This document shows, one piece after another, positions 1 through 64,000 of a stretch of DNA of 64,000 bases. The notes beneath the pieces were generated by a model. The model was not told the DNA's origin and ran no database searches. It saw only the letters and a program-made list of their open reading frames with translations. The first letter of the stretch is position 1. The number at the start of each line of letters is the position of its first letter. The stretch comes from a virus. A program made the translations under genes and the position numbers. The stretch spans positions 1 through 64,000 of IMG/VR virus record IMGVR_UViG_3300014613_000020; one strand, written 5' to 3'.

Positions 1-68
1 ACACAGGACACAATCGACCAGGCGTATGATAGAATCGAATCATTGACTGATTACAGGAGGAAAGCATA

Positions 69-347
69 ATGACTAACGTTTTTAAGGCAGAGATAACATA
101 TGAGGCCGTCCGACCTTTCAAATACACTGCGGACGTAAAATTTAATAGGGGAGATCCTATATTGTTTATCGGACTCCCAAATGATGACAAGCTAATTAGT
201 ACGGGTTTGGTACGGCCTCATATAACCTATTTCTGTCGTCAACCGCGCTGTGCTCAGAGCTTTACAAGCATATCTGAGTTGATGCGGCATGAGAACGATG
301 AAGAGCTACACAAAAGAGCAAAGCCAAAAGTAATACCAGAAGAGTAA
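69..347 (+). CDS. hypothetical protein with C2H2-like zinc finger
   Basis: ORF track; CxxxxC...HxxxxxxH (CRQPRC..SELMRHENDEELH); AGGAGG upstream. Confidence 0.5.
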   Translation: MTNVFKAEITYEAVRPFKYTADVKFNRGDPILFIGLPNDDKLISTGLVRPHITYFCRQPRCAQSFTSISELMRHENDEELHKRAKPKVIPEE

Positions 348-496
348 CATCTATGTCCGGTCTCTACCTCTGGCCGGGACTGAAACTATACTAGGAGGAT
401 TTATATGGCAGGAACATTAATATTGGCTCTCAAAAGGCAGGATGTCATACCTGTTCCTTTGGTGGGCCATTTTATTTATAGAGTACGGGGGTAGTT

Positions 497-1075
497 ATGG
501 CAACAGGAGAATCTTCACCTAGACGACAGGGTGCGACGGGAGCGGACACCACGGCGTCTGCCATAGCACCTCTATTAGTGGGTGGTATATATAGGTCAAC
601 ACCTTCGGCGGTGTCCGCTACGAGTGATGCTACTTTTATGGTTACGGATAGTTATGGCCGTCAAGAAGTCACTCTCGGAAGGTTTGGCAATAGTGGATAT
701 GGGACAACGGAAACGGGGACGGCGTTCGCAAGCAGGAGTCGAACGTCGAGCTCCACAAGTGGGGATTATACCAATTACAGCAGTAAGGGTGTTACTGTTT
801 ATTGGGACATTTCTGTTATATCAGGTTCTGAGACTGTAACTTTGTATGTTAGAACCAAAGACCCAATAAGCGGAAGTTATAGAAATTTGATTGCGTCAGC
901 ATGTTTGACAACAGCTTCATCTTATACCTATATGATTTATCCAAATATTGCTGCTGGTGCAGAAGGCATAACTGAGACCATTGGTTATCCTTTGCCAAGG
1001 ATATGGGATATGAATGTTGTTCATGATAGCGGAAGCCCATTCACGTACAGTGTAGCATATTGTTATCTACCTTGA
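497..1075 (+). CDS. putative virion structural/decoration protein (Ser/Thr-rich)
   Basis: ORF track; composition and position in virion module. Confidence 0.5.
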   Translation: MATGESSPRRQGATGADTTASAIAPLLVGGIYRSTPSAVSATSDATFMVTDSYGRQEVTLGRFGNSGYGTTETGTAFASRSRTSSSTSGDYTNYSSKGVTVYWDISVISGSETVTLYVRTKDPISGSYRNLIASACLTTASSYTYMIYPNIAAGAEGITETIGYPLPRIWDMNVVHDSGSPFTYSVAYCYLP

Positions 1076-1161
1076 TCAAGCGCGCTTGTCTATTAGTAGG
1101 AATCTTTTTGTTGACATTATCAATGTCTACCTAATCAAATGTATAGAAAAAAGAGGAAAAC

Positions 1162-1413
1162 ATGTCTTGGAATCAGGAAACTATCAAAACAGCAACAACC
1201 ATCGGGCGGATAGAGCTACAACTCGTCGATCCGTCTGATGACCCATCCGAACGTAGGGGACTGTATCATGTCGAAATCCTAGACCAGACTGGTGCACGGA
1301 TGGATCGTCGAAGTGGGGACCTAGTCCCCTACCTCTCTGCTGCCCAAATTTCTGCACTGCAGAACTTCTTGGATTGGACGCGGGCGAAGGCGGTCGCTGA
1401 GATTCTACCGTAA
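1162..1413 (+). CDS. hypothetical phage protein
   Basis: ORF with GAGGA RBS. Confidence 0.55.
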   Translation: MSWNQETIKTATTIGRIELQLVDPSDDPSERRGLYHVEILDQTGARMDRRSGDLVPYLSAAQISALQNFLDWTRAKAVAEILP

Positions 1414-1598
1414 TGAGGAGGGATAGCGATAGTACAGTGACTTTTGTGGAATGTAGCATAGTGACTTGGTTTTGCACAAAAGTTGGATGCCCTTGATTGG
1501 TAGTACTCAAATAAAAACACAGAACTTTTATTCCCCACTATTCTCATCGAATATCTGTTGGCAGATGAATGGGGAAAAGAGATGTTTAGGAGACTAGC

Positions 1599-1934
1599 AT
1601 GGCAACATATGAGGAACTACGAGCATTGTTTGGAGTAGGAGAACTGCGGGCTAAAGTCGAGGTTGCAGTCGTTGTAGCAGCGCAGACGATTATCAGCGGT
1701 GCTGACACTGTAGCACCCTTCGACCAGACTGCTGGCGCTCATGAGCTACGGGCGAAATGGGCCAATGCTGCGCTGGACTCTAGCGAGTCAGAGTCGGCGC
1801 GCCTTTGGAAGTATGCGCTGGCGGCAAACCGGGCCGCAGCCGTGGCGGATATTCGTAATGCCACCGACAGCACTATTCAGGACAATGTGAATGGCGCTGT
1901 CAATGCGATAGCTACTGCTATCTACGGGGTGTAG
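1599..1934 (+). CDS. hypothetical virion-associated protein
   Basis: ORF with AGGAG RBS, operon packing. Confidence 0.55.
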   Translation: MATYEELRALFGVGELRAKVEVAVVVAAQTIISGADTVAPFDQTAGAHELRAKWANAALDSSESESARLWKYALAANRAAAVADIRNATDSTIQDNVNGAVNAIATAIYGV

Positions 1935-1937
1935 GCG

Positions 1938-2549
1938 ATGGGATCAATAACAGTTGCCAAGACACCAGAGGCGCTACAGGACTGGACAGCAGTCGCACAG
2001 AATACCATCGTTCATTCGGCTATACTAGATGTGTCCGATCTGTTCCAAGCGGAACTGTGCCTCCAAGCGTTTCTCGACACCACAACAGCGCACACGGGGA
2101 CTAAGTTCATCGTCCAGACGTCTAGCGCTGCATCGGGCGATGAGGATTGGCATGATTTGACACCCTTCTCGGCGCTTGTTGGCACTGCGGCCACTGACCT
2201 GATCGAGGACAATCCCCTGGCGGCAGCTGCGACCAGCATTGCCTTGACAGGGCATGCCTTGACGGTGCTGGGTAAATGGCTGGCCATCGAGGATGGGACG
2301 TTGATTAACTCAGAACTGGTATTTGAGAGTGCACAGTCGGCTAATGCTGTGGTGATCCTAGACGGGACGACGAATGAGCACGCACTGAACACGGCTGTCT
2401 TCAACGTGGCAATATCAAAATCCCCAATCACTCTACCTGCTGGAACCATCAGGGCACGGGTGGTGGTGGACAACAGCTACGATGCCGATGGTAGCACCTT
2501 GAATTACAAAGTGCGGGTGACACCCGTACAAGCTTACACGACTGCATAG
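1938..2549 (+). CDS. hypothetical virion-associated protein
   Basis: ORF, 3-nt gaps to both neighbours. Confidence 0.55.
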   Translation: MGSITVAKTPEALQDWTAVAQNTIVHSAILDVSDLFQAELCLQAFLDTTTAHTGTKFIVQTSSAASGDEDWHDLTPFSALVGTAATDLIEDNPLAAAATSIALTGHALTVLGKWLAIEDGTLINSELVFESAQSANAVVILDGTTNEHALNTAVFNVAISKSPITLPAGTIRARVVVDNSYDADGSTLNYKVRVTPVQAYTTA

Positions 2550-2552
2550 GCT

Positions 2553-3377
2553 ATGACCATCCACTGGGGCAGACAGAAGCCGTTTCTAGGCTCACAGATA
2601 AACCTTGCACACCCACTGGCGCAGAGGCTGGTAGCCCTCTACCTGATGAATGAGGCTAGTGGCAATACCATCACTAATTTGGTAGATGGTAGTATAGGCA
2701 CTTTAACAGGAATGGCCTTCCCTCCCACGGCTACGAGTGGGTGGAATCCGGGGGAGAATGGGCCTGCGCTGGCGTTTGATGGGACGGATGATTGTATTCC
2801 TATAGGGATAAGTACTGTTACTGGAGCTCCTTGTACTATTTGTGTAAATGTAAGTCTGGCGTCAACTCAAGACGGCAGAATAGCTGGATTGTATGTTGGT
2901 GGGCAGACCAGGGTAATGGGACTGGGTGCGCAGGAAGACGCCTTAGACGGCTATATACATAAATTCTATATACAGCATTATGACGGTAGCCAAGCTTTAG
3001 CTCGGGACACGGATGAAGTTGTCCTTGGTAAGATTTATCAAGTTGTCGGGGTGTTTGAGTCTAATAGTCTCAGATTATTATATGTAGATGGTAGGCTAAG
3101 AGCAACAGAAACAACATCGCAAGGCTCGATAGGTACGATAGACAAATTTACTTTAGGCCGTAGCGAATTTGCAACACCGGGGCAGTATATGGATGGCACA
3201 GTAGAGAACGCTTTTCTCTACAACCGTGCCCTCACCGCCTCCGAGATAATGGAGCTCTACCTCGCGCCCTGCTCCATGTTCGACATCGAGTTGTGGCCGT
3301 GGCTGTCGGCGGCAGTGGCAGCGGGGCTGTCGATACCAGTGGCAATGAGATATTATAGAAACATGAGGATTAGGTAA
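2553..3377 (+). CDS. LamG/concanavalin A-like lectin domain protein
   Basis: ALAFDGTDD, LYVDG and YNRALTASEI motifs typical of LamG jelly-roll. Confidence 0.8.
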   Translation: MTIHWGRQKPFLGSQINLAHPLAQRLVALYLMNEASGNTITNLVDGSIGTLTGMAFPPTATSGWNPGENGPALAFDGTDDCIPIGISTVTGAPCTICVNVSLASTQDGRIAGLYVGGQTRVMGLGAQEDALDGYIHKFYIQHYDGSQALARDTDEVVLGKIYQVVGVFESNSLRLLYVDGRLRATETTSQGSIGTIDKFTLGRSEFATPGQYMDGTVENAFLYNRALTASEIMELYLAPCSMFDIELWPWLSAAVAAGLSIPVAMRYYRNMRIR

Positions 3378-4552
3378 TGCCAGAATTAAGACAATCAACA
3401 GCGGCATCCTTTCCAGCAGGCCCATTCCTAGATGGGACAAATGGTAGCACACCTGAAACAGGATTAGCTATTAGTGCGTCTGACGTAAGATTATCAAAGA
3501 ATGGTGCTACGATTGCTGCTATGAATAGTTCCACATCTCCTGAGCACATGGCAGCGGGATATTACAAAGTCGAGGTTGATACAACTGACACTGGCACTCT
3601 CGGCACAGCTTATTGGGATATAAACATGTCTGGCGCTCTTCCTGTCTGGGGCAACTTCAGTGTAGTCACAGCTAATTATTGGGATACAAAATATGGTGTG
3701 GACAGATTCCAAAGCGACTTATGGGAAATTGAAGGTGTATCAGTTTCAACTAGTGCCGCTCTACTAGGAATAAATGTTGTAAATTGGGCAGCAACTGTGA
3801 TGGCTGTGGGAAATCTACTATCAGCCTCAGATGTAGTCACAACAGGTCCAATAGCAGCGTCTAATATAAATGGTACAGTTGCAATGTCAACGCTACAAAC
3901 AGCAGCAGCGGCAGTCAGTGCATCTAATCTTCTATCGGCATCTGACTTAATAGCGGCATCCACTATAGTAGATGGTGTATGGGATGAAGATATAATAGCT
4001 GCTCATAATACCGCCAGCACAGCGGGTGCATTGTTAGATGACCTAAATACGCCAGCGACATTCAAGGCGACAGTAACTAATCTTGACGTTGCGGTTTCTA
4101 CTCGTCAAGCGGCTACAGCGGCAGTGAGTGCAAGTGATCTATTAACAGCTTCAACTCTAGTAGATAATATATGGGATGAGGATATTGTTAATGCACACAA
4201 TACTGCCAGTACCGCAGGAGCACTTTTGGATGATCTGAATACACCAGCAAACTTCATGGCCGATGTTACGAGTCTTGCAACAGCAACAGGAATAATCAGT
4301 GGAAGTGATGTATTGAGTGCTAGTAATCTAATAGCTGCATCCACCATAGGTAACGATATATTATCAAGATCAGCCAGTGAAGTGCAGACAACGTCAGCCT
4401 GCCACTCTTTGACAACTCTAATCCTAATGGCTACAGAATCACAGATAAGCGGCAGTGATTGGACAATCTATCGTGTAGATGGAACGACAAACTATCGGAC
4501 AATGTCAGCATCCCTTGATGACTCGGCTAGCGCCATAGTCGGTGTGACGTGA
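3377..4552 (+). CDS. virion protein with internal ~50-aa repeat
   Basis: WDEDIxxAHNTASTAGALLDDLNTPA occurs twice; Ser/Ala/Thr-rich. Confidence 0.6.
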   Translation: MPELRQSTAASFPAGPFLDGTNGSTPETGLAISASDVRLSKNGATIAAMNSSTSPEHMAAGYYKVEVDTTDTGTLGTAYWDINMSGALPVWGNFSVVTANYWDTKYGVDRFQSDLWEIEGVSVSTSAALLGINVVNWAATVMAVGNLLSASDVVTTGPIAASNINGTVAMSTLQTAAAAVSASNLLSASDLIAASTIVDGVWDEDIIAAHNTASTAGALLDDLNTPATFKATVTNLDVAVSTRQAATAAVSASDLLTASTLVDNIWDEDIVNAHNTASTAGALLDDLNTPANFMADVTSLATATGIISGSDVLSASNLIAASTIGNDILSRSASEVQTTSACHSLTTLILMATESQISGSDWTIYRVDGTTNYRTMSASLDDSASAIVGVT

Positions 4553-4749
4553 GTAAGACTAGAGACATAGCATTCTGGGTGCTGAAGTGGCTTCATGCTC
4601 CTGTGGTACCACCAGTAGTAGCCAGTACGGAATTCCTGTTGCTGACGGCAGACATAAGTAGGCAAAAAGCGGTAGTGGCAGAGATGCGGCGGTCTAGTAG
4701 AAGCACAGCGGACATAGCACGATCCAAGATATTGGTACTGGAGAGATAA
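4549..4749 (+). CDS. small hypothetical protein
   Basis: GTGA and TAATG overlaps with neighbours. Confidence 0.45.
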   Translation: MSKTRDIAFWVLKWLHAPVVPPVVASTEFLLLTADISRQKAVVAEMRRSSRSTADIARSKILVLER

Positions 4750-5078
4750 TGGCAACGGAACTTCATCAATATGACACGGGCGCGAGCCTTGTAATTGCAA
4801 TACAAGAAACAAGTATCTCTGGCACTACCGCATCTCTGGACGTATCAAGTGCATCTGGAATATGGTTTTATTACACAAAGCCGGATGAGTCCACAACGGG
4901 ATCGTGGAGTGGCAGTCCGAGAAGTGGCAGTTCCAACCAACTGATATATGTTACCACAGCATCAACTGACTTGGACACGGCAGGAATATGGGAGTTGCAG
5001 GCATATTTTCATCTTGATCCATGGAATGGTAGTACTGAAGCCAAACCATTTGAAGTATTTGCGTCGATGAGGAGTTAG
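4749..5078 (+). CDS. BppU-N-like Ig-fold virion protein
   Basis: KPD...DLDTAGIWELQ pattern of BppU N-terminal-like domains. Confidence 0.6.
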   Translation: MATELHQYDTGASLVIAIQETSISGTTASLDVSSASGIWFYYTKPDESTTGSWSGSPRSGSSNQLIYVTTASTDLDTAGIWELQAYFHLDPWNGSTEAKPFEVFASMRS

Positions 5079-5080
5079 AC

Positions 5081-5608
5081 ATGGCATACGGCAAAGTGTC
5101 AGGTGTTGCGGCAATATGTCCGGATCTTCTAAAGGGGAACAGCAATTTCTCTAGTGAGACAAACCCGACCGATGCTGAGGTGACACTCTTCCTGGCTGAC
5201 GTATCCGCCCAGATGGATGTCGCGTTTGCGAGTATCGGATTTTCAACCCCTGTGTCGGGCACTGCTCTTTTGGCAGCCCTAGATCCTATTTCCGAGTGGG
5301 GAGCTGCCTTGCTTGCCGAGAGTGGTGTTCTTATCGAATCAAGTAGTTGGGATGGTGCTGAGGAGGAGTCCAAGCCCACCCATTGGAAACGCCTTTACGA
5401 CGAGGCTATGGAGAGGCTATTATCATTCAACGGAATGGCGTTGTGGATATTGGGAGCCACCAAGGCCCAGGCGATATCAAGGCTGGCGCATGTAGGTGGG
5501 GTGAGCGAGTCGGAGCGGGACACCTATGAGAGTGAGAGTGACTATATTCAGTCGCGTTTCAAGTCTGGCATGATGGAGTGGCAAAAGACGGATTGGACAA
5601 CGGTATGA
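5081..5608 (+). CDS. putative head-tail adaptor
   Basis: MAY start, helical, YDEAMERL motif; synteny. Confidence 0.55.
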   Translation: MAYGKVSGVAAICPDLLKGNSNFSSETNPTDAEVTLFLADVSAQMDVAFASIGFSTPVSGTALLAALDPISEWGAALLAESGVLIESSSWDGAEEESKPTHWKRLYDEAMERLLSFNGMALWILGATKAQAISRLAHVGGVSESERDTYESESDYIQSRFKSGMMEWQKTDWTTV

Positions 5609-6111
5609 CCATAAAAATCCAGATATACACAGAAGGATTGAAAGAGATTGCTGCTAGATATGGGGAGGTCAAAAATACCGGCATCGTAAAGATTGTTCGC
5701 GGCAGGTTCCAGAGGATGATGCAAGATCTTCGGGACACTGCGAGACAAGAAGTTCCTGGCAGTGGTGGATTAAGTAAATATGTCATATATAGAACGTATA
5801 TGCAACCACAAGGAATACGTGGGGAGATACAAGTAAAATCACCTCCCTCTGGCAGATATCCTTCTAAAATATGGGATTATCTGTTAGATGGCACACGGCC
5901 TCATGAGATTAGAGCAGTTAGAGCAAACGCACTGAGATTCTACTGGCCCAAGGTGGGCAAGGTAGTATTTTTCAAGCGGGTATGGCATCCTGGAACAAAG
6001 CCAAGCAAATTCCATGAGGTGGCCTTGGCAAGATTTGGGAAGATGAGAATAGCAAATGCCGCCCTTCAAATGGCGGAGGACACAGTCGCCTGGTTGGAGA
6101 GAAGGATATGA
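5605..6111 (+). CDS. HK97 gp10-like neck protein
   Basis: GTRPHEIR...VWHPGTKP motif; ATG at 5605 overlaps previous stop. Confidence 0.7.
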   Translation: MTIKIQIYTEGLKEIAARYGEVKNTGIVKIVRGRFQRMMQDLRDTARQEVPGSGGLSKYVIYRTYMQPQGIRGEIQVKSPPSGRYPSKIWDYLLDGTRPHEIRAVRANALRFYWPKVGKVVFFKRVWHPGTKPSKFHEVALARFGKMRIANAALQMAEDTVAWLERRI

Positions 6112-6533
6112 GTTTTACAGGAGTGATTAGCGGTGCATCGGCGGTCCTGACAGCCACAAGCTCGTTTGACGAGGTGAACGTGTCATTCATGGACATGGAC
6201 ATTATCAATACCACGCCATGCCCCTGGAGCTGTGTCATCGTCCCTGGCCCTGTCAGGTCACAGAGAACTTCCTATGGTGGAAATGGTCATGACGTGACAT
6301 GGTCTGTGATACTGGGTGTGTGGCTGCCATACGACTCACAAATGAGCACCTGGCAGGATAACACAAAAGTCATTATACAGGATGTGATTGACGCTATCAC
6401 GGGCTCAGACACGTTGAATGATGCTATAGACCATACTGAAGTAGAGTTGATAGACATTGGAACGGAGACAGTTAAGAAGAGACAGTTCAATCATTTTGTG
6501 TTCATGCTGGAACCTATTGAATATAATGTGTAA
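6108..6533 (+). CDS. putative tail terminator
   Basis: size, acidic composition, position after gp10-like gene. Confidence 0.5.
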   Translation: MSFTGVISGASAVLTATSSFDEVNVSFMDMDIINTTPCPWSCVIVPGPVRSQRTSYGGNGHDVTWSVILGVWLPYDSQMSTWQDNTKVIIQDVIDAITGSDTLNDAIDHTEVELIDIGTETVKKRQFNHFVFMLEPIEYNV

Positions 6534-6606
6534 AGTTTTGTCAAAGTCAATAAACAATGCTAGAACGATATGAATTACTAAGAAAGGGAGGTTAAAAGGG
6601 TCCGCT

Positions 6607-7774
6607 ATGCATATTTTGTTCGTTATAGCGGACTCCTGAAGAGGAGTCCGCGAGAGAGTGGAATTGCAGTGAATGGAGAGCGGCTTTGCCCATGAGAGCG
6701 ATAAATGCAACAGAAGGACATACTGCCACGGGGTTATGGTTTGAGAAGTTCGGACAGTTTGAGGACCCGGCAGTACAGGATGCTGTAATGCCGGCTGACC
6801 TTATCATATTCCAACGCAACCTATTTGCGGAACCGATGTTTAGTGCGGTGGAGTACTTCCAAGGGTTGGGGAAACCAGTGATATTGGATTTGGATGATGC
6901 CTATCCGATTCTACCGTGGAGCAATCCGGCGCACTTGTTCTGGATACAAAACGCCCGCAACCTAAATCCACCACCGCTAAAAGGATTAGAGATAGGTGTA
7001 CAACTGGTTGACGCAGTGTCATCTCCAAGTAAAGTCATCTGTGCGGATTGGGAGCACCTTAACACACCACTCTGGATTCCGAACTTCCCACAGGGTTCAT
7101 GGTATGAAGACCTTCCAGGCAAACCGGAGCAGTTCAACGACAGAATTATCATTGGATGGGGCGGAAGTGTAAGTCACTATGACTCATACTGGTTTAGCGG
7201 TGTGCGAGATGCCCTCGGTAGAATATGTCAGAGACATCCAGAAGTAATATTCAAAGTGTGCGGGAATGATGGGCGAATCTTCTTCCAACTTCCCGTGCAG
7301 GGCATGAGACAGAAAATGTGGCAACGTGGAGTTCCGCCATCGGAATGGCCCAAAATTGTGAGCACATTTGACATTGGTTTGGCTCCACTCGACCTTTTAC
7401 ATCCATATGATGCAAGGCGCAGTTGGATAAAAGGTATAGAATATATACTAGCAGGGGTGCCTTGGGTGTTCAGTGACGGACCACCTTATGCAGAACTAGG
7501 GAAGTTCGGGCACCCTGTCTCAAATACTCCTGAACAGTGGGAAGAGCGAATAGAATATGTGATAGCAAATCTCGACGGGGAGAAAGAGAAGATGAAGGTG
7601 GCAAGGCAAGAAACGCTGGGCCTTACCATGGAAAGAAACGTTGGGTTCTTTGAACAGATGGTTGGGAAGATGGCGGGTCTCAGGGTAGCTAACATGGGGC
7701 TGCCTGGGATTATCAACGTCACTGTTCCCATCAGACCGATAACAGAATTGGAGGGATTGATTCATGTTCAGTGA
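6607..7774 (+). CDS. GT-B (GT4-like) glycosyltransferase; 5' end interrupted by TGA and frame change
   Basis: DLDD, IGWGGS, DIGLAPL, KGIEY motifs; ATG 6607 gives MHILFVIADS* in a different frame from the body EWNCSEWR... Confidence 0.75.
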
Positions 7775-7964
7775 CATAGACAAAGAGATTCATCAGACAT
7801 CATTTGATTTTGTACAAAAGTGGCACAAAAACATTAAACTGACATATGAAGGAGTGGAGGTAGCAGAATGTCTGGAGTACCAATTGACGCAACTAATCAA
7901 TCAGAGAATACTGAGCAGGATATACGGCGACCAGTCATCATCCTCAGTGGAGGCAATTCAGTAA
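7764..7964 (+). CDS. small hypothetical protein overlapping next gene
   Basis: ORF with GGAGG RBS. Confidence 0.4.
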   Translation: MFSDIDKEIHQTSFDFVQKWHKNIKLTYEGVEVAECLEYQLTQLINQRILSRIYGDQSSSSVEAIQ

Positions 7965-9160
7965 AGCCGCTGGCAAAAGGGTTGTCGGAAGCATACGACA
8001 TAGGGATACTCTATCCGCAGATAGCAGAGCCACTAAAGGAAGAAAAACTGCCTGTGTTTGGGATAGACGAGGGTGGTTCGCAGGTCGACCAGGGATTTGG
8101 AGTAAATTGGGCGGCGACAAACATTCCAAAGATCATAGGGAACCTTAACAGTAAACGAGGGATGAGATCGTTGCTTCCAGAGACAGAGATTTTTGGCAGC
8201 CTGTCGGAGGATTTGAAGTCATGGTTCCCTGGGTTTGCCATGAGTGGGTTGTCGCGAATAGTTGCCAGATTGAATGTCTGGACGCGCCTGTGGGAGACTA
8301 GAGACATAAAACTTGTGGTGACACATGAGGATGTGTGTGAGGACACGAGGGCTCTCACTCAGTTCGCGAAGGCACGAGGGACGCCCACGTTGAATGTGCC
8401 ACACTTTAACCACGGAACCATAATAGGCAATCCGCCAGATCTTCATAATAGAGTGATATGTGATTGGATAGCGGTTGCGGGCGAGTATATGAAGGAATGG
8501 TACATGGACCGTGGTGTGGATGAGGGTAGGATACGAGTGACGGGCCACCCACAGTGGGACAGATTCACGACAATGCAGAGAGACAGGCGATGGGCGTGTG
8601 CAATGCTAAAGTTGGACCACAAAAGACCTGTGGTGACATATGCCAGCGATTGGGTGTTGTGGACTACTCTTCTCTACAATCCCAAGCAACCTGAACTTGG
8701 ATGGCAAACGATGCTATCAGCAATGCATGAATTACGCAATGATGGGGTGCAGTTGGTATGCAAGGTTCATCCAAACTCGAGGAATGCGACTGCGGAATGG
8801 CACGCTGCTGTCGCTAGGGACTTGGGGGTGAACTGTCTTGTGACAGCACAGCATGGAGATATCGTTCTACAAGCAACAGATTTAATGGTTAGCAACGGAT
8901 TCTCAAACTACACCACCGAGGCTACGATGCTGGGCAGTCCGGCCATATGGATGGGTGAGGGGTTTGTGGCAGACCCATTAATACCCTCAGTCCCTTATGA
9001 TGCTGAATCACTCTATAATGCAATTAAACTTTCTTTTGCACAAAAGGCTGTATGGGAACGAGATGCCAGGCCAAGGATTCTTGAGAGATACGTAGGGCCA
9101 CATGATGGGCAGGCGACACAGCGGGTAGTGGATTGGTGCAAAGAATTAATATGTGCCTAA
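7868..9160 (+). CDS. GT-B fold transferase (capsule/sialyl- or glycerophosphotransferase-like)
   Basis: VTGHPQWD, KVHP and DGQATQRVVD motifs; start uncertain. Confidence 0.65.
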   Translation: MSGVPIDATNQSENTEQDIRRPVIILSGGNSVKPLAKGLSEAYDIGILYPQIAEPLKEEKLPVFGIDEGGSQVDQGFGVNWAATNIPKIIGNLNSKRGMRSLLPETEIFGSLSEDLKSWFPGFAMSGLSRIVARLNVWTRLWETRDIKLVVTHEDVCEDTRALTQFAKARGTPTLNVPHFNHGTIIGNPPDLHNRVICDWIAVAGEYMKEWYMDRGVDEGRIRVTGHPQWDRFTTMQRDRRWACAMLKLDHKRPVVTYASDWVLWTTLLYNPKQPELGWQTMLSAMHELRNDGVQLVCKVHPNSRNATAEWHAAVARDLGVNCLVTAQHGDIVLQATDLMVSNGFSNYTTEATMLGSPAIWMGEGFVADPLIPSVPYDAESLYNAIKLSFAQKAVWERDARPRILERYVGPHDGQATQRVVDWCKELICA

Positions 9161-9178
9161 TAGGAATTGGAGAACCAT

Positions 9179-9355
9179 ATGGATGTTGTTACCTTAGCCC
9201 AACTTGCTTCGACACTTGGAATACCAGGCGTCGTGGTATTCTGGCTACTATTTAGGACAGATAGGCGGTTGGATATGTTAAACACGACACTAAGAGAATT
9301 TGTAGTAGTACAGACGCGGATAGTCACTATGTTAGAGACAAGATTGGGGAGATAA
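9179..9355 (+). CDS. small membrane protein (YvrJ/holin-like)
   Basis: single TM segment LGIPGVVVFWLLFR followed by coiled coil. Confidence 0.5.
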   Translation: MDVVTLAQLASTLGIPGVVVFWLLFRTDRRLDMLNTTLREFVVVQTRIVTMLETRLGR

Positions 9356-9356
9356 C

Positions 9357-9545
9357 GTGAATGATATTTTGCTAATCAGTATAGGTACGAGCGTCTTATT
9401 GGCAGCTGCAACGATGGCAAAAGTACATTATCAAAACGGTCGAATCCACGAAACCTCTCGACAACTAGATGACTCGATAAACAGACTCAAGCAGATTGAG
9501 CATGAGTTAGAGCAGGAAAACTATGACTTTGATCATGTTTCTTAA
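9357..9545 (+). CDS. small membrane-anchored coiled-coil protein
   Basis: N-terminal hydrophobic helix. Confidence 0.4.
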   Translation: MNDILLISIGTSVLLAAATMAKVHYQNGRIHETSRQLDDSINRLKQIEHELEQENYDFDHVS

Positions 9546-9626
9546 TGGATTTAATTACATCGGATAATGGCTTGGGGCTGCATAAAAGTGTTGATAGGTA
9601 GGAGTAATATATAGAGGTGTAAGTTT

Positions 9627-11783
9627 ATGGCAAAAATACATGGTAAGAACTGGAGGGTCTACCTAAACGCAGTAGACTTCTCTGGGATAAGCAATAATAC
9701 CACTGTCAACATGATGGGGACTATGGCAGAGGTAACATGTTACAGCGATACTTGGATGCAACGGATAGTCGGCCATAATGATTGGAATATTGACCTAGCA
9801 GGGTTCTACGATGCAAGTTCAGCTAGCGGATTCTCGTCATCACTAAATGCGTTGCTGGCAGCATCAGTTCTTATTGGAATCTTCCCAAACAAACCCAATG
9901 AAGGTGAGATAGGTTATGAGGGGGTGCCGATAGAGACAGACTATACCATAAGTGGTCCTGTGGACGGTCCTATAGCTGTTAATATGACATATAGCGGCAG
10001 TGCACGATTATCAAGAACCAAAGTTATCTCTAGTTGCACTTCCTATACTACGGTGACAACAGCGAATGGTACAGCAACTGATATGGGGGCGACAGCATCG
10101 AGGGGGACATTTGTGTTGCGTCTTCCTTCAGGCAGTGCCACAGTATGGGGGACTGAGAATGCGGCAAGTATGGCAATTCAGTCAGCCAGTTCAACAACCT
10201 CAGCAGAATTTGTAACGTATACAAATTTTACGCCATTTGCAGGAGTAACGTCTGAGATACTAAATTATTCAGGATCTGTGGATAGATATGTTCGGTGTCA
10301 GTGGAATCTCACAGGAGCAACAGCTCCTAACTTGGATTGGATAGTCACAGCAGAAACATATGGCACACGCAAATTGTGGCAAGGTCTCTCGTGGAACGAG
10401 AGCACAGACGCTTACACCCGGCGGGGGTCATTGGCTGCCTTCGCAGCGGGGGCAACCCCTGGCAACGCTACCCTGCCTATTCAGTCTGTCATGCGCCGAT
10501 GTGTGATTAGTGATGCGGGCGTGGTACAGTATTACCTGAATGCAACGGACTCCACGCTAAAAGCAAACGGAGATCCGTCGGACTTGACTGGTGCGGATGG
10601 TCAAGTCATGGTGGAGATACCAAAGTTCTACTACAAGTACTCATGGGTCTCCAATGTCCACACTTGGGACATCTCCCGATACGAGCTGACAGGATTCGTG
10701 GTTCACCCGGCATTCGTCAAAAACGGTGTGGAGGTGGACTTCCGTTACGTCGGCGCTTACGAGGGTGTGTTGTATGATGATTCCAAGAGTGTCTATACTA
10801 GCGACTACAACCCTGTAGCATCGCATTCGGCCACCTTCGACGTAGACAATGGAGCCAGCAAGGGCACGATCACGGCAGGTGCAGGAACGCCATATGCTTT
10901 ACTTCAGGCGGGTGACGTTATTGTGGTCTCAGGCACGGCAGACAACGATGGCACGTACATCATTGACAGCATAGCGGGTGATAACGTCATTACTACAACC
11001 GCAGTGATTACAGGCGCAGACGGAGTGGAGGCTACTACCGTCATCAGTGCACCAGCGGTGGATACGTCGAACGATATACTGTCCAGTGTGAGCGGTAAGA
11101 AGGCATTCACTGGGATCACACGGGCCAACTTTCGGCTCATCGCAGCCAAGCGAGGCACAGGTTGGCGGCAATTCGACTTCTACTTGGCCTCGGCCATCCA
11201 ACTCTTGTATCTGGTGGAGTACGCAGATTTCTACTCCCAGAGTACGATTGGTCTTGGATTAACTGACTGGGTCGCTGCGACATGGACGGCGTACAATGCT
11301 CAACACGCAATCAACAATAGTGGGCTGAGTAATGGCGACGGAGATGCTGTCAATAACGTTTCTGGCGGGGACGGGGTCGTTGGTAGCTATATGACATATC
11401 GCGGTATCGAGAACTGGTTTGGTCATACTTGGCAGTTCATCGACGGGTTTAATATTAACAACAATATACCATATTTCAGCAATACTGACACAGACTTTGC
11501 TGACGACACAGCAACGAACTACGATGTCCCAGGTATTACTCTTCACAATGCCGACGGCTATCAGGGTGCGTTGGAGCAGATTGACGAAGGTTTCTTGCCA
11601 GCGGACGTTACGGGAACATCGACGACCAAAATCACCGACTACTACAATCAGGCTGCCGGTTGGAAGGTGGCCTTGCTTGGCGGTGCTGCGAGGTACTCGG
11701 GATATGCGGGTGGGTTCAACTGGTATATGCATTATGCTTCTTCTGGTTTGCTTTCGTACTTCAGCGCTCGGTTGGCCTATTAA
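9627..11783 (+). CDS. tail-tube-like domain fused to C-type-lectin (DGR target-type) domain
   Basis: aa 1-245 paralogous to 11988..12728; C-terminus YRGIENWFGH...LGGA...AGGF...SARL. Confidence 0.7.
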   Translation: MAKIHGKNWRVYLNAVDFSGISNNTTVNMMGTMAEVTCYSDTWMQRIVGHNDWNIDLAGFYDASSASGFSSSLNALLAASVLIGIFPNKPNEGEIGYEGVPIETDYTISGPVDGPIAVNMTYSGSARLSRTKVISSCTSYTTVTTANGTATDMGATASRGTFVLRLPSGSATVWGTENAASMAIQSASSTTSAEFVTYTNFTPFAGVTSEILNYSGSVDRYVRCQWNLTGATAPNLDWIVTAETYGTRKLWQGLSWNESTDAYTRRGSLAAFAAGATPGNATLPIQSVMRRCVISDAGVVQYYLNATDSTLKANGDPSDLTGADGQVMVEIPKFYYKYSWVSNVHTWDISRYELTGFVVHPAFVKNGVEVDFRYVGAYEGVLYDDSKSVYTSDYNPVASHSATFDVDNGASKGTITAGAGTPYALLQAGDVIVVSGTADNDGTYIIDSIAGDNVITTTAVITGADGVEATTVISAPAVDTSNDILSSVSGKKAFTGITRANFRLIAAKRGTGWRQFDFYLASAIQLLYLVEYADFYSQSTIGLGLTDWVAATWTAYNAQHAINNSGLSNGDGDAVNNVSGGDGVVGSYMTYRGIENWFGHTWQFIDGFNINNNIPYFSNTDTDFADDTATNYDVPGITLHNADGYQGALEQIDEGFLPADVTGTSTTKITDYYNQAAGWKVALLGGAARYSGYAGGFNWYMHYASSGLLSYFSARLAY

Positions 11784-11987
11784 GGTAAATACCATCAGTT
11801 TTCAAACCACAGTAGGCTATGAAGTAACTTTAGGAAATACCGGAGATAATGTTATAGCGATTGGATACCAAAATGGCTTGTGACCTTTGCGAAGTATCAA
11901 TAGATGCTAATTATATCTATGTGTGCACGGCTAATACTGCTTGGAACCGATTAGCATTATCAATCTGGTAAATAGAGGTACAAATAT

Positions 11988-12728
11988 ATGGCAAAAATAC
12001 ATGGTAAGAACTGGAGGGTCTACCTAAACGCAGTAGACTTCTCTGGGATAAGCAATAATACCACTGTCAACATGGTAGGTGCTCCGGTGGAGGTGACATG
12101 CTATAGTGATGATTGGGTACAGAGGTTAGCTGGGCAGAACAGTTGGAGTATGGATTTGGCAGGGTTCTACGATCCAGCATCCGCCAGTGGATTTTCATCA
12201 TCGTTGAATGCGTTATTGGCGGCATCGGTTCTTATTGGAGTCTTCCCAAACAAACCCAATGAGGATGAAGTGGGTTATGAGGGGGTGCCGATAGAGACAG
12301 ACTATACCATAAATGGTCCTGTAGACGGTCCTGTGGCCGTTAACATGACATACAGTGGCAGTGGAAGACTTAGTAGGACGACAGTATTATCAAGCTGTAC
12401 ATCCTATACAACAGTCACAACCGCTGAGAGTGCGGCTCAGGACATGGGAGCGACGGCATCACGGGGCACATTTGTATTGCGTGTCCCATCAGCGAGCGCT
12501 ACTGCCTGGCCCACGGAATCAGCAAGCATGTTAATTCAGTCGGCAAGTTCAACCACTGCCAGTGAATTCGCTACGTACACACGATTTACAGTATTTGAGA
12601 GTGTAACGTCTGAAATACTAAAATATTCAGGGTCTGTGGATAGATATGTGAGATGCCAATGGGATCTCACGGGAGCAACAGCTCCTAACTTGGATTGGAT
12701 AGTCACAGCAGAAACATATGATACTTAA
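11988..12728 (+). CDS. tail tube-like protein (paralogue 2)
   Basis: MAKIHGKN start shared by three genes; tube-like fold pattern; position before chaperone and tape measure. Confidence 0.65.
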   Translation: MAKIHGKNWRVYLNAVDFSGISNNTTVNMVGAPVEVTCYSDDWVQRLAGQNSWSMDLAGFYDPASASGFSSSLNALLAASVLIGVFPNKPNEDEVGYEGVPIETDYTINGPVDGPVAVNMTYSGSGRLSRTTVLSSCTSYTTVTTAESAAQDMGATASRGTFVLRVPSASATAWPTESASMLIQSASSTTASEFATYTRFTVFESVTSEILKYSGSVDRYVRCQWDLTGATAPNLDWIVTAETYDT

Positions 12729-12740
12729 TAGGAGTAAATA

Positions 12741-13160
12741 ATGGCAAAGATACATGGTAAAAACGCAGTACTTTTCGTGTCGGATGGAGTCACGGAACAG
12801 AACCTAAAGGGTGATGGTAATACTATCACTCTTAACCTGACAGGCACAACGGCTGAGACATTGGCCTTTGGCGACACTTGGATTACACGCATCGCAGGTC
12901 ACAAAGATTGGTCTTTGGACTACAGTGGATTCTTCAATACCACTGCCAGTACCGCACAGGACACAGTTTATGCCGTACTGAATACCGCCACCTGCATAGT
13001 CTTCTTCCCATCAGGCTGCCCTGTTGGAACGGGTTCCCCAAGGTTCAAATCCTCGGCAGGCATAATCACGGACTTCTCTGTAACCACACCCGTGGATGGC
13101 CCTATTGCACTGTCATTCACTATGATTGGTGCAAGTGACATAAATAGGACTATTGTATGA
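12741..13160 (+). CDS. major tail tube protein (TP901-1-like, short form)
   Basis: FGDTW..RIAGHKDWS...ITDFSVTTPVDG pattern. Confidence 0.7.
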   Translation: MAKIHGKNAVLFVSDGVTEQNLKGDGNTITLNLTGTTAETLAFGDTWITRIAGHKDWSLDYSGFFNTTASTAQDTVYAVLNTATCIVFFPSGCPVGTGSPRFKSSAGIITDFSVTTPVDGPIALSFTMIGASDINRTIV

Positions 13161-13480
13161 TGAGAATAGAATGTAGAATAGAAGGACATGAGACGGAGTG
13201 GATTGAGTACAAACCTATCCGGTTAAAAGATAGGCTGGCGTATCAACGCGAGGTGGGTGAGGAAGAGGTCTGGAATGTCCTGAAGTCTGTAATGGAACGA
13301 TGGAAGCTGACCGATGCTGACGGGAAGGAAGTTCCTTTTCCCGACAGTGATACAAAACTGGATGATGTTGGAGAACTTGACGAACCTATGTATGCATGGC
13401 TGGTCGGTTCATTCATGGAGGCAATCATCCTTGGAAGGAGCAAAGCGCAATCCGCCCCTTTCTCCGTAGAATCGGACTAG
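13157..13480 (+). CDS. tail assembly chaperone (G)
   Basis: WKLTDADGKEVPF motif; between tube and tape measure genes. Confidence 0.7.
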   Translation: MMRIECRIEGHETEWIEYKPIRLKDRLAYQREVGEEEVWNVLKSVMERWKLTDADGKEVPFPDSDTKLDDVGELDEPMYAWLVGSFMEAIILGRSKAQSAPFSVESD

Positions 13481-13734
13481 CCCATGAGGGGAAGGGCAAT
13501 CTCCCCTTGGAAGTAGAACTGAGCATACTCGCCGAACGCTATCACACCACTCCTAGCGCTATCTTGGAGGAAGAGGATGAATTGATATACACTGCCGCTG
13601 TTGGGCTTGACACTCTGCGGGCATTGCAGGCGTGTGATAGGGCTATGGAAAAAGGTGGAGAAAACTTTGGGGAGGGGATAGAGGCGGAGATGAAAATCAT
13701 GCAAAAGGTTCAGGAGGCCATGAAGAATGAGTAG
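13456..13734 (+). CDS. tail assembly chaperone extension (GT) via -1 frameshift
   Basis: C-CCT-TTC slippery heptamer at 13456-13462; -1 frame open to 13734. Confidence 0.6.
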   Translation, partial: PFLRRIGLAHEGKGNLPLEVELSILAERYHTTPSAILEEEDELIYTAAVGLDTLRALQACDRAMEKGGENFGEGIEAEMKIMQKVQEAMKNE

Positions 13735-16258
13735 TCGGGCAGTCATCATAATCGATGCTCGTGACCAGGCTTCAGTTGTATTCAATCAAGTGCAAAACGG
13801 CATGAAGGGAATAGACACCACCGCAAAACAGGCGTCACAAGGAACTAAAGCTCTTAGCGGGGCATTTGGTGGTCTGACCACTATGGTGACTGGATTCATC
13901 GGGGCTTACGTGGGTATTCATGGGTTGCAGATGATCCAGCAAATGGCTATGCTTGGTGCTCAGGTAGAAGTTACTGAGGCATCATTCAATCGAATGATAG
14001 CGTCTGTAGGTATTGGTGCTGACATCATGGATAAGATGAAGGCCGCTGCTGGTGGGACTATTCCTGAGTTGCAGTTAATGCAAGCACTAAATACATCGTT
14101 GATAGGATCTAGTGCTGAATTTGGCAATATGATGGCTAATGCCTATCCTCAGTTAATCGAGATAGCACGAGCGGCAAACATTGCAAACCCAGCGTTGGGT
14201 GACGTGGATTTTATGATTCGTTCTCTGTCAATTGGGCTCAAACGTATGAGTCCACGTATCATTGACAACTTGGGATTACAACTCTCACTTGGAGAGGCAA
14301 ATCAGAATTTGGCCGCTCAATTGGGAAAAAGCACGGATGCATTGACGGTTGAAGAAAAACAAATGGCTCTGTTGAATGAGACGCTTAGAGCCGGTGGTAT
14401 CCTTGTAGACCAAGTTGGTATCAGTACAGATAATACTATTACTAAGACACAACAATGGACCACAGCTCAAGCTGATTTAAAGGCTGAGTTTGGTCGCAGT
14501 GCGAGTGATTTACTACTCTATCAAGGTGTATTGGCTAAGTTGGCGGGAGGAGTAACTAAATTATTAGAGGGTGAACGCAAGGGAAAGGATATGGCGAATG
14601 CCTATCGCCAAGAACTTAAAAGATTATTTGATACTAGTGAATTAACATATCTTCAATGGAAAGAGATGGATAGGGAACTATCTAAGCTGCTGCAACAAGT
14701 ATCTTGGGGTGTAATAACAGTTGATGAATTCACAATAGCCTTATCGGATATGTCTGATGGAGTAAAAGTTGCGGTAGTTGATGCAGCCGCTCTAGAAGCA
14801 AAAATTAAGGAATTAAATCTAGTTTTTGTTGATATGGGGGAGGCTGGCTTTACAGGAGGGGAAGATCTAGCAGGGACGTTTATAGATATAAAAAAGGCGT
14901 CTGATGCCTTTCTAGAACGGGTATATGCCCTTTCTTACTCCCAGCAATTAAATGGGATTCAAGTCATAGCATTGCGAGACAAGCACAACGAACTGAAACA
15001 ATCCTTGGCGGATGGCAAGATATCAGCTAAAGAATTTTCAATGGAACTTGCTATAATGCTTGGACTACTACCACAAATAGCGGATCCTACAATAGCGGCT
15101 ATGGAAGCGATACTAGGACTTTCAAGTGCTTTAGATACAGCTAAAGCTTCAATGGCAAATTGGCCCAGAATGCCTGAAATGGGTGACTGGCCTTATGATA
15201 TTCAAGTTTATCCTGGCTCCACCACCGCCATAGCGGAAGAAATTAACAAAGCTGGGGAAGACATTGCAGCGACTTTTCTTAGTCTGGGGGTGCCTATTGA
15301 ACAAGTTGAGACTGATTTACAAAGATTAAAAGATGGCACCTGGGACTTAGCCGGTGAGATTGTTGGGGCCGATAAATGGGCACAAGATGCTCTGATAAAT
15401 AGTGCAATTGATACTGCTTTTGCTAAGTCAGATTTACTTGTTCAGGAGTCTAGAGCTCGGGAGTCAGCATTAAATAAAGCAATTGCCGATGAAAAAAGTG
15501 CAAGAAAGAAGATGCTTGATGATGCCGAAAGGGACTCAAAACAACGAATAGCAACTATGAAGAGTACGATATCAGGACTTTTAACGCCGACGATGCCTGA
15601 CGACTGGTGGAAGCCCAAATTGCCAAGAAAGGACGAATGGGACGAAGTGGCTCGACAGGCAGCAGACGTTGCCAACTTGGGGGAAGGATCACCACACTAC
15701 CAAGAACTAATGAAAACTGTGCCAAAATTTAAGGAGTTAGTTGAAGCTATGGGCGTGAAAGAAGGCGCTCTTGCGTATGTTGAGGCTTTTTACCAATTCA
15801 CAGACCTTAGCGCCATAAAAACCGATAGAATAAAACAACAATATACAGACCTTATGACAGCCGCATTCAATAAGGAACAGATAGTAAATGCCATTGCCGC
15901 CGATATTCAGGCGGGTGGTGGAACTGTAAATATGGATGTACTCGGCGCTCTTGTAGCAGGCAAACCTGAGTTAGCACTGATGGCCTTGAGTGGTGGGGAT
16001 TTAGGAACTGCAATGACTGGTGGATATAACCAAACAGTTACTGACGCAAGACCGATTAGCATGTTTGTCGACGCTGCAAACAATGACTTGGAAGCACAAA
16101 GGAACCAACTGTTAATATTGGGCAATAGCCTGGGTGGGGTATTGATTGCCGGAATCACCCAAGCGTTGGTTTCACCTGATTTTATCAATATATTAGCCGG
16201 AGCGGTATCACCACGGGTTGCAGAGATAATAAATGCTCAGTGGGGGGGGCCTAGATAA
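13727..16258 (+). CDS. tail tape measure protein
   Basis: 843 aa, helical, IDARDQAS start, SPRIIDNLGL motif. Confidence 0.85.
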   Translation: MSSRAVIIIDARDQASVVFNQVQNGMKGIDTTAKQASQGTKALSGAFGGLTTMVTGFIGAYVGIHGLQMIQQMAMLGAQVEVTEASFNRMIASVGIGADIMDKMKAAAGGTIPELQLMQALNTSLIGSSAEFGNMMANAYPQLIEIARAANIANPALGDVDFMIRSLSIGLKRMSPRIIDNLGLQLSLGEANQNLAAQLGKSTDALTVEEKQMALLNETLRAGGILVDQVGISTDNTITKTQQWTTAQADLKAEFGRSASDLLLYQGVLAKLAGGVTKLLEGERKGKDMANAYRQELKRLFDTSELTYLQWKEMDRELSKLLQQVSWGVITVDEFTIALSDMSDGVKVAVVDAAALEAKIKELNLVFVDMGEAGFTGGEDLAGTFIDIKKASDAFLERVYALSYSQQLNGIQVIALRDKHNELKQSLADGKISAKEFSMELAIMLGLLPQIADPTIAAMEAILGLSSALDTAKASMANWPRMPEMGDWPYDIQVYPGSTTAIAEEINKAGEDIAATFLSLGVPIEQVETDLQRLKDGTWDLAGEIVGADKWAQDALINSAIDTAFAKSDLLVQESRARESALNKAIADEKSARKKMLDDAERDSKQRIATMKSTISGLLTPTMPDDWWKPKLPRKDEWDEVARQAADVANLGEGSPHYQELMKTVPKFKELVEAMGVKEGALAYVEAFYQFTDLSAIKTDRIKQQYTDLMTAAFNKEQIVNAIAADIQAGGGTVNMDVLGALVAGKPELALMALSGGDLGTAMTGGYNQTVTDARPISMFVDAANNDLEAQRNQLLILGNSLGGVLIAGITQALVSPDFINILAGAVSPRVAEIINAQWGGPR

Positions 16259-16627
16259 ATGGCTTCAGCATGTATAACTGAATTAGGATATGTGGGTGCA
16301 TCTGTGACATTGGCAGACCCCTATGATGCCACAATAACATATAATAAATTAGGCCAATACTCACGGATGGCAAACAAGACGCTTACGTTCGATGGGACTG
16401 GAAGTGCCCCACTGTTCCGTTCGTGGGATATCCAATGGGGTCTACTAAACGGAACAGACCAAGCGGTCATTAACACGGAAGCCGTGCGAACCGGTTCACA
16501 GTATTTCTCACCACCTTCAACCTGTGGAGTATTCAGCGTGTTTGTCACAAGTTACTCAGAAATACCCGTCCCATCTGAGAGTGGGTCTATCAGATATAAT
16601 ATCAGAATGCGTTTGGAGGAGCTGTAG
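16259..16627 (+). CDS. distal tail protein (putative)
   Basis: follows tape measure; ends LEEL. Confidence 0.55.
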   Translation: MASACITELGYVGASVTLADPYDATITYNKLGQYSRMANKTLTFDGTGSAPLFRSWDIQWGLLNGTDQAVINTEAVRTGSQYFSPPSTCGVFSVFVTSYSEIPVPSESGSIRYNIRMRLEEL

Positions 16628-18114
16628 TGGCTCAGTCTATTTTCGGAACGTCGCTGTCAGCCAACGCAACCGGTGTGTCGCGCAATGTAGCCTACAAATT
16701 TGAGGTGAATTGGTACAATACATGGGACTCACTCGGGTCGTGGACTGATGAATCCGTGAATGTCGAATCCATATCCGGTGAGATGCGGCTGTCTGGATTT
16801 GGTGCTGGATTATCAAAGACAGGTAACACAATATCTAACAGAGCTACTATATCCCTGCGCAACACGGGGAATAGATATTCGGCTTGCGATAGGTATTTAG
16901 TTCCTGCTAGAATTCAGATGGGTTTCTACAATGGAGCAACCCCGGAACTGTTAGATCAATTTGCAGGTGTGATAGTTGATCCAAAAGAACAGACTATTAC
17001 CAAAAAGGTCTCTTTTACATGTGCTGATAGAGCTGCTGTATTTGCTGAGGAAAAGGCAATAACTGGTATGTACACCAATCAGACTGTAGAAGATTGGCTG
17101 GCTATTTTAGCTACCGAGGCTGACATACCTGCAGGTGATCAGATATTAGATGAGGGTATGTTCACTCTTCCCTTCTGTTGGTTGGATGATGAACCGCTGA
17201 CTAGCGAAATGCAGGCTGTTGCCGAGGCGGATGGGGGCAACCTGTATTTTAACAAAAGTGGCTCTCTCATATACGAGAATATGTATCATTGGTTAATTGA
17301 AGAAGATTCACTTACAACAGCATCTACATTTGATTTTACTATCAAATCGTTTCAGGAATTAGAACCAGAACAGACACACAAAGAGATTTATACATCAGCA
17401 ATTGTAGAGCACCAAGCAAGATCACAAGGTTCTGTAGATATTGTATACTCAAGAGATGACGTGATATATGTTGGTCCCGGTGCTGCTGCTAGTATTAAAG
17501 CACGACTAACTAAACCTTGTACTACAGTATACGATGCCATAGAAGATACAGACTATCTCACTCTAACAGGTGGTGGTATGCGTACATCTGGATGCATAGC
17601 TGTAGTAGGAGTAGCCTATGCTCAGCAAGTAGATTTAGAATTCACCAATTCTAATCCATCTTATGCTCTATACATCTATGATTTTCAATTACGTGGTGAT
17701 CCACTATTCGGTGGTCCTGTAAACGAGGAAAAATACATATCAACTTGTATTAGTGGTATTAAAGAATTTGAGATTCGTGGCAATCCATATATTCAGGGGA
17801 AAGGGCAGGCGGAGGCTTTAGGTACATTCTATCGTGATAGACTGATGGAATCTCGTATAATTTATCATTTGAAAGGCGCTAGAGGTATTCCTTGGTTGGA
17901 ACTGGGCGACAAGGTCTCTCTAACAGAGTCCGACAGTGCTATAACAACATGTGCCTACATTATTGGGATGACATGGCAATTCAGGCCAGGCGAATCGTAC
18001 ACAATGGACGTGGACATGCTTTCTGCCTGTAGTCTATATCCTATTGCGGCTAGTGAGTATTTTGTAATGGATAACAGTGAGTTAGGAACATCATCATGCG
18101 CATTATTCTACTAA
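16627..18114 (+). CDS. baseplate hub/tail tip protein (putative)
   Basis: GGNLYFNKSG, NPYIQ, PWLELGD motifs. Confidence 0.65.
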   Translation: MAQSIFGTSLSANATGVSRNVAYKFEVNWYNTWDSLGSWTDESVNVESISGEMRLSGFGAGLSKTGNTISNRATISLRNTGNRYSACDRYLVPARIQMGFYNGATPELLDQFAGVIVDPKEQTITKKVSFTCADRAAVFAEEKAITGMYTNQTVEDWLAILATEADIPAGDQILDEGMFTLPFCWLDDEPLTSEMQAVAEADGGNLYFNKSGSLIYENMYHWLIEEDSLTTASTFDFTIKSFQELEPEQTHKEIYTSAIVEHQARSQGSVDIVYSRDDVIYVGPGAAASIKARLTKPCTTVYDAIEDTDYLTLTGGGMRTSGCIAVVGVAYAQQVDLEFTNSNPSYALYIYDFQLRGDPLFGGPVNEEKYISTCISGIKEFEIRGNPYIQGKGQAEALGTFYRDRLMESRIIYHLKGARGIPWLELGDKVSLTESDSAITTCAYIIGMTWQFRPGESYTMDVDMLSACSLYPIAASEYFVMDNSELGTSSCALFY

Positions 18115-18123
18115 AGGTGACTT

Positions 18124-19563
18124 ATGCTTGAATGGGAAGCACCACCAACATTCTCTGCTTCTTCAGCGTGGGGTGGCAGTACGTTACTATCTGCTGCTAA
18201 ACTAAATGTATTGACTAGAAATATGGAATGGCTCACAGGAAGAGCAGATGGTGAGAAGATGGTGTTTGCTGGTGTAAAGCACGATCAGTTTCCGGGATCA
18301 GATTTAGAAAAAGTGATCTGGGAAGGGCATATTCGCCACCAAAAAGATCGTCTAAGATTTGGGTTTTGGTGGACAAGTGATAAAGCAGAAACTTATGTTT
18401 CTATGTCCTATGGTGGTAATGATATGGGTTCCAGTCAAATAGGTGTAGGTGCTAGTATATTTTATACCGGGTCACTTGATTTATCTGGATTATCATTAAC
18501 TGCTGGTAGCTGGTACGATGTATATTTTGCACATCAGTTAGTAGGAGATCCAACTAATACAGCTTTCCAACTCGCCTGGATTGCTGAGTATGAAGGCTAT
18601 AACATCTCTGGCCTTTGGAAAACACCGCCTACGTTTACAGATTCAGCAATGACTGATTTGTCTGGTAGTTTAACCACATTATCAACCAATGCCAGCAAAC
18701 TGAAAGATGTGGCTATTGGTCCTATTGCATCCTTTGCTGCTCCAGGACTGGCAGGAGATGATTGGAGTGAAGCATGGAAAGATTTGAGGTATGAAGAAGA
18801 TAGTGAGTATGATAGTTCAGACGATATTTATTGGGGTGGTGGATGTATCCAACCTGGGGCTGTCTCAAAACTAAGATACGTCTTCAAGGCGGCGACAGAC
18901 ACAAAACTACGATTTAAGTATCAATCAGCAGATGGTGTGTGGGACAGTGACTATTTACCCACAGCAGCTGGTATACTATTTTCAACCAGTGGTATATACG
19001 ATGGAATTATAGATGTATCTGGTTGTGCTGCACAAGGGGATTATGTAAGAATAAGAGCACAGATTAGAGAGGGTGATGAAGACATAGATCATACAGGTGT
19101 ATCATTGTATTATCTTAGTGTGTATTCTGAGGAAGATTATTCTGCGGCGACTTTACCGACTTGGGAGCATGGAAACATGGTTGTAGAAGCTGCCAGTATG
19201 AATAGATATTCGGCAAGACAAACAGCATTAGCAGCTAGTGGAAAACTTCTAAAATACCAAAATCAGGCTATGAAAAGAGTAGGTGCTTCTGATGGCGGGG
19301 AGGAGGGTGGTAGAATTGGTATACTGAGACGAAATGGATCACGCTATTTGCATTACATGGCCAGAACAGGACATGAAGCTCCAGCAATTAAATATTTTGG
19401 CTCTGCTACAACAGGCAGTATCGTAGAAGAACGATCTTACCATCTAGAAACAGGATGGAACACACCTTATACATTAAATGTAGAGCAGTTAGATCAGTTG
19501 TATCCTGGTACATACTATAATGCTGATGAAGTAACAAGGGCGCAGGAGTGGGACGATGCCTAA
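18124..19563 (+). CDS. minor tail protein
   Basis: W..PPTF...LSAAKLN motif, partly repeated. Confidence 0.5.
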   Translation: MLEWEAPPTFSASSAWGGSTLLSAAKLNVLTRNMEWLTGRADGEKMVFAGVKHDQFPGSDLEKVIWEGHIRHQKDRLRFGFWWTSDKAETYVSMSYGGNDMGSSQIGVGASIFYTGSLDLSGLSLTAGSWYDVYFAHQLVGDPTNTAFQLAWIAEYEGYNISGLWKTPPTFTDSAMTDLSGSLTTLSTNASKLKDVAIGPIASFAAPGLAGDDWSEAWKDLRYEEDSEYDSSDDIYWGGGCIQPGAVSKLRYVFKAATDTKLRFKYQSADGVWDSDYLPTAAGILFSTSGIYDGIIDVSGCAAQGDYVRIRAQIREGDEDIDHTGVSLYYLSVYSEEDYSAATLPTWEHGNMVVEAASMNRYSARQTALAASGKLLKYQNQAMKRVGASDGGEEGGRIGILRRNGSRYLHYMARTGHEAPAIKYFGSATTGSIVEERSYHLETGWNTPYTLNVEQLDQLYPGTYYNADEVTRAQEWDDA

Positions 19564-20137
19564 AAAGGATATATTAAGGGTTATTGATACTAAAGATGGC
19601 CGTGGTAGACGTAGCGCATTGATGGAAAATTTGTATCAGCAGTTTATAATTCGTCCATCACAACCACAACCTGATGATGAAGCGCCCAATATCCCAGGAG
19701 GGGGAGCGGGAGGGAAATTAAACGACTACAACCGTATTAGTCTTAGAGGTGGAATGGTTGATGCCCATTTTACGTGGAATGATAGTCCTGAGACAGATTT
19801 TCATTACTATGGCGTAAGATGGAAAATGGGCGACTCAACCGCTTGGAATTATACCACAGCTACAAGTAGTAGTTATTGGTTAGAGAATCTTCCTTGGGGC
19901 ATATCCGGATCACTTGCTCTTTCTGCTGTAGATATATGGGGCAACTCTAGTGATTTTTCTCGATTTCCTATTGAGTTTAACAGTTCTACCCCACCCTATT
20001 GGGAAGGTGGATGGCCCGAAATTACTGCACCATCTATGATCATAGATTTTACAGGGCGTGATCTGGTAATGACGATTTTGGCAACTGCATCTGAATTGGG
20101 GGCGATTACAGGAATAGATGTGGACTTTAGTCTATGA
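19556..20137 (+). CDS. FN3-like tail protein
   Basis: FTWN...YYGVRW...SAVDIWGNSS. Confidence 0.5.
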   Translation: MPKKDILRVIDTKDGRGRRSALMENLYQQFIIRPSQPQPDDEAPNIPGGGAGGKLNDYNRISLRGGMVDAHFTWNDSPETDFHYYGVRWKMGDSTAWNYTTATSSSYWLENLPWGISGSLALSAVDIWGNSSDFSRFPIEFNSSTPPYWEGGWPEITAPSMIIDFTGRDLVMTILATASELGAITGIDVDFSL

Positions 20138-21234
20138 CACCATCTATTGGAATATCAATTTATACTGGTTCTGACCTATCATCGTCCGTGTTGAACAGCA
20201 ATGTGACAATGCTAAGGCGTGATAGTTCTGCATCTGAGTCTGGGTCACGGAATACCTATCCAATACCTGAAGTTAGCAAATCAGTCACTCGATGGATTAA
20301 ACCATTCTTAGCTGCGTCCCCAGACAGCAGTCCTATCTTTGGACTACAAATGTGGGGGCCTGGTACAACGGATACGTCCACTTGTTTATATTGCGGGACA
20401 ACCAGTTCAACATCCCCACCCTCATTCAATACTAGTGGCTCTGCCACAACAAATTTTACTGATTACTGTGCAAGTGCAAAGTGGGCGTTTGACTCAGGTA
20501 GTTATTCTGCTTCTGGCCCAACGGACAGATATGTAATATTCCAATTAGTCACTGCATCACCACTTACGACAGGTAGTAGAACACAAGAATTGGTTAATTA
20601 TCAATGGTCACAGACGTTCTATGGTGAAGCTGAAGATGGGTTCATCTACGGGTTGGGGGCGGCGTATGCCACTGCTAGAAACACGGCATCGGCGGCTAAG
20701 ACTACAGAGGGTTCCGCGGCCATTGGGCAGGTATTGGTTGGTGGTGTATATGGTGTCTACAGAAGTTATTTATCTTTTGACACATCTGAGATACCGTCAG
20801 GCGCTTCCATCGTTAGTGCATCTTTGTTTGTAGCAGCATCACTGAATGCTGCGGCCTGCTCGTTTACTGTTGAGGCATATCGATTCAATTGGGACGAAAG
20901 TCTAGGTGGGTCTGATATAGAAACAAACTATGATGGTGCATATGGGGCCACAGCGTCACTAGAAGGCACTCTACGAGACACAAATGATGGATGGGTATCA
21001 GGCACTTACTATTCAATACCTATAACGGCAAGTGGCATAAATTCAGGATGTGACACCAAATTTGCTCTTGTATCATCTTGTGATGTAGCAGGGACGGAAG
21101 CGAGCACACTTGAATATGTTCTAATCCACGATTCTGACTCTACTGCAAGCTTGATACCGTATTTGCTAGTCAATACAGGCTGTTCATTTACGATTGATGC
21201 TACACTCAGCAAGCGGCGGAGGAGGTGGTTTTAA
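20134..21234 (+). CDS. virion protein with DNRLRE-like carbohydrate-binding module
   Basis: YRSYLSFDTSEIPSGASIVSASL...PYL motif. Confidence 0.55.
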   Translation: MTPSIGISIYTGSDLSSSVLNSNVTMLRRDSSASESGSRNTYPIPEVSKSVTRWIKPFLAASPDSSPIFGLQMWGPGTTDTSTCLYCGTTSSTSPPSFNTSGSATTNFTDYCASAKWAFDSGSYSASGPTDRYVIFQLVTASPLTTGSRTQELVNYQWSQTFYGEAEDGFIYGLGAAYATARNTASAAKTTEGSAAIGQVLVGGVYGVYRSYLSFDTSEIPSGASIVSASLFVAASLNAAACSFTVEAYRFNWDESLGGSDIETNYDGAYGATASLEGTLRDTNDGWVSGTYYSIPITASGINSGCDTKFALVSSCDVAGTEASTLEYVLIHDSDSTASLIPYLLVNTGCSFTIDATLSKRRRRWF

Positions 21235-23339
21235 TGCCGGAAGCATATTATTCACAAGTAACATATACATTTGAAGACTTAATTGCTATATTCGGAACTA
21301 ATCCACCGCCGGCATCGTTTAATGTGGCAATGGCGTTTGAGGATATATCTGGCCAAACGGGTGCGGCGTTGTTGGAAGTTGTCACCAATCCCGTGCCTGC
21401 GGCACCTGCAACTCTTGCTGCAACTGCGGGGACTGCCGGGCAGGGGACAATCACACTGACATGGGACCGTCCAACGGAGACAGACCTTAAATCCATCCGC
21501 ATATATCGCCACACTGTTGACGATTCCGGTGCATCTTCAGAGATTGCCCAAGTCGCCTGGAATGCAGACACTTACGTTGACGAAGCCGGTGGCATGAAGA
21601 CGTATTACTATTGGGTAAAGGCAGAAGATGTCTTTGATCAATTAAGTGCATATTCCACCGTTGATTCAGCAACGACGGGATTTACCCTTCGCGGGTGGTC
21701 GCATAACATAGCATTCACCGCGACAGACCATGATACAGTTGCGTGGGCTGTTGGAAGTATCTATTTGGCTGATCAGGCAGCAGCAGCATTTACAATTGAT
21801 CCGGGTGCCAATACCGGAAACATAACAGAGGTAACCTATATCTATCTCGATTCGGACACGTCTACCACCGCTCTACAGACATCCACGGACAGTGCTGATG
21901 CGGTAGGGCTAAACAAGATTCTCATCTGTGTAGCGGAAGACGTTGCGTCGGGAAAGAAAGCTCGTTTCCAAGTGTTTGGCGGTGATAGTCAAGGCGTACC
22001 ACTTATCGTAGCTGATAACATAGCTGCCAATACCATCACGGCCAATGAGATAGCGGCTAACACAATAACAGCTGCCGAGATAGCAGCAGGTACGATAACA
22101 GCTACTGAGATTACAGGCAATACTCTTTCAGCTATTTATGCTGATATGGGAATGCTGACTGCTGGAAGTATAACAGGGGCGGCGGCAAGTTTTGGAGATA
22201 ATCAGGAAGTTAAAACAAATGCCAGTGGAATACAAATTGAACTATCCACTGGATATGTTGATAATAGATCCTATCAATTTCTAGATTCTAGTGATGTACT
22301 TATTGGGCAAGTTAGAGGAAGTAAAGCGGCTCCTGGAGTAGGAGCTGATCAAGGTGTACAACTTTGGTGTTCCTCGGCTACAGGCTACGATTGTTATGCT
22401 TCAGTACGAGCTGATAGTAGCCAAGTCGTTGGTGATTTTGCTAGAGCCGGCTTAGTTGCTGTATTTGGAGCTGAATCTTCACAAGTATATGCTCATATTG
22501 CTTCTACTGACGCTGGTGATCAATATGCAGTTGCTACAGATCATTTTAGGATTGGAAAGGGTCTTAGAGTTGGTTCTATAGCAGGCAATACCCAAGATAA
22601 TAATATAAGATCTGAAGAAACTATAACTATTGGTGCATCATCTTCAGGTGGTATAACTATTGGATTAACGATTGATCTAGCCACAAATACTGATAATATT
22701 CTGGAATTTAAGTCTAAGGGTAGTGTGGCGCATGGCATGACAACCCTAGCAGAGACAGACACATTCGGCTATGTGTCAAAGGCAGCAGCAGCAGATGGGG
22801 GTATGAGTATTGTCGGAGCAAGGGACACAGGCACTCAGGCACTGCTGCTATCTGGTGCCGCACCAACCGATGACACAACTCATTCAACAGCAGGAACTGG
22901 ATATATTGAACTGCGGGGCTACAAAAAGAATGGGACCGGAACTCAGGATGCCGCCGTGGATGCCAATCTGGTAGTCGTTCGGAATAGGACAACCACCCAT
23001 GCCATATTCGACGCCGATGGCGACTTGCATCTTAATGCTGGGATATCAGCGAGCAGTTATGACGCCTATGACGATGCTATTATGGTAAGAACTCTCAGAG
23101 CAAGCCTTATGCCCGAAGGAAATCCTATCAGAGAAGAATTTTCAAACCTGATAGAAGAGTTCAAACCGATATTTGACAAATCAGGACTTGTAACGTATAA
23201 TAGTGATGGACAGCATTTTATTGCTATGAAGAAATGGACTATGCTGCTTGCTGACACGACATGGCAATTAGCACAGAAACTCAAAGACTCGGAGAGGAGG
23301 ATTGGAGCACTAGAACAAAGACTGCTAACACAACCATAG
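21234..23339 (+). CDS. tail fibre/tip protein (FN3, IAANTIT repeats, C-terminal coiled coil)
   Basis: YYYWVKAED FN3 motif; AN[TE]IT repeats; start 21225 or 21234. Confidence 0.7.
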   Translation: MPEAYYSQVTYTFEDLIAIFGTNPPPASFNVAMAFEDISGQTGAALLEVVTNPVPAAPATLAATAGTAGQGTITLTWDRPTETDLKSIRIYRHTVDDSGASSEIAQVAWNADTYVDEAGGMKTYYYWVKAEDVFDQLSAYSTVDSATTGFTLRGWSHNIAFTATDHDTVAWAVGSIYLADQAAAAFTIDPGANTGNITEVTYIYLDSDTSTTALQTSTDSADAVGLNKILICVAEDVASGKKARFQVFGGDSQGVPLIVADNIAANTITANEIAANTITAAEIAAGTITATEITGNTLSAIYADMGMLTAGSITGAAASFGDNQEVKTNASGIQIELSTGYVDNRSYQFLDSSDVLIGQVRGSKAAPGVGADQGVQLWCSSATGYDCYASVRADSSQVVGDFARAGLVAVFGAESSQVYAHIASTDAGDQYAVATDHFRIGKGLRVGSIAGNTQDNNIRSEETITIGASSSGGITIGLTIDLATNTDNILEFKSKGSVAHGMTTLAETDTFGYVSKAAAADGGMSIVGARDTGTQALLLSGAAPTDDTTHSTAGTGYIELRGYKKNGTGTQDAAVDANLVVVRNRTTTHAIFDADGDLHLNAGISASSYDAYDDAIMVRTLRASLMPEGNPIREEFSNLIEEFKPIFDKSGLVTYNSDGQHFIAMKKWTMLLADTTWQLAQKLKDSERRIGALEQRLLTQP

Positions 23340-23354
23340 GATAGGAGAGACTGT

Positions 23355-24440
23355 ATGATACCTTGGGAAGTCGACCCTGAACAGTTAGAGATGCTGGCAA
23401 AACTGGCGGACAGAGATGATTTATCGTGGACAGACGTAGCAGAGCAAATCAGCGAAGTCGGAACGGAACGGACGGCGGAGAGTTGCAGGAACAAGTGGAA
23501 GCGAATCAGGCTAGAACCTGACACTAAAGTATTAGTGGACGAAACGCCACCCGCCATAGCAGAATCGTTGCAGAACCCGGAAGTTGATTGGGACGAGTGG
23601 ATGTCACTTTTGCACAAAATGCAGGGTATGGTGCAAAAGGTTGAACCGATCTATACAGATGCCCACTCCAAGATAGATACAGACAGGCCGATTATCATTC
23701 AGTTCGTAGCGGACATGCACATAGGAAGTCGATGGGTCTGCTACCCAGAGTTTAACGAAGCGTTTAAGAGAGCACTTGATACACCCAGGCTATATTGGGG
23801 AATGCATGGAGACGAAGTGGAAGGATTTTCAACCTCATTCAGAGCAGCATTCCCCGTGCTGGATCAGCTCACAAAACCGCTAGTCCAACGTTCGTTAGCC
23901 AACAGAATGATAGCTATGTTAGCAGAAAAAGGTAAACTTCTCTATGGCTGTGCCAGCACCAGAGCCCACAATACGGGCATGGCCATAGGTGAAGACCTTT
24001 TGCAGAACGAGTACCAACGAAGGAACATCCCCTATTTTGTCGGCAAGGGCATTTGGACGTTGGACGTTGGCAGCGAACGATACGTGTTTATGGTTGGGCA
24101 TGAGTTGCCAGGGACCAGCATGTACAATCCAAACCACTCACAGATACGTGCTCTGTTGTGGGACTGCCCCGAAGCCGACTTTATCATAAGCGCACATAAG
24201 CATACCTATGCCTACCAGGAAATATCACATCATGAGCTAGCATACAGGGCGGGTGTGCATCCAATAAATAAGACACATCTAGTAGCAGTAGGAACGGCCA
24301 AAGATGGGCCGGACCCATATTCTATCAGTCGCTGGTCCCAAGGAAATTTTGTGTGGCCTCAGTTCTGCCTGTACCCTGACAGACATGAGATAAAACGAGT
24401 ATACGGATGGGACGATGTGTCCCACTATTTAGGAGAGTAA
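23355..24440 (+). CDS. calcineurin-like metallophosphoesterase with N-terminal Myb/HTH-like domain
   Basis: ADMHIG, HGD, AHKH motifs. Confidence 0.7.
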   Translation: MIPWEVDPEQLEMLAKLADRDDLSWTDVAEQISEVGTERTAESCRNKWKRIRLEPDTKVLVDETPPAIAESLQNPEVDWDEWMSLLHKMQGMVQKVEPIYTDAHSKIDTDRPIIIQFVADMHIGSRWVCYPEFNEAFKRALDTPRLYWGMHGDEVEGFSTSFRAAFPVLDQLTKPLVQRSLANRMIAMLAEKGKLLYGCASTRAHNTGMAIGEDLLQNEYQRRNIPYFVGKGIWTLDVGSERYVFMVGHELPGTSMYNPNHSQIRALLWDCPEADFIISAHKHTYAYQEISHHELAYRAGVHPINKTHLVAVGTAKDGPDPYSISRWSQGNFVWPQFCLYPDRHEIKRVYGWDDVSHYLGE

Positions 24441-24441
24441 A

Positions 24442-24783
24442 ATGGGAATAGAAGCTCAGATATTATCAATCATTACACACCCGCGGGTGCGTACCATAGC
24501 GGCATTGATACTGCTAGATGTGTTGTTGGGCGTTGCGGAGTCGCTGAAGAGTGGCAAGTTTGACTTTGGTGAGGTTGGCAGGTTCTACAGAAGCATGGTG
24601 CTGCCCTATCTCGTCGGGTACGTGGCACTCACGTTTCTCATTCCGATGCTAACGGGCGACCTGTTGGGTGAATTCCAAAGCACACTAAACGAAGGACTTG
24701 TGGTGATAGCGTGGTTGGCACTTATAGCGCCACTTGGCAAGAGTGTGTTGTCACACCTAAACGGACTGCTGTCAAACTCATAG
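24442..24783 (+). CDS. holin (3 TM, putative)
   Basis: ILLDVLLGVA..KSGKFD pattern, hydrophobic helices. Confidence 0.65.
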   Translation: MGIEAQILSIITHPRVRTIAALILLDVLLGVAESLKSGKFDFGEVGRFYRSMVLPYLVGYVALTFLIPMLTGDLLGEFQSTLNEGLVVIAWLALIAPLGKSVLSHLNGLLSNS

Positions 24784-24788
24784 CCTTC

Positions 24789-24843
24789 TTTACGCAGAAT
24801 TTACGCAAAAGCATTTGACTTTTGTGCCAAGACAGTGTATAAT
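24789..24843 (+). promoter_or_regulatory. sigma70 promoter with upstream TTTACG tandem box
   Basis: TTGACT(24815)-17-TATAAT(24838). Confidence 0.75.
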
Positions 24844-24923
24844 TGTTGGCACGTACGTATAGTAGGGAAACAGACAGGTGGGAATTTATACTATGGAGCC
24901 ATAACGGGGTGGGGGCCTGTCAC

Positions 24924-25004
24924 GGGGATGAAATGGGGTCGATTCAGTTGAGAGCCCAAAGCGGCTGGCTGAAGACGGTGGTTCAATTCCACCCATCTCC
25001 ACCA
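24924..25004 (+). ncRNA. minimal tmRNA-like RNA (tRNA-like domain only)
   Basis: GGGGATG/CATCTCC acceptor with G3.U, ACCA end, stemless D-loop ending TCGA, GAC before T-arm GGTGG-TTCAATT-CCACC. Confidence 0.75.
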
Positions 25005-25111
25005 TAAAAGGAGAATGTGTGATGCCAATGGATTCGATAATAATAGGTTTTCTGTTTGTGTGTTTTATGGCCTGCGTAGTGGTGGCATTCAGGCCGAAAC
25101 TATAGAAAGGA

Positions 25112-25336
25112 ATGGAACTAATGCCGTGGACTTTGTACATATGGGAAGATGTATTGTCTGATTATACTCCTGGCATGATTGTAGCTGTTGCCAGAAGCGT
25201 AGAAGAGGCCAGAGAGATTGCTGCAAAGAAAAGCACATATATTACCTGTGATATGGGATTGGGCTGTGAATCGCATCTAATTGGAGATTGGGAACCTGGC
25301 GTTCCCCAAATCTGGTACGTTTGGGGCGGAGGATAA
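25112..25336 (+). CDS. hypothetical protein
   Basis: ORF with AAGGA RBS. Confidence 0.5.
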   Translation: MELMPWTLYIWEDVLSDYTPGMIVAVARSVEEAREIAAKKSTYITCDMGLGCESHLIGDWEPGVPQIWYVWGGG

Positions 25337-25500
25337 GTGTGAAGTTGGCAATCAGGGGACTAGTAATAGGGTGCGAGGCCCGCAGATCGCCTTTGGCGGT
25401 TGTACCGCCAAGTTTCTATTCAGCGGGGAGGGTAGGTCTGATCCTCCTGCCCTCTCCGAATATACAGAAAGGACCAAAGGGATGATGGACATGGGATGAG

Positions 25501-25989
25501 ATGAACCAATTAGAAGATATACACTGGGTAGAAACATATGCAGACCTAGGTGCAGAGGCAATCGCCAAAATTCTTGGATGTCCTGTAAAAGATGCCAATG
25601 TAGCTATTCATAATACTATCATGTCTGTACGTGCTAAAACAGACATTGAGATGGAAATAATCAGAGATATTTTTCCAGAATGGAATGGTACATTATTAGC
25701 TATGTCTCTTGGCAGACACCGCAGGTCAATAGCTAAATGGGCCAAAGACATGAAGTTAGTCAAACAGAGTAGAACATCAAAAGGCTTTTGGGATATGTGG
25801 AGAACCTACGTCCAGGCCAACATTATCAATCTCTTACCACTTGCTTCACATATCGTTATTCGTCCAGGCGAGAAGAATCTAGAGTGTACACTGTGTACAC
25901 ATACAAGATGTGATTTTAGGCAAGTATTACCTTGTGAGAATTTGACACTATGGGATTTACAAACCAACAGTGAAAGGAACGAACAATGA
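25501..25989 (+). CDS. putative HTH/zinc-binding protein
   Basis: IAKILGC helix-turn-helix-like segment; CxxC near C-terminus. Confidence 0.45.
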   Translation: MNQLEDIHWVETYADLGAEAIAKILGCPVKDANVAIHNTIMSVRAKTDIEMEIIRDIFPEWNGTLLAMSLGRHRRSIAKWAKDMKLVKQSRTSKGFWDMWRTYVQANIINLLPLASHIVIRPGEKNLECTLCTHTRCDFRQVLPCENLTLWDLQTNSERNEQ

Positions 25990-26153
25990 ATGCTTTTGTA
26001 GCTGTTGTAAGTGTGGTATTTATTCTCCTTCAGGGCTTAGCATGGTTCATGGGTGATAGCAGACTAGTGATGAACATCTCATACGCCTGCGGTCCATGGA
26101 TCCTATTTACATTGACTCTGATAGTAGACGAGATGAAGAAGAAAAAGTAGCAC

Positions 26154-26182
26154 TTGACAAGAAGCGAGTTTTGTGGTATACT
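26154..26182 (+). promoter_or_regulatory. sigma70 promoter
   Basis: TTGACA-17-TATACT. Confidence 0.75.
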
Positions 26183-26215
26183 GTAGACAGTAGATGCGTG
26201 CTCTATAAATGGTGA

Positions 26216-26341
26216 TTCTCACGCCAATAGAACCCAACGCAAATACAAGCCCCTATTGGGTGTGAGCTCTTGGACGCTTTGCTGCGCGTTGGCAGCGATG
26301 AGAAAAAGGGTCACAAGGACTCACACCCAATGGGGTCTTTT
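26216..26341 (+). promoter_or_regulatory. structured leader RNA (long stem plus pseudoknot/alternative pairing), copy 1
   Basis: stem 26251-66/26320-35 followed by T-run; loop complementary to 26216-21 and 26234-40. Confidence 0.6.
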
Positions 26342-26390
26342 AGTCTGTAACTTTTGCACAAAAGGAGGGAATGAGAATGAAATAAGACCA

Positions 26391-26448
26391 TGTGTAGTGC
26401 TGTCAAGTGTTGTACTGTGGGGTCATGTGCGATAAATTAAGGTAAAAC
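26391..26448 (+). repeat. pentamer-phased unit 1 (DGY-NN x8-9 plus tail)
   Basis: tgtgt agtgc tgtca agtgt tgtac tgtgg ggtca tgtgc gataa attaaggtaa. Confidence 0.8.
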
Positions 26449-26472
26449 TCAATCAATGAAAGGAATGAAGAA

Positions 26473-27072
26473 ATGCCAGAAATTGCGGATGTCATAGTCA
26501 GTGGATTGATTTTCAAGAGTGTTACAATCCCAATAGTTAGCATAAGTGGATCGTCAATGATACAGAACAAAATGAGTGATAAAACAAAGGAGAGGATGCG
26601 TGGGAAGCAAACCGGGCAACCAAATTCCGGTCGACAACCAAAGGATATAGAGGCGCTCTATCTTGGTTCTTTGCACCCAAAGAATCCTGTGACAGGGAAT
26701 TATACCTTTCCTGGGTGGGGGTTCCAAAAGGCCATTACTGAGGCACCTAGATTCGACGACAACTTAAAAATGAATGCCATGCGGCAGTCAATCACTGTCG
26801 ATAGTGAGTACATTGACATTATTGGTGAACCACAAATGAGAGAAGACCTAGTGAAAATTGGAAGGGGGTCAGCCGATCTAGCCTATCGTGGTGAGTTTCT
26901 TAAGTGGTCTGCCGTTCTCCCCATCACCTACAATTCAGCAGCCATTAGTTTGGAACAGCTCGTTGGCCTTGTAAACATTGCTGGATGGTGTATTGGAGTA
27001 GGATCGTGGCGGCCTGGCAGTTCAGCGGGTGGCATGCATGGAAAATTTAGAATTGCAAGAGAGGGTGAGTAG
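26473..27072 (+). CDS. RAMP/Cas7-like protein (putative RNA-guided effector subunit)
   Basis: C-terminal Gly-rich loop GWCIGVGSWRPGSSAGGMHGKF; FPGWGFQKAI resembles the RAMP IPxxxxKG motif. Confidence 0.6.
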   Translation: MPEIADVIVSGLIFKSVTIPIVSISGSSMIQNKMSDKTKERMRGKQTGQPNSGRQPKDIEALYLGSLHPKNPVTGNYTFPGWGFQKAITEAPRFDDNLKMNAMRQSITVDSEYIDIIGEPQMREDLVKIGRGSADLAYRGEFLKWSAVLPITYNSAAISLEQLVGLVNIAGWCIGVGSWRPGSSAGGMHGKFRIAREGE

Positions 27073-27555
27073 ATGTCGCCAATCTATCGAATAAAACCAG
27101 GATGGTGCCCTGCCGACCCCAACAAAGCACAGGCTTATGGGGAACGAATAGAATATTTGGATACACTGAGTGAAGTCGGCTCTGCTTCAGTACGTGATGT
27201 CGTAAACGACGCTAAAGACCCGCAATCAATTCTACACGATGTCTTTGAATGGGATGATAGTGTGGCGGGTGAGAAGTACCGCCTGCAGCAAGCGCGACTT
27301 CTTTTGAACCATTTGGTAGTAGTAGTTAAGGACCAGGAAGTTGAGGAGGTTCGTGCCAGGTTTAGCGTTACCACTCCAAGTGGTGATAACGTCTATGCGG
27401 CCTTTCAGACTGTTCAGGACACGCCGGATTATCAACAACAGATTATCGACCAGGCCCTGAAGCAACTGAGAATCTGGCAAAAGAAGTACAGCATGTATCA
27501 GGTTCTGTCCGGTATCACATTGGCTATCGAAGAGGCACTATCTTCTTTGCCGTAG
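27073..27555 (+). CDS. phage protein coupled to RAMP-like gene
   Basis: starts immediately after previous stop; LHDVFEWDD..A.EKYRLQQAR motif. Confidence 0.65.
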   Translation: MSPIYRIKPGWCPADPNKAQAYGERIEYLDTLSEVGSASVRDVVNDAKDPQSILHDVFEWDDSVAGEKYRLQQARLLLNHLVVVVKDQEVEEVRARFSVTTPSGDNVYAAFQTVQDTPDYQQQIIDQALKQLRIWQKKYSMYQVLSGITLAIEEALSSLP

Positions 27556-27574
27556 CCGATTAAAATACAACTTA

Positions 27575-27871
27575 TGTCATGTGTGGTACTGTGCTGTAGT
27601 GCGGTGTTCGGTGATGTGTTGTTTGGTAAACTAAGGCAAGGGAACGACTCTTCTAGCAGACATCAAACTCTGTTAGAAGACTTCTTTCGGCAATGTGATG
27701 TTCGGTGTGGTGCTGTATTGTCTAGTGAGGTACAGTAAACTAAGGTAAGGGTTCGTTATCCCTAACAGACATCATACTCTGCTAGGGATACTTGTAGTAA
27801 TGATGTGGTGTCTGGTTTGGTTTAGTAATGCCTTGTTATGTCATGTGCTGTGCAGTAAACTAAGGTAAGGG
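27575..27871 (+). repeat. pentamer-phased array, units 2-4 with hairpin spacers
   Basis: 11, 10 and 11 DGY-NN pentamers, each ending ACTAAGGYAAGGG; 12-13 bp hairpins with loop CATCAWAC between units. Confidence 0.9.
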
Positions 27872-27876
27872 TAACA

Positions 27877-27936
27877 GAACTCTGCCACTCAATCAGGGAG
27901 TGTGAGACAAGCAGGTTCGAGTCCTGCCAGGGTTCA
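27877..27936 (+). ncRNA. tRNA-like element lacking anticodon arm
   Basis: GAACTCTG/CAGGGTTC 8-bp stem, CACTC/GAGTG hairpin, T-arm GCAGG-TTCGAGT-CCTGC. Confidence 0.65.
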
Positions 27937-27937
27937 T

Positions 27938-27966
27938 TTGACAAAAACATAGATTTGTGGTATAAT
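27938..27966 (+). promoter_or_regulatory. sigma70 promoter
   Basis: TTGACA-17-TATAAT. Confidence 0.8.
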
Positions 27967-27988
27967 TAAGGATATGAACAAATGGCAA

Positions 27989-28112
27989 CTTCTCGTGCCA
28001 AATTCAACCATAACAGCAAAGGCCCTATTAGGTATGGGTTTCTTGTTCCTTGTCGAGTTATGGCGACGCCGAGAAGAGGAGCATTAGAAATCCATACCTA
28101 ATGGGGTCTTTT
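27989..28112 (+). promoter_or_regulatory. structured leader RNA, copy 2
   Basis: same architecture as copy 1 with compensatory changes. Confidence 0.6.
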
Positions 28113-28119
28113 AGGCTAA

Positions 28120-28656
28120 ATGGAGAATTACTATATGGATAGTGAAGTAGAATACAAACCATTATGGTTGCAATCACGAAAGATGTTTTTTAGTGACCCA
28201 AGAATCCAAGAAACAAGACGAACAAAGAGACTGTGGAGCTACATAAAACTTCCTGAGCGACTGTTTGAGTCTAAATGCAATGGTTTATTAAAGATAATTG
28301 GTCCTGCCATGCTCGTGTACATGGACATACTTGCTCATGTTACAAGAGGGAACAAAAGCACATGGGGAGAGATTGGGCCACTATACCAAAAGGGCCTTCT
28401 TGTGACATTCAGAACACAAAGAAATATTGCTGATGATTTGGGAATACATCACACGCATGTGAATGGTTTGGTTAAAATCTTAAAGGAGTACAATTTTCTA
28501 ACAACTGATATTCGGCATTGGACAGGAACGAACGGTTCTCAACAGCATGGAACATTTTACTGTGTTGGATTTTGGGAATGGGATGACTCAGGAAAGATTA
28601 GGATAGAATATCCTTACAGCTACATCGCAGTACAGGATTGGGTCGATAGCCACTAA
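28120..28656 (+). CDS. HTH DNA-binding / replication-initiator-like protein
   Basis: TQRNIADDLGIHHTHVNGLVKILKEYNFL winged-HTH pattern. Confidence 0.6.
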   Translation: MENYYMDSEVEYKPLWLQSRKMFFSDPRIQETRRTKRLWSYIKLPERLFESKCNGLLKIIGPAMLVYMDILAHVTRGNKSTWGEIGPLYQKGLLVTFRTQRNIADDLGIHHTHVNGLVKILKEYNFLTTDIRHWTGTNGSQQHGTFYCVGFWEWDDSGKIRIEYPYSYIAVQDWVDSH

Positions 28657-28907
28657 ATTTATGTTAAATTACCCCCCAGAGTAAATTACTCCCACAGCTA
28701 ACTTATAAGTTAGTCGTGGGGCTAACACTATTAAGAGTACAACAGTAAGAAGACACTACTCTTTAGAGAGAACAACTACTAATAAAAGAACATTTACATT
28801 TATGTGTGCTACGCACAAAATTCTGATAGAAAGGGGGGATGAAGTATAATTTGTGTATTTATCCTTACTTGACAGATAATATCAAAACTACTCAGAAAGG
28901 AACTCAA

Positions 28908-29150
28908 ATGTCAGACTCATACAGACACACGCCTGTGATTGGATTTTGTGGCAGCTGTTCTGAGAAATTCTACAAGGCACTCCGTAATGGACGGGAGCGT
29001 GTTCGTGTCAGGGGATTAATGGCAGTAGGCGAGTATGACATGCTAAAATTTGAGTTAGTTCCGTGGGACGAGTGGCAGACCATGCGTGATGGAAAGGTGT
29101 GGTTGGGTGTCGATGTGTGGTCAGAGAGTCCTATGTTGATGAGAAAGTGA
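28908..29150 (+). CDS. hypothetical protein
   Basis: ATG after AAGGA; MSDSYRHTP start. Confidence 0.5.
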   Translation: MSDSYRHTPVIGFCGSCSEKFYKALRNGRERVRVRGLMAVGEYDMLKFELVPWDEWQTMRDGKVWLGVDVWSESPMLMRK

Positions 29151-29152
29151 CA

Positions 29153-29207
29153 TTTACGTAAAATTTACGTTTGGGGTATTGACATTTGGTGGGTGGTGGT
29201 GTATACT
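29153..29207 (+). promoter_or_regulatory. sigma70 promoter with TTTACG tandem box
   Basis: TTGACA(29179)-17-TATACT. Confidence 0.75.
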
Positions 29208-29279
29208 GGTTGACAGTTGACTTTTGCACAAAAGACAAAAAAGACTGGCTAAAAACAATTATTTAATTCGAGGGTGCAT

Positions 29280-29513
29280 ATGCTAACAGTGTTTTCTAAA
29301 AGTGGTTGACATGGCTGTCATGAACTCGTTGGGTTCTTGGATGGCCTTGGTGAGCAGTACAAAGTTGTAGATGTGGATGCGCAACCACACGTGATAGAGT
29401 TTTTGCGCAAGAGGCTGAATGGGCAGTTTTTTGTTCCTGTGCTGCACGACAGTGTGTCCGGGCAGATACTAGCAGGATGGTCTAAGGAAGGTGTGGAGAA
29501 GTTCTTGGGATGA
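29280..29513 (+). CDS. glutaredoxin/NrdH-like selenoprotein (UxxC), 77 aa
   Basis: MLTVFSKSG-TGA-HGCHEL...YKVVDVD...VPVL...AGWS; in-frame TGA 29307-09 at the first CxxC cysteine. Confidence 0.8.
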
Positions 29514-29821
29514 TGTATTTTGATGAGCTTGGGTTCTACCACTATCACGATTATCAATCCAATGCTAGATGTTGGTGTGGATGGAGCATGGAAGGATATG
29601 AGAAAGTGAAGAAGATAGTATTTGATGTGATTTGTGGGTTGCCTATTAGCGGTCCATATTGGCATGGGCTAGAATACTTTGGACCTGATGAATGTGAGTG
29701 GATAGGTACGGTCGAAGCATATGGTATTGAAGATGCGTATGGCTTTGTTTGCCCTGCATGTGGGCAGACATTAAATGACGACATTCACTTCTGGAGTAGA
29801 AGGGAAGAATTGTGGTGGTAA
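29510..29821 (+). CDS. hypothetical zinc-binding protein
   Basis: ATGA overlap; CPACG. Confidence 0.5.
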   Translation: MMYFDELGFYHYHDYQSNARCWCGWSMEGYEKVKKIVFDVICGLPISGPYWHGLEYFGPDECEWIGTVEAYGIEDAYGFVCPACGQTLNDDIHFWSRREELWW

Positions 29822-30027
29822 GTCGAATGTTAATGAAGTTTGTTGTCACAATTCAGCAGGATATAAACGTAGAAGCGGAGACTGAGGAGGCCGCTAGGTA
29901 TTTTGCAATGAGGAACATCCCTCATACACATGTGGGTGGAGCAGGTAGGCATGGAAGCTACTCACTTCAAACCTTGAATAAGGCGAAGGTTATAAGCATA
30001 GAAGAGTATGAGGAGGAGACTGTTTGA
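29812..30027 (+). CDS. hypothetical protein
   Basis: ORF track; start uncertain. Confidence 0.45.
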   Translation: MVVSRMLMKFVVTIQQDINVEAETEEAARYFAMRNIPHTHVGGAGRHGSYSLQTLNKAKVISIEEYEEETV

Positions 30028-30127
30028 TGCCTGGAAAGATGCTGTGGTGTGACAAGTGCAAGAAGTTCATTGTCCACATTTTTGATGGCAAGCTATGGAT
30101 ATGCCAGAGATGCGGGGGTGGAAAGAG

Positions 30128-31027
30128 ATGATACGAAGCTATCCGAAGATATACAATCTAGGTCACGCCGCCATAAAAGAGCTGTTCCTTGACGACGTGA
30201 TAGTAGAAGAGAAAATCGACGGGTCGCAAATTTCTTTCAGCCGGACCACAGAAGGTGAGTTGATGTGCCGCAGTAAGGGGAAGGACCAAAGTCCGGGCCA
30301 ACAGGACAAGATGTTTAACAAGGCCATAGAGACAATTCAGAGCATTCAGCATCTGCTAACTCCTGGGTGGACTTATCGTGGTGAGTACTTGCAAAACCCA
30401 AAGCACAACACCATCGCGTATGATAGGGTACCTGATAGACACATCATCATCTTTGACGTGGACGTGGGCATGGAAAGCTACATGTCTTATGAGATGAAGA
30501 GAGATGAGTCTCAGAGATTAGGATTGGAATGTGTTCCTGTACTGGCAGAGGGAATGTTCACAGACTATAATACATTTATGGAGTTGTTGGATACACCAAG
30601 TTGCCTTGGCGGGTCAACCATCGAAGGAGTTGTAATCAAGAACTATTCTCGGTGGGGGAGAGATAAAAAGGCGTTGATGGGAAAATATGTCTCTGAGAAG
30701 TTCAAGGAATCAAATAAATCGAATTGGACACCTAAGACCGGCAAGAGCATAATTCAAATCATCGGTGAGAGCCTACGGACAGAAGCGCGATGGAATAAGG
30801 CTATTCAGCATTTACGGGACAGTGGGGAACTTGTCAATGAACCAAAGGATATTGGCGGATTGATAAGAGAATTGCAGAGAGACGTGAAGGAAGAGTGTGA
30901 AGATGAGATAAAAGCAGCACTTTTTCAATGGGCGTGGAAGGATATATCTCGAATCGTTACATTTGGATTTCCGGAGCAATACAAACGACTACTCGCAGAG
31001 AGCCAATTTGAAAGAGAGAAATTATGA
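30128..31027 (+). CDS. RNA ligase (Rnl2-like nucleotidyltransferase)
   Basis: YPKI, EKIDGS (KxDG), FDV, EGVVIK, KY motifs. Confidence 0.8.
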   Translation: MIRSYPKIYNLGHAAIKELFLDDVIVEEKIDGSQISFSRTTEGELMCRSKGKDQSPGQQDKMFNKAIETIQSIQHLLTPGWTYRGEYLQNPKHNTIAYDRVPDRHIIIFDVDVGMESYMSYEMKRDESQRLGLECVPVLAEGMFTDYNTFMELLDTPSCLGGSTIEGVVIKNYSRWGRDKKALMGKYVSEKFKESNKSNWTPKTGKSIIQIIGESLRTEARWNKAIQHLRDSGELVNEPKDIGGLIRELQRDVKEECEDEIKAALFQWAWKDISRIVTFGFPEQYKRLLAESQFEREKL

Positions 31028-31293
31028 AACTACCATTTTATCGAGAGTCCTTGTCTGAGAAGGACTGCCTGAATTGTTTGGTCTACCACAGATTGCGCAA
31101 TAGGGCGTGCAGCAGATATGTGGATTGTAAGGCAGATAGGACGCCCGAGGATACGACGTGGGGGCAGGAACACTTTCCACTTGATGGTGATTGGGAAGAC
31201 GCTATGCCCCGACTGGATGGTGAGACGGGGAGAAGGTGGTCCTTCACAGAGAGTGAAGTAGCTGAATGGAAACATCGAGTTTATGGCAAATGA
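31024..31293 (+). CDS. hypothetical protein
   Basis: ATGA overlap. Confidence 0.45.
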   Translation: MKLPFYRESLSEKDCLNCLVYHRLRNRACSRYVDCKADRTPEDTTWGQEHFPLDGDWEDAMPRLDGETGRRWSFTESEVAEWKHRVYGK

Positions 31294-31702
31294 GAGTGGG
31301 TGGGAGGTAGAATTCACAGTTCACGCCCCAATGCGATTGGCCAACAACGGTCGATGGAATCCTGCCTTTGGTGTGATTAGCAAGAATAGAAAAATCATAG
31401 TCAAAGGCAGGTTTGCTGTCTGGTCTAAGGAAGCTAAAGATTGGGGTAGTGACCTTCAATTTCTGTCAAGGCAGGCACTCCATGGACTTCCAGTAGGAGA
31501 TGCTGATTATAAGATTACGTTGCAGATGCGGGTTCACGACAAAAGGAGGCGTGATACTCATAACTTTTTAGAATTCATTTGTGATGCTTTACAGAGTATA
31601 CTGGAAGTGGACGATTCCAGATTTATCACTGAGACATTACCACACAAGTATGTTAAAAACATAGAGGATAGTGGCTTTAGGGTGACAATAGAAAGATTGT
31701 AA
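31283..31702 (+). CDS. rusA: RusA-like Holliday junction resolvase
   Basis: RRRDTHN..EFICDALQ..LEVDDS motif. Confidence 0.7.
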   Translation: MANESGWEVEFTVHAPMRLANNGRWNPAFGVISKNRKIIVKGRFAVWSKEAKDWGSDLQFLSRQALHGLPVGDADYKITLQMRVHDKRRRDTHNFLEFICDALQSILEVDDSRFITETLPHKYVKNIEDSGFRVTIERL

Positions 31703-31703
31703 T

Positions 31704-31732
31704 TTGACAAAAACTAAGTTTTGTGCTATAAT
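31704..31732 (+). promoter_or_regulatory. sigma70 promoter
   Basis: TTGACA-17-TATAAT. Confidence 0.8.
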
Positions 31733-31874
31733 TAAGAGTGACTAGGATTTATCCGTTCTATTAAGGACTATAATTAAGTCATTTAGCCTTTTCTAGCTTT
31801 CAGAATGGATTGTCCTAGTCTACAAAACGTCCTGAGTTGGAAAAGGCTATTTGTATTTAGGACAATAATAGAAA

Positions 31875-32297
31875 ATGCCAAAAATTAAGGTTGCATGTTA
31901 TTGGTGTGGCACTGAAATAGAAAGATGGCCCTGCCAAATTAAAAGGGTTGATCATTGTTTTTGTAGTCATGAATGTACTAATAAATGGAAATCAATTAGT
32001 TTGAAAGGGGCAAATAGTCATTTTTGGAGAGGTGGAAAACAAATTTTTATATGTGATTGGTGTGGAAATGAATTCTTCCTATTCCCAAGCCGTATTAAGC
32101 AATTTAAACTTCATTTTTGTAGTAAAGAATGTAATCAAGAATGGCTGAGTGGCAAAAATAATCGTTTCAATTCCTTAGTCGGAATTCTGTCGGTTGGAAC
32201 GTCTCTTTACGCGGAATTTACGTCCAATCTTCCAAAAACCCTTTACTTTTGCACAAAAGCAGTGTATAATTGTAGGTGTAAGGTTGATTGGACTTAG
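31875..32297 (+). pseudogene. zinc-finger repeat N-terminus of HNH-type endonuclease, nuclease domain absent
   Basis: two C..CG..F...FCS..C repeats, then reading runs through promoter sequence. Confidence 0.55.
32206..32270 (+). promoter_or_regulatory. promoter with TTTACG box and operator in spacer
   Basis: TTTACT(32242)-17-TATAAT; TTTTGCACAAAA at 32247. Confidence 0.7.
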
Positions 32298-32315
32298 ACA
32301 CAAGGAGATTACACG

Positions 32316-32747
32316 GTGGGAAACGCAAGAATGGATCAGAAACGGTTACAAGGGCGAGTAGACAAAGCCCGTTATGCTGTTAAGGCGGGTGCAGTCAATC
32401 CGATCAATGGCAAAGATCGGGCTTATCGTGTAATCTCAGTTTCCAAGCCGGGAACTTACCATGACACATTTCTCAAGTGGGTAAAGGTTGCTGATGAACT
32501 GATGTTGACTGGTTCATGCGCATGGGTGGAACCTGTGACAGGGTCACAGCCACATTGCCCAGGCAACAAATGGACAGCCTGCTGGCATGTCATCGCGGCA
32601 ATCATCAAATGCTGTGACGACAAAGGGAAGAAGGTTGCCTTCTTTGCCGATTATCATTTAGCTTTACGGTACAGTCGGCTAGGCGGCAGAGTATTTGCAA
32701 TTGGCGGCAAGGATGTCTGGTTTGTGACATCCAAGAATAGGAGTTGA
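32316..32747 (+). CDS. SWIM-like zinc finger protein
   Basis: C...C......CWH motif; AAGGAG RBS. Confidence 0.55.
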   Translation: MGNARMDQKRLQGRVDKARYAVKAGAVNPINGKDRAYRVISVSKPGTYHDTFLKWVKVADELMLTGSCAWVEPVTGSQPHCPGNKWTACWHVIAAIIKCCDDKGKKVAFFADYHLALRYSRLGGRVFAIGGKDVWFVTSKNRS

Positions 32748-32945
32748 CTAGTTCTAAAACTCTTGGCCTGGGGCGGTGTGGACATCGCGGGCGCCTGTGC
32801 GTCGCCTGTCGAGGAGACGGGGTCACTCACCGGAAGCGGGGGCTGTCTGCCTACCCCCCAAAGGCCATGCGGCAGAATAATCTGGCAGCTTTTAGTGGGG
32901 ACGAAGTAGGTTCGAATCCTACCTGACCAAGAGTTTTAGGACTAG
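32748..32945 (+). ncRNA. ~200-nt structured RNA with tRNA-like elbow
   Basis: ~20-bp closing stem, GCGGTG-TGGA-CATCGC hairpin, T-arm GTAGG-TTCGAAT-CCTAC. Confidence 0.65.
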
Positions 32946-32973
32946 CTAACTTCTATTGTAGAGGGAAGGGTTG

Positions 32974-33456
32974 ATGGCTATTGAGCGATTTTCAAGTGCA
33001 GATTTTGAGGACGCTCTACCCAGGGACAAGGAAGGTAAAAATCTTTGGGAGCGGCGGGAGACGGTAGGACATGAATACATCTATGCTGTGCCCATTATCA
33101 ATGGCATAGTGAAATCGGGGGAGTTAGAAATCCGCATTCATTCATCTGTGAGTGAGTGGACCGGATATGCCGATAGTCTGGGGGAGAATAGTATTCGTCT
33201 ATATCTCTATTCTCCCAAATACAACAAGTCCCTGGGCAAGACAGAATCCCGTTGGGTCACCCGTGTGTCCGGATGGGACAAGCGGATGATCAAGCAGTTG
33301 AGAGAGTTGTATGTTTGGGGATTAAAAAGTTCTCGTTGTCGGAAATGTGGTGAACTGCAAGGTGCATTCACTGCCAAGACAGTCAAGAACAAAGGTCGTC
33401 AGTTTCGTACTTGTTTGAATGATGATTGTAAAGAATGGGGGGGATGGGTAAAATGA
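32974..33456 (+). CDS. hypothetical protein with C-terminal zf-GRF-like domain
   Basis: CRKCG...NKGRQFRTC....C..GW. Confidence 0.6.
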   Translation: MAIERFSSADFEDALPRDKEGKNLWERRETVGHEYIYAVPIINGIVKSGELEIRIHSSVSEWTGYADSLGENSIRLYLYSPKYNKSLGKTESRWVTRVSGWDKRMIKQLRELYVWGLKSSRCRKCGELQGAFTAKTVKNKGRQFRTCLNDDCKEWGGWVK

Positions 33457-33659
33457 GTCGTATACTGGATTTTCATTTTCAAGGGATCCATGGTATTGAC
33501 ACAGAACAGATTAAGCAATTGGTTATTGCTTTGGAAAGATCAAATGCTTGGATTGGCAAGTTTATAGCAGATAATCGGGCTCCAGAGTATTTGACGGCGA
33601 GGGCGAGGGAACAATTGGAATCGAATTTGAACCTACTATCAGATTTGAAAGGAGTGTAA
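33453..33659 (+). CDS. hypothetical protein
   Basis: ORF overlapping previous stop. Confidence 0.4.
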   Translation: MSRILDFHFQGIHGIDTEQIKQLVIALERSNAWIGKFIADNRAPEYLTARAREQLESNLNLLSDLKGV

Positions 33660-33826
33660 GTGAATGAGAGCAGAAGATAGAATGCTAGAAGCCATGATGT
33701 CTGAGAATCCATCGGGCAGGTTCAATTCCTGCCCATCCTGTTCGTGGGTGGATAGTACAGCGGCTAGTACTCCTGACTGTAACTCAGGCAACGATAGTTC
33801 GAGTCTATCTCCACCCATTGATGATA

Positions 33827-33881
33827 TTTACGCGGAATTTACGTCGTTACTCTTTACTTTTGTGCAAAAGCAGTGTATAAT
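33827..33881 (+). promoter_or_regulatory. promoter with TTTACG box and operator in spacer
   Basis: TTTACT(33853)-17-TATAAT; TTTTGTGCAAAA at 33858. Confidence 0.7.
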
Positions 33882-33925
33882 TCAGTTGTAAGATTTGATT
33901 GGGCTTAGACACAAAAGAGGGAAAG

Positions 33926-34162
33926 ATGACAGTCACGATTTGCGTAGAGTGTGGGGAACCGATAACGAAAGCAGATGAGTTGAAGGCCAACTTCCGAGAG
34001 GTGCTGGTAGGCGACCCAATAAGAAAGATCAAGGTTGTCTATGCCCACAAGCACTGCCCTTGCGAAATCATAGAGCCACGAATGCCAGTAGTCCTAACGC
34101 CAGAAGCCCCACCCACGAAAGAAGAGATACAAGAGCGGATGCGTGGATGGTTCGCTCGATAG
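33926..34162 (+). CDS. hypothetical zinc-binding protein
   Basis: CVECG...HKHC; GAGGG RBS. Confidence 0.5.
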   Translation: MTVTICVECGEPITKADELKANFREVLVGDPIRKIKVVYAHKHCPCEIIEPRMPVVLTPEAPPTKEEIQERMRGWFAR

Positions 34163-34176
34163 GCAAGGGAGAAAGA

Positions 34177-36189
34177 ATGTCATTCTCATTAAACTCTCAG
34201 CAATTGGTTGCAGTAACAGCTCCACTTGACAAAGCTGCAAGAATTTTGAGTGGCCCCGGTGCAGGAAAGACGACGGTTATTACCAACAGGATTAAATTTC
34301 TGCTGGATAATGGTGTTGACCCTAAATCAATCATAGCCGTCACCTTCTCTAAGAATATGGCGGATGACTTGTTTCAGCGGACGTTGAAAGTTGCTCCTGA
34401 AGTGGCCGGTTCCCCCCTTGAAAAGCGCATTTGTACAATTCATGCTCTCACATTCCGAATTCTTAAGGCAGAAGGTGACCGTCGTCAGGTTGCCAAGGAA
34501 TGGCAGATTAAGAAGGCCATTGAAGAGGCCGCGGAGCAGTTAGATTTTGCGGAGGGGTGGGCAGCAATCTATTACTGGATAAATGCTGCTAAGGCTGAGA
34601 TGGTTCGGTCTGGACAGGATGAACAGTGGTATCGAGAGATGTTAAGCAATCGTGGGGTGTCTGTGCAGCACGCATGGAAGATGGCGGAAATTCGACGTTT
34701 GTTTGATCGTAAAATGAAGAGGGAGAATCTTATTACGTTTCCTGATATGCTTTATTGCGTTGAAGTCCTTTTTGCTGATAATGACAAGGTTTGTGTGAAG
34801 TGGCAGAATAATATAGAATATGTTTTGGTAGATGAGGGGCAGGATACCAGTGGGCAGGCCATGCGTATACTGTCAACTTTAGCAGCACCACAAAATCGAA
34901 TGTACATCGTTGGGGATGCTGATCAGACGCTCTATAAATTTGCGGGGGCTACTCCCGAAGTTAATCTTGCTAATGGATTTGAGAGTCGTTATCCAGATGG
35001 ATTGACATTCAAATTGGAGACCAATTACCGATCCACACAGACAATAGTGTCGGCTATCAATAGCCTAATTACCAACAATTATAATGAGTCCAATGAGCAC
35101 CTCCGTAAAACTCTTGTCACCCGTCCGGATGCCCCGGTGGGTGAGCCTATTTCTTATCAGTGGTTTGAGACTGCATATGATGAAGCTGAATCCATAATAA
35201 ATAATGTGGCTGTTGAGTTGCAGAACGGTCGGGGGCCCGGTGATTATTTTATTGGTGCACGAACACGAGCGCAGTTAGCGTGGTTGGAAGGACCATTAGT
35301 TCGTGCTAAGATTCCATTTGTAAATCTAGCGGGTGGTTCATTCTGGGCTAGTAAGCATGTTGCAGATGTAGTAGCATATGCTAAGTTGGTTCTTGATAAA
35401 GACGACAAGGATGCCTTCCAGAGAGCATATAATATAGCATCCATTTGGATGGAGCAGCCTTTTGATGTTACCAAAGACAACAAGGTGATTAAACACAAGG
35501 GAGAGTATTGTTCCCATAGATGGTTGGGCCGAGCGTTTATAGATCAGTGTGGTGGATATTATAAGGGCATGTTCAAAGTTCTTAAAGCTAAGAATGGTTG
35601 GAGATTTAAGTCGGGGATAGAAGATTTGGAAGATTTGATGTATCATCTGGATGGGTTCCATGAGAAACCGGCGGATTTGATTCAGGAGATAATTAATGTG
35701 TGTTATCGTGATTACTTAATGGATCAGGAAGGTATAACTGGCGGTGATGAGGCGGAGAATGGAAAATTAGAGGATTTGTTGACGGTTGTTACTGTGGCAA
35801 GTCAGTTTAATGATTTGAGCACTTTTCTAGATAGTGTTGATGAGATGGTGAAGGCGGCTGAGGCGGCTAAAGATAAGAAGTTGGATGATTACTTAGTAAT
35901 TTCTACTGCTCATAGATTAAAGGGGCAAGAGAGAAATATCACGATAGGTATTGGAATCAGTGAGCGATTGCTCCCCCATAGGTTCTCAATGGAAATGCCC
36001 CCACAGTTTGGTATGCTGCCTACAGGGGATATGGCATCGATTTCGGATGAACGTGATGTGATGTTTGTTTTAGTATCTAGGGCGCGGGAAGAAGTGCATC
36101 TTAGCGGAGTAGCAAACTATCGAAAAGACCGGTTGATGCCCAGCCGATTCATCACTGAGTTGGGTATAGAATTAGAAATGGAAGGGTGA
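34177..36189 (+). CDS. uvrD: UvrD/PcrA-like SF1 helicase
   Basis: GPGAGKT, VDEGQD, VGDADQ, LETNYRS, STAHRLKGQE, VSRA. Confidence 0.92.
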   Translation: MSFSLNSQQLVAVTAPLDKAARILSGPGAGKTTVITNRIKFLLDNGVDPKSIIAVTFSKNMADDLFQRTLKVAPEVAGSPLEKRICTIHALTFRILKAEGDRRQVAKEWQIKKAIEEAAEQLDFAEGWAAIYYWINAAKAEMVRSGQDEQWYREMLSNRGVSVQHAWKMAEIRRLFDRKMKRENLITFPDMLYCVEVLFADNDKVCVKWQNNIEYVLVDEGQDTSGQAMRILSTLAAPQNRMYIVGDADQTLYKFAGATPEVNLANGFESRYPDGLTFKLETNYRSTQTIVSAINSLITNNYNESNEHLRKTLVTRPDAPVGEPISYQWFETAYDEAESIINNVAVELQNGRGPGDYFIGARTRAQLAWLEGPLVRAKIPFVNLAGGSFWASKHVADVVAYAKLVLDKDDKDAFQRAYNIASIWMEQPFDVTKDNKVIKHKGEYCSHRWLGRAFIDQCGGYYKGMFKVLKAKNGWRFKSGIEDLEDLMYHLDGFHEKPADLIQEIINVCYRDYLMDQEGITGGDEAENGKLEDLLTVVTVASQFNDLSTFLDSVDEMVKAAEAAKDKKLDDYLVISTAHRLKGQERNITIGIGISERLLPHRFSMEMPPQFGMLPTGDMASISDERDVMFVLVSRAREEVHLSGVANYRKDRLMPSRFITELGIELEMEG

Positions 36190-36190
36190 G

Positions 36191-36412
36191 ATGTTTCACA
36201 TAGGGGATAGAGTCAGAGTAAGGATGGTGAACTTTAGTAGTGTGTCATGTGAAGATACTTCTGAATATCTGAAGTGTCTTGGGGAAGAAGGTCGGATTTG
36301 TAGTGTGGATAGAGTGGGAGAGTTAATTTTCTATCGAGTTAAGTTCGATTGGTTTTTTGGATATGGCCTAGAGTTTGAATCGAAGGAACTGCGATTAGTA
36401 GAGGAGAAGTGA
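36191..36412 (+). CDS. small SH3-like protein
   Basis: FHIGDRVRV motif. Confidence 0.5.
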   Translation: MFHIGDRVRVRMVNFSSVSCEDTSEYLKCLGEEGRICSVDRVGELIFYRVKFDWFFGYGLEFESKELRLVEEK

Positions 36413-36711
36413 TGGAGCAAGAAGTGGGGATTGAAGTAACCTTGGAAAAGGATGCCATACGAGAGGGGCAAGTGAATTTTCTACTCACAAAGGTGTGGGG
36501 TAGTGTGGATTTTGGATATCGCAACTCGTTGGCACGGCAGGGGCTGACGATGGTTCCTGACGGCAAACTGAGAATCACTATACCTGCTGAGGCGGATTGC
36601 TTGACTTTTGAGAAGTTAGGGAGTATAATTACATCTACTTTAGAGACATTTTCAAACTCGTATCAGGTTCTGGTACGAGCACACAAGATTGAGGAAGAGG
36701 GAGATTTCTAA
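36409..36711 (+). CDS. hypothetical protein
   Basis: operon packing. Confidence 0.5.
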   Translation: MMEQEVGIEVTLEKDAIREGQVNFLLTKVWGSVDFGYRNSLARQGLTMVPDGKLRITIPAEADCLTFEKLGSIITSTLETFSNSYQVLVRAHKIEEEGDF

Positions 36712-37859
36712 TGCCGATCAGACTGATTGACCCGGATTACGAACCGGAGGAGACTCAATTCGAGTCCTACGTTGATGGGAAGTATCCCGTCAGTGGACTA
36801 ACATTTTTTACAAAGGATGATAGTGGCAATTCGATATTTGTGGCACAGTCAGGCAATAGGATGGTTGCCAGGTATCGGACTGTGCTGGAGGATGGGGGTG
36901 ACGGCCCGCCTGGGTCGGTTGACAGGGGTGAGGTTCCATTGCTGGTGAGAGCGTTTGGCGGGGATGTGTCAGAACTTCCACCATACAATCAGCCAAATCG
37001 TAGGTTATCTGTAGCAGAGACACTGATAAATGATTCAGAGAAGGTCATTATCGTTAATGTATCCAATGGATGGATAAATAGTGTTCCTGGGATGCAGGTG
37101 AAGCCAGACTATTACCGGTTCAAATATGGCCGCATTATGACCAACAATCAGCTCGGGGAACCAAGCTGGATCACAGGTCAATATGGGCCATTTGCTATTG
37201 TAGCCATGGATATTGTGGGGGATGCGCAGGGCAACCCTTCCTCATTTGACCAGGTAAGGGTACGCAGTTTCTTAAACTATCCATTATCTGTAGTTGATGG
37301 GGAATTGACGTGGGATGTTACCAAGTCCGGTTCCTACACAGCATCCTCATGGCGATTCTCAGAGTTTGCACGTAAACTGTGTGGTCATGAGTTTTTCAGT
37401 GTCTCGTTTGAGGATGAGTCAAATGTGATGCCTGAATTACATGATCTTGCAGTTGCAAATGGTTCTGTATACATGGGTATCATTGAAAAGGACAAGAAAG
37501 GCAGGTCTGTTCTGAATCTCGGTTCACTGCAACCAGTGGGGGGTTCCTTCGACTTGATGGGAACTGAAGTCGAGGAGGAAGAGGTTGAGATGGAGTCTGA
37601 CGCAGTTCAAGAGCTATACAAGGTTATCGAGAAATTATGTCCTACTAAGGCTTTTGCACAAAATGGAAAATTGACATCAGAGGCAGTGGAGTGGTGGAAA
37701 ACTCTACCTGGAGATGATCCATCAGATGGAGAGTTGATTGTAGGAATCAGTGCATTGTGCAAGAAACATGATATACCTCACAAATTTGCAGATATGGATG
37801 CTACGCACGTGAGCATTATCATTCAGTGGATGGAGGGTAGCGGAAATGACGAATTCTGA
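36711..37859 (+). CDS. hypothetical replication-region protein (possible SSB/annealing)
   Basis: long ORF with acidic tail ending DEF. Confidence 0.5.
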   Translation: MPIRLIDPDYEPEETQFESYVDGKYPVSGLTFFTKDDSGNSIFVAQSGNRMVARYRTVLEDGGDGPPGSVDRGEVPLLVRAFGGDVSELPPYNQPNRRLSVAETLINDSEKVIIVNVSNGWINSVPGMQVKPDYYRFKYGRIMTNNQLGEPSWITGQYGPFAIVAMDIVGDAQGNPSSFDQVRVRSFLNYPLSVVDGELTWDVTKSGSYTASSWRFSEFARKLCGHEFFSVSFEDESNVMPELHDLAVANGSVYMGIIEKDKKGRSVLNLGSLQPVGGSFDLMGTEVEEEEVEMESDAVQELYKVIEKLCPTKAFAQNGKLTSEAVEWWKTLPGDDPSDGELIVGISALCKKHDIPHKFADMDATHVSIIIQWMEGSGNDEF

Positions 37860-37981
37860 CATTAACAAAGTTAACACTGAATTGGAGACAATATTTTTGA
37901 CGGATAACGATCTGTTAGGGTTTGACAAGATGTTTGACGATTTCTGGCCTTACTTGGTAGAGGACTATCTGGCTGAGGAAG

Positions 37982-38359
37982 ATGTCGATAACGACAACGA
38001 TTTTTAATCGTAATGTCGTTGACGGAGCCAAACTAGGTGAGACCCACGGACTAGGTAGTTTTTATCAATATGATGATGACCCACTCTCTACGCATTATGT
38101 CTATCCTGAATGGTACAATACGGAAAAGAAAGTTACTTCTTGGTCACTCGCTAAATGGTTATTGGAGGTTCATCAGCGTAGGGGGTGGGTCCCCTATTTC
38201 TCGGATAGAATAAATATGCGGCACGCGTCACCTCTTCTCAGGCAGTATGATGTTGCTACATTGATACGAGCTATACACTTCGCATCACAAGTTGCCACTA
38301 GACCTTTCTCATTCAAGCTGGTGAAAAAATGCCTCTCAGAAAAGTTCCTCGGCGAGTAG
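37982..38359 (+). CDS. hypothetical protein
   Basis: ORF with GAGGA RBS. Confidence 0.5.
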   Translation: MSITTTIFNRNVVDGAKLGETHGLGSFYQYDDDPLSTHYVYPEWYNTEKKVTSWSLAKWLLEVHQRRGWVPYFSDRINMRHASPLLRQYDVATLIRAIHFASQVATRPFSFKLVKKCLSEKFLGE

Positions 38360-39285
38360 ATGTAGCCAAGGTAAAACAAGAAACTAATATAGCAGATGTC
38401 ATAGGGTCTGTGGTGTCACTGAGCAAGGCGGGTGGACTGCTAAAAGGACTTTGCCCATTCCATCAGGAAAAGAATGCGAGTTTCACAGTGTACACAGATA
38501 GTTTTTTCTGCTTCTCGTGCAGAGAATCTGGGGATTTACTCAGTTTTGTGCAAAAGTTTTATAAACTTGATTTTCCTCAGGCATTGGAATGGCTGGCACA
38601 GAGGCAGGGAACTTTTGAACCTGCTCCTGTCGTAAGGCACGAGCATTCAAATCCCGTGCCGGTCATTCCAGAACTTGTTACCTATTACAATTCCATGTTA
38701 AGGGATGAACATCGTGAATACTTCCACAGTCGCCTATTCAAGGATGAAACTATTGACAGAGAAGGATGGGGGTGGTCGGGAACCAGATTCTCAATACCTG
38801 TATGGGCAGGTAGACCGCAGGAAAGTGAATGCCTTGGGATAAGGCTTAGAAAGAAGGACGGAGATGGCGGACCGAAGTATATTGGGATTCGGGGCAGCAA
38901 TGATACTGCTCTTTACAATTCTTGGTCTCTCTATGGGGAAAAAGGAGCTTTTGTCCACTTCGGGGAGTTCGACTCGCAACTGTGCTGTCAGGATGGGTTA
39001 CCATCTGTTAGTCCTGTCAATGGCTGCGGCAGTTGGGATACTTCTTGGAATGAGCATTTCGTAGACAAAGAAGGAATTATTATCATCCCAGACGTAGGGG
39101 AAGAGAAGTTCGGGCACAGATTGGCTGACATACTGGGCACAACTAGATGTCGCGTGTTGAATCTATCCAATGGATGGCCTGGAAAAGACTATAACGAGGG
39201 GCGAATGAATGGAGCCAAGCCCAAAGATTTGTTGAATCTGTTAGTTGATCAATATTCTCAAGTGGCAGTTGAATTTGACTTTTAG
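38329..39285 (+). CDS. dnaG: DNA primase (CHC2 zinc finger plus TOPRIM-like)
   Basis: CPFHQEK..SF....FFCFSC; GEFD; PD; KDYNE. Confidence 0.85.
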   Translation: MPLRKVPRRVDVAKVKQETNIADVIGSVVSLSKAGGLLKGLCPFHQEKNASFTVYTDSFFCFSCRESGDLLSFVQKFYKLDFPQALEWLAQRQGTFEPAPVVRHEHSNPVPVIPELVTYYNSMLRDEHREYFHSRLFKDETIDREGWGWSGTRFSIPVWAGRPQESECLGIRLRKKDGDGGPKYIGIRGSNDTALYNSWSLYGEKGAFVHFGEFDSQLCCQDGLPSVSPVNGCGSWDTSWNEHFVDKEGIIIIPDVGEEKFGHRLADILGTTRCRVLNLSNGWPGKDYNEGRMNGAKPKDLLNLLVDQYSQVAVEFDF

Positions 39286-39296
39286 GAGAGGCTATA

Positions 39297-39638
39297 ATGA
39301 GGAAAGTAAGCAATTTTAAGTTAGATAAAATTCCAGTATGGAAGATTGTTTTTGTTGTAACAACTTCTCCCTATTATGAGATGCACCGAATTTTGTTAAT
39401 TGAGGATTGGCCTAATAGGGATGAGTTTACTCTAGTTGAGGGGTATCACCAATCTTTGTGCGGTTTTGATGATACCAAATGGGAAGCTATGGTTTATACT
39501 TGTAACGAATTAAAACGATTGGTTATTGGCTGGGGTCGTGGCCCTTTTGAAATTGAACAAAAGGCGAAACCATTGATTTTACAATATTTGGAAAATGATT
39601 ATGATTTGGTAGCAGAACGTGAAATGCTGGATAGATGA
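39297..39638 (+). CDS. hypothetical protein
   Basis: ORF with AGGAG RBS. Confidence 0.5.
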   Translation: MRKVSNFKLDKIPVWKIVFVVTTSPYYEMHRILLIEDWPNRDEFTLVEGYHQSLCGFDDTKWEAMVYTCNELKRLVIGWGRGPFEIEQKAKPLILQYLENDYDLVAEREMLDR

Positions 39639-41095
39639 AACTAGTAGAGTACGAGCAGGCATTACTATCAGCAATTTTGCAGCATCCTCCGACAATAAAA
39701 ATCCTTGCCCCTGAACTAACAGCGGATAAGTTTGGATGGTCTGTAGGCGGAGAGGAAGGGGGTGGGCATAGACTTATATACCAAGCGGCTGTCAGTTGTC
39801 ATCTCAAAGGAATTCCACCGGATGCCATATCCGTAGAAAGGGAGCTTGCTGATAAGATAGAAATCGCCGGCGGTGTATCATATCTACGTCAATTGGTCAC
39901 CATCCTGCCGACTCTGGGAGTGCGGGTCGTAAACGAGAACAGCGTGCGGAACTGGGCACGGGTAGTGGACAATCTAGGCAGGTTACGTGAATTGAGCAGA
40001 GTGGTGACTTCCTATTCAGACATGCTGATGGACAAAGAACGAGCATTAAGGGAGATTGACGATGTAGACACATTCATATCAGAACTGATAGCGGAACTGT
40101 GGAAGGCACAGGGGGTTGTAAACTCGGATTATCAACATATCAGTATTGGAATTGGGGATTTTAGGAGAAGGTTGGAACAGGAGTTGCGAGGAAGATCAAT
40201 CAGCATACCGGAAATAGGTTGGCCTTCATTCAGGAGTGCAAGCTTGCCTTTTATGGGGGGACTCACAGTCATTGCAGGTCTTCCAGGAGCGGGGAAGACA
40301 CAGCTTGCACTCCAGATCATGCTAGGGCAGATAATTCAGGCCAAACGACGAGGCGCTTCAGGGTGTGTGGCGATAAACAGCTATGAGATGACATCCTGGC
40401 GTATCGTTAGTCGTTTGGCCTGTTGCCTTGCGGGGGTGGATTCATCATTGCTGCGAACGGGTAAAATCAAGGAAAGTTCTGAAGACGCCAAACGTCTGTT
40501 TGAGTGGACTGAGTTTTTAGAAGACTTCCCAATCTACATAGACGACTCGAACCTTACCACATCGGCTAGAATCAATTGGCAGTCGTCGGCGTTGCACGCC
40601 ATAAACGGGCCTTTGTTGCACTTGGTGGTAGACTACGCGGAGAAAGTGCCTATGAATGAGACAGGCGAACGAGACTCAAGGGAACGGCAAGTTGCATCCA
40701 CTTTTATTAATGTGGCGAACATAGCTAAGGCGACGGGCGCATGTGGGACTGTGTTGTCACAGTTTAACAACTCTGTGTTATTCAACAAAAGTAAAATCGC
40801 GGGTGCGGGTGCGCTACGCTATGGTGGTGCAGGATGGCAGGCGGCAGACGTGCAGATGGAGGTTTGGAATCCAATCAGTATGAGGGCAAACCAAATTGAC
40901 TTCATCACGCCTGACAACTTGTCGGATGATGCTGTGTGGGTGATGGTGGAGAAGTACAGGGACGGGCCTGCGGGCGAGGTGTTCCCATTGAATTGGCAAG
41001 CACAATTTACACGATTCTCAGACCCCAAACTGTCTCAGACATTCGGGGCCGATTTGTACGAGGGATTGTCCGATTTGCGGGGAAGAGACTTCTAA
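39635..41095 (+). CDS. dnaB: DnaB-like replicative helicase
   Basis: EQALLS start, AGLPGAGKT, SYEM, VVDY, LSQ, KYRDGP. Confidence 0.9.
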   Translation: MKLVEYEQALLSAILQHPPTIKILAPELTADKFGWSVGGEEGGGHRLIYQAAVSCHLKGIPPDAISVERELADKIEIAGGVSYLRQLVTILPTLGVRVVNENSVRNWARVVDNLGRLRELSRVVTSYSDMLMDKERALREIDDVDTFISELIAELWKAQGVVNSDYQHISIGIGDFRRRLEQELRGRSISIPEIGWPSFRSASLPFMGGLTVIAGLPGAGKTQLALQIMLGQIIQAKRRGASGCVAINSYEMTSWRIVSRLACCLAGVDSSLLRTGKIKESSEDAKRLFEWTEFLEDFPIYIDDSNLTTSARINWQSSALHAINGPLLHLVVDYAEKVPMNETGERDSRERQVASTFINVANIAKATGACGTVLSQFNNSVLFNKSKIAGAGALRYGGAGWQAADVQMEVWNPISMRANQIDFITPDNLSDDAVWVMVEKYRDGPAGEVFPLNWQAQFTRFSDPKLSQTFGADLYEGLSDLRGRDF

Positions 41096-41126
41096 CTTTT
41101 GCACAAAAGAAAGGAGATGTAGATAA

Positions 41127-42417
41127 ATGGCGAATAGGCTAGGGCCTTATGAAGTAAACAGCATTATAAATGGGCATGTCATGGATGTTTTAAGAGAATT
41201 GCCTGATGAATCAATCCACTGCTGTGTAACTTCTCCGCCATACTGACTGGGGCCTGAGAGATTATTCTATTCCTCCAGTAATATGGCCTGATGGTATAGT
41301 GTCTTCTCTGGGCCTTGAACCGACGCCCGATCTTTTCGTGGCGCACCTGGTCGAGGTGTTCAGGGAGGTGAGGAGGGTTTTGCGGGGGGATGGTACTGTG
41401 TTTCTTAACATTGGGGATTCGTATGCTGGACATCATGGCAATAGCAAGGTCCCGGATGATGATGCTCCTAGCAACAAGCCTGGCTATTGGGAGAATATGC
41501 GACCTACAAGTATCGGCAATGGCCTTAAGCCCAAAGACCTCGTGCTAATACCCGAACGCTTGGCAATTGCCCTTCAAGAGGACGGATGATGGATACGTAG
41601 TAGAATCATCTGGGCAAAAGGGGTTTCGTTCGGCACACACAATACCGAGTGTCCTCGCTGCGGCCACAAGCACAAGGCCACCTATTCAGGATCGTGTATG
41701 CCAGGCTCACAACAGGACAGGCCGACGACATCCTACGAGCATGTGTGGATGCTTAGTAAGAGCGCGAGATACTACTATGATGGGGATGCAGTGAGGGAGC
41801 CACACCGAGAAGCGAGCCTCAAACGATGGCATGGGGAGCTTAAGCCGTCCACACAATCTAGGAACAGGGAAGGCATATATCCTCAAGACGGCATTAACAC
41901 TCTACACAAGATAAAAGCCGGTGATATTCTCAACCCAGCAGGCCGCACCCTACGCTCCGTCTGGCTCATAAACCCCCAACCTCTGAGGGAAGCACACTTC
42001 GCAACCTATCCGCCCGACCTGGTAGAGCCGATGATCAAGGCGGGGACAAGCGAACGTGGGTGCTGCACTGAGTGTGGAAATCCCTGGAAGAGGGTGATAG
42101 AGAGAAAGGTTATCAATCGTGATGATTGGGGGCCATCAAATCCAAAACATGCTACCCCGCAAGGTATTCATGGGCCTTCTATGAGGAATGAGGGTAGATG
42201 TGGAGATTCATTGAGTGCCACCATTGGCTGGCAACCCACCTGTACCTGTGGCGGTGATACAGAACCAGCTATCGTCCTCGATCCATTCATGGGCGCTGGC
42301 ACAACAGCACTCGTAGCTAAACGGCTTGGGCGTAACTTTTTGGGCATTGAACTCAACCCGGAGTATATTAAAATAGCGGAGAATCGCATTTGTGTTGTGC
42401 AACCTGTTCTGTTCTAA
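41127..42417 (+). pseudogene. N4C/N6A DNA methyltransferase with 4-nt frameshift and in-frame TGA
   Basis: TSPPY then TGAC then WGLRDY; DG-TGA-WIRS; HFATYP; LDPFMGAGTT. Confidence 0.8.
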
Positions 42418-42437
42418 CTTTTGTGCAAAAGCAGTAT

Positions 42438-42466
42438 TTGACTTTTGGGCAAGTCTGTGATATAAT
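42438..42466 (+). promoter_or_regulatory. sigma70 promoter (leaderless polA)
   Basis: TTGACT-17-TATAAT, ATG 7 nt downstream. Confidence 0.7.
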
Positions 42467-42473
42467 GGGGGGT

Positions 42474-44195
42474 ATGGTGATACATCGGAATGAGTTTCCA
42501 ACAGAAGTTCCGCATGTGGTAGGAATAGACATAGAGACTACGTCAAATATGGGCCAATTGTCGCGATTGCACCTTGACGACATAGCATTGGTGCAGATTG
42601 CCTGTGGTGATGATGTCTACGTGATTGACGACATTCGTCCTTTTGCACAAAAGTTAGAGTCGCTTTTAGCGGACGTTGAAACAGTGAAAGTATTCCACAA
42701 CGCTGTGTTTGACCTGGGGTTCTTGAGCATAGCGTTGGGGAGTCCGATTATCAATAACGTGTTCGACACCATGCTTGCTGAGCGGGTGCTGACCAATGGG
42801 ACGGGGTTGGAATGCTCACTGAAGGCTGTTGCTGATAGGTATTTGCAGGTTCACTTGGACAAAGGTTTGCAAACGTCGTTTGGCAGTTATTCCTTTACGG
42901 ATGATCAGATAGAGTACGCTGCCAAGGACGCGCAAGTCCTGCCTGCTATCAGAGATATGCAGATGGCTAAACTCAGAGAGAACGGTTTGATGAAGGTGAT
43001 GCAACTAGAGAATGACCTAGCGCCTATCGTAGCAGGCATGGAAGTTGCGGGGATGGGATTTGACGGCGACAGATGGAAAATTCTATCGGATAGTTTGCTA
43101 AGGGAGAGTCAGGAAGTGAACAACAGGATTCAGTCAAACCTTGGGTTGGAACACACGATGACTGACTTCTTCGGTAATATATCGGGAATCAACCTTAACT
43201 CGCGTGATCAGGTATTGTCACAATTAAAAAAGATTGGGATAGACCTTCCTGATTACAGAGATCAAACACTAAAGTCATACGCGGCAAAGCATCCGGAATG
43301 CACAGTTCTTCAGGACATTATAGACTACAGGCACGCGACGAAGGCGCTATCATTCGCATACCACGACTACGTCAATCCGGTGACAGGCAGGATACACGCG
43401 AAGTTTACACAGCTGGGTTCACGCGCTGGTCGGTTCTCGTCGTCGGACCCAAACCTGCAACAAGTTCCGGCGCAAAAGCGATTTAGAGACTGTTTTGTTG
43501 CCAATGATGGCAAGTTACTGGTAACGGCTGATTACAGCCAACAGGAGATGCGTCTCATGGCGCAGGCATCTGGCGATGAGAACCTTATAAACGTGTGCAC
43601 GGCGAGTGACATACATGCAGAAAACGCACGAGTGATGTACAAGGATGATTCAATCGACAAGAACGACAAAAGGCGTATGATTGCCAAAAACGCTGGATTT
43701 GCGTGGCTGTATGGTAGCGGGCCTGAGACAATGGCGGTGACAGCGGGAATATCGGTAAGTGACGCGAGAGACGTGTTGGCAAAGCTGTCGGCATCCTATC
43801 CGATGGTTGACAAGTGGGCCAAACGGCAGTTAAAACAATTATATGAGAAAGGTTACATAGAAACCCTTCTAGGGCGCAGGAGATGGCTTGTGGGCGCGAA
43901 AGGAAGCGATGAGATAGTAAAGTATGCACGTATTGCTAAGAACACTCCCATCCAAGGCAGTGGCGCTGACATCATCAAATATGCCCTTGTCGAGATAGGA
44001 ACCATGCTGCGTGGCTATGCACAGATAATCTCAACAATCCACGATGAGATAATAGTAGAAGTGGATGAAGACGATGCCGAATCTGTGAAGGATTGCATAA
44101 TACAATGCATGGAATATGCCGGTGAGAAGTTGATAGACCGAGTACCTGTGGTAGTAGAAGCAGGAATGGCAAAAGAATGGTCGAAAGGAGAGTAG
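42474..44195 (+). CDS. polA: family A DNA polymerase (3'-5' exonuclease plus polymerase)
   Basis: DIET, HNAVFD, YAAKD, ADYSQQEMR, KNAGFAWLYG, IHDE. Confidence 0.93.
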   Translation: MVIHRNEFPTEVPHVVGIDIETTSNMGQLSRLHLDDIALVQIACGDDVYVIDDIRPFAQKLESLLADVETVKVFHNAVFDLGFLSIALGSPIINNVFDTMLAERVLTNGTGLECSLKAVADRYLQVHLDKGLQTSFGSYSFTDDQIEYAAKDAQVLPAIRDMQMAKLRENGLMKVMQLENDLAPIVAGMEVAGMGFDGDRWKILSDSLLRESQEVNNRIQSNLGLEHTMTDFFGNISGINLNSRDQVLSQLKKIGIDLPDYRDQTLKSYAAKHPECTVLQDIIDYRHATKALSFAYHDYVNPVTGRIHAKFTQLGSRAGRFSSSDPNLQQVPAQKRFRDCFVANDGKLLVTADYSQQEMRLMAQASGDENLINVCTASDIHAENARVMYKDDSIDKNDKRRMIAKNAGFAWLYGSGPETMAVTAGISVSDARDVLAKLSASYPMVDKWAKRQLKQLYEKGYIETLLGRRRWLVGAKGSDEIVKYARIAKNTPIQGSGADIIKYALVEIGTMLRGYAQIISTIHDEIIVEVDEDDAESVKDCIIQCMEYAGEKLIDRVPVVVEAGMAKEWSKGE

Positions 44196-44198
44196 AAA

Positions 44199-44702
44199 GT
44201 GGTAGGCACAGTAAAAATATCTTACCCCAAGAAGGCACTGATCAAACGAGTAGTAGGAGAAGATTCATATTACATTGATGAGAAATCTCGGCTGATCACC
44301 ACTGCGTTGTGGATAGGGCCACATGCACAAATAGCCCGGGAGACAGGGCATTATGCAGGCTGGGATCACCCGATGGAGCAGAACTACAGCAGCATACCGG
44401 ATTGCGACGCGTTACTCTTTGATGGGGGTATTGCGGTGTACCCGACTGATATATTGCATCAATCCGAAGGTAATATCATCTGGCGATTGTTTGTTGGTGA
44501 TGGCTGGCGGGTGTTTGTCAACGAGCTATACCGTCACCTGTTCATCACACTGTACGGGGAACACCTGCGATACCGGCAACTGAAAGCGGACGGACCAATC
44601 ATCATCGAATGGGTGACGGGTATCGTCGGTCAGCTCATGCCAGGGAACTTCAGAGAGGACCCGCTGGCAGTGTTGGGCTTGCTGGAGGAGGTGGGTGCAT
44701 GA
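44199..44702 (+). CDS. hypothetical protein
   Basis: ORF with AGGAG RBS. Confidence 0.5.
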   Translation: MVGTVKISYPKKALIKRVVGEDSYYIDEKSRLITTALWIGPHAQIARETGHYAGWDHPMEQNYSSIPDCDALLFDGGIAVYPTDILHQSEGNIIWRLFVGDGWRVFVNELYRHLFITLYGEHLRYRQLKADGPIIIEWVTGIVGQLMPGNFREDPLAVLGLLEEVGA

Positions 44703-44775
44703 CGATATTGATAATCTTCCTGGTGGTAGTGCTGTTCGTGATCATTGCCAATTTCGTGGTGATGGGGGACAGTCG

Positions 44776-44871
44776 GTGATCTCTGACTGGCGGATCGAAG
44801 AGATGGACGTGATAGAGTGGGCGGCTACGTATGAGGGGCCACAGTTTCATGCCATGATCACGTCATACTGA
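44776..44871 (+). pseudogene. orphan N-terminus of a DNA methyltransferase
   Basis: WRIEEMDVIEWAATYEGPQFHAMIT aligns with WEIVEADVMEWAKAYTGQKFHAAIM of 45718 gene. Confidence 0.75.
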
Positions 44872-45679
44872 TTTCTTTCATAATCTTGATAACCATACTG
44901 GGAGCGTTATGAATGTCGTGTTCCCAGACACAAGTATAGTTGAATCCCCTATCAAGAGCTGTTTGTTTCTTGTTGACATCATTGGCTACATTTTTCTGCT
45001 GTATAGAGCCGAGAGAGGCGTGGTCATAGAATCGAGGATCAGCATGCCAGAAGGTACCATGGATTTCAATGAGGGTGTTAGTGTCAGGGAGGAAAAAGTC
45101 GAATACATAACGGTTGAGTCTATATTGCCAAACGAAGCAAATTGCCATCTTGTCAAGAATGGCCGCGAACTTTGTTTCGAGTTTGTTAAAGGCTTTCCCA
45201 GTGCGCCCATCGGCTATTTGTTGAGTCGTAATCCTTGCTTGTCGGAGCCTAGCCCCAGGAACTTCAAACTGTTGTCGGTTGGCCTCCCGAATCTTTGCTT
45301 TAGCTTCTGGTGTATGTGTTTTCCCAAACATTCCATTGGCAGATCCAAAGTTAGCCTTGCTTCTAGTTTTGATATTACATCGGCTTAGTCTGTAGCAAAT
45401 ACCAGTTTGTGATAAACCCACATAAGATGCAACTTGTGATTGAGAAAGCTCTTGGTTGGTATATAGATCATCTAAGAGTTCACATGTGATATTCTCTGTG
45501 CCATTACTAAGTAATTGCGCTTCACTGTTTGTACGACGTGGAATACCCAATTTCTTAAGCCACGTCCCAATAGCTGGCCTTGACACATTGAATAGAGCAG
45601 CAATCTCTTGTAGAGTTCTTTTCTCAACAAGATAGAGAAACTCCAGTTGTGACTTCTGAGTTTTTGTCAATTTGTTCAT
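44858..45679 (-). mobile_element. free-standing homing-type endonuclease (HTH repeats, NUMOD3, Vsr/DUF559-like)
   Basis: MFGKTHTPEAKAKI; FDF...IEIHGTFWH; TTGCCT-17-TATACT promoter 7 nt before ATG 45679. Confidence 0.8.
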
Positions 45680-45717
45680 ATCAGATAGTATAGCACGAAA
45701 CTTGAAAGAAGGCAAAT

Positions 45718-47439
45718 ATGGCAAAATGGGAAATCGTAGAAGCTGACGTTATGGAGTGGGCAAAGGCATACACAGGCCAAAAATTTCATGCTGCCATTAT
45801 GGACCCACCCTATCATCTAGGGCCAAAAGGGTTCATGAACAGGGGCTGGGATGCTGGTGAGTATGGGATTTCTTTTCGACCTGAGACCTGGGCTGCTCTA
45901 GCCGAGCACCTCCTCCCCGGTGCATGGATATTTGCCTTTGCAAGCTCGCGCGGGTGGCACAGGATGGCAGTAGCGATGGAGGACGCAGGGTTGATATTGC
46001 AACCGAGTATCTTCGTCAATGGGGAAGTGCTGGAGCTGCCACTGGCTTTTCTGCATGTGGAGGGGCAATCTTTCCCAAAAGCGACGAGGATTGACATAAA
46101 ACTGGATCAAAATGCTGGCGTAACAGGCAACAGAAGTCGCAAAGTCTATGGTGATGGTAACCAATACTATCCAACACCTGACAGAACAAATCCTAATCCA
46201 ATGGATTGGGAAACTAAAGCACAAGATCGCTTTACTGAATACAATGCCGTGACTGATTTGGCTCAAGCTTGGCAAGGCCACCGTTACGGGGGGCAGGTTC
46301 TCAAAAATGCAGCCACTACGGTGGTTCTGGCCTACAAGCCTCTCCCAGGACAAGTTAGACCCATCATCTGCGCACAGAAGCTCTGGACGACGCCACGACT
46401 CGATTGCATCGTGGAGACTGGGGCGGGGGCGCTCTGGGTGGATGGGGGAAGGATTGGGACAGAGTTTGTCGCAACAACTGGCCGATCCGATGAAAAGCAT
46501 GCCAAGAGTCAAAGCCTTGGCGATTCGTGGAGTGGCGTCGTAGATGAAACGCCACATCAAGGCCGCTGGCCAGCCAACTTTTGCCTTCTACATTCGCCTG
46601 GGTGTATCAGGGTAGGGACGAAACGGGTGAAGGGAAGTGGTCGTCTTAGTGACAATCCTAGCCCTGGGGGGTATGATGTTGGATTTGGTGGCAGTAGAGA
46701 TAACAATAAGTACGCTGACGCCGATGGGCTAGAAGAGGTCGAGGAGTGGAGGTGTGTCGAGGGATGCGCGGTAAAGGCGCTAGGGGAGCAGAGTGGACAG
46801 CGATTGTCAGGCTATCGAGTAAACCCAAGTACAAATAAAACAACGTGGTTTGGTGCAAATGATGGTAGCTATATTGAGGGGGAACGTGGTTATTCAGATT
46901 CAGGCTCCTGCACCCGCTTCTACCACAACGCTGACTGGTCCTACGAGATCGCCGAACGTCTGGCGATGGTGAATCCGGTACTTTACATGGCAAAGGCGGG
47001 ACGGGGGGAGAGGGACGCGGGGCTTGAAGAGTTTGATCTAAAAGCAGTCAACCCAAATTATGGTAAGGGAGGGTTCAAACGACCTACAGATGAACCAAAG
47101 CGAGAGATTGCACCATTCCGCAATCCCCATCCCACGGTCAAACCTATTGCCTTAATCCGCTGGCTTGCCACTTTGCTCCTTCCACCCAAATCCTATGCAC
47201 CTTGTTGTGTCCTAGTCCCCTTTGCTGGTGTAGCGTCCGAAGGCATTGGTTGCATGTTAGCTGGATGGGAAGAAATAATAATGATAGAACAGGAAAGTGA
47301 ATATGTAGAGATTGGTAAAGCAAGAATGAGCTGGTGGCAAGAAAGATATGACAGAGGATTACATGATGTCAAAGAGATATTAAAGTCAAATAAAAAGAAG
47401 AAAGACATTCCGAATCAAATCAGATTGAAAGGACTATAA
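45718..47439 (+). CDS. DNA methyltransferase (N6A/N4C)
   Basis: DPPY, GRWPAN, HPTVKP, VPFAG. Confidence 0.85.
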   Translation: MAKWEIVEADVMEWAKAYTGQKFHAAIMDPPYHLGPKGFMNRGWDAGEYGISFRPETWAALAEHLLPGAWIFAFASSRGWHRMAVAMEDAGLILQPSIFVNGEVLELPLAFLHVEGQSFPKATRIDIKLDQNAGVTGNRSRKVYGDGNQYYPTPDRTNPNPMDWETKAQDRFTEYNAVTDLAQAWQGHRYGGQVLKNAATTVVLAYKPLPGQVRPIICAQKLWTTPRLDCIVETGAGALWVDGGRIGTEFVATTGRSDEKHAKSQSLGDSWSGVVDETPHQGRWPANFCLLHSPGCIRVGTKRVKGSGRLSDNPSPGGYDVGFGGSRDNNKYADADGLEEVEEWRCVEGCAVKALGEQSGQRLSGYRVNPSTNKTTWFGANDGSYIEGERGYSDSGSCTRFYHNADWSYEIAERLAMVNPVLYMAKAGRGERDAGLEEFDLKAVNPNYGKGGFKRPTDEPKREIAPFRNPHPTVKPIALIRWLATLLLPPKSYAPCCVLVPFAGVASEGIGCMLAGWEEIIMIEQESEYVEIGKARMSWWQERYDRGLHDVKEILKSNKKKKDIPNQIRLKGL

Positions 47440-47440
47440 A

Positions 47441-48523
47441 ATGAAAGCAATAGTAAATCAAGGAATGTTAGCTCACGGATTATCAATCGTTGGCAGGGCG
47501 GTGGCAGGAAGGTCAACTTTGCCAATTCTAGGCAATGTGATGGTGTCCACCGGTAGCGAAGGACTGACATTGTCAGCTACGAACTTGGAATTGATGATAA
47601 GTTGCAGAGTAACCGCGGAAGTGCGAGAAGAAGGTGCAACCACGATACCGGCAAGGACTCTGACAGACCTTGTCCGAGCTCTTCCCGACTCACCAATATC
47701 ACTGTCGGTGAGTGAGAATGAGAACACCACGTTGACGTGTGACGGGTCGAGATCACGAATAAAAGGGATACCTGCTGTTGAGTTCCCAAACATCTATCCG
47801 TTCCCCGAAGACAACTCCTTGACATTGTTGGGAATCGGTGGTATAATTAAACAAGTCGCAATGGCAGCGGCAACGGACACGTCAAGGCCGGTGTTGGAAG
47901 GTGTGTTGGTAGAACTGTCCGACAACAAACTCATCATGGCAGCGGCAGATGGATTCAGACTAGCGGTATGCAATGTGGATACAGGCGTTAACGGCAGCAT
48001 ATCTGTTATCATCCCCGCTAAAGCATTATCAGAAGTGGCGAAGATGGATGGTGAAGTTGAACTGTCACTGAGTGAGAACAGGGCATTCTTTAGAAGTGGG
48101 GGTGTGCTGTTGGTCACACAACTGATAGAAGGCAAGTTCCCCGACTATAACCAGATAATACCCAAGGATTGGACTACAAGGACCGAACTCAGGACTCAGG
48201 ACTTGTTGCACGCCGTCAGGATGGCGAGTGTGTTTGCGAGAGATTCGTCAGACATCATTAAATTGGCAGTTGATGAGAACAGTTGCGTCGTGTCGGCTCA
48301 GAGCGCTGAGACGGGTGACCATTCAGGCAAGATAGACGTGGATTCGGAAGGGAGTGACTTGCTGATAGGGGTGAATGGCAAGTATCTGATGGATTCACTG
48401 AGTGTGATGGGAACCGACAAAGTGACGATAGACATGCAGGGACCGTCAAATCCAATGGTGATTCGTCCTGTGGATGGTGGTGACCTGACGCACGTTGTGA
48501 TGCCAGTACATATATCAGAATGA
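47441..48523 (+). CDS. dnaN: DNA polymerase III beta sliding clamp
   Basis: STLPILGN, SATNLE, AADGFRLA, EGKFPDY, VVMPV. Confidence 0.95.
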   Translation: MKAIVNQGMLAHGLSIVGRAVAGRSTLPILGNVMVSTGSEGLTLSATNLELMISCRVTAEVREEGATTIPARTLTDLVRALPDSPISLSVSENENTTLTCDGSRSRIKGIPAVEFPNIYPFPEDNSLTLLGIGGIIKQVAMAAATDTSRPVLEGVLVELSDNKLIMAAADGFRLAVCNVDTGVNGSISVIIPAKALSEVAKMDGEVELSLSENRAFFRSGGVLLVTQLIEGKFPDYNQIIPKDWTTRTELRTQDLLHAVRMASVFARDSSDIIKLAVDENSCVVSAQSAETGDHSGKIDVDSEGSDLLIGVNGKYLMDSLSVMGTDKVTIDMQGPSNPMVIRPVDGGDLTHVVMPVHISE

Positions 48524-49263
48524 CAGACATGTTAGGACCATACCAATTGAATACCATCGTCACAGGTGACGCGAGAGAGTTGTCAAAGGCAATTCCTGAT
48601 GAGTCTGTCGATTTGATATTCACCGATCCACCATGGGGGGTGGAGTATAAATATCCTAGTGAGTTTGTAGATTCATGGGAAGGATATAAGGATTTTGTGG
48701 AATGGCTTGTAGGAGAATGCCAACGAATTCTGAGACCCGGTGCGTTTGCTTTTGTCTATCAAGGAACAAAGCGTTTGCAAGATACGTATTCAATATTCCC
48801 AAGTGGGAGTCGTTTATTTGCCGATTGCAAAACTTTTATCCAACTCAAGGGACTTCCGGTTGAATTCGCTGTAGACTATATTGTGTTTTGGCAAAAATTG
48901 GGCCTGTTTGCGCTTACTGGTATGTGTAGGGATTGGCATAGAGCGAATACGTCTAGGACAATCCACAAGAGTCGTGATACAAAATTGTGGTTGACAAATG
49001 GGGCAAAGATACCACCACCACGACCTCTAGAGAGCTGTGTTTATATTATAAATCAAATGTGCTTACAAGGTGCTATAGTTATGGATTTTTTTGTTGGGAG
49101 TGGTACAACTGCTGTAGCATGTAAGGTATTAGGTCGTAACTATCTGGCCTTTGAGATAGATCCTGAAACTGCTGAGATTGCCCGTCAACGAGTAGTACAG
49201 ACACAACCACCTCTTTTTGTACAAAAACAGGAACAATTATCATTGAATATTGGAGATGAATGA
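48520..49263 (+). CDS. DNA methyltransferase
   Basis: TDPPW, DFFVGSGTT, FEID. Confidence 0.85.
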   Translation: MTDMLGPYQLNTIVTGDARELSKAIPDESVDLIFTDPPWGVEYKYPSEFVDSWEGYKDFVEWLVGECQRILRPGAFAFVYQGTKRLQDTYSIFPSGSRLFADCKTFIQLKGLPVEFAVDYIVFWQKLGLFALTGMCRDWHRANTSRTIHKSRDTKLWLTNGAKIPPPRPLESCVYIINQMCLQGAIVMDFFVGSGTTAVACKVLGRNYLAFEIDPETAEIARQRVVQTQPPLFVQKQEQLSLNIGDE

Positions 49264-50003
49264 CAGAAAACAAACTAGACATTCAGAGCATTGAATTCAC
49301 CCCGAATCTTGTCACGTCACTTCACAGTGTGTTGAACAGTGATGATAGCGGGTCGATTGAGCAGACATTCACATTTCTTGACAGCGTCACATCCCTTGCC
49401 ACCGAGCAGTTAGAGAAGGCAAGGAAGATACAAGCGCTGTCCCTGTGGCTCATATCAGAACTGTGGGGCAGACTGCCTTACAAAATAACATTGCTATGGC
49501 ATGATTACATGGATTGGGCGCGGATGCGAACGGGCTATGACGATAGCACAGTTTACAATTACATTCGCGCTGCTAGAGTGTGGTACACTCCTGACCTTAT
49601 ACTACCAAAGGTCGTTCTGTGTGATGAAGAAGGGCATGAGCTGATAAACGGAACTATAGGTTCTATCGTATCAGTCACACCTGACACATTATCAGTTCCC
49701 ATATCCAAGTTGATACTGACTGCCACATCATTTGAGAACGGTGAGCTTACAGACATACAGTTGGGGCAGCTGTTCAACGACAGAGTGACATTTGGGCAGA
49801 TGCACAACAGCCTACGTGAGCAACGCCTTCTTGGGTCGGGCAAGCCAATGACACGATTCTACCTTGATGGGGTGCATCTGATGATAGTGGAGAACAGCAT
49901 GAGTGAAGCGTTTGGCGAGTTGTACTTGTATGATATAGACAAACCATTGGTGCGTAAAGGCATCGACCATATTTTGATAGCATCGGGAATAGTGAGGCCC
50001 TAA
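49260..50003 (+). CDS. hypothetical protein
   Basis: ATGA overlap. Confidence 0.5.
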   Translation: MTENKLDIQSIEFTPNLVTSLHSVLNSDDSGSIEQTFTFLDSVTSLATEQLEKARKIQALSLWLISELWGRLPYKITLLWHDYMDWARMRTGYDDSTVYNYIRAARVWYTPDLILPKVVLCDEEGHELINGTIGSIVSVTPDTLSVPISKLILTATSFENGELTDIQLGQLFNDRVTFGQMHNSLREQRLLGSGKPMTRFYLDGVHLMIVENSMSEAFGELYLYDIDKPLVRKGIDHILIASGIVRP

Positions 50004-50536
50004 TGATTAGAGTGAAGGTATTGGGTGAGGCGGGATACGAACACGCACTGCTAGGACTGAGTCTAAGCTATAATGTAGATGTAGATAAAATGCCAAAGGT
50101 GGCTGAGCGATTATCAATTAGGGATAACGGGGAGAACAAGTTTCTTGAGAGTATGGTGATTTGGTTGGAGATAAGAGCACCAAGATACTGGTTTCAGCAA
50201 TTTTCGACTTATCGCGTTGGTGTTACTACACAGTCTGAATCTACCATGCACACCATAATGCGTCGGCATTTGACGGGTGCCGATTTTAGTGGGTCTGTAA
50301 GACTAGACCACATTTCTTGGCTTAATAGTCTAATAAATAGGGGTGATTTTCAACGGGTAAAAGCGAACTTGCCTGAAGGATTTATGCAGAGAAGGGTTGT
50401 GTGCATGAATTACAAATCGCTCCGGCATATGTTCTCACAGAGATACAATCACAGGTTGCATGAATGGCATGATTTCCTAAATGGTGTATTGGAGCAGATA
50501 GGGCATCCTGAGTTTATTGGGAATAAGGAGAACTAA
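50003..50536 (+). CDS. thyX: ThyX-like flavin-dependent thymidylate synthase family (divergent)
   Basis: APRYWFQQFSTYR..TTQSESTMH; LPEG; NYKSLR; QR. Confidence 0.6.
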   Translation: MIRVKVLGEAGYEHALLGLSLSYNVDVDKMPKVAERLSIRDNGENKFLESMVIWLEIRAPRYWFQQFSTYRVGVTTQSESTMHTIMRRHLTGADFSGSVRLDHISWLNSLINRGDFQRVKANLPEGFMQRRVVCMNYKSLRHMFSQRYNHRLHEWHDFLNGVLEQIGHPEFIGNKEN

Positions 50537-52092
50537 TGGGAATAAAAATTTATGGGCCGCACATACAGGATATAACTGAATATGATTACATGGTGGGGTG
50601 GGTGAAGGACAATCGACCAAAGATCGTTAAGGACATGGAAGACAATTCCGAGTTTATCAAAGCGTGTCAGGAGTATGTGGGCTTTTGGTTGTACCGGGCA
50701 TTCACGGAAGATCAGTCTGTGGAGAATCCAGCAAAGGCTGCACAGAGACATTACGACAGATTGATGAATAAGGCGGCTGTTCAATACATGCGCGATTCTG
50801 GCATTTACTTTGCCTGCGAGGGGTTTAATGAGATAAACACAGGTCATGGTCAAGACTTTAACAAACTTTGCGCAATGGATGTTGAGCTTGCACGATTGCT
50901 AAAAAGAGAAGGAATATTGTACTGTGCCGGCAGTGTAGGGGTAGGGCATCCAGCACTACACTATAAGGATTACTGGCCTATTGACATAAATGATCCTAGT
51001 CTCTCACCAGAAGATAGGGCAAGAGCGGTTCCATTGCATAAATATGAGCCGTTTCTGGAAGTCCTGTCGGTAGTTTTTGCCTATGGAATTCATGAATACT
51101 TCGCACCGCGGATGGACGATGTGCGGAACCTTGACCTAGGTGAACCCGGAACGGGATGGTGGCTGCAACGCTACAGAAAGTGGTATCCCAAATTGGCTGC
51201 TCAATATAAGGTTCACCTTATTATATCCGAGACGTGCATAGACTCGGGTGCACCACACTTCTGGCCTGGTGCTCAGGGTGGGTGGCAGTCGTTTGGTTCT
51301 GAGAACATGGATCTAAAAATACAGGATACGATAGCACAGTTAGAAGTATATGGTGCTGAGTTAATATCAGATGGTGTGTTCGGCGCTACTCCTTTTTTGT
51401 GGGGGACAAAGGATAAGCACAACTGGGGGTCGTTTGACTGGTTGGAACCAAGGGGAGCGAGTGAAGCGTTTGGTGTGTTGGTAAAGGATGGCATACTCGT
51501 GGAAGAACCTGAATTTGATTGGATTGACATTCGTGATACCATTCAAGTGCATGAGAACTATCCTTATGGCAAAGAAAAGACAGATGAGTTTTTGTACAAA
51601 AGCAGAAAACTAACAGATATAGATACAGTTATTTTTCATCATACAGGTTGGAAACCGGTTGGTCCTGATCCTATAGCGCGTTATCATGTTGAAGATTTAG
51701 GATGGCCTGGACCTGGATATACTTTTCTAATAACACCTGATGGTAAGAAATATTACATGAATGACCTTACTATTGCTACGTTTCATGCTAAGCAATACAA
51801 TATGAAATCTATAGCAATAGCAATAGAAGGCAATTTTATGAATGGAAATAGGCCAACAGATGCACAGATGGTATCAGCTACTAAGCTATTAAAGGACTTG
51901 CGTACACATTTTCAGTATAGTCGAGTTGTAGGCCATAAGGAACTATTGCCTACTGATTGCCCTGGTGACGGTTGGTCTGTGTTAGAACTACTGTCTGACG
52001 AAGAGGATTGGAAAAAACGAGCATTGATGGCAGAGGCAATGAACACAGAGTATGAGGAATTGATCGCAGACGTACATCAAATGACGGGATGA
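50536..52092 (+). CDS. endolysin: glycoside-hydrolase-like N-terminus plus Amidase_2
   Basis: FNE/HEY/ISET; IFHHT, YTFLI, FHA, GHKE, CPG. Confidence 0.8.
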   Translation: MGIKIYGPHIQDITEYDYMVGWVKDNRPKIVKDMEDNSEFIKACQEYVGFWLYRAFTEDQSVENPAKAAQRHYDRLMNKAAVQYMRDSGIYFACEGFNEINTGHGQDFNKLCAMDVELARLLKREGILYCAGSVGVGHPALHYKDYWPIDINDPSLSPEDRARAVPLHKYEPFLEVLSVVFAYGIHEYFAPRMDDVRNLDLGEPGTGWWLQRYRKWYPKLAAQYKVHLIISETCIDSGAPHFWPGAQGGWQSFGSENMDLKIQDTIAQLEVYGAELISDGVFGATPFLWGTKDKHNWGSFDWLEPRGASEAFGVLVKDGILVEEPEFDWIDIRDTIQVHENYPYGKEKTDEFLYKSRKLTDIDTVIFHHTGWKPVGPDPIARYHVEDLGWPGPGYTFLITPDGKKYYMNDLTIATFHAKQYNMKSIAIAIEGNFMNGNRPTDAQMVSATKLLKDLRTHFQYSRVVGHKELLPTDCPGDGWSVLELLSDEEDWKKRALMAEAMNTEYEELIADVHQMTG

Positions 52093-52096
52093 TACT

Positions 52097-52465
52097 ATGT
52101 TTGACCCTGTTGAGATGAATGTACAGATGATGAAAAAGGATCAAGAATGGGTTTGGTGTGAGAGATTACGCTACCATCTGCTGATGACCAGGCGATATTG
52201 CGATAGATGTGGGAAAATTCTCATCGGTGCTGAGGTGCATGAGGGGATTGTGACACGACAGGATGTGAGAGGATGGAAATATCCTGACAAGGGAAGGATA
52301 TTTAGCGAATACAATTCTATGCTCCTGTGCCCCGACTGCCACCGTCCCAGTCCACCTAGTAGGACAGAATGTTGGACAGTTTTATGCAAAAGATATGGAG
52401 AGGAGGTGGTAAAGAAGTGGTATTTTGATTTGCCTTGGAGAATTGGACCACCTAGATACTTTTAA
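52097..52465 (+). CDS. HNH-like protein
   Basis: CDRCG..EVHE...NSMLLCPDCH. Confidence 0.65.
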   Translation: MFDPVEMNVQMMKKDQEWVWCERLRYHLLMTRRYCDRCGKILIGAEVHEGIVTRQDVRGWKYPDKGRIFSEYNSMLLCPDCHRPSPPSRTECWTVLCKRYGEEVVKKWYFDLPWRIGPPRYF

Positions 52466-52489
52466 TTATGAGTGAGAGGAAGAGAAAGA

Positions 52490-52819
52490 ATGTTCAAACG
52501 AAGAGTTCCAGAACAGAAAATGTACAGACAAGGTGATTTGCTAATAAAATCGATTTTGAAGATTCCAAATGGTTCTAAGGAACTTGATGGACAGGTGATA
52601 GCATATGGGGAGCACACAGGACACACCCATCAATTGGATAGTGATGCTGCTAGGGTATACACAAAAACGGGTGAGGACTTGTACTTCACTGTCGCCATTC
52701 CCACGACGCTGACACACGATGAGCATGGGCCAATCGAGTTGGACACCGGTGCCTATCAGGTTGTTCACCAAAGAGAGTTCATAGAACCAAAGAGACCCCC
52801 ACAGCGCAATTGGGACTAG
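52490..52819 (+). CDS. conserved phage His-rich protein
   Basis: RQGDL...GEHTGHTH...HDEH...QRE. Confidence 0.6.
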   Translation: MFKRRVPEQKMYRQGDLLIKSILKIPNGSKELDGQVIAYGEHTGHTHQLDSDAARVYTKTGEDLYFTVAIPTTLTHDEHGPIELDTGAYQVVHQREFIEPKRPPQRNWD

Positions 52820-52880
52820 GATTGATAGAAGGTGGTGGAGGTTAACAGTCTCCACCATCTAGATTGTATGGTGATGAGTT

Positions 52881-53441
52881 ATGGATAATGAATTATGGTG
52901 TTTAGTACCTCCCCTCTCAATATTTCTTATTCTGGTGGTTTTGAACATAAGATCGGAAATCGTTCTTAATAGACGAGGAGAGAGAACACTAAACACATGT
53001 AGTGAATGTGGACATTTTGATTTTCATGTAGGGAATTATGGAAGACGTGTTTGGGCATGTAGAATTCCAGAATTCACTCTGACCCCCGATGGATTAACCA
53101 AAGGCTTGATAATAGGTGAGAATCCAGCTTGTGCTGAGTTTTCCGGCAGATTTGGCAGAGAAACGGTTTTGCGTCACCAAAGAGATCCAAGGGTAGCTCC
53201 TCGTAATGATTCCCTTGGCAGAGAATGGGAGGTACGTGATTTTCGACTTTCCGGTGAAGATGGTGACTTATTTCTTTTGGCCATTAGAAGAGAGCGGTAT
53301 CTTGTCATGAAAGATCCGCATGAAGGTGGTGAATATTCTTGTCTGCGTGTTCCTAACGAAATGAATGATGCTATTGAGGCACATGCTTGGACATTTTCTT
53401 TGTCGAAGAAGGAGTATCTAAATTTGAGGAAACAAACTTAG
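52881..53441 (+). CDS. membrane-anchored protein, DUF6745-like C-terminus (paralogue A)
   Basis: N-terminal TM; MKDP...LRVP.....EAHAWTF. Confidence 0.55.
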   Translation: MDNELWCLVPPLSIFLILVVLNIRSEIVLNRRGERTLNTCSECGHFDFHVGNYGRRVWACRIPEFTLTPDGLTKGLIIGENPACAEFSGRFGRETVLRHQRDPRVAPRNDSLGREWEVRDFRLSGEDGDLFLLAIRRERYLVMKDPHEGGEYSCLRVPNEMNDAIEAHAWTFSLSKKEYLNLRKQT

Positions 53442-53502
53442 ATTGAAAAATGGTAGTGGGGATTAATAATTTCTACTACCATTTCATCAATAAGGAACTG
53501 TA

Positions 53503-53922
53503 ATGGATAGCAATATTATTCAGGGGGTGCTTCTAATTTTAGTTAGGGTGGTGTTAATGCTTATGGCATTATCACTCCTTACGATGGTAAGTTTGCCAAT
53601 GTTCCGAAGTACACACCGAGAATCTCCCCAGTTTGTAATCCACCCTCATAGTTCTACTATGCGTGATCCCAGACTTAGACAATCAAATAATGCATCTCAT
53701 CAAAATTGGGAAATAGTTGACAGTAATGTTGACAGTGAATCTGGGGATTTGGTTCTTTTTGCTGTAGGTAGGCAAAGATTCTTAATCATGAAAGACCCAC
53801 ATGGTAAAGGTGAATACTATAATTTGAGAGTGCCGGATAGTATGAATGACGCGAGAGAAGCACACGCTTGGACATTCTCATTGACCAAAGAAGAGTATCT
53901 TAATCTAAGGAAACAAACATGA
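53503..53922 (+). CDS. membrane-anchored protein, DUF6745-like C-terminus (paralogue B)
   Basis: C-terminal ~60 aa very similar to paralogue A. Confidence 0.55.
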   Translation: MDSNIIQGVLLILVRVVLMLMALSLLTMVSLPMFRSTHRESPQFVIHPHSSTMRDPRLRQSNNASHQNWEIVDSNVDSESGDLVLFAVGRQRFLIMKDPHGKGEYYNLRVPDSMNDAREAHAWTFSLTKEEYLNLRKQT

Positions 53923-54122
53923 AAGAGCCAATAGCGATTGGAATGATTCTGTTAATAGCAGGTGTGTCATTGTGGCATTCTATGTGTTCTATTGGTGAGT
54001 TAAAACGGTCCGCTATGCATAGGACGGAGATGGAACGCAGATTGACGTGGTTTCATTTTAAGCGGATTATCATTATATCAGTTGGGTTAGTAGTAGGTGG
54101 TATGGTATGGTTAAATATGTAG
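53919..54122 (+). CDS. small 2-TM membrane protein
   Basis: hydrophobic helices. Confidence 0.45.
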   Translation: MKEPIAIGMILLIAGVSLWHSMCSIGELKRSAMHRTEMERRLTWFHFKRIIIISVGLVVGGMVWLNM

Positions 54123-54148
54123 TTTTGTACAAAAGTTAGGAGGCGAAC

Positions 54149-54682
54149 ATGGAGGAGAAGAGACAACCTTGGGATAGGTTGCCAAACGAACCATCAATGT
54201 GGTTCAATCGGTTTGAGTATTACAGACTGTTGGGACCAGACAGAACGTTTCAGGGCACTTTCGAGATATGGAACGAGAGGGACAACAAACGGAAAAATAA
54301 ACCAAATGTAGCAGGCCATCCACACCCACAGTGGTATGAGCGGGCGGAACAGTGGCAGTGGAAAGAGCGGGCAGCAGAGTGGGACAATTGGGTGTGGAAG
54401 GAGCGGGTAAGTCAGGAACAAGATGCCATCAGGGAAATGACAAAACGCCACATAGAATTAGGAATGGAAATGCAGGATGTGGGGGGAAAGGCTTTAGGGG
54501 ATGAGAAGAATGTGGTTGGTATGGGGGATGCAAGACTGCTTATCAAGGACGGTGCGGACTTAGAACGTAGGGCTAGGGGTCTGCCCGACTATCTATTGGA
54601 AATCAGTGGTATGACAGACGAGGAGTTATTGGAGGAATATGAGCGGGTTGTCGCGGAAGAGACAGTTAGAACTACTAATTGA
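54149..54682 (+). CDS. terminase small subunit (putative)
   Basis: WKERAAEWD motif; directly upstream of large subunit. Confidence 0.7.
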   Translation: MEEKRQPWDRLPNEPSMWFNRFEYYRLLGPDRTFQGTFEIWNERDNKRKNKPNVAGHPHPQWYERAEQWQWKERAAEWDNWVWKERVSQEQDAIREMTKRHIELGMEMQDVGGKALGDEKNVVGMGDARLLIKDGADLERRARGLPDYLLEISGMTDEELLEEYERVVAEETVRTTN

Positions 54683-56210
54683 GCATCGTGGTCTACAAGG
54701 TCAAGTGGAACAAGGCAGTTCCAAATTTACTGACTTCCAAGAAAAGTACAGATATGACCCTCTGGGGTTTGTTCGTGATTGTATAGTATTTGATAAGGGT
54801 GGTTCTGCTACACCTTATCAAGAAGAGATTCTTGGGCGGTTGCCAACAGAGAAACGTATTGCGGTTAGGGGGCCTCATGGGTTAGGAAAAACGAGCCTTT
54901 CAGCATGGATAGTTCTGTGGGCAATTTTGACGGCTGATGATGTGAAAGTACCCACAACAGCATCAGCTTGGAGACAATTATCAAAGTTCCTTTGGCCTGA
55001 AGTGCATAAGTGGGCTGTAAGATTGAGATGGGATAAGATTGGCAGAGAGCCATTCAAGGACAAGGTTGAGTTATTGGCATTATCGTTGAAACGCAGTCCC
55101 ATCTGTGAGTCATTTGCTGTCGCATCAAATAACGCTGCGTTGATTGAAGGTGCGCATGCCAAACGGATTGTTTATATATATGATGAGGCAAAAATTATTC
55201 CTCCAGAAACATGGGATGCTGCCGAAGGGGCATTCTCATCTGCTGGGGAAGATACCGACTTTGAGGCATTTGCTCTGGCGGTCAGCACACCTGGTGAGCC
55301 AATAGGGCGATTCTACGACATCCATAGACGTGCTCCTGGGTATGAGGATTGGTGGGTAAGGCATGTCACAAAGAAGGAGGCTCTCAGTGCCGGCAGAATG
55401 TCCACTGAATGGGCTGAGGATCGCAAACGGCAATGGGGTGAGGAGTCTACTGTCTATCAGAATCGCGTATTAGGTGAATTTGCTACCGGTGGTGAGTATG
55501 CCATCATACCATTGGCATGGGTAGAGGAATCTAACTCTAGATGGCAGGAATGGAATGACGCCGGGCGGCCATACCTTGGCAGTGCCCACGCATTTGGGTT
55601 GGATGTGGCACGATATGGGGAGGACAAGAGTGCCTTAGTTGAGCGTTCTGACAGGGCTGTGACATCTATAGAGAAATGGGGGATGCTCGACACCATGCAG
55701 ACAGCAGGCAAGGTTAAAAACAAGATAGGTGATAGAAAAACGAATGTCGATGTTATTGGGATTGGTTCAGGTGTATTTGACAGATTGAGGGAGCAGGGAT
55801 GTAATGTCGAGGCGGTAAACTTTGCTGAGGGCACGAGACGGAAGGACAAAAGTGGGGAAGTGGAGATGCTGAATGTTCGTGCTGCTGCGTGGTGGGGACT
55901 GAGGGAGAGATTGGACCCCGCAGACGAGGGCGCTATTTTATTGCCACCCGACGATGACCTGACTGGCGACCTGACAGCTCCACACTATGAGTACACATCT
56001 AGTGGGGCGTTGAAGGTAGAGGCAAAAGAGGAAATTAGGAAACGATTGGAACGAAGTCCTGACGTGGGAGATGCGGTTGTGTTGGCGTTTTGGGAACCAC
56101 ATCCCAACAGACAATCAGCGCGAGACCAACCAGGTGGGGAAAGTAGGTGGGGGGCTGCTGATAAACGTTCTGACAGAAGGCCATCAGGCCAAAGTCGGTG
56201 GAAAATGTAA
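54639..56210 (+). CDS. terL: terminase large subunit
   Basis: GPHGLGKT, YDEA, GLDVARYGED, RSPDVGDA. Confidence 0.92.
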   Translation: MSGLSRKRQLELLIEHRGLQGQVEQGSSKFTDFQEKYRYDPLGFVRDCIVFDKGGSATPYQEEILGRLPTEKRIAVRGPHGLGKTSLSAWIVLWAILTADDVKVPTTASAWRQLSKFLWPEVHKWAVRLRWDKIGREPFKDKVELLALSLKRSPICESFAVASNNAALIEGAHAKRIVYIYDEAKIIPPETWDAAEGAFSSAGEDTDFEAFALAVSTPGEPIGRFYDIHRRAPGYEDWWVRHVTKKEALSAGRMSTEWAEDRKRQWGEESTVYQNRVLGEFATGGEYAIIPLAWVEESNSRWQEWNDAGRPYLGSAHAFGLDVARYGEDKSALVERSDRAVTSIEKWGMLDTMQTAGKVKNKIGDRKTNVDVIGIGSGVFDRLREQGCNVEAVNFAEGTRRKDKSGEVEMLNVRAAAWWGLRERLDPADEGAILLPPDDDLTGDLTAPHYEYTSSGALKVEAKEEIRKRLERSPDVGDAVVLAFWEPHPNRQSARDQPGGESRWGAADKRSDRRPSGQSRWKM

Positions 56211-56218
56211 CGATTCAC

Positions 56219-56247
56219 TTGACTTTTTGATGGAAGTAGTGTATACT
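56219..56247 (+). promoter_or_regulatory. sigma70 promoter
   Basis: TTGACT-17-TATACT. Confidence 0.7.
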
Positions 56248-56287
56248 GTAGTCAGAGGCTTAAAACTTACATATAAGGAGAGAATGA

Positions 56288-57028
56288 ATGGATAGACGCG
56301 AGTTTCTTAAGGATGCGGTATTAGCAGCAGCAGGAGTTTTTATTGGACCGAAGTTTGGTGGCATAGATGGCGATATAAAATCTCTAAAGCTTAGGGGCAA
56401 GGATGTTACTGAGATTATCTGTGTTATTGACAGAAGCGGCTCAATGGGGAATATAAGAGATTCTGCAATTGAGTCACTCAACAAGTTTTTGGAAGAGCAG
56501 CAGAAGCTCCCCGGCAGAGCAAATTTGACCCTTGTATTTTTCAGCAATACTTGTGAATTAGTACTCGAAGGTGTTGATATTCAGGCTGTTGAGAAGTTTA
56601 CCAAGGAGACGTACATCCCTAATGGGAGTACTGCTTTGCTGGATGCAGTGGGCACATCAATTGATTCAACCTATGAAAGGCTAATGAATACCCCAGAACG
56701 TGAGAGAACGGGCAAAATCATTTGTCTTATCCTGACCGATGGTGAGGAAAATGCCAGTTGTGAATACACGTTTAATCAGATCAAATCTAAGATAACACAA
56801 ATTCAAGATGAGGAGAATTGGAAGTTTGTTTTTCTCGGGGCTAACCAAGATGCTTTCACTACAGGACAAGGGATGGGTATTCCTGTGGCTTCCACTTCAA
56901 GTTTTGCTGCCACAAGGGGCGGTGTTATAATGGCAGGTAATCTTGCTTCCAATACTATAACGTCATTTAGGAGAGCTCCTGACAGCTTTACTGGAATAGT
57001 TGACAGTGACAATGACAAGGAGAAATGA
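56288..57028 (+). CDS. vWA domain protein with twin-arginine-like N-terminus
   Basis: DRSGSM MIDAS, TALLDA, LTDGEEN; MDRREFLK. Confidence 0.85.
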   Translation: MDRREFLKDAVLAAAGVFIGPKFGGIDGDIKSLKLRGKDVTEIICVIDRSGSMGNIRDSAIESLNKFLEEQQKLPGRANLTLVFFSNTCELVLEGVDIQAVEKFTKETYIPNGSTALLDAVGTSIDSTYERLMNTPERERTGKIICLILTDGEENASCEYTFNQIKSKITQIQDEENWKFVFLGANQDAFTTGQGMGIPVASTSSFAATRGGVIMAGNLASNTITSFRRAPDSFTGIVDSDNDKEK

Positions 57029-57037
57029 GAGAATGGT

Positions 57038-57108
57038 GTGGGGATAGGTTAGTGGCAAACTACCTGGATGTGGCCCAGGCGACCTGAGTTCGAGTCTCAG
57101 TCCTCACT
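57038..57108 (+). tRNA. tRNA-His(GTG), atypical
   Basis: cloverleaf: GTGGGGA/TCCTCAC, CCTGG-ATGTGGC-CCAGG, CTGAG-TTCGAGT-CTCAG; no encoded CCA. Confidence 0.8.
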
Positions 57109-57135
57109 TGGGTTTTGTACAAAAGGAAGGAAGGA

Positions 57136-58215
57136 ATGATAACGACACATAGGAATGTACAGAAGGTGACGTTCGGTGAAAGAAGCAGATATAAGTTGCC
57201 ATTATTGACACAGACAAGAGGATGGACTTTAGTCTTAGTTGATGACTATTTTCGCACTAATCCTGTCTTACTAGGAGGTATTATCTGTGGTAATAATATG
57301 CTTCTTCACTACATCGATACATCTGTTGAACCATCTGTTGATAGGATTGATGAACTGATAGAGCTCTATTTAGATCGTCCAGAAGGCCACGATAGAATTT
57401 TGCCAGGATGTATTGTAGGTATAGGTGGGGGTTCAACTCTAGATACCGCTAAGGCTGTCAGCATTCTACTTACTAACCCAGGCAAGGCGGAAGATTATCA
57501 AGGATGGGATTTGGTAAAGAATCCGTCTATTTACAAGATCGGCATTCCCACGCTATCAGGCACAGGCAGCGAATCCTCAAGAACCTGTGTTCTAACCAAC
57601 AAAGAGAAAAATCTAAAACTGGGAATAAACAGCGATTACAGCATGTTTGACGAGATTATACTGGACCCTGACTTGACTAGAACTGTGCCAAGAGACCAGT
57701 TTGTGTACACGATGATGGACACGTATTATCATTGTACTGAATATATGAGTGGTATGGAACGGAACATGATCACTGATTCTCTGGCATATGAGGCAAGTCT
57801 TCTTTTATTTGACGTTATTTGGGGTAAAAAAGATATACTCGAATTCCGTGTAAGGGAAAAAGTTATGGTCGCTTCTTATTTAGGAGGCACGGCGGCTGGT
57901 TGTACTGGGATTGTACATCCATTTTCGGCGGGACTGAGCATGGTATTGGGTATCAGACATGGACTAGCGAATTGTATTGCTGCCTGTTCTAACGATGATC
58001 TTTTTAGGGTATATAGGAGAGCAACACAGTTTTTTATGGGGAAGTTAGACGTAGAGTTGCCTGTAGGGGTATGTAATGGTCTCACAGACGAACAGCATAA
58101 TCAACTCTATGAAGCTACAGTAGTGCATGAGAAGCCGCTTGCCAATGCCCTTGGGCCTGATTGGAAGGACATTTTAACGGGAGAACGAGTGCGAAGCATA
58201 TTTGAGGGAATGTGA
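57136..58215 (+). CDS. iron-containing alcohol dehydrogenase family (KdnB-like)
   Basis: GIGGGSTLDTAKA, PTLSGTGSE, KLGINSD, HG.AN, HEKPLANALG. Confidence 0.8.
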   Translation: MITTHRNVQKVTFGERSRYKLPLLTQTRGWTLVLVDDYFRTNPVLLGGIICGNNMLLHYIDTSVEPSVDRIDELIELYLDRPEGHDRILPGCIVGIGGGSTLDTAKAVSILLTNPGKAEDYQGWDLVKNPSIYKIGIPTLSGTGSESSRTCVLTNKEKNLKLGINSDYSMFDEIILDPDLTRTVPRDQFVYTMMDTYYHCTEYMSGMERNMITDSLAYEASLLLFDVIWGKKDILEFRVREKVMVASYLGGTAAGCTGIVHPFSAGLSMVLGIRHGLANCIAACSNDDLFRVYRRATQFFMGKLDVELPVGVCNGLTDEQHNQLYEATVVHEKPLANALGPDWKDILTGERVRSIFEGM

Positions 58216-58217
58216 TT

Positions 58218-58388
58218 ATGTGTAGTAAGACATCATCTTCAACATATGAATTTAGGATTATTCTTTGGGGTGATAAGAATCATGTGGACTTTGAGCGCCA
58301 ATTGAATAAATGGGGAAAGTTGGGATTTCGTTTTGTTTGTAGAGATGGGTCTTATTACGTACTAGAACGTGACTGCTCTCCCCGCTAA
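58218..58388 (+). CDS. small DUF4177-like protein (not in ORF track)
   Basis: YEFRII...LNKWGKLGFRFV. Confidence 0.4.
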   Translation: MCSKTSSSTYEFRIILWGDKNHVDFERQLNKWGKLGFRFVCRDGSYYVLERDCSPR

Positions 58389-58448
58389 AGCAGGGAGCTT
58401 TCTGGCGCAATTTCTTGTAAAATGAGATATATCTTAAAAGGAGATTGA

Positions 58449-59645
58449 ATGAACTGGAAAATACCATTTAGCGGGCGCAGCCACAAATACACAAACTCAG
58501 AAATTGATACTGTTGTCGATACTATGCGGTTGGCAGACCCACTCACGCAAGGAAGATATAGGAATGAGTTTGAGAGGAAGTTCTCAAACTACCTAGAGAC
58601 AGGCAGTAGAAGCTATGCTGTATGCAATGCTACTGCGGCTTTGGAATTGGCTGCTCAGTTGTGTCAGTTTGACGATGGTGATGAGGTTATCATTCCTGCT
58701 CACACATTCACGTCAACGGCATACCCGTTTGTCAAATATGGTGCTAAAATCGTATGGGCGGACATAGATTCTGATACGCACGTTGTCACTGCGGATACTA
58801 TACATAAATGCATTACTGATAGGACGAAGGCTGTAGTGGTGGTGCATCTGTATGGGTACATGGCTGACATGCGGAATATCATTGAAAGTGTGCGAGATAT
58901 TCCTTTTGTGATAGAGGACGCTGCTCAGGCATTGGGGACCAAGCAGGTGATGTCGTCCGGACGTAGAGAGATTACTACGAATTGGTATCAGACGGCTGGC
59001 ACTTTTGGTGATTTTGGGGCATTCTCATTGCACTCACACAAGAATATCACAACATTGGGTGAAGGTGGTATTCTTTTAGACAATAAGGGATATGATGAAG
59101 TCATACCGATGCTACGCCATAATGGGCATTGTGGCTATCCGGAACGAGAAGATTACTGGATTCCTGCTATGGGGAATGTAGACCTGCCAATGCTGCAAGG
59201 CAAATATCTCATGCCCCACAACTTCTGTCTGGGTGAGGTAGAGTGTGCCCTTGGCACTCAATTGCTAAAACGAATAGACATTATCAATTATCAAAAACGA
59301 ACAAGAGCTATAGAATTTATTGATGCCCTTGCTGACTATCCGCAACTAAAATTCCACAGAGAACCGACAGAGAGACACAATTATCATCTGTTGGTCGCTG
59401 AGATGGTAGATGGGGACAGAGACGAGTTCATGCGTAAAATGGCATATGAGCATGGTATACAGTGTGTAGTACAGTATATGCCGCTATATAGATATCCACT
59501 TTATCAAAAATTGGGATTGGGGGATGCTGACTGCCCGGTGACAGACAAGTTCTATGACAATATGGTGTCGTTTCCATTCCAACACTCGCTGAATGATGGT
59601 GAGATAGACTACATGCTTGGATGTGTGAAGGAGAGCCTAGAATGA
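58449..59645 (+). CDS. DegT/DnrJ/EryC1/StrS PLP sugar aminotransferase
   Basis: NATAALE, VHLYG, IEDAAQ, FSLHSHKNITTLGEGG. Confidence 0.92.
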   Translation: MNWKIPFSGRSHKYTNSEIDTVVDTMRLADPLTQGRYRNEFERKFSNYLETGSRSYAVCNATAALELAAQLCQFDDGDEVIIPAHTFTSTAYPFVKYGAKIVWADIDSDTHVVTADTIHKCITDRTKAVVVVHLYGYMADMRNIIESVRDIPFVIEDAAQALGTKQVMSSGRREITTNWYQTAGTFGDFGAFSLHSHKNITTLGEGGILLDNKGYDEVIPMLRHNGHCGYPEREDYWIPAMGNVDLPMLQGKYLMPHNFCLGEVECALGTQLLKRIDIINYQKRTRAIEFIDALADYPQLKFHREPTERHNYHLLVAEMVDGDRDEFMRKMAYEHGIQCVVQYMPLYRYPLYQKLGLGDADCPVTDKFYDNMVSFPFQHSLNDGEIDYMLGCVKESLE

Positions 59646-59989
59646 CAAAATGGGAGTATATATGGATGTGGTTTATTCATGGAATTGAAGCAGATTCTAT
59701 ACAAATTACAGAAATGCTAAATCGAAAAGGTCGGCAGGGATGGGAGGTTTTGTTCATTGGGATATATGAAGACAAGACAGGCTGCCTGATGAAACGTCCT
59801 ATGGAGGATTGTTGTAAACAAAAAGAAGATGATGCGCTTAAACCATGTCCTCATTGTGGAGGAGCTGCTACGATTGAGGAGACTGATGGGGGTGAAAGAA
59901 TTGTGATCAAATGTAAAATGTGTGGTTGCTGTACTGATTTTTGTTTTTCTTATGGTTGTGCAATGAGTTTGTGGAATAGGCGAATCTGA
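59642..59989 (+). CDS. DUF4177-like plus Lar-like zinc finger protein
   Basis: KWEY..LN..G.QGWE; LKPCPHCGG...C..CG...WNRR. Confidence 0.6.
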   Translation: MTKWEYIWMWFIHGIEADSIQITEMLNRKGRQGWEVLFIGIYEDKTGCLMKRPMEDCCKQKEDDALKPCPHCGGAATIEETDGGERIVIKCKMCGCCTDFCFSYGCAMSLWNRRI

Positions 59990-60019
59990 CATCCTTTTCC
60001 TATTAAAATAGGAAAGTTC

Positions 60020-61264
60020 CTACAAGGAACTAGAAAGGTTAGGGTCTAATCGTGATGCTCTACGATCATGTACCCCATCAGGCCAGAACCCAACGGTTCT
60101 AGTCTTATCGGAATTATCCGACAGGGCGTTGTCAGAAAGCCCTTGGTGATGAAGACGTGCCCCACCACCAGCGATGTTAGCCGAAGCTATGGAGTCACAA
60201 TTATCCTGGAATCCACACTTGACACATCGGAATTGAGATTGAGATGGACGATTGGAACGAGTTGCATGACCACATCTTGGACAGGTACGGGATGTTTGTC
60301 GAGGGTCAATAAACAAAACAGGGATATCATGCCGTTTGGCTTTGTACTCAACAAAATCTGTCAATTGTCTGAAGGCCCAACTGTTCAACATGCGGTTGAA
60401 TCGCTTACTGGCATATATTCTGTCTCTAATGCCGTCCAATCGCTCAAAAACTATGATAGGATTTTTGTATTGCAAGGCAATTTCGACGATATGTTTGCTG
60501 ATAACATGGTTCATATTGGACATCCATCGACTTTCTTTGCCATGCATGAACTTGATTTTATCCAACCTGTTTGCTTTTTGATACCGCCGTCTGATGTCTG
60601 CAAAATGCTCTCGTCTATGCCTAATTGCTTTACCATCGAAGATAATCACCCCATCGGGAGTAGATATGGTAGCGATACGCACTATGCCCAAGTCAACACC
60701 TATGAACGCAGGTTCACCGTCACAGACGGTAGGTATGTGGGAGATTCTTAGTGGAAGCACCACGAACCACTTTTTATTACGACGAAACATCTTAGCATCA
60801 CCATAGACATACTGCATTTTATCTTGGAATTTGGCAGGAACAGAAAGAGGAAGCCAGATATAATGACCACGTTTGCCAGTAGAAACGCGGAGAACAAAAT
60901 TATTGTCTCTTTTAATAATGGCATAGGCATTGACGCCAAGTCCGATGTTATTTGTCTTGTTCACGGTGGGGAACGATGTATGCTTCTGGTGCTTGGACTT
61001 TTGAAGGCCATAATAGCTACGAACCAGAGCTACAACCTGAGCAATTGCCACACGAGCATAATCAGAAGGCAACTTAGTTTCAGCACGTATTGCATAATAG
61101 CTGGCATGGTGAATACGATTGCGGTCACTGGTATGCATCTTTTGTGCCATATTAAGACCTATCTGCACAGCATCAGAGAATCCATGTGCCATTGTATTAA
61201 GGAAGTCAGCTTTGCAAACCGTTGGTTTCTTGATAGCAATGATAACAGTTTCTTGTCTCTGCAT
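60020..61264 (-). mobile_element. tnpB: solo TnpB/Cas12f-like RNA-guided nuclease (IS200/IS605 family, no tnpA)
   Basis: GVDLG, VFERL, TSRTCPRCG..CVKCG, D..AS.NI; own promoter at 61271-61299. Confidence 0.9.
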
Positions 61265-61324
61265 AACTTAATTATAGCACAAATGTGTAGTTTTGTCAAA
61301 TTCAAATTTAATGGGGGATGAAGT

Positions 61325-62314
61325 ATGAACATAGTCTTTCGAGTAATAGCCAACAACCAAGTAGGCACAGGGCATGTGCACAGAGCCCTAACATTAGCAA
61401 ACGTTTTTGCACAAAACAACAAGGTGTCGTTTGCTTGTCTTGAAGATGATATTCAGTTGGTTCAAGAGATTGTAGGATCACGATTCCATATCTTGACTGT
61501 ACCGCCACAAATTGATGTTGGGTATGCTAGAACCATAGGTGCTGATCTGTTAATCAATGACATGCTTGACACAGACGCAGAAACCTTAAAGAGAGTCAAA
61601 GGTTCTGGTATAAAAGTGGTCAACTTCGAGGATTTGGGCAGTGGCGCTATAGAGAGTGATTTGACTATCAACGCACTTTATCAATCTCCACAATTTGAAG
61701 GAGGAAACGTGTTGTGGGGGATTGACTACTATTTACTGAGAGATGAGTTTTTGGCTGTGCAACCAAGGCGATTCTCACAGGTAGTCGAGACTGTGCTGAT
61801 TACATTTGGCGGTACAGACCCGACAAACTTGACACAAAAGACGCTAGAAGTAGTGGGACCCTTGTGCAGGGATGCGGGACTTAATCTATATGTCGTGGTA
61901 GGGCCTGGGTATAGCCACCACGAACAGCTAGAAACGTGGATTCGCGGATTCAATTATGGTAAACTCATGCACTTCAGGCAGACCGGTTACATGGCGAGTT
62001 TAATGAGCAACGCCGACTTCGCGTTTACTTCTAATGGTCGGACGGTGTATGAGTTATTGCACATGAATGTACCATCTGTGGTGATAGCACATCACGAGCG
62101 GGAGAACACTCATGATTTTGCTCATGTGCAAACAGGGTTTATGAATTTGGGGGTTTATAAACATGGTTACACTGAGGAATGGATAGGCGCGGAGTTTGAT
62201 GCGTTATTATCAAGAACTGACCATCGCTATATGCTATTCAGGAACATGATGGATTACGATTTGACCCCTAACAGACAGAGAGTAGTACAGAAGATTATGG
62301 AGGCGACAGAGTGA
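61325..62314 (+). CDS. PseG/SpsG-like UDP-sugar hydrolase/glycosyltransferase
   Basis: GTGHVHR, LLRDEF, ITFGGTDP, GRTVYE. Confidence 0.85.
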   Translation: MNIVFRVIANNQVGTGHVHRALTLANVFAQNNKVSFACLEDDIQLVQEIVGSRFHILTVPPQIDVGYARTIGADLLINDMLDTDAETLKRVKGSGIKVVNFEDLGSGAIESDLTINALYQSPQFEGGNVLWGIDYYLLRDEFLAVQPRRFSQVVETVLITFGGTDPTNLTQKTLEVVGPLCRDAGLNLYVVVGPGYSHHEQLETWIRGFNYGKLMHFRQTGYMASLMSNADFAFTSNGRTVYELLHMNVPSVVIAHHERENTHDFAHVQTGFMNLGVYKHGYTEEWIGAEFDALLSRTDHRYMLFRNMMDYDLTPNRQRVVQKIMEATE

Positions 62315-62535
62315 GAAGGAGACTTGTAAAGTTACCATCTATGCTACTTGGCTTAATTACGCTTATTCCAATTACAGTGTTGTTTTATACATTTGTTTGG
62401 ATAGCAGATATTATAGAGGACATGATTACAATAAGCGTGGTGGTCTCTTCCTCTATCAAATTTATCTTTCTTAGTTCTATGCTCTTGTTTGTGATTTGGA
62501 TGGTTGGGGAGGCTGTAAAGGAGGATTTGGAATGA
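62311..62535 (+). CDS. small membrane protein
   Basis: two hydrophobic helices. Confidence 0.5.
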   Translation: MRRRLVKLPSMLLGLITLIPITVLFYTFVWIADIIEDMITISVVVSSSIKFIFLSSMLLFVIWMVGEAVKEDLE

Positions 62536-63245
62536 ACAAAGTTGTTGCAGTCATACAGGCACGAATGGGTAGCAAACGGCTACCTAACAAGATGATGTTA
62601 CACCTGAATGGCTATCCAATCGTAGAATGGGCTTGGAGACGAATCAGTAAGTGTAGAGAGGTTAATGAGGTAGTGGTAGCAATTCCCCTCTCCACAAATA
62701 ATCTACCATTGTACTCACATTTAATACATATAGGCGCTAATGTTATATATGGCTCTGAGGAGGATGTACTGGGCAGAGTATACAAAGCTGCATGGTCATA
62801 TGAAGCTGATTATGTAGTTCGTGTCTGTGCCGATAATCCATTTGTGTCATGGACTGTGGTGGATGATCTTGTCAGAGAATACAAGGAAAGTAATTTAGAC
62901 TATGCTTATAATCATATACCCATAGGAAATACTTATCCCAATGGATTGGGCGCAGAGATTGTTTGTATTGATCTATTGCGTGATCTCAATCATCCAGGAT
63001 TTGATACACTATCAAAGGAGCAGCATGAACACATATTCAACTATGTATGGGACAATTGGCAGAATTTCAGAATGGGAGTATTAGGAATATCAGGAATACT
63101 ATCAATGTGTAGGCGGATATACCCCTGGATGCGGTTGGATATAGACACAATGGGCGATTATCAAAAGGCCATAGAAAGCGGAGTGACAATTGACATGGAT
63201 GCATTGGAGGTGGTAAAAGCATATGCGAATATTAGACGTATTTAG
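62532..63245 (+). CDS. spsF: SpsF-like acylneuraminate cytidylyltransferase
   Basis: IQARMGSKRLPNK, GSEEDVLGR, RVCADNP, RLDIDT. Confidence 0.88.
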   Translation: MNKVVAVIQARMGSKRLPNKMMLHLNGYPIVEWAWRRISKCREVNEVVVAIPLSTNNLPLYSHLIHIGANVIYGSEEDVLGRVYKAAWSYEADYVVRVCADNPFVSWTVVDDLVREYKESNLDYAYNHIPIGNTYPNGLGAEIVCIDLLRDLNHPGFDTLSKEQHEHIFNYVWDNWQNFRMGVLGISGILSMCRRIYPWMRLDIDTMGDYQKAIESGVTIDMDALEVVKAYANIRRI

Positions 63246-64000
63246 AGGCTATGAGCCGGGAAAGCTGATCCTGCGGGATATTTGCGTTATCGCTGAGGCG
63301 GGAGTAAATCATGAAGGGGATTTGGATTTAGCCTATAGACTCGTGGATGAAGCAGCGGATGGTGGGGCTGATGCCATAAAATTCCAAGCATACACGGCTG
63401 GCAAACTGGCATCGGTAAACTCACCTGCATATTGGGACACGACAGAAGAAACGACATTAAGCCAATATGATCTATTCAGGAAATATGATAGTTTCGGTCC
63501 GAACGACTATGAGAACATTAAACTGCGATGTGACGCCAATGGGATTGACTTTCTTTGCACGGCATTTGACACGGAATCTATTGAGTTTATCAATGATCTG
63601 GTAGATGTTCATAAGATTGCGTCCGCTGACATAACGTGTAGGCCACTGATAGAACACGTATCAACTCTTGGGAAACCGGTTCTAATGTCGACAGGGGCGG
63701 CATCATTGTTGGAAATACAGATAGCTATTGATTGGCTAGGCTACTTTCCGGCATTGCTTCATTGTGTATTGAATTACCCCACGTCAAACGAGAATGCTAA
63801 TCTGGAGCGAATTCAATCACTCCATCGTGAATTCCCAATCTGTCCGATAGGCTATTCAGACCATACTGTTCCTGATGGAATGATGAACATTCTAGCCGCC
63901 GTCTTGTTGGGAGCTATAATAGTCGAGAAGCATTTTACTTTTGACAAGACGCTACCAGGCAATGACCATTATCATTCAATGGACAAGGACGATCTTATCC
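63223..64000 (+). CDS. neuB: N-acetylneuraminate synthase family (NeuB/PseI/SpsE), runs off window end
   Basis: read manually: IAEAGVNHEGD, ADAIKFQ, KIASAD, MSTGA, LLHCVLNYP, GYSDHT, EKHFT. Confidence 0.92.
   Translation, partial: MRILDVFRGYEPGKLILRDICVIAEAGVNHEGDLDLAYRLVDEAADGGADAIKFQAYTAGKLASVNSPAYWDTTEETTLSQYDLFRKYDSFGPNDYENIKLRCDANGIDFLCTAFDTESIEFINDLVDVHKIASADITCRPLIEHVSTLGKPVLMSTGAASLLEIQIAIDWLGYFPALLHCVLNYPTSNENANLERIQSLHREFPICPIGYSDHTVPDGMMNILAAVLLGAIIVEKHFTFDKTLPGNDHYHSMDKDDLI

Follow-up and report, generated by a model that had tools for sequence, protein, structure and literature searches.

The question raised by the locus

Trans-translation serves bacteria as the principal means of ribosome rescue and protein tagging and is a target of antibiotics. 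A stretch of 81 nt at positions 24924-25004 of the window, by which we mean the whole 64,000 nt of viral DNA analysed here (positions 1 to 64,000 of the IMG/VR record IMGVR_UViG_3300014613_000020), had been proposed from the letters alone to be a tmRNA reduced to its tRNA-like domain (TLD), acting either as a decoy for SmpB and AlaRS or as a tag-less rescue RNA. The locus thus raises the question whether this phage carries a genuine gene for such a mini-tmRNA, how widely the design is distributed among phages, and whether such RNAs prevent the rescue of ribosomes or carry it out themselves; the last point and the unpublished breadth of the family are what make the locus of interest.

Identification of the mini-tmRNA gene

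Of the two programs that had been suggested as a check, Infernal passed the locus with the Rfam tmRNA model, while ARAGORN called neither a tRNA nor a tmRNA at 24924-25004; its only calls in the window were tRNA-Tyr and tRNA-His. In the Rfam cmscan, tmRNA (RF00023) matched 24924-25004 with 51.4 bits, compared to a gathering score of 47, and with E-values of 2.5e-17 in the window and 9.1e-21 in the whole virus record of 98,979 bp. This match to tmRNA is far beyond chance. The alignment spans model positions 1-374 with both ends of the model aligned, and 304 central positions of the model are reduced to 13 nt. The gene lies on the plus strand, its 81 nt include the encoded ACCA, and its order is the standard one, so that the proposed absence of permutation was correct. 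A minimum free energy (MFE) fold of -30.4 kcal/mol reproduces the annotated structure exactly.

All structural elements listed in the sequence-only reading were located in their proposed places. The 5' strand of the acceptor stem, GGGGATG (24924-24930, +), is defined by sequence, Rfam and MFE fold and pairs with CATCTCC (24994-25000); G3 is position 24926 and U70 position 24998, and the G3.U70 wobble is thus G24926.T24998. On the 3' side (24994-25004, +), read from the sequence, the acceptor strand is followed by A73 at 25001 and the encoded CCA at 25002-25004. The analogue of the D-loop (24931-24942, +) is stemless, comprises 12 nt, AAATGGGGTCGA, and contains the conserved GG and UCGA, as seen in the sequence and in Rfam. 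It is followed by the P2 stub (24943-24973, +), which rests on the MFE fold and on covariation in the family and consists of a helix of 7 bp (TTCAGTT 24943-24949 / GGCTGAA 24967-24973), the internal loop GAG and a cap hairpin of 4 bp (AGCC 24953-24956 / GGCT 24963-24966) with the 6-nt loop CAAAGC. The GAC linker (24974-24976) and the T arm (GGTGG / TTCAATT / CCACC, 24977-24993), which together occupy 24974-24993 (+), are supported by sequence, Rfam and fold. The RNA therefore possesses the full set of TLD features, namely a 7-bp acceptor stem, G1-C72, G2-C71, G3.U70, A73, CCA, a T arm and a stemless D-loop with GG. An mRNA-like domain with resume codon, tag ORF and stop codon was not found, the 31 nt from UCGA to GAC being all helix or hairpin, and neither were the pseudoknots PK1-PK4 at 24924-25004, where the 13 nt take the place of the respective RF00023 positions.

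A blastn search with the 81 nt at E-values up to 10 retrieved nothing but tRNA-Met genes, matched in their generic T-arm and acceptor halves. The family model R1 gave 73.7 bits for the window RNA, which is itself a member of the seed of this model, and detected a single copy in the complete genome. Taken together, Rfam score and fold confirm 24924-25004 as a real and well-formed predicted gene for a tmRNA reduced to its TLD.

Promoter, leader and genome context

The strong promoter that had been noted upstream was recovered as a sigma-70-type promoter, TTGACT-17-TATAAT, at 24815-24843 (+), with agreement at 11 of 12 consensus positions; it shares the rank of best match in 23500-26500 with one other site. 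The distance from the end of the promoter to G1 is 80 nt and the predicted transcription start lies at about 24850, which would give a leader of about 73 nt. The sequence at 24844-24923 (+) would accordingly belong to the 5' leader of a precursor, with a presumed RNase P cut at 24923/24924. Downstream, an element at 25008-25105 (+), read from the sequence as an RBS and a possible small ORF, is probably co-transcribed: the RBS AAGGAG (25008-25013) sits 4 nt past the CCA and is followed by small ORFs. With the promoter upstream and the RBS and small ORFs downstream, the RNA is therefore likely to be the first element of an operon of the host-polymerase type and to need excision from a precursor. 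A possible ORF of 27 codons starting at ATG 25022 is very hydrophobic and may encode a small membrane peptide; the ORF list holds only an alternative frame of 48 codons, 25015-25161, at the same place.

The virus record is complete according to CheckV. Since this complete genome encodes no SmpB, Pth, RF-1/ArfB domain, RtcB or CCA-adding enzyme, the RNA must rely on host factors. The tRNA-Tyr and tRNA-His genes of the phage (33745-33818 and 57038-57108) lack an encoded CCA, whereas the mini-tmRNA gene has one; by eye, the tRNA-His appears to bear an additional 5' G. A tyrosine integrase was not detected, as PF00589 had no match in the complete genome. A possible link between the RNA and UGA-interrupted genes of the phage, which had been put forward as speculative, was not borne out: TGA-bridged ORF pairs numbered 14, compared to 20 for TAG and 9 for TAA, and this lack of an excess gives no indication of genome-wide recoding of TGA.

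Public sequencing runs containing DNA of the phage are groundwater DNA metagenomes only. In a co-occurring strain variant, promoter and leader have diverged (contig loose ends at 24805 and 24907) and the mini-tmRNA has been retained, with no difference within it in the variant contigs among the matches listed. A terminator-like hairpin at 25392-25413 is a hot spot of variation, and contigs of three groundwater runs end at 25400 and 25413 with differing inserted sequence. Neither blastn of the locus against INPHARED nor tblastn with the neighbouring protein of 704 aa revealed relatives, and the nearest match of PolA had less than 31% identity; a peptide pattern of the upstream exonuclease had no match in IMG/VR. 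Judged from these comparisons, the phage appears to be far from any cultured phage.

A family of phage mini-tmRNAs

The sequence-only reading had advised a search for similar short forms in phages and had named a unique deletion of a full-length ssrA as the alternative. The same design was found in 6 viral contigs using a strict pattern and in at least 119 using a looser one, which speaks against a unique deletion. The lengths of the RNAs range from 63 to 95 nt among the matches listed and, once the 5' register was corrected, all but one of the pattern matches had a perfect 7-bp acceptor stem. In an alignment of 68 sequences, 93.5% of the cells were paired, compared to 66% in shuffled sequences and at most 57% with the partners slid; over the family alignments, the respective values were 93.5-95.7% and 64-66% in shuffles. 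Pairing across the family reaches 100% in the T arm and 72-86% of the cells in the interior hairpin. Compensatory double changes were observed for all 7 of the 7 P2 pairs and for 3 of the 5 T-arm pairs. Alignment A3 shows no variation in GG and TCGA, yet both were preset by the search pattern.

When applied to 596 Gb of prokaryote genomes, the same pattern gave 15 matches, mostly on short MAG contigs that may represent mis-binned phage DNA. The short form, found often in viral contigs and seldom in genomes of prokaryotes, is characteristic of phages. One of the matches (L232:6308-6370) lies on an 11.5-kb, archaeal-binned contig of a MAG labelled Candidatus Iainarchaeum archaeon, and Microvirga lenta has two pattern matches on large scaffolds. 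None of the 119 mini-tmRNA loci listed has flanking genes in common with the window. The clusters of neighbours are lineage-specific, with prohead protease, portal, capsid and terminase in some cases and DnaB-like and ERF proteins elsewhere, and the family neighbourhoods revealed no common gene, no conserved protein partner and no defence-related neighbour. Because the flanks differ from the window and the neighbourhoods are lineage-specific, the RNA seems to have spread over unrelated phages without a conserved protein partner.

Some members deviate from the main design. A smaller class, found in viral contigs L009, L017, L023, L028, L085, L107, L108 and L111, measures 63-67 nt to the discriminator (66-70 nt counting 3 flanking bases), and its P2 is a plain hairpin of 6-7 bp with a 4-nt loop, lacking the interior hairpin. 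A variant class (L129:7861-7949, L150:4077-4164 and L172:942-1031) is set apart by the acceptor GGGCGGC or GGGCGGT and by the greater length of both the D region (GCAGGTTGCCCCC.GTCGA) and the interior, and reaches only about 31 bits with R1; G3.U70 is kept in its members L129 and L150. In alignments A3 and A4, the interior loop follows a motif made up of an A-rich 5' bulge (AAAG or AAGA), CC(G), a loop of the C-N-N-G type, (C)GG and A(A), which is conserved from Mycobacterium phage DS6A through groundwater and marine contigs. The 5' internal loop opens with a stop triplet in 51 of the 119 members listed, compared to about 25 in shuffled contexts. We therefore rejected an mRNA domain consisting of a stop codon only as a general mechanism: the triplet is enriched, yet its presence in only these 51 members makes such a message unlikely.

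Conservation of the alanine identity elements

The first scans had preset GGGG/CTCC in the acceptor; a second scan constrained UCGA, GAC and the T loop only and left the acceptor free. R1, whose detection threshold of 28 bits is far under typical scores, gave 62 matches in 100 loci from this acceptor-free scan, 55 of them with more than 50 bits, and none of these were members of the seed. In the 56 distinct sequences, G3.U70 was present in 53 of 55, G1-C72 in 54 of 55 and G2-C71 in 54 of 55, in an alignment fitted to R1, the seed of which had all three pairs invariant. By comparison, the fourth acceptor pair occurs in five pair types and pairs 5-7 covary in the acceptor-free set. A stricter filter, strict on the length of the D-loop, left 21 sequences, of which 20 have G3.U70 and 20 have A73; the lone exception in this subset resembles a class II tRNA. 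The Ala-identity elements recognised in the sequence-only reading, G3.U70 and A73, are thus not only present in the window RNA but kept across the family. These results suggest that the charging identity is under selection throughout the family and, since this is the identity set of AlaRS, that the RNAs of the family are charged.

Proposed competition with host tmRNA and alternative roles

By analogy with the DS6A RNA, we consider it probable that the locus is a functional phage gene whose charged product competes with the tmRNA of the host for SmpB and stalled ribosomes. In such a pathway, host RNase P would cut the 5' end of the precursor, the 3' end would be trimmed to the CCA and host AlaRS would charge the RNA with alanine. 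Host SmpB and EF-Tu would then bind the charged mini-tmRNA, which would vie with the full-length tmRNA of the host both for SmpB and for stalled ribosomes. As the mini-tmRNA has neither a resume codon nor a tag ORF, SsrA tagging would be lost in infection, amounting to a dominant-negative inhibition of trans-translation, and phage proteins whose mRNAs are cleaved or non-stop would escape tag-directed proteolysis. If this holds, a natural 80-nt competitor of trans-translation, present in many unrelated phage lineages, would provide a ready-made inhibitor or probe.

According to the passage of PMC11915505 that cites Mao et al. 2009, expression of the DS6A form in E. coli inhibits the endogenous tmRNA. 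The corresponding passage of PMC4131195 relates that a similar molecule is a strong inhibitor of tmRNA whether or not it can be charged, perhaps via titration of SmpB, and that the inhibition seen by Mao et al. 2009 did not need charging with alanine. As far as these passages go, the inhibition of E. coli tmRNA by a DS6A-type RNA supports the competitor role by analogy. Since inhibition without charging is described there (PMC4131195), simple titration of SmpB would not explain the strict conservation of G3.U70. The conservation rather hints at an action on the ribosome, which would fit competition and rescue alike. As a counterpoint to the competitor role, a block of ribosome rescue could harm the phage as well, and the competitor model gives no part to the A-rich internal loop and the small hairpin, although both are conserved.

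The main rival explanation, possible but in our view rather doubtful, is tag-less rescue, in which the charged mini-tmRNA enters the stalled ribosome with SmpB and EF-Tu and takes over the nascent chain on its alanine. For the release step, host ArfA/RF2, ArfB or drop-off plus Pth might tentatively be considered; ribosomes would be recycled and proteins left untagged. Mini-tmRNAs would then be alanine-charged ribosome agents that pass the complex on to release or hydrolysis factors of the host and so, conceivably, provide tag-free rescue for infection, and the A-rich loop with the CNNG-type hairpin would constitute a second module replacing the mRNA-like domain. This explanation merits consideration because G3.U70 and A73 are near-invariant beside freely covarying pairs, which points to selection for charging. 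It also agrees with the peptidyl transfer performed in vitro by a TLD-only tmRNA, as mentioned in the passage of PMC3895274 citing Shimizu and Ueda 2006, and with organellar tmRNAs without a CDS, which co-occur with SmpB and are thought to aid incomplete mRNAs (PMC11915505). The mini-tmRNA itself, however, offers no stop codon or ORF with which translation could end, and the stop triplet in the internal loop is confined to the 51 of 119 members listed; the phage genome lacks proteins with Pth or RF-1/ArfB domains, and the DS6A form acted as an inhibitor in E. coli in the account of PMC11915505 cited above.

An unlikely alternative is that the RNA has the shape of a tRNA and another job, either as decoy that diverts a factor of host defence or of RNA decay (e.g. 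RNase R via tmRNA-SmpB) or as an RNase P signal for cutting the operon mRNA ahead of the first RBS. Its position in the 5' UTR, 4 nt ahead of the RBS, would suit such a signal, as would the location of family members inside same-strand operons of other phages, between structural or replication genes, but recognition by RNase P needs none of the conserved features G3.U70, A73 and tmRNA-type D-loop. A perfect T-arm-like hairpin elsewhere in the phage (GCAGG TTCGAGT CCTGC at 27911-27927), which was picked up by R1, and a phage anti-CRISPR protein that uses tmRNA fragments (PMC11662646) may be quoted in favour of another job; the family neighbourhoods, with neither a conserved protein partner nor a defence-related neighbour, argue against it.

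Phages that integrate into ssrA do carry ssrA fragments (PMC9004378; PMC4131195), and a non-functional remnant, i.e. a deleted ssrA copy or an attP-type fragment left by integration or excision, was therefore considered. We regard it as very improbable, given that both gene ends, a perfect fold and an own promoter are present, that the complete genome is without a tyrosine integrase and that many unrelated phages have the same short design, with compensatory changes in it. The specific case of an ssrA attP fragment, which would comprise the 3' part only and have an integrase adjacent, was ruled out by the presence of both ends and the lack of a PF00589 match. An odd decoding tRNA-Ala, for which acceptor stem, T arm and Ala identity elements might speak, is hardly conceivable for an RNA without D stem and 7-nt anticodon loop, whose central arm consists of 7 bp, a 3-nt bulge, 4 bp and a 6-nt loop, for which ARAGORN made no tRNA call and the tmRNA model, contrary to the ordinary tRNA considered beforehand, is the best in the Rfam tRNA clan, and whose family model R1 gives the real tRNA-His of the phage just 17 bits. 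Remnant, attP fragment and ordinary tRNA are thus essentially excluded, and the evidence and the literature leave the two functions named at the outset, decoy for SmpB and AlaRS or tag-less rescue.

Comparison with known tmRNAs

One phage example of this kind has been published. Mycobacterium phage DS6A is listed as 'TLD only' by Hudson, Lau and Williams 2014 (PMC4131195), and its tmRNA has the tmRNA Website ID 11587 (PMC4131195; PMC11915505). The tmRNA database of 2025 contains 9 'standard, no CDS' sequences in total (PMC11915505). No paper on how widely the phage mini-tmRNA family extends emerged from our literature search. The window RNA belongs to a published, barely explored kind: its identification in the sequence-only reading was right, while its novelty was qualified by DS6A, a TLD-only phage tmRNA of the same structural family that had already been published.

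In the DS6A genome (JN698994), a search with Rfam at the gathering threshold gave no tmRNA match. R1, which was built without DS6A, detected the RNA at JN698994:28478-28557, between gp33 and gp34, with 60.6 bits and an E-value of 8e-13. As the model finds the DS6A RNA, with the same interior hairpin, although DS6A is absent from its seed, the window RNA is assigned to the DS6A kind, and by this measure the two RNAs appear to be members of the same structural family. In the GenBank record of DS6A, the RNA (L121:28478-28557) is unannotated; the phage also encodes an RtcB-like RNA ligase, gp76. Both RNAs are phage-encoded, about 80 nt long, in standard order and without a CDS, and they share the 7-bp acceptor with G3.U70, the stemless D-loop with GG..UCGA, the 7-bp P2 stub, the T arm and an A-rich internal loop with a small hairpin (CCG/CGG in DS6A). 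Their carriers are unrelated, DS6A being an integrase-encoding siphovirus of M. tuberculosis and the other an uncultured 99-kb groundwater phage without an integrase. The RNAs differ in GC content (70% in DS6A, 56% in the window), in the junction of P2 and T arm (GCAC in DS6A, AGAC in the window RNA), in the 6-nt loop of the cap hairpin of the window RNA and in the Rfam gathering score, which the DS6A copy fails to reach and the window RNA exceeds. For annotation, this means that ARAGORN misses the window RNA and that the Rfam cut-off misses some members of the family, DS6A among them.

With SsrA (RF00023), the window RNA has in common the acceptor GGGG../..CUCC with G3.U70, A73-CCA, the D-loop with GG and UCGA, GAC and the T loop. 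In contrast to SsrA, it is phage-encoded, comprises 81 instead of about 350 nt and has no resume codon, tag ORF, stop codon or PK1-PK4. Organellar tmRNAs without a CDS have likewise kept the TLD and given up the tag reading frame; they include the 'permuted, no CDS' forms of jakobid and other mitochondria and two plastid sequences of about 65 bp (PMC11915505). Unlike the mitochondrial forms, which are permuted, consist of two pieces and work with a nucleus-encoded SmpB (PMC11915505), the window RNA has the standard order and would obtain SmpB from the host.

Engineered TLD-only fragments correspond to the window RNA in domain content. Complexes of the TLD with SmpB have been crystallised. Binding of SmpB and acceptance of the peptide on stalled ribosomes are reported for TLD-only constructs, in line with the peptidyl transfer in vitro by an engineered TLD-only tmRNA in the cited passage of PMC3895274 (Shimizu and Ueda 2006). 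Whereas the engineered fragments end in arbitrary capping loops, the A-rich loop and hairpin of the natural family are conserved, and the phage mini-tmRNAs represent a natural test of the minimal tmRNA needed on the ribosome.

What the first reader, a model, noticed from the sequence alone, without database searches (positions are those of the whole stretch)
26391..27936. Candidate non-CRISPR RNA-guided system: RAMP/Cas7-like gene, partner gene and four pentamer-phased guide-like units
Seen: four non-coding units at 26391, 27575, 27689 and 27804, built from 9-11 consecutive 5-mers. In 40 of 41 pentamers the first three bases are [T/G/A]G[T/C] and the last two vary freely. Each unit ends in A(C/T)TAAGGYAA. 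Units 2-4 are separated by 12-13 bp hairpins with loop CATCAWAC. The units bracket a 199-aa gene with a C-terminal Gly-rich loop (GVGSWRP...GGMHGKF) and an adjacent 160-aa gene, downstream of a promoter. Known: RAMP/Cas7 proteins polymerise on RNA with a fixed nucleotide step. Inference: each subunit grips a constant triplet and displays the variable dinucleotide, giving a programmable non-contiguous guide. No cas genes or CRISPR array are present. I recall recently reported phage systems (VIPR) with GGY-NN repeats, which needs verifying; this TGT-dominated form with hairpin spacers would be a divergent variant.
Basis: partly seen in the sequence, partly recalled or inferred. Interest (0 to 1): 0.96.

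Follow-up and report, generated by a model that had tools for sequence, protein, structure and literature searches.

The report
Phage VIPR locus with UGU-type guides

Summary
Window 26154-27936 of a complete 99-kb uncultured phage holds a VIPR locus. It has a promoter, vrRNA1, vipr (199 aa), a vap-like gene (160 aa) and vrRNA2-4.

The four tracts are the only runs of 7 or more phased NGY-NN pentamers in the genome. G is invariant at position 2, Y at position 3, and positions 4-5 carry about 0.1 bit.

A family profile built around the 199-aa protein hits one PDB sequence, SUSP1 Vipr (E 5e-14). Its AF2 model (pLDDT 95) matches Csm3/Cas7 at Z 11. VIPR was published in 2026 in three bioRxiv papers, and this scan has already noted it in at least 248 other genomes.

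Three things differ here:
- Position 1 is U 60%, G 25%, A 15%. This coincides with loss of both residues that read G1 in SUSP1 (His17 to Asn, Asp177 to Ser).
- The vrRNAs are discrete, each with its own handle and hairpin, in a 1+3 plan like SUSP1. Yet Vipr and its partner belong by sequence to a clade that uses staggered arrays.
- A tRNA-like element closes the array.

No natural target was found. The two exact matches are at chance level. This is a new member of a known kind, of moderate interest.

The parts
26154..26182 (+). sigma-70 promoter (TTGACA-17-TATACT, extended -10), likely promoter of the locus
   Evidence: Scores 11/12. It is one of only 8 such consensus promoters in the 99-kb genome.
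26247..26343 (+). Very stable leader hairpin ending GGGGUCUUUUAG (terminator, attenuator or processing element) between the promoter and vrRNA1
   Evidence: Folds at -60.9 kcal/mol, z -5.8. A second copy of the 15-nt end motif lies at 28100-28114.
26391..26448 (+). vrRNA1: 8 KGY-NN units, then GATAA and the handle ATTAAGGTAA. It has no hairpin and its tail runs into the vipr ribosome-binding site.
26473..27072 (+). vipr: 199-aa stand-alone RAMP (Cas7-like) with G-loop GVGSWRP
   Evidence: The family profile hits only SUSP1 Vipr 36pp in PDB, E 5.3e-14. The AF2 model has pLDDT 95.2. Foldseek and VIA match Csm3/Cas7 at prob 1.0 and Z 11.1. It matches phrog_4652 and 2,115 representative homologues.
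27073..27555 (+). vap-like accessory gene (160 aa), fold unassigned
   Evidence: A homologue lies directly downstream of vipr in about 89 of about 124 fetched loci and in mycobacteriophages. It has no similarity to SUSP1 Vap1 and no Pfam or PDB match.
27575..27688 (+). vrRNA2: 11 units (27575-27629), handle ACTAAGGCAAGGG, then a 12-bp hairpin at 27649-27680
27689..27803 (+). vrRNA3: 10 units (27689-27738), handle ACTAAGGTAAGGG, then a 13-bp hairpin at 27757-27790 with one A.C mismatch
27804..27877 (+). vrRNA4: 11 units (27804-27858) and handle ACTAAGGTAAGGG
27878..27935 (+). tRNA-like element without a D arm that closes the array. It may be an RNase P/Z processing signal or a decayed tRNA gene.
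   Evidence: Rfam tRNA scores 20.5 bits, below the 29-bit threshold. ARAGORN finds it only in D-armless mode, with an 8-bp acceptor and a canonical T arm.
27938..27966 (+). Next consensus promoter (12/12), marking the downstream boundary of the locus

Best explanation
This is a phage-encoded VIPR (Viral Interference Programmable Repeat) system. The locus is transcribed from the consensus promoter at 26154 (inferred). It would yield four vrRNAs of about 60 to 115 nt. Each consists of 8-11 pentamers followed by an invariant handle (A-AYUAAGGYAAGGG). vrRNA2 and vrRNA3 also carry a 12-13-bp hairpin cap. One Vipr protomer binds each pentamer and the protomers form a helical filament. Arg139 and Trp179 hold the invariant G at position 2, and Arg180 holds the pyrimidine at position 3. 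These three residues are conserved with SUSP1 Arg138, Trp178 and Arg179. The pocket for position 1 has lost both G-reading residues (His17 to Asn32, Asp177 to Ser178). This would explain why position 1 is U > G > A here rather than G. The 8-10 variable dinucleotides of each guide are displayed for base pairing with double-stranded DNA under the published one-base-skip rule (NN-x-NN). They specify 16-20 bp within a 23-29-bp site. Binding would silence transcription of a competing mobile element, probably another phage, a prophage or a satellite. The conserved 160-aa partner assists in an unknown way, possibly by binding DNA. What is shown here is homology, fold, repeat anatomy and conservation of the gene pair. 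Expression, loading, the skip rule for this variant and the targets are inferred from the SUSP1 work.
For: A profile of the protein family hits only SUSP1 Vipr in PDB (E 5.3e-14, nearly full length), and the single sequence already hits it (E 0.0024). The AF2 model has pLDDT 95.2, and its best structural matches are all Cas7-type RAMPs. The phased repeats are unique in the genome and far beyond chance. The locus plan matches SUSP1: one vrRNA upstream and three downstream of a vipr-vap pair of nearly equal sizes. Relatives carry phased repeats next to vipr: 66 of 80 H/E-type loci have runs of 6 or more units, as do Gordonia and Mycobacterium phages. The partner gene is conserved next to vipr. 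In the covariation test, all 49 loci with an acidic residue plus Trp in the G-loop have G at position 1 in at least 74% of units. The only two non-acidic loci with arrays have 25% (this window, Ser) and 33% (L088, Ala). There is no self-targeting under the skip-1 rule, as the paper reports for other systems. The 5-nt period rules out a coding repeat.
Against: There are no expression or binding data. No natural target was found: exact skip-1 patterns gave 0 hits for guides 2, 3 and 4 in IMG/VR and 0 for guides 2 and 4 in metagenomes. The two exact hits (guide 4 in a bacterial dnaG, guide 1 in a phage replication-initiator gene) are at chance level and place the skip base on codon position 1, not the wobble position. 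Both G1-reading residues of the reference structure are absent. The partner protein is unrelated in sequence to Vap1. The tail is not the SUSP1 pseudoknot. No close relative exists (best 44% identity), so hypervariability of NN among relatives could not be tested. The residue-to-scaffold link rests on two non-acidic loci, and a divergent N/D/F clade varies (G1 0.14-0.88) despite keeping Asp. SUSP1 itself has only 74% G at position 1.
Confidence: 0.9

Rival explanations
1. This is a decaying or inactive VIPR remnant. The repeats have drifted from GGY to TGT, the G1-reading residues are lost, and the locus no longer forms a working ribonucleoprotein.
For: His17 and Asp177 equivalents are replaced. 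Position 1 is G in only 25% of units. No target was found.
Against: Both ORFs are intact. Arg139, Trp179 and Arg180 and all six invariant family columns are kept. G2 is present in 40 of 40 units and Y3 in 40 of 40. The handle is invariant in all four units. Position 1 is biased towards T (60%, with no C) rather than random. The AF2 confidence is very high. The locus follows a consensus promoter.
Confidence: 0.05
2. The pentamer tracts are not guides. They are cis-acting binding arrays, at the RNA or DNA level, for another factor, for example a UGU-binding RNA protein or iterons. Their adjacency to vipr would then be coincidental.
For: UGU and GU-rich tracts are bound by several RNA-binding proteins (general knowledge). 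Expression as separate RNAs has not been shown.
Against: The same period, the same invariant G-Y core and the same position relative to vipr are seen in dozens of homologous loci and in the experimentally proven SUSP1 system. The tracts occur nowhere else in the 99-kb genome.
Confidence: 0.03
3. The tracts encode small Cys/Val/Gly-rich peptides, for example the 54-codon ORF at 27574-27738.
For: An ATG-initiated 54-aa ORF spans unit 2 to unit 3.
Against: A 5-nt repeat cannot keep a reading frame. The ORF runs through the handle and the hairpin. Units 1 and 4 have no comparable ORF. Conservation falls on nucleotide positions 2-3 of a pentamer and not on codons.
Confidence: 0.01

Closest known systems
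Type II VIPR of Escherichia phage SUSP1 (Vipr PDB 36pp; bioRxiv 10.64898/2026.04.26.720920, .720927 and 10.64898/2026.10.15.759431)
   Same: Both have a stand-alone RAMP of about 200 aa with the G-loop GVGxWRP. The G2 and Y3 contact residues are conserved. Both are two-gene operons with one vrRNA upstream and three downstream. The vrRNAs are about 100 nt, made of 8-14 pentamers plus an invariant structured 3' tail. Both are encoded by a roughly 90-100-kb lytic-type phage and lack cas genes and a CRISPR array.
   Different: Pairwise similarity is confined to about 55 C-terminal residues (36% identity). His17 and Asp177 are replaced by Asn and Ser. The scaffold is UGU-dominated instead of GGU (G1 25% against 74%). 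The tail is a handle plus a simple hairpin rather than a pseudoknot. The partner protein is unrelated to Vap1. A tRNA-like element ends the array.
VIPR loci with staggered vrRNA arrays in actinobacteriophages and many IMG/VR contigs (e.g. Gordonia phage UmaThurman gp39, Mycobacterium phage Quico gp57; fig. S18 legend of the discovery paper)
   Same: These are the closest Vipr sequences (30-44% identity). They share the same conserved partner gene directly downstream.
   Different: Those loci have long uninterrupted GGY-NN runs that end in GGCAG and restart one base out of phase, with no handle or hairpin. Their G-loop is GVG(E/D)WRP with His at position 32. Here the vrRNAs are discrete with their own tails, and the scaffold is KGY.
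Cas7 backbone subunits of class 1 CRISPR effectors (Csm3, Cmr4, type VII Cas7, Cas7-11)
   Same: [quoted passage not shown] They also polymerise on a guide RNA with a fixed nucleotide step (from the cited papers).
   Different: Sequence identity is 6-13%. There is no CRISPR array, no Cas5, Cas6 or Cas10 and no adaptation genes. The step is 5 nt with 3 bases sequestered, rather than 6 nt with 1 base flipped. The guide is repeat-encoded, not spacer-encoded.

Membership tests
VIPR system | Vipr protein with a RAMP fold (RRM core, G-loop, thumb) | tested here: met
   The AF2 model has pLDDT 95.2. All top Foldseek hits are Cas7-type RAMPs at prob 1.0. VIA gives Z 11.1, 155 residues aligned, rmsd 4.0, to Csm3 8do6_E.
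VIPR system | Sequence homology to an experimentally characterised Vipr | tested here: met
   The family profile A1 hits only 36pp 'SUSP1 Vipr protein', E 5.3e-14, profile positions 21-196 against chain 3-190. The single sequence gives E 0.0024, and pairwise BLASTP gives 6e-09.
VIPR system | vrRNA genes: at least 4 tandem 5-nt units with a conserved GGY (or related) scaffold and hypervariable NN | tested here: met
   There are four tracts of 8-11 units. G2 is 40/40, Y3 is 40/40, and NN carries about 0.1 bit. The scaffold is KGY, which falls in the 'YNNNG' alternative named in the paper's methods. The strict GG[C/T]NN caller of the third paper would miss most units.
VIPR system | Invariant structured 3' tail after the repeat tract | tested here: met
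   The invariant handle is present in all four units. Units 2 and 3 carry hairpins with a conserved loop and compensating changes in the lower stem. The tail is not homologous to the SUSP1 pseudoknot.
VIPR system | Minimal locus of vipr plus one accessory gene, with no cas genes or CRISPR array, encoded by a virus | tested here: met
   The partner gene is conserved next to vipr. There is no array and no PADLOC hit. The record is a complete 99-kb virus with terminase, tail and DNA polymerase genes.
VIPR system | Residues that contact the GGY scaffold in SUSP1 (H17, D177 for G1; R138, W178 for G2; R179 for Y3) | tested here: inconclusive
   R139, W179 and R180 are conserved. H17 aligns to N32 and D177 to S178. 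The repeat changes at position 1 only, which fits a co-adapted pocket rather than loss of function, but this is an inference.
VIPR system | vrRNAs are expressed and co-purify with Vipr | not testable with these tools
   This needs sRNA-seq and pull-down.
VIPR system | Guides match natural DNA targets under the 1-nt skip rule and do not match their own genome | tested here: inconclusive
   The own genome scores at background only. Exact-pattern scans gave 0 hits or chance-level hits, and the reversed control pattern also gave 1 hit. Searches at 80% or more NN match, as in the paper, could not be run on the collections.
VIPR type II (SUSP1 / P. fulva clade) | Array architecture of discrete vrRNAs with tails, one upstream and three downstream | tested here: met
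VIPR type II (SUSP1 / P. fulva clade) | Accessory gene vap1 | tested here: not met
   BLASTP of the 160-aa partner against SUSP1 Vap1 gives E 45. The partner instead belongs to the family found next to vipr in the actinophage and IMG/VR clade.
VIPR type II (SUSP1 / P. fulva clade) | Vipr falls in the type II clade of the Vipr phylogeny | tested here: inconclusive
   The protein is far closer to the staggered-array clade (E about 1e-27 to 1e-41) than to SUSP1 (E 0.0024). The paper's tree and type table are not held, so the type cannot be assigned.
CRISPR-Cas class 1 effector | CRISPR repeat-spacer array and further cas genes | tested here: not met
   No array is present in 64 kb. The neighbouring ORFs have no cas or defence hits.

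The most novel reading that the evidence does not exclude
The Asn32/Ser178 pocket is a natural re-coding of the Vipr scaffold reader. This Vipr would prefer U (and tolerate G or A) at repeat position 1, making a Vipr-vrRNA pair partly orthogonal to GGY systems. Such a shift could be an arms-race outcome, because satellites and rival phages are reported to hijack Vipr with solo GGY vrRNAs (bioRxiv 10.64898/2026.10.15.759431). It would also give a ready-made second scaffold code for multiplexed VIPR tools. In addition, the clade would have changed from staggered arrays to discrete, hairpin-capped vrRNAs ended by a tRNA-like processing signal, which would be a new vrRNA maturation route.
Probability: 0.3. 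Interest if true: 0.65.

Novelty: new member of a known kind. Interest (0 to 1): 0.42.

Why it matters
VIPR is a very recent discovery: RNA-guided recognition of double-stranded DNA through a gapped code, proposed to be ancestral to CRISPR RAMPs. This locus adds no new principle, but it is useful in three ways.

- It is a natural test case for how the scaffold triplet is read. The two residues that contact G1 in the cryo-EM structure are both replaced, and position 1 of the repeat has changed with them. That points to a simple, testable specificity determinant and a possible orthogonal scaffold.
- It shows that array architecture (discrete tailed vrRNAs against staggered arrays) is not fixed within a Vipr/Vap clade.
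- It shows that strict GG[C/T]NN callers will miss such loci.

A practical by-product is that some 'hypothetical protein' CDSs in GenBank actinophage records are really vrRNA arrays.

Tried and rejected
- Word-indexed protein search found only the protein itself. The search for related loci with the single protein found no close relative in IMG/VR, and alignment A1 was too diverse for that tool.
The loci of the other non-acidic G-loop variants (P0003, P0016, P0039, P0146, P0023, P0037, P0006) could therefore not be fetched, and the residue-to-scaffold test rests on two loci.
- Exact skip-1 patterns for guides 2 and 4 gave 0 hits in IMG/VR and 0 in metagenomes. Guide 2 gave 0 in GTDB genomes.
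- Guide 4 gave one hit, inside dnaG of a MAG. About 1 hit is expected by chance, the skip base falls on codon position 1, and no other guide matches, so I rejected it as chance.
- Guide 3 gave 0 hits. Guide 1 gave one hit, in the lambda-O/DnaD-like replication-initiator gene of an unrelated 24-kb viral contig with the same GC content. The other guides match that contig only at background. The skip base is on codon position 1, and a composition-matched reversed pattern also gave one hit. I kept it only as a weak lead.
- No guide matches any of the roughly 130 fetched loci, other VIPR loci included. The peptides spelled by the guides were not recognisable motifs to me.
- For the partner protein, Pfam, a PDB profile search, Foldseek on PDB, VIA-wide and the protein atlas gave no assignable fold. 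There are only sub-threshold winged-helix-like rows (Z 4.1-4.7; TM 0.37-0.40) and a helical-hairpin match at Z 5.2.
- The tail pseudoknot seen in SUSP1 could not be found here by inspection or MFE folding.
- A naive lag-5 G autocorrelation test was uninformative because G-rich tracts dominate it.
- The host could not be inferred. The terminase is closest to Streptomyces and Actinoplanes phages, but a GC of 45% and consensus TTGACA/TATAAT promoters do not fit actinomycetes.
- The paper's supplements are not held, so the type could not be assigned.
Full report
**1. What is there**

The window is the first 64 kb of a 98,979-bp IMG/VR virus record that CheckV rates complete. It is a tailed phage with terminase, tail, helicase and DNA polymerase genes. 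Its GC content is 45% and its host is unknown.

Between two near-perfect extended -10 sigma-70 promoters (26154-26182 and 27938-27966) lie, all on the + strand:
- a very stable leader hairpin;
- a first pentamer tract (26391-26430);
- a 199-aa ORF (26473-27072);
- an abutting 160-aa ORF (27073-27555);
- three further pentamer tracts (27575-27629, 27689-27738, 27804-27858).

**2.

The four tracts contain 8, 11, 10 and 11 consecutive units of the form [T/G/A]G[T/C]NN.

Such runs occur 0.04 times per shuffled window. No other run of 7 or more NGYNN units exists on either strand of the whole genome.

Information content is 2.0 bits at position 2 (G in 40/40) and 1.62 at position 3 (T 37, C 3). It is 0.65 at position 1 (T 24, G 10, A 6, C 0) and about 0.1 at positions 4 and 5. 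Thirteen of the 16 dinucleotides are used.

Each tract is followed by an invariant handle, (R)GTAA-AYTAAGGYAA(GGG). After the handles of units 2 and 3 come hairpins of 12 and 13 bp (the latter with one A.C mismatch). Their loop (CAUCAWAC) and stem top (CAGA/UCUG) are conserved. The lower stems differ in sequence yet remain paired.

Unit spacing is 114-115 nt. A 5-nt period cannot encode a peptide repeat.

**3. VIPR is real and published**

The library holds three bioRxiv papers from 2026.
- The discovery paper describes a phage-encoded stand-alone RAMP (Vipr), an accessory gene (vap) and roughly 100-nt vrRNAs. The vrRNAs are made of 9-16 GGY-NN pentamers plus an invariant structured tail. The NN dinucleotides pair with double-stranded DNA while skipping one target base per unit, and this causes transcriptional silencing of competing phages and satellites. 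In SUSP1 one vrRNA lies upstream and three lie downstream of vipr-vap. Its methods mention alternative repeats 'NNNGG, YNNNG and NNNNG'.
- The structural paper gives the contacts. G1 is read by His17 and Asp177, G2 by Arg138 and Trp178, and Y3 by a pocket that includes Arg179.

**4. The 199-aa protein is a Vipr**

Pfam has nothing, but PHROGs gives phrog_4652. An exhaustive HMMER search finds 2,115 representative homologues, the nearest at 44% identity.

A profile of 73 of them hits exactly one PDB sequence, 'SUSP1 Vipr protein' 36pp, at E 5.3e-14 over nearly the full length. The single sequence already hits it at E 0.0024.

The AlphaFold model is confident (pLDDT 95.2, pTM 0.88). Its structural neighbours are exclusively Cas7-type RAMPs: Csm3, type VII Cas7, Cas7-11 and Cmr4. 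Foldseek gives probability 1.0, and VIA gives Z 11.1 over 155 residues.

**5. Homologous loci carry phased repeats and the same partner gene**

The nearest annotated relatives are in Gordonia and Mycobacterium phages (30-35% identity). UmaThurman, Ecliptus and Quico all have long GGY-NN arrays next to the gene.

Of 80 IMG/VR loci fetched with the family motif, 66 have runs of 6 or more units on the vipr strand.

A homologue of the 160-aa partner lies directly downstream of vipr in about 89 of about 124 loci and in the mycobacteriophages, so the two genes form a conserved module. The partner is unrelated in sequence to SUSP1 Vap1. Its confident model (pLDDT 90.7) has no assignable fold. There are only sub-threshold winged-helix-like rows for residues 1-120 and a C-terminal helical hairpin.

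**6. What is different here**

(a) *Scaffold.* Position 1 is U 60%, G 25%, A 15%. The alignment to SUSP1 shows Arg139, Trp179 and Arg180 conserved, but both G1 readers replaced: His17 to Asn32 and Asp177 to Ser178.

In the family, position 178 is Glu or Asp in 64 of 73 sequences, and all nine exceptions also lack His32. Across the loci in hand:
- All 49 loci with an acidic residue plus Trp have G at position 1 in at least 74% of units. The median is 0.98 for His/Glu/Trp, and Asn/Asp/Trp ranges from 0.88 to 0.98.
- The only two non-acidic loci with arrays have 25% (this window, Ser) and 33% (L088, Ala, any base).

This supports a simple determinant, but the sample is two. A divergent Asn/Asp/Phe clade varies from 0.14 to 0.88. 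SUSP1 itself has G in only 37 of 50 units, so position 1 is a soft position in general.

(b) *Architecture.* The closest relatives by Vipr and partner sequence use staggered arrays: runs ending GGCAG that restart one base out of phase, with no handle or hairpin. This locus instead has discrete vrRNAs with their own tails in the 1+3 plan of type II SUSP1. Its tail is a handle plus a simple hairpin rather than the SUSP1 pseudoknot.

(c) *Array end.* After the handle of vrRNA4 there is a 58-60-nt tRNA-like element without a D arm. It has a 7-8-bp acceptor stem and a canonical T arm. It scores below Rfam's threshold, and ARAGORN finds it only in D-armless mode. It could be an RNase P/Z processing signal or a decayed tRNA gene. 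This was not tested.

**7. Targets**

Under the skip-1 rule the own genome scores at background, 15-16 of 22 bases, the same as the other skip rules. This agrees with the absence of self-targeting reported in the paper.

Exact patterns gave the following:
- Guides 2 and 4 (20 specified bases): no hit in IMG/VR or in the metagenome collection. Guide 2 also had no hit in GTDB genomes.
- Guide 4: one hit, in a bacterial dnaG gene, where about one chance hit is expected.
- Guide 3: no hit.
- Guide 1 (18 specified bases): one hit, in the lambda-O/DnaD-like replication initiator of an unrelated 24-kb viral contig with the same GC content.

The guide-1 hit is a plausible kind of target. However, the other guides do not match that contig, the skip base falls on codon position 1 rather than the wobble position, and a composition-matched reversed pattern also gave one hit. 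The targets therefore remain unknown. The approximate-match searches used in the papers could not be run on the collections.

**8. Mechanism and confidence**

By homology and anatomy, the locus most likely works as published for VIPR. Vipr forms a filament with one protomer per pentamer. The scaffold triplet is sequestered, the NN dinucleotides are displayed for gapped pairing with double-stranded DNA, and a competitor is silenced. Membership of the family is well supported (confidence 0.9). Expression, loading, the skip rule for this variant, the role of the partner and the targets are inferred.

**9. Novelty**

The class is known from print, and this scan has already noted it in at least 248 other genomes. 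I file the locus as a new member of a known kind. Three features are worth a specialist's look: the co-variation of the G1 pocket with the repeat, the discrete-tailed array in a staggered-array clade, and the tRNA-like terminus.

Noticed in passing
window 27877-27936: A tRNA-like element without a D arm lies directly after the vrRNA4 handle. It has an 8-bp acceptor stem (GAACTCTG/CAGGGTTC) and a T arm (GCAGG-TTCGAGT-CCTGC). Rfam tRNA scores 20.5 bits (below 29). ARAGORN calls it only in mitochondrial mode, and the 'anticodon' call changes with settings. It may be a processing signal.
   Followed up: partly
window 26247-26343 and 28017-28114: Two very stable long hairpins (-61 and -63 kcal/mol; z -5.8 and -7.2) both end in AATGGGGTCTTTTAG. 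Each lies about 60 nt downstream of a consensus extended -10 promoter, and they flank the VIPR locus. They could be terminators, attenuators or small-RNA genes. If the first one terminates, VIPR expression depends on read-through.
   Followed up: partly
window 26352-26363: The palindrome TTTTGCACAAAA lies between the leader hairpin and vrRNA1. It is a possible operator or phage-specific promoter element in front of the VIPR genes.
   Followed up: no
window 24924-25004: An 81-nt match to Rfam tmRNA (51.4 bits, gathering score 47) is reduced to the tRNA-like domain.
   Followed up: no
L002:3135-3445 (Gordonia phage UmaThurman NC_031249.1, about 33354-33664): The annotated 'hypothetical protein' gp40 (33362-33685) coincides with a GGY-NN vrRNA array directly after the vipr homologue gp39. 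The CDS call is probably wrong. In Mycobacterium phage Quico the array sits in the unannotated gap before QUICO_57 (L003:1608-1824).
   Followed up: partly
L127:1248-1312, 2538-2592, 2666-2735, 2804-2863 (Escherichia phage SUSP1): In the reference system, repeat position 1 is G in only 37 of 50 units (6 of 12 in the fourth vrRNA). 'GGY' is therefore already a soft consensus at its first base.
   Followed up: yes
L123:3407-3606; also L122 and L124: These are VIPR loci with arrays of AGC/TGC-NN units (G at position 1 in only about 15%). Their Vipr has Asn32 and a GLGDFRP G-loop (Asp kept, Trp replaced by Phe). They are a counter-example showing that the acidic residue is not the only determinant of position 1.
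   Followed up: partly
L128:1038-1063 (IMGVR_UViG_3300027808_000164, 24 kb, GC 44.6%): Guide 1 matches this site exactly under the skip-1 rule (18/18 bases), on the coding strand of a lambda-O/DnaD-like replication-initiator gene with an HTH_36 domain. This is statistically at chance level, because the reversed control pattern also gave one hit, and the skip base is on codon position 1.
   Followed up: yes
window 30095-31027: A 310-aa ORF with a KIDGS ligase-type motif lies about 2 kb downstream of the VIPR locus. In SUSP1 a DNA ligase gene lies directly upstream of its VIPR locus. This may be coincidental synteny.
   Followed up: no

Follow-up and report, generated by a model that had tools for sequence, protein, structure and literature searches.

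The genome of an uncultured 99-kb groundwater phage carries what we take, with a probability of about 0.9, to be the complete locus of a phage VIPR (Viral Interference Programmable Repeat) system. It lies within the window, by which we mean the whole stretch of 64,000 nucleotides that was analysed, and it is assigned to VIPR because a Vipr homologue stands beside the arrays, because the arrays have the pentamer anatomy of the family and because the operon is laid out like that of phage SUSP1. The five-base rhythm seen in this DNA was confirmed, and it corresponds to the four guide RNAs of a VIPR system, a kind of RNA-guided DNA silencer which is related to CRISPR and was first reported in 2026. 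Since the basic VIPR mechanism has already been published the finding is confirmatory, and its added interest resides in the covariation of RNA handle and protein pocket, which have changed together at this locus, and in the tRNA-like end of the operon. Moreover, it adds a complete VIPR locus from outside the bench-studied systems of Enterobacteria and Pseudomonas.

Vipr has been described as a RAMP protein present mostly in phages and prophages, and its vrRNAs as runs of 9-16 YNNGG repeats with a constant tail behind them (10.64898/2026.04.26.720920). Further marks of the family are an RRM core, a G-loop and a thumb in this small stand-alone protein, at least 4 pentamers per vrRNA gene, a structured form of the tail, a vap gene (vap1-6) beside vipr, and vrRNAs of about 100 nt which co-purify with Vipr. 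Pangenome matches, competitive binding and GFP repression are reported there as evidence that the NN dinucleotides pair with double-stranded DNA with a 1-nt skip, the skipped target base being mostly the wobble position of a codon (10.64898/2026.04.26.720920). The natural targets, called at an NN match of at least 80%, are satellites and prophages, rivals being silenced in this way, and no self-targets are described for the published systems (10.64898/2026.04.26.720920). By cryo-EM the Vipr protomers were seen to sequester each GGY and to present the NN (10.64898/2026.04.26.720927), and solo vrRNAs serving as decoys have been described as well (10.64898/2026.10.15.759431). The first-pass annotation of this DNA had proposed a guide of the form NNxNNx, with the skipped base at the wobble position and a resulting resistance to synonymous escape. 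This is the mechanism published for VIPR, and by analogy it would hold for the present locus as a member of that family.

Pentamer arrays of the four vrRNAs

Reading of the sequence and a script count gave four in-register pentamer arrays on the + strand, with 9-11 pentamers per array and 41 in all. The consensus across the 41 units is [U/G/A]-G-[U/C]-N-N. The first position is T in 24 units, G in 11 and A in 6 and is never C, the second is G in 40/41, and the third is a pyrimidine throughout (41/41; T 38, C 3), which as handle triplets gives TGT 22, GGT 9, AGT 6, TGC 2, GAT 1 and GGC 1. Positions 4 and 5 are near-random, with an entropy of 1.88 bits each over the same units. The last unit of every array (4/4) carries AA as its NN.

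The first of the arrays, vrRNA1 or U1 (26391..26450, + strand), is found in the 5' leader of vipr and consists of 9 pentamers at 26391-26435, with the NN string GT GC CA GT AC GG CA GC AA, followed by a partial, shortened tail, AUUAAGGUAAAAC. The element vrRNA2 or U2 (27575..27680, +) has 11 pentamers at 27575-27629 (NN string CA GT AC GC AG GG TC GA GT TT AA), the tail AAACUAAGGCAAGGG at 27628-27642 and a hairpin of 12 bp with an 8-nt loop at 27649-27680. The element vrRNA3 or U3 (27689..27790, +) is built in the same manner, with 10 pentamers at 27689-27738 (AA GA TC GT GC AT CT GA AC AA), the tail AAACUAAGGUAAGGG at 27737-27751 and again a 12-bp hairpin with an 8-nt loop at 27757-27790. The letters of the outer stem differ between these two hairpins and the pairing is kept. 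Finally, vrRNA4 or U4 (27804..27871, +) has 11 pentamers at 27804-27858 (GG CT TT TT AA CT TA CA GC GC AA) and the tail AAACUAAGGUAAGGG at 27857-27871.

All four NN strings had been read correctly in the first-pass annotation (its Units 1, 2, 3 and 4 are U1, U2, U3 and U4), as both the sequence and the script confirmed, and the constant AA that it saw closing each unit is present in the four arrays. Its placing of Unit 1 inside 27575..27871 was mistaken, as this array sits 1.1 kb upstream, at 26391-26435, before the ORF 26473-27072.

The 15-nt tail AAACTAAGGYAAGGG follows U2, U3 and U4 exactly (starts at 27628, 27737 and 27857), and when up to two mismatches are allowed four matches are observed, a number equalled by 0/100 shuffles. 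Similarly, in the 98,979-bp virus genome four arrays in all, which are U1-U4, had at least 8/9 in-register [GTA]G[TC] triplets, and 0 were obtained in 30 first-order Markov shuffles. Tandem Repeats Finder reported no array because the pentamer units are too degenerate.

Vipr and its accessory protein

The vipr gene (26473..27072, + strand; phrog_4652) encodes a RAMP/Cas7-like protein of 199 aa. In a phmmer search against PDB sequences its product matched 36pp_D, the 'SUSP1 Vipr protein', at an E value of 0.0024, and a family profile of 67 sequences matched the same chain at 8.6e-15, the next match having an E value of 0.97. This alignment is nearly full length and joins profile positions 21-194 to chain residues 3-188. 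An exhaustive HMMER search yielded 2115 representative relatives of the vipr product at E <= 0.001, and no close relatives of the window's Vipr were found in the viral contigs by the related-locus search.

The AlphaFold2 model of the vipr product has a pLDDT of 95.7. In Foldseek this model is matched best by the Csm3/Cas7 subunits found in effector complexes of types III, VII and I, with 9ash_F at 4.1e-6 and 80 matches at E <= 0.001, and against the Cas7/Csm3 backbone the probability is 1.00 with TM scores of 0.40-0.53. The G-loop, GVGSWRPG, is RAMP-like and glycine-rich, and R139, W179 and R180 are conserved. The 199-aa ORF is a Vipr homologue with the Cas7/Csm3 fold. It shares this fold with the class 1 CRISPR backbone (Cas7/Csm3/Cmr4), in which a protein filament likewise forms on a guide RNA whose bases are periodically displaced, but the window has a period of 5 nt and a noncontiguous guide, of which three bases would be displaced in every unit. 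No CRISPR repeat-spacer array was found at the locus, and the 24 ORFs scanned from 13.7 to 41 kb contained no other Cas family.

The vap-like accessory gene (27073..27555, + strand; phrog_15946) encodes 160 aa and follows the vipr stop codon directly, without an intervening base. Its homologue is placed directly after vipr, in the same order, in mycobacteriophages (e.g. Quico gp57/gp58), and by BLASTP the protein shows no likeness to SUSP1 vap1. The AlphaFold2 model of the accessory protein is poor (pLDDT 55.5) and its structure matches in the Atlas are weak winged-helix-like leads with TM scores of 0.37-0.40.

Handle of the vrRNAs and the G1 pocket of Vipr

The handle of the window is dominated by UGU and has G at its first position (G1) in 11/41 units, so it departs from the canonical GGY of YNNGG repeats. 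Alternative repeats of the forms NNNGG, YNNNG and NNNNG are listed in the Methods of the VIPR report (10.64898/2026.04.26.720920). The present handle fits YNNNG, being Y-NN-N-G with G2 and Y3 fixed and G1 free, and it is thus a handle variant which does not exclude the locus from VIPR. Which VIPR type uses YNNNG, or which residues are changed with it, is not stated in the text and figure legends of 10.64898/2026.04.26.720920.

According to the published SUSP1 structure, G1 is read by H17 and D177 and G2 by R138 and W178, while R179 is among the readers of Y3 (10.64898/2026.04.26.720927). In the family alignment both G1 readers are replaced in the window Vipr (H17 by N32 and D177 by S178), whereas the contacts to G2 and Y3 are kept, R138, W178 and R179 corresponding to R139, W179 and R180. 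The loss of the G1 contacts together with the retention of the others in the protein mirrors the pattern in the handle RNA, and we infer that the first handle base is relaxed because both of the residues that read it were lost.

The same association was seen in a covariation set of 10 loci, which are phylogenetically non-independent; an eleventh, Medea1, also with H, was dropped, its array being undetected within 2 kb. Where H occupies SUSP1 position 17, the first handle position is G-dominant in 7/7 loci (75-100% G), namely SUSP1 (40/53 units), Quico (37/38), UmaThurman (57/58), Trine (12/12), LittleE (55/60), Ecliptus (33/34) and MakoManhole (10/12). Where N occupies it, G is dominant in 0/3 loci (11-30% G), these being the window locus (11/41), the contig locus L046 (6/34) and phage phiHSIC (2/18), in which the handle looks like GCM and R138 is A. 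As this sample is small and its members are not phylogenetically independent, the covariation of handle and pocket is offered as a hypothesis only. Asparagine at SUSP1 position 17 is present in 21/76 aligned relatives, about a quarter of them, and 51 relatives carry histidine there.

Judging from these sequences, the loss of H17 and D177 may have shifted Vipr towards a (U>G>A)GU handle, with a tail of its own, AAACUAAGGYAAGGG, giving a VIPR with an orthogonal handle. Such a retuned handle could insulate the silencing machinery of the phage from the decoy 'solo' vrRNAs of rivals. If the H17/D177 substitutions set the specificity for the first base, the handle type would be predictable from the Vipr sequence alone, and orthogonal Vipr-vrRNA pairs could then be chosen for multiplexed silencing tools.

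A separate observation concerns Listonella phage phiHSIC (L066, 2625-2890), whose arrays lie beside a Vipr homologue and have a GCA/GCC-NN handle. In its Vipr the positions of R138 and W178 are taken by A and F, respectively, pointing to another variant of handle and pocket.

Comparison with named systems

The locus resembles the type II VIPR of SUSP1 (PDB 36pp) in its order of promoter, one vrRNA, vipr, small accessory gene and three vrRNAs. For SUSP1 one vrRNA upstream and three downstream of vipr-vap1 have been reported (10.64898/2026.04.26.720920), and this layout was verified on inspection of the SUSP1 record. In addition, the arrays of 9-11 pentamers fall inside the published range of 9-16. 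The two systems differ in G1 (40/53 in SUSP1 against 11/41) and in the residues that face it (H17/D177 against N32/S178). They also differ in the tail, which in the window is AAACUAAGGYAAGGG followed by a hairpin, whereas the SUSP1 tails begin with GGGU(G/A)G and are described in the published text as a pseudoknot; inspection by eye and minimum-energy folds gave no SUSP1-like tail pseudoknot that holds in both vrRNA2 and vrRNA3. The likeness is lessened further by an accessory protein unrelated by BLASTP, by a low Vipr identity (single-sequence E value of 0.0024) and by an array with a tRNA-like end.

The closest named relatives are the pairs of Vipr and phrog_15946 proteins of mycobacteriophages (Quico gp57/gp58) and the Vipr of Gordonia phages, with an identity of 30-35% over 94-96% of the query for Vipr and of 25-27% for the accessory protein. 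The arrays of these actinophages have the canonical GGC/GGY-NN beside the gene, unlike the UGU of the window, and they are long, punctuated and placed upstream of vipr or within an annotated 'CDS'; the hosts are high-GC Actinobacteria. In Gordonia phage UmaThurman (L062, 2143-2466) and Mycobacterium phage Quico (L061, 1098-1340) long GGY/NN arrays adjoin the Vipr homologues. The UmaThurman array is annotated as a protein gene, gp40, which is probably misannotated vrRNA DNA.

When viral contigs were scanned for the tail motif, 59 loci came up, of which 57 were chance occurrences (0-4/10 in-register triplets). The remaining two, L028 and L046, are near-identical and have NGU/NN arrays and the tail GUAAACUAAGGUAAGGG beside a phrog_4652 gene. 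The phrog_4652 protein of L046 matched 36pp_D at 6e-8 (phmmer, PDB sequences). These loci share with the window an identical tail, phrog_4652 and N at SUSP1 position 17. On the other hand, the Vipr of L046 is 25% identical over 64 aa only, there is no adjacent accessory gene, the tail ends up 6 nt before the vipr start codon, and vipr is located between the terminase and portal genes. In the same contig (1-2205) an intein-like or HNH-containing insert seems to split the gene encoding the large terminase, and a separate HNH-type ORF is nested in another frame at 1401-2045.

Target searches and alternative explanations

In its own genome the phage has no site with an NN match of at least 80% at skips of 0-2, in agreement with the earlier remark that no self-target was visible, and a skip of 3 returned the arrays themselves only. 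Exact patterns with a 1-nt skip gave 0 matches for each of U2, U3 and U4 in the viral contigs and 1 for U1 (taken with a leading CA); in the metagenome contigs neither U2 nor U4 had a match, and the collection of species genomes gave a single match, to U4. A pattern of 20 fixed letters should occur by chance about once in 596 billion bases. The controls of U1 in the viral contigs gave 3 matches with the dinucleotide order reversed and 3 with a 2-nt skip. Thus the gapped-pattern search by which the first-pass annotation had proposed to check its guide reading, carried out for exact matches only, showed no enrichment over controls. The two target matches (one each in L064 and L065) were judged to be due to chance; in both, the skipped base falls on codon position 1 of a plausible ORF and not on the wobble position, and the contig of L064 is high in GC, with controls of 3 and 3. 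Since published targets are called at an NN match of at least 80%, exact scans are insensitive and the negative search does not refute the guide reading.

The lack of a target in any of the collections scanned is also what would be seen if the arrays were vrRNA-like but some or all of them were decoys or relics, titrating the Vipr of a rival or having lost their targets, with vrRNA1 perhaps mainly regulating the translation of vipr. Solo vrRNA decoys have been described (10.64898/2026.10.15.759431), and vrRNA1 has 8 clean units, two GAY-type edge units and the shortened tail AUUAAGGUAAAAC. We consider this improbable. The downstream arrays are intact, with 10-11 units, an almost invariant G2 and Y3 and identical tails, vipr is intact and has conserved the residues of its G2 and Y3 pocket, and the target scans could see exact matches only.

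A TRAP site consists of (G/U)AG triplets with spacers between them. The arrays, with 10-11 triplets and 2-nt spacers, resemble such a site in layout, one of them lies in the 5' leader of a gene, their tail is Shine-Dalgarno-like, and in L046 the same tail stands 6 nt before the ATG of vipr; the triplets might accordingly wrap a ring protein that regulates translation or is sequestered, and the NN would be meaningless spacers. This idea was dropped because the neighbouring gene matched the SUSP1 Vipr and is a Vipr homologue, and it now seems very improbable. The triplets are UGU, GGU and AGU and not GAG or UAG, no TRAP-like or other ring RNA-binding family was found among the 24 ORFs scanned from 13.7 to 41 kb, and the published structures show triplets bound so that the NN pair with DNA (10.64898/2026.04.26.720927).

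It is hardly credible that the period of five belongs to a coding sequence (the 54-aa ORF 27574-27738, which begins with ATG, overlaps U2-U3) or to repeats at the DNA level, for instance iterons or a packaging site (the L046 arrays lie between terminase and portal genes). The pattern occurs on the transcribed strand only and recurs beside Vipr genes in unrelated genomic contexts, and a period of 5 nt does not keep step with codons, for which reason ORF 27574-27738 was rejected as a gene.

The tRNA-like end of the operon

Returning to the VIPR reading, the last vrRNA is followed by a tRNA-like element without an anticodon arm (27877..27935, + strand), which ends 2 nt before the next promoter and occupies the end of the operon, at the point where one would look for a terminator. 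Its parts are an acceptor stem, a GG-containing D arm and a T arm of the form GCAGG-UUCGAGU-CCUGC. Its score against the Rfam tRNA family is 20.5 bits (E value of 0.8), under the gathering score of 29, and its minimum-energy fold is cloverleaf-like (-21.6 kcal/mol, z -1.59). ARAGORN did not call a tRNA at 27877-27935. At the 10 comparison VIPR loci Rfam gave no match at E <= 0.1, so the tRNA-like end is not common to them. Moreover, the word 'tRNA' has 0 occurrences in the main text of 10.64898/2026.04.26.720920, 10.64898/2026.04.26.720927 and 10.64898/2026.10.15.759431.

We propose, by inference, that the element is a signal for 3'-end processing or protection. The vrRNA array may be matured or capped at its 3' end by this tRNA-like module, which host RNase P or RNase Z would recognise. 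If it is a processing signal, it would represent a further way of cutting guide arrays beside the published arrays interspersed with hammerheads. The joint reading, which combines an orthogonal handle with its own tail, insulation from decoys and a tRNA-like maturation or capping recognised by RNase P or RNase Z, is tentative and, taken as a whole, rather unlikely.

The window also contains ordinary tRNAs for Tyr (33745-33818) and His (57038-57108). A gene encoding an RNA ligase (30095-31027; PF09414, E value of 3.4e-15) was found 2 kb downstream of the VIPR locus and near the tRNA genes, and it may serve in tRNA repair.

Operon layout, expression and promoters

The elements of the operon follow one another in the order promoter, leader hairpin, vrRNA1, vipr, accessory gene, vrRNA2-4 and tRNA-like element. 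All genes of the neighbourhood are on the + strand, with tail and virion-structural families upstream and replication genes downstream. The stretch 27400-28150 had no blastn match in 50,697 phage records.

The strong promoter at 26154 would drive a single operon through the tRNA-like end. If the system works as its homologues in SUSP1 and P. fulva do, each pentamer would be bound by a single Vipr protomer, which would bury the constant triplet [U>G>A]-G-[U>C] and present the variable pair of bases. With its 8-10 variable dinucleotides each RNA would then pair with double-stranded DNA of a rival mobile element, every third base of the target being skipped, and binding of the filament would repress transcription of the target. 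From the published family one would thus expect, at this locus, that a ribonucleoprotein forms, that one target base is skipped per step, that DNA is silenced and that the system takes part in conflicts between phages.

The DNA of the phage was found in three groundwater DNA runs besides the samples of two possible source runs. The contigs of run X3 are identical to the window, with 0 other letters. In run X6 the longer piece (151 nt, 27284-27434) is identical to the window as well, and the shorter one (33 nt, 27225-27257) differs in 3 letters, is flanked on both sides by unlike sequence and could stem from a different organism. Variant arrays were absent from the covered parts of the runs, both X6 pieces lying outside the arrays. 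One metatranscriptomic contig is identical to 27801-27929, which takes in vrRNA4 and the tRNA-like element, and is joined to a strand-switched piece; another is identical to 26919-27070, the 3' end of vipr. The two libraries belong to different studies. As these contigs are without RNA ends and DNA may contaminate RNA libraries, they give a weak hint that the VIPR locus is expressed.

The VIPR operon promoter (26154..26182, + strand) is TTGACA-17-TATACT with a TG extension and 11/12 hexamer matches. The next promoter (27938..27966, +) is TTGACA-17-TATAAT, with 12/12, and sets the downstream boundary of the VIPR unit. In total the genome has six near-identical extended promoters, that of VIPR included, of the form TTGACAAAA...TTTGTGNTATAAT followed by TAAG. 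They are located at 26154, 27938, 31704 and 47819 of the window and at 91964 (+) and 61299 (-) of the genome, and they look like a phage-specific class of early promoters.

The leader hairpin (26250..26343, + strand) is very stable, is followed by UCUUUUAG and is terminator- or attenuator-like. It folds at -54.9 kcal/mol (z -7.98), and 0/200 shuffles fold as well. A second copy, at 28022-28111, lies behind the next promoter (-54.2 kcal/mol, z about -8), and these two are the only copies in the whole genome. Both end in AAUGGGGUCUUUUAG, and a strong TG-extended promoter precedes each by about 65-85 nt. Between the copies the stems agree except for two paired changes from G-C to A-U, and the tops differ. 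They may act close to the promoters of early operons as attenuators, terminators or processing elements.

Follow-up and report, generated by a model that had tools for sequence, protein, structure and literature searches.

Glutaredoxins with a UxxC active site are an established family of bacterial selenoproteins (PMC9312934, PMC13188914). The prototype selenoprotein glutaredoxin is cGrx1 of Clostridium oremlandii (PDB 7C10/7C12; PMC7642778), which is given as experimentally verified (PMC9312934, PMC13188914). Selenoproteins are also known from viruses, namely the glutathione peroxidases (GPx) of the molluscum contagiosum and fowlpox viruses (PMC8310308). For phages, a full-text literature search returned nothing relevant, and the words "phage", "virus" and "viral" are absent from the selenoproteome reviews of 2022 and 2026 (PMC9312934, PMC13188914); as far as our search could tell, a phage-encoded selenoprotein is unpublished. 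Here we describe a short phage gene for a glutaredoxin-like protein that is interrupted by a single in-frame UGA at 29307-29309. We consider it likely that this UGA is decoded as selenocysteine (Sec), with the caveat that direct evidence of Sec insertion or of translation is lacking.

If its UGA is read as Sec, the phage gene would share with cGrx1 a small single-domain glutaredoxin fold, Sec for the first active-site Cys and a stem-loop that follows the UGA within the ORF. It differs in that cGrx1 is a cellular gene with a U/CPxC active site, whereas the phage protein has UHGC and is ~19-20% identical to it; the phage gene has no adjacent MsrA-type partner and no selenium machinery in its own genome. 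With the poxvirus GPx genes it would have in common that a viral selenoprotein gene brings its own SECIS and relies on the Sec machinery of the host, but the poxvirus elements are of the eukaryotic type and their GPx was captured from animal hosts, whereas the putative phage element is of the bacterial type and lies inside the ORF. Cysteine-containing glutaredoxin-like proteins of phages (P0012/P0007 in phage G001; P0004 and P0013-P0015) are 32-42% identical over the full length and share the M(R)LTVF start, the C-x-x-C-H motif and the invariant cis-Pro. Unlike the gene described here, they carry a TGC or TGT codon and are called whole by gene finders. The NrdH-redoxin, YruB-family and Uxx-star models (TIGR02194, TIGR02196, NF041212) describe proteins of the same size and fold, but the phage protein has neither the CVQC nor the WSGFRP-type motif of NrdH, nor the second Sec that Uxx-star proteins have three residues from the C-terminus.

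The window, by which we mean the whole 64,000-nucleotide stretch analysed, corresponds to the opening 64 kb of an IMG/VR virus record of 98,979 bp, for which CheckV gives a completeness of 100%. Its gene content (terminase, tail, DNA polymerase, DnaB, primase, dnaN and amidase genes) is that of a tailed phage, and nearly every gene lies on the + strand. The phage is present in groundwater metagenomes of several studies and is itself uncultured; every cultured phage is only distantly related to it, and neither the region nor the glutaredoxin protein had a match among cultured phages at the nucleotide or protein level. The sole tRNAs that it encodes are tRNA-Tyr and tRNA-His. We looked in the phage genome for a tRNA-Sec, a suppressor tRNA and selD and found none of them, and our search for a ribonucleotide reductase (RNR) large subunit and NrdD was likewise negative. 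The features of the locus are collected in Table 1.

Table 1. Features of the glutaredoxin locus and its surroundings (window coordinates).
Feature	Position	Strand	Basis or remark
Promoter-like site, sigma-70 type, TTGACA-17-TATACT	29179..29207	+	11/12 consensus positions; consensus match only, function not shown
Shine-Dalgarno GAGGG	29270..29274	+	5 nt before ATG 29280
Glutaredoxin-fold gene, 77 codons, proposed active site U-H-G-C	29280..29513	+	Alignment, Pfam, AlphaFold2
In-frame TGA, proposed selenocysteine codon, residue 10, context UGA-C	29307..29309	+	Cys column in homologues
SECIS-like stem-loop, two-tier	29310..29349	+	RNAfold, -15.5 kcal/mol
Downstream 103-aa ORF, no Pfam family	29510..29821	+	Translationally coupled to the glutaredoxin gene via ATGA
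RNA ligase gene, synteny anchor	30095..31027	+	Cys-form orthologue of phage G001 at the same short distance upstream of its ligase
DNA polymerase III beta clamp, dnaN, host-lineage clue only	47441..48523	+	GTDB species-genome scan

The frame reads M-L-T-V-F-S-K-S-G, TGA, H-G-C-H-E and then 62 more codons, and the TGA at 29307-29309 is its sole internal stop. The promoter-like site lies ~72 nt upstream of the ATG, and an SD-like motif such as the one found here precedes 66% of the large ORFs of the phage vs 25% of random positions. The initial annotation had proposed that the frame opened by ATG 29280 stays open until it overlaps the next ATG and that the real gene is absent from the ORF listing. 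Both points hold: the terminal TGA (29511-29513) overlaps the start codon of the following ORF in an ATGA, and the standard listing has at this locus only a 58-aa ORF that starts at a TTG (29337-29513; P0001). A decaying frame downstream of the TGA, which would have spoken against a functional gene, was not seen, the frame being intact with a coding score of +10.4 vs -2.6 and -1.2 in the other two frames. Contigs from two further groundwater studies carry the same TGA, one with no differences over 29206-29449 (X4) and the other with a single difference, at 29340, over 29109-29417 (X6), and the TGA is therefore not a sequencing or assembly error. All samples that carry it represent strains that are at least 99% identical. 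Neither run X3 nor the RNA run X8 had a contig across the TGA, which is no evidence on absence or on expression. TGA is the commonest stop among the large ORFs of the phage (32 of 76), and when the whole genome was scanned, no second TGA-interrupted gene came up; both observations argue against a genome-wide code change, and global recoding (code 4 or 25) was ruled out on these grounds.

An exhaustive HMMER search together with a profile search recovered 13 full-length relatives. All 13 have Cys in the column of the TGA, which bears out the proposal that the TGA occupies the position of the first Cys of the CxxC motif. Homology flanks the TGA on both sides, the nine N-terminal residues and the 67 C-terminal ones each aligning, and members of the closer subfamily read M(R)LTVF...C-[HL]-[AG]-C-H where the phage gene reads MLTVF...U-H-G-C-H. 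One of these relatives, P0012, is encoded by G001 (IMGVR_UViG_3300017971_000228), a phage of 98,106 bp and 56.8% GC. From the 58 ORFs that it has in common with our phage, which are 24-66% identical, largely collinear and circularly permuted, we place G001 as a family-level relative. Its gene carries a TGC at 76888 in the motif CHACH and lies just upstream of an RNA ligase gene; judged by alignment and gene order, the two genes are an orthologous Sec/Cys pair between related phages. We found no hairpin at SECIS spacing after the TGC of G001. The large terminase of our phage has no match in G001, which points to an exchange of the packaging module between the two.

The nearest homologues, P0002 and P0003, come from two ENA contigs of 2,048 and 3,845 bp and are 61-64% identical to the phage protein. 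In both, the called start is the equivalent of Val29 of the phage protein, so that the gene calls are cut at the N-terminus; these two and the window gene are the only truncated members of the family. The run F-L-R-K-R-L-N-G-Q-F-F-V-P-V-L is unchanged in P0002 and has one change, Q to K, in P0003. The truncation fits what an upstream in-frame stop would produce, a view that rests on gene calls only. The DNA of these homologues was not seen, and conservation of the TGA and covariation of the hairpin in diverged homologues remain unproven. No relative came up in pattern scans of IMG/VR, whether run with the protein or with the homologue alignment, and the single match from a scan of JGI metagenomes was set aside as spurious, being high in GC and antisense to a large unrelated ORF. 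Around the RNA ligase genes of other phages, 27 loci held no close homologue within 5 kb of the ligase. Three of these loci (L023, L025 and L029; ~6.5-6.7 kb), belong to more distant phages that share the RNA ligase and encode, ~0.7 kb downstream of it, a NrdH-like redoxin of the ordinary CVQC type; in different forms, small redoxins thus recur around this ligase gene.

When the TGA is translated as Cys, the protein reaches 35.3 bits against the Pfam Glutaredoxin family (PF00462; cut-off 22.9) over residues 3-55, and we assign it by sequence to the glutaredoxin superfamily. AlphaFold2 predicts, with a pLDDT of 95.7, a beta-alpha-beta-alpha-beta-beta-alpha fold in which strand 1 spans residues 2-6, helix 1 spans residues 11-23 and residue 10 stands directly before the helix. 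The model has the marks of a thioredoxin-type fold: its active-site dyad lies at the N-terminal end of helix 1, and a conserved cis-Pro precedes strand 3; Pro53, at the cis-Pro position, is invariant across 16 sequences. Foldseek aligned the model to glutaredoxin and NrdH structures with TM scores of 0.8-0.87, and the best PDB match was cGrx1 itself (7c10; profile E 5.6e-14, Foldseek TM 0.83-0.87).

A finer placement failed. The best-scoring NCBIfam models were TIGR02196, TIGR02194 and NF041212, with bits vs cut-offs of 34.6/88.55, 27.5/85.75 and 25.8/66; the threshold for membership was reached neither for NrdH (27.5 bits vs 85.75 and 20.9 vs 131; TIGR02194 and NF007657) nor for Uxx-star (NF041212), and we rejected NrdH, YruB, mycoredoxin and Uxx-star alike, all scores being far below the cut-offs. 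The label of a UxxC NrdH/glutaredoxin, under which the gene was initially annotated, thus survives in its glutaredoxin half, which passes Pfam, and not in its NrdH half: the subfamily models stay below their cut-offs, NrdH membership would also call for an association with class Ib RNR (nrdEF), and since the phage has no RNR, the redoxin is not the NrdH partner of a phage enzyme. A second Sec near the C-terminus is absent, readthrough of the terminal TGA giving an unrelated tail, and the end of the ORF coincides with the end of the Cys homologues.

The hairpin GAACTC-GTT-GGGTTC that had been noticed 12 nt after the TGA is located at 29322-29336 and forms the upper tier of a larger stem-loop. 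A lower helix pairs 29313-29319 with 29340-29346; above it, a 6-bp stem, GAACUC/GGGUUC, pairs 29322-29327 with 29331-29336 and is closed by an apical GUU triloop (29328-29330) that begins 18 nt after the UGA. The bacterial SECIS consensus calls for a loop of 3-9 nt, an upper stem of 4-16 bp, a spacing of 16-37 nt, a G in the first two loop positions and an energy of at most -7.5 kcal/mol (PMC13188914). Every criterion quoted there is met by the phage hairpin, and on this count the suggested SECIS check succeeded; it did not with Rfam, where a search of 29150-29650, even at E <= 10, matched no family and no SECIS model. As background, 5.5% of 1,200 random TGA triplets of the genome meet loose criteria and 0.5% strict ones, and a GUN-triloop hairpin with a stem of at least 6 bp follows 14 of 2,259 genome TGA triplets (0.6%). 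When the 19 downstream codons were recoded synonymously, the native stability was equalled in 3.75% of trials, and the z-score for the fold of the whole region was only -1.94.

A phage without selenium genes would need a host that has them, and dnaN gave the one clue to the host lineage. In GTDB species genomes, ~27 of its 33 matches fell in the Chloroflexota, mostly in Anaerolineae/Caldilineaceae at 38-47% identity, and the rest were mostly CPR bacteria at 29-33%, including Gracilibacteria. The host is thus probably a Chloroflexota (Anaerolineae-like) bacterium, an inference from the sequence of a single gene in a word-based scan, a method by which not all phyla can be ranked; the host itself has not been identified. 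Other leads were discarded: Streptomyces phage TurkishDelight gives no host clue, since all that it shares with this phage is the terminase (52% identity) and a single small protein; searches with the DNA polymerase and a tail protein yielded weak, scattered matches; and the DegT aminotransferase, at ~60% identity across many phyla, does not discriminate between hosts.

The candidate host class has Sec machinery. In five of the closest genomes, all Anaerolineae/Caldilineaceae, selA scored above cut-off in 5/5, tRNA-Sec was found in 4/5, and selB and selD were above cut-off in 3/5 and 4/5, each selD with one in-frame TGA; in an even sample of the class Anaerolineae, selA was above cut-off in 172 of 201 genomes. 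The need for a Sec-competent host is therefore compatible with the lineage indicated by dnaN. The SECIS elements of the Anaerolineae selD genes have 7-bp stems with GUG, GUU or GUA triloops, except for one copy with a 6-bp stem and an AGUUA loop, and their stems differ between genomes by one compensatory A-U to G-C change. The apical GUN triloop of the phage hairpin is of the same type; the closing pair (C-G vs G-C) and the spacing (18 vs 33 nt) differ.

The scheme that we propose is that 29280-29513 is the gene of a glutaredoxin-like thiol-disulfide oxidoreductase of 77 residues whose active site is U-H-G-C. The stem-loop inside the ORF would recruit SelB and Sec-tRNA(Sec), by which the UGA would be decoded as Sec. 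The phage would provide the mRNA signal only, with SelA, SelB, SelC and SelD all coming from the host. The enzyme probably acts on a host disulfide or on an Msr/RNR-type partner, an inference drawn from the absence of an RNR in the phage itself.

A recent TGY-to-TGA nonsense mutation could instead have inactivated a phage glutaredoxin and left the hairpin as a coincidence, an explanation that we hold to be unlikely but that must be kept in view. From TGT or TGC to TGA takes one base change, the gene is accessory, not having been detected within 5 kb of the ligase in the 27 loci of other phages, the near-identity of the strains that carry the TGA leaves room for a lesion that arose recently within one clone, and there is no direct expression evidence. 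Against such a lesion, a random single-base nonsense mutation falls on this very codon in one of 25 possible paths and a SECIS-grade hairpin follows only 0.5-5.5% of TGAs, which makes the joint chance under a pseudogene ~2e-4 to 2e-3. The size of the scan tempers this figure: the finding was picked from a very large scan, and a rare chance coincidence is not excluded. The frame itself does not look abandoned, as it is intact beyond the TGA with a positive coding score, ends where the family ends and keeps its ATGA coupling, and the ~61%-identical nearest relatives, cut at the N-terminus and yet strongly conserved downstream, are unlike an old pseudogene. Recoding without selenium appears improbable to us. 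A near-cognate Trp or Cys tRNA reading UGA-C, or a SelB-dependent tRNA that inserts Cys, would yield a CxxC or WxxC protein in low amount. In well-studied bacteria, termination at UGA is weak when the next base is C, SelB-dependent tRNAs that insert Cys are known from some anaerobes, and the downstream hairpin could merely slow the ribosome. However, the UGA sits exactly at the catalytic Cys, and the hairpin has SelB-type features, with G-U opening a small apical loop at the correct spacing, and these agree with SECIS elements from the candidate host class; moreover, a protein with Trp as its catalytic residue would not be active, and no suppressor tRNA is encoded by the phage.

Two further readings concern the gene calls and the code. 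Very little speaks for two separate products, a 9-codon leader peptide that ends at the TGA and an independent 58-aa protein from TTG 29337, beyond the match to the gene-caller output. No SD precedes this TTG, its product would be left without strand 1, without the active site and without the greater part of helix 1 in what is a compact fold of one domain, and the nine codons upstream of the TGA align with the N-termini of the homologues (MLTVF vs M(R)LTVF). Hardly credible at all is a host with an alternative code that reads UGA as Gly or Trp (e.g. Gracilibacteria, code 25), even with a groundwater sample in which CPR bacteria are common and the few low-identity dnaN matches to them. Stop-codon usage and the lack of a second TGA-interrupted gene contradict it, an invariant Cys of the full-length homologues would be exchanged for Gly or Trp, and dnaN is much more similar to its Chloroflexota matches (up to 47% identity) than to those in CPR bacteria.

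The reading of the UGA as a Sec codon thus remains the one that we prefer, and the proposal of a phage selenoprotein in the initial annotation found support in the Sec/Cys pairing, the SECIS-like hairpin, the intact gene architecture and the recurrence of the TGA in independent samples. With some reserve, we also favour the wider reading that a tailed phage carries a genuine selenoprotein gene with a SECIS of the host's GUN-triloop type and draws on the Sec decoding of its probable Chloroflexota host. If this is true, selenocysteine recoding would extend to prokaryotic viruses, and phages would be able to exploit a specialised recoding pathway of the host. Phage fitness would then hinge on selenium supply and on the specificity of the host SelB, a new kind of host-range determinant, and a SECIS type matched to the host lineage could act as a marker for host prediction. 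Standard gene calling would systematically lose such genes from phages, as it does here, where a 58-aa stub replaces the real gene.

Searching 61 Anaerolineae genomes with the phage glutaredoxin protein gave no match at E <= 1e-6. Three of the five closest genomes have a UxxC glutaredoxin gene of ~80 residues with the active site U-Q-E-C and an in-frame TGA (L086, L087 and L090; minus strand of each locus, TGA at position 1543), which gene callers would truncate. The run GAGAGAGUUUCUCUC after this TGA is able to form a triloop hairpin; its minimum-free-energy fold gives a UUU loop, and a GUU triloop appears only in an alternative register found by eye. In one of the genomes (G004), all that there is of selB is a set of short fragments at ~30.6-36.0 kb of contig C4, two of which contain internal TGA stops; selA, tRNA-Sec and a UGA-containing selD are present despite this, and the selB could be broken or mis-assembled. 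In three Anaerolineae/Caldilineaceae genomes (G003 contig C134, G004 contig C1 and G005 contig C1; L041, L043 and L049), only 3.5-5.5 kb separate selA from the dnaN homologue most similar to the phage gene. This is probably just local gene order, but it curiously connects both markers on which the host-lineage clue draws.

Elsewhere in the phage genome lies the DegT aminotransferase gene (58449-59645), of which an ENA contig of 3.2 kb carries a partial homologue (P0038) at 83% identity. Going by this identity, the contig indicates that a much closer relative of the phage is present in the ENA data, and this relative is possibly the source of P0002 and P0003. Outside the glutaredoxin region, at 24924-25004, the Rfam tmRNA model (RF00023) matches with 51.4 bits vs a gathering score of 47. 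This 81-nt element spans model positions 1-374, which fits a tmRNA reduced to its tRNA-like domain.
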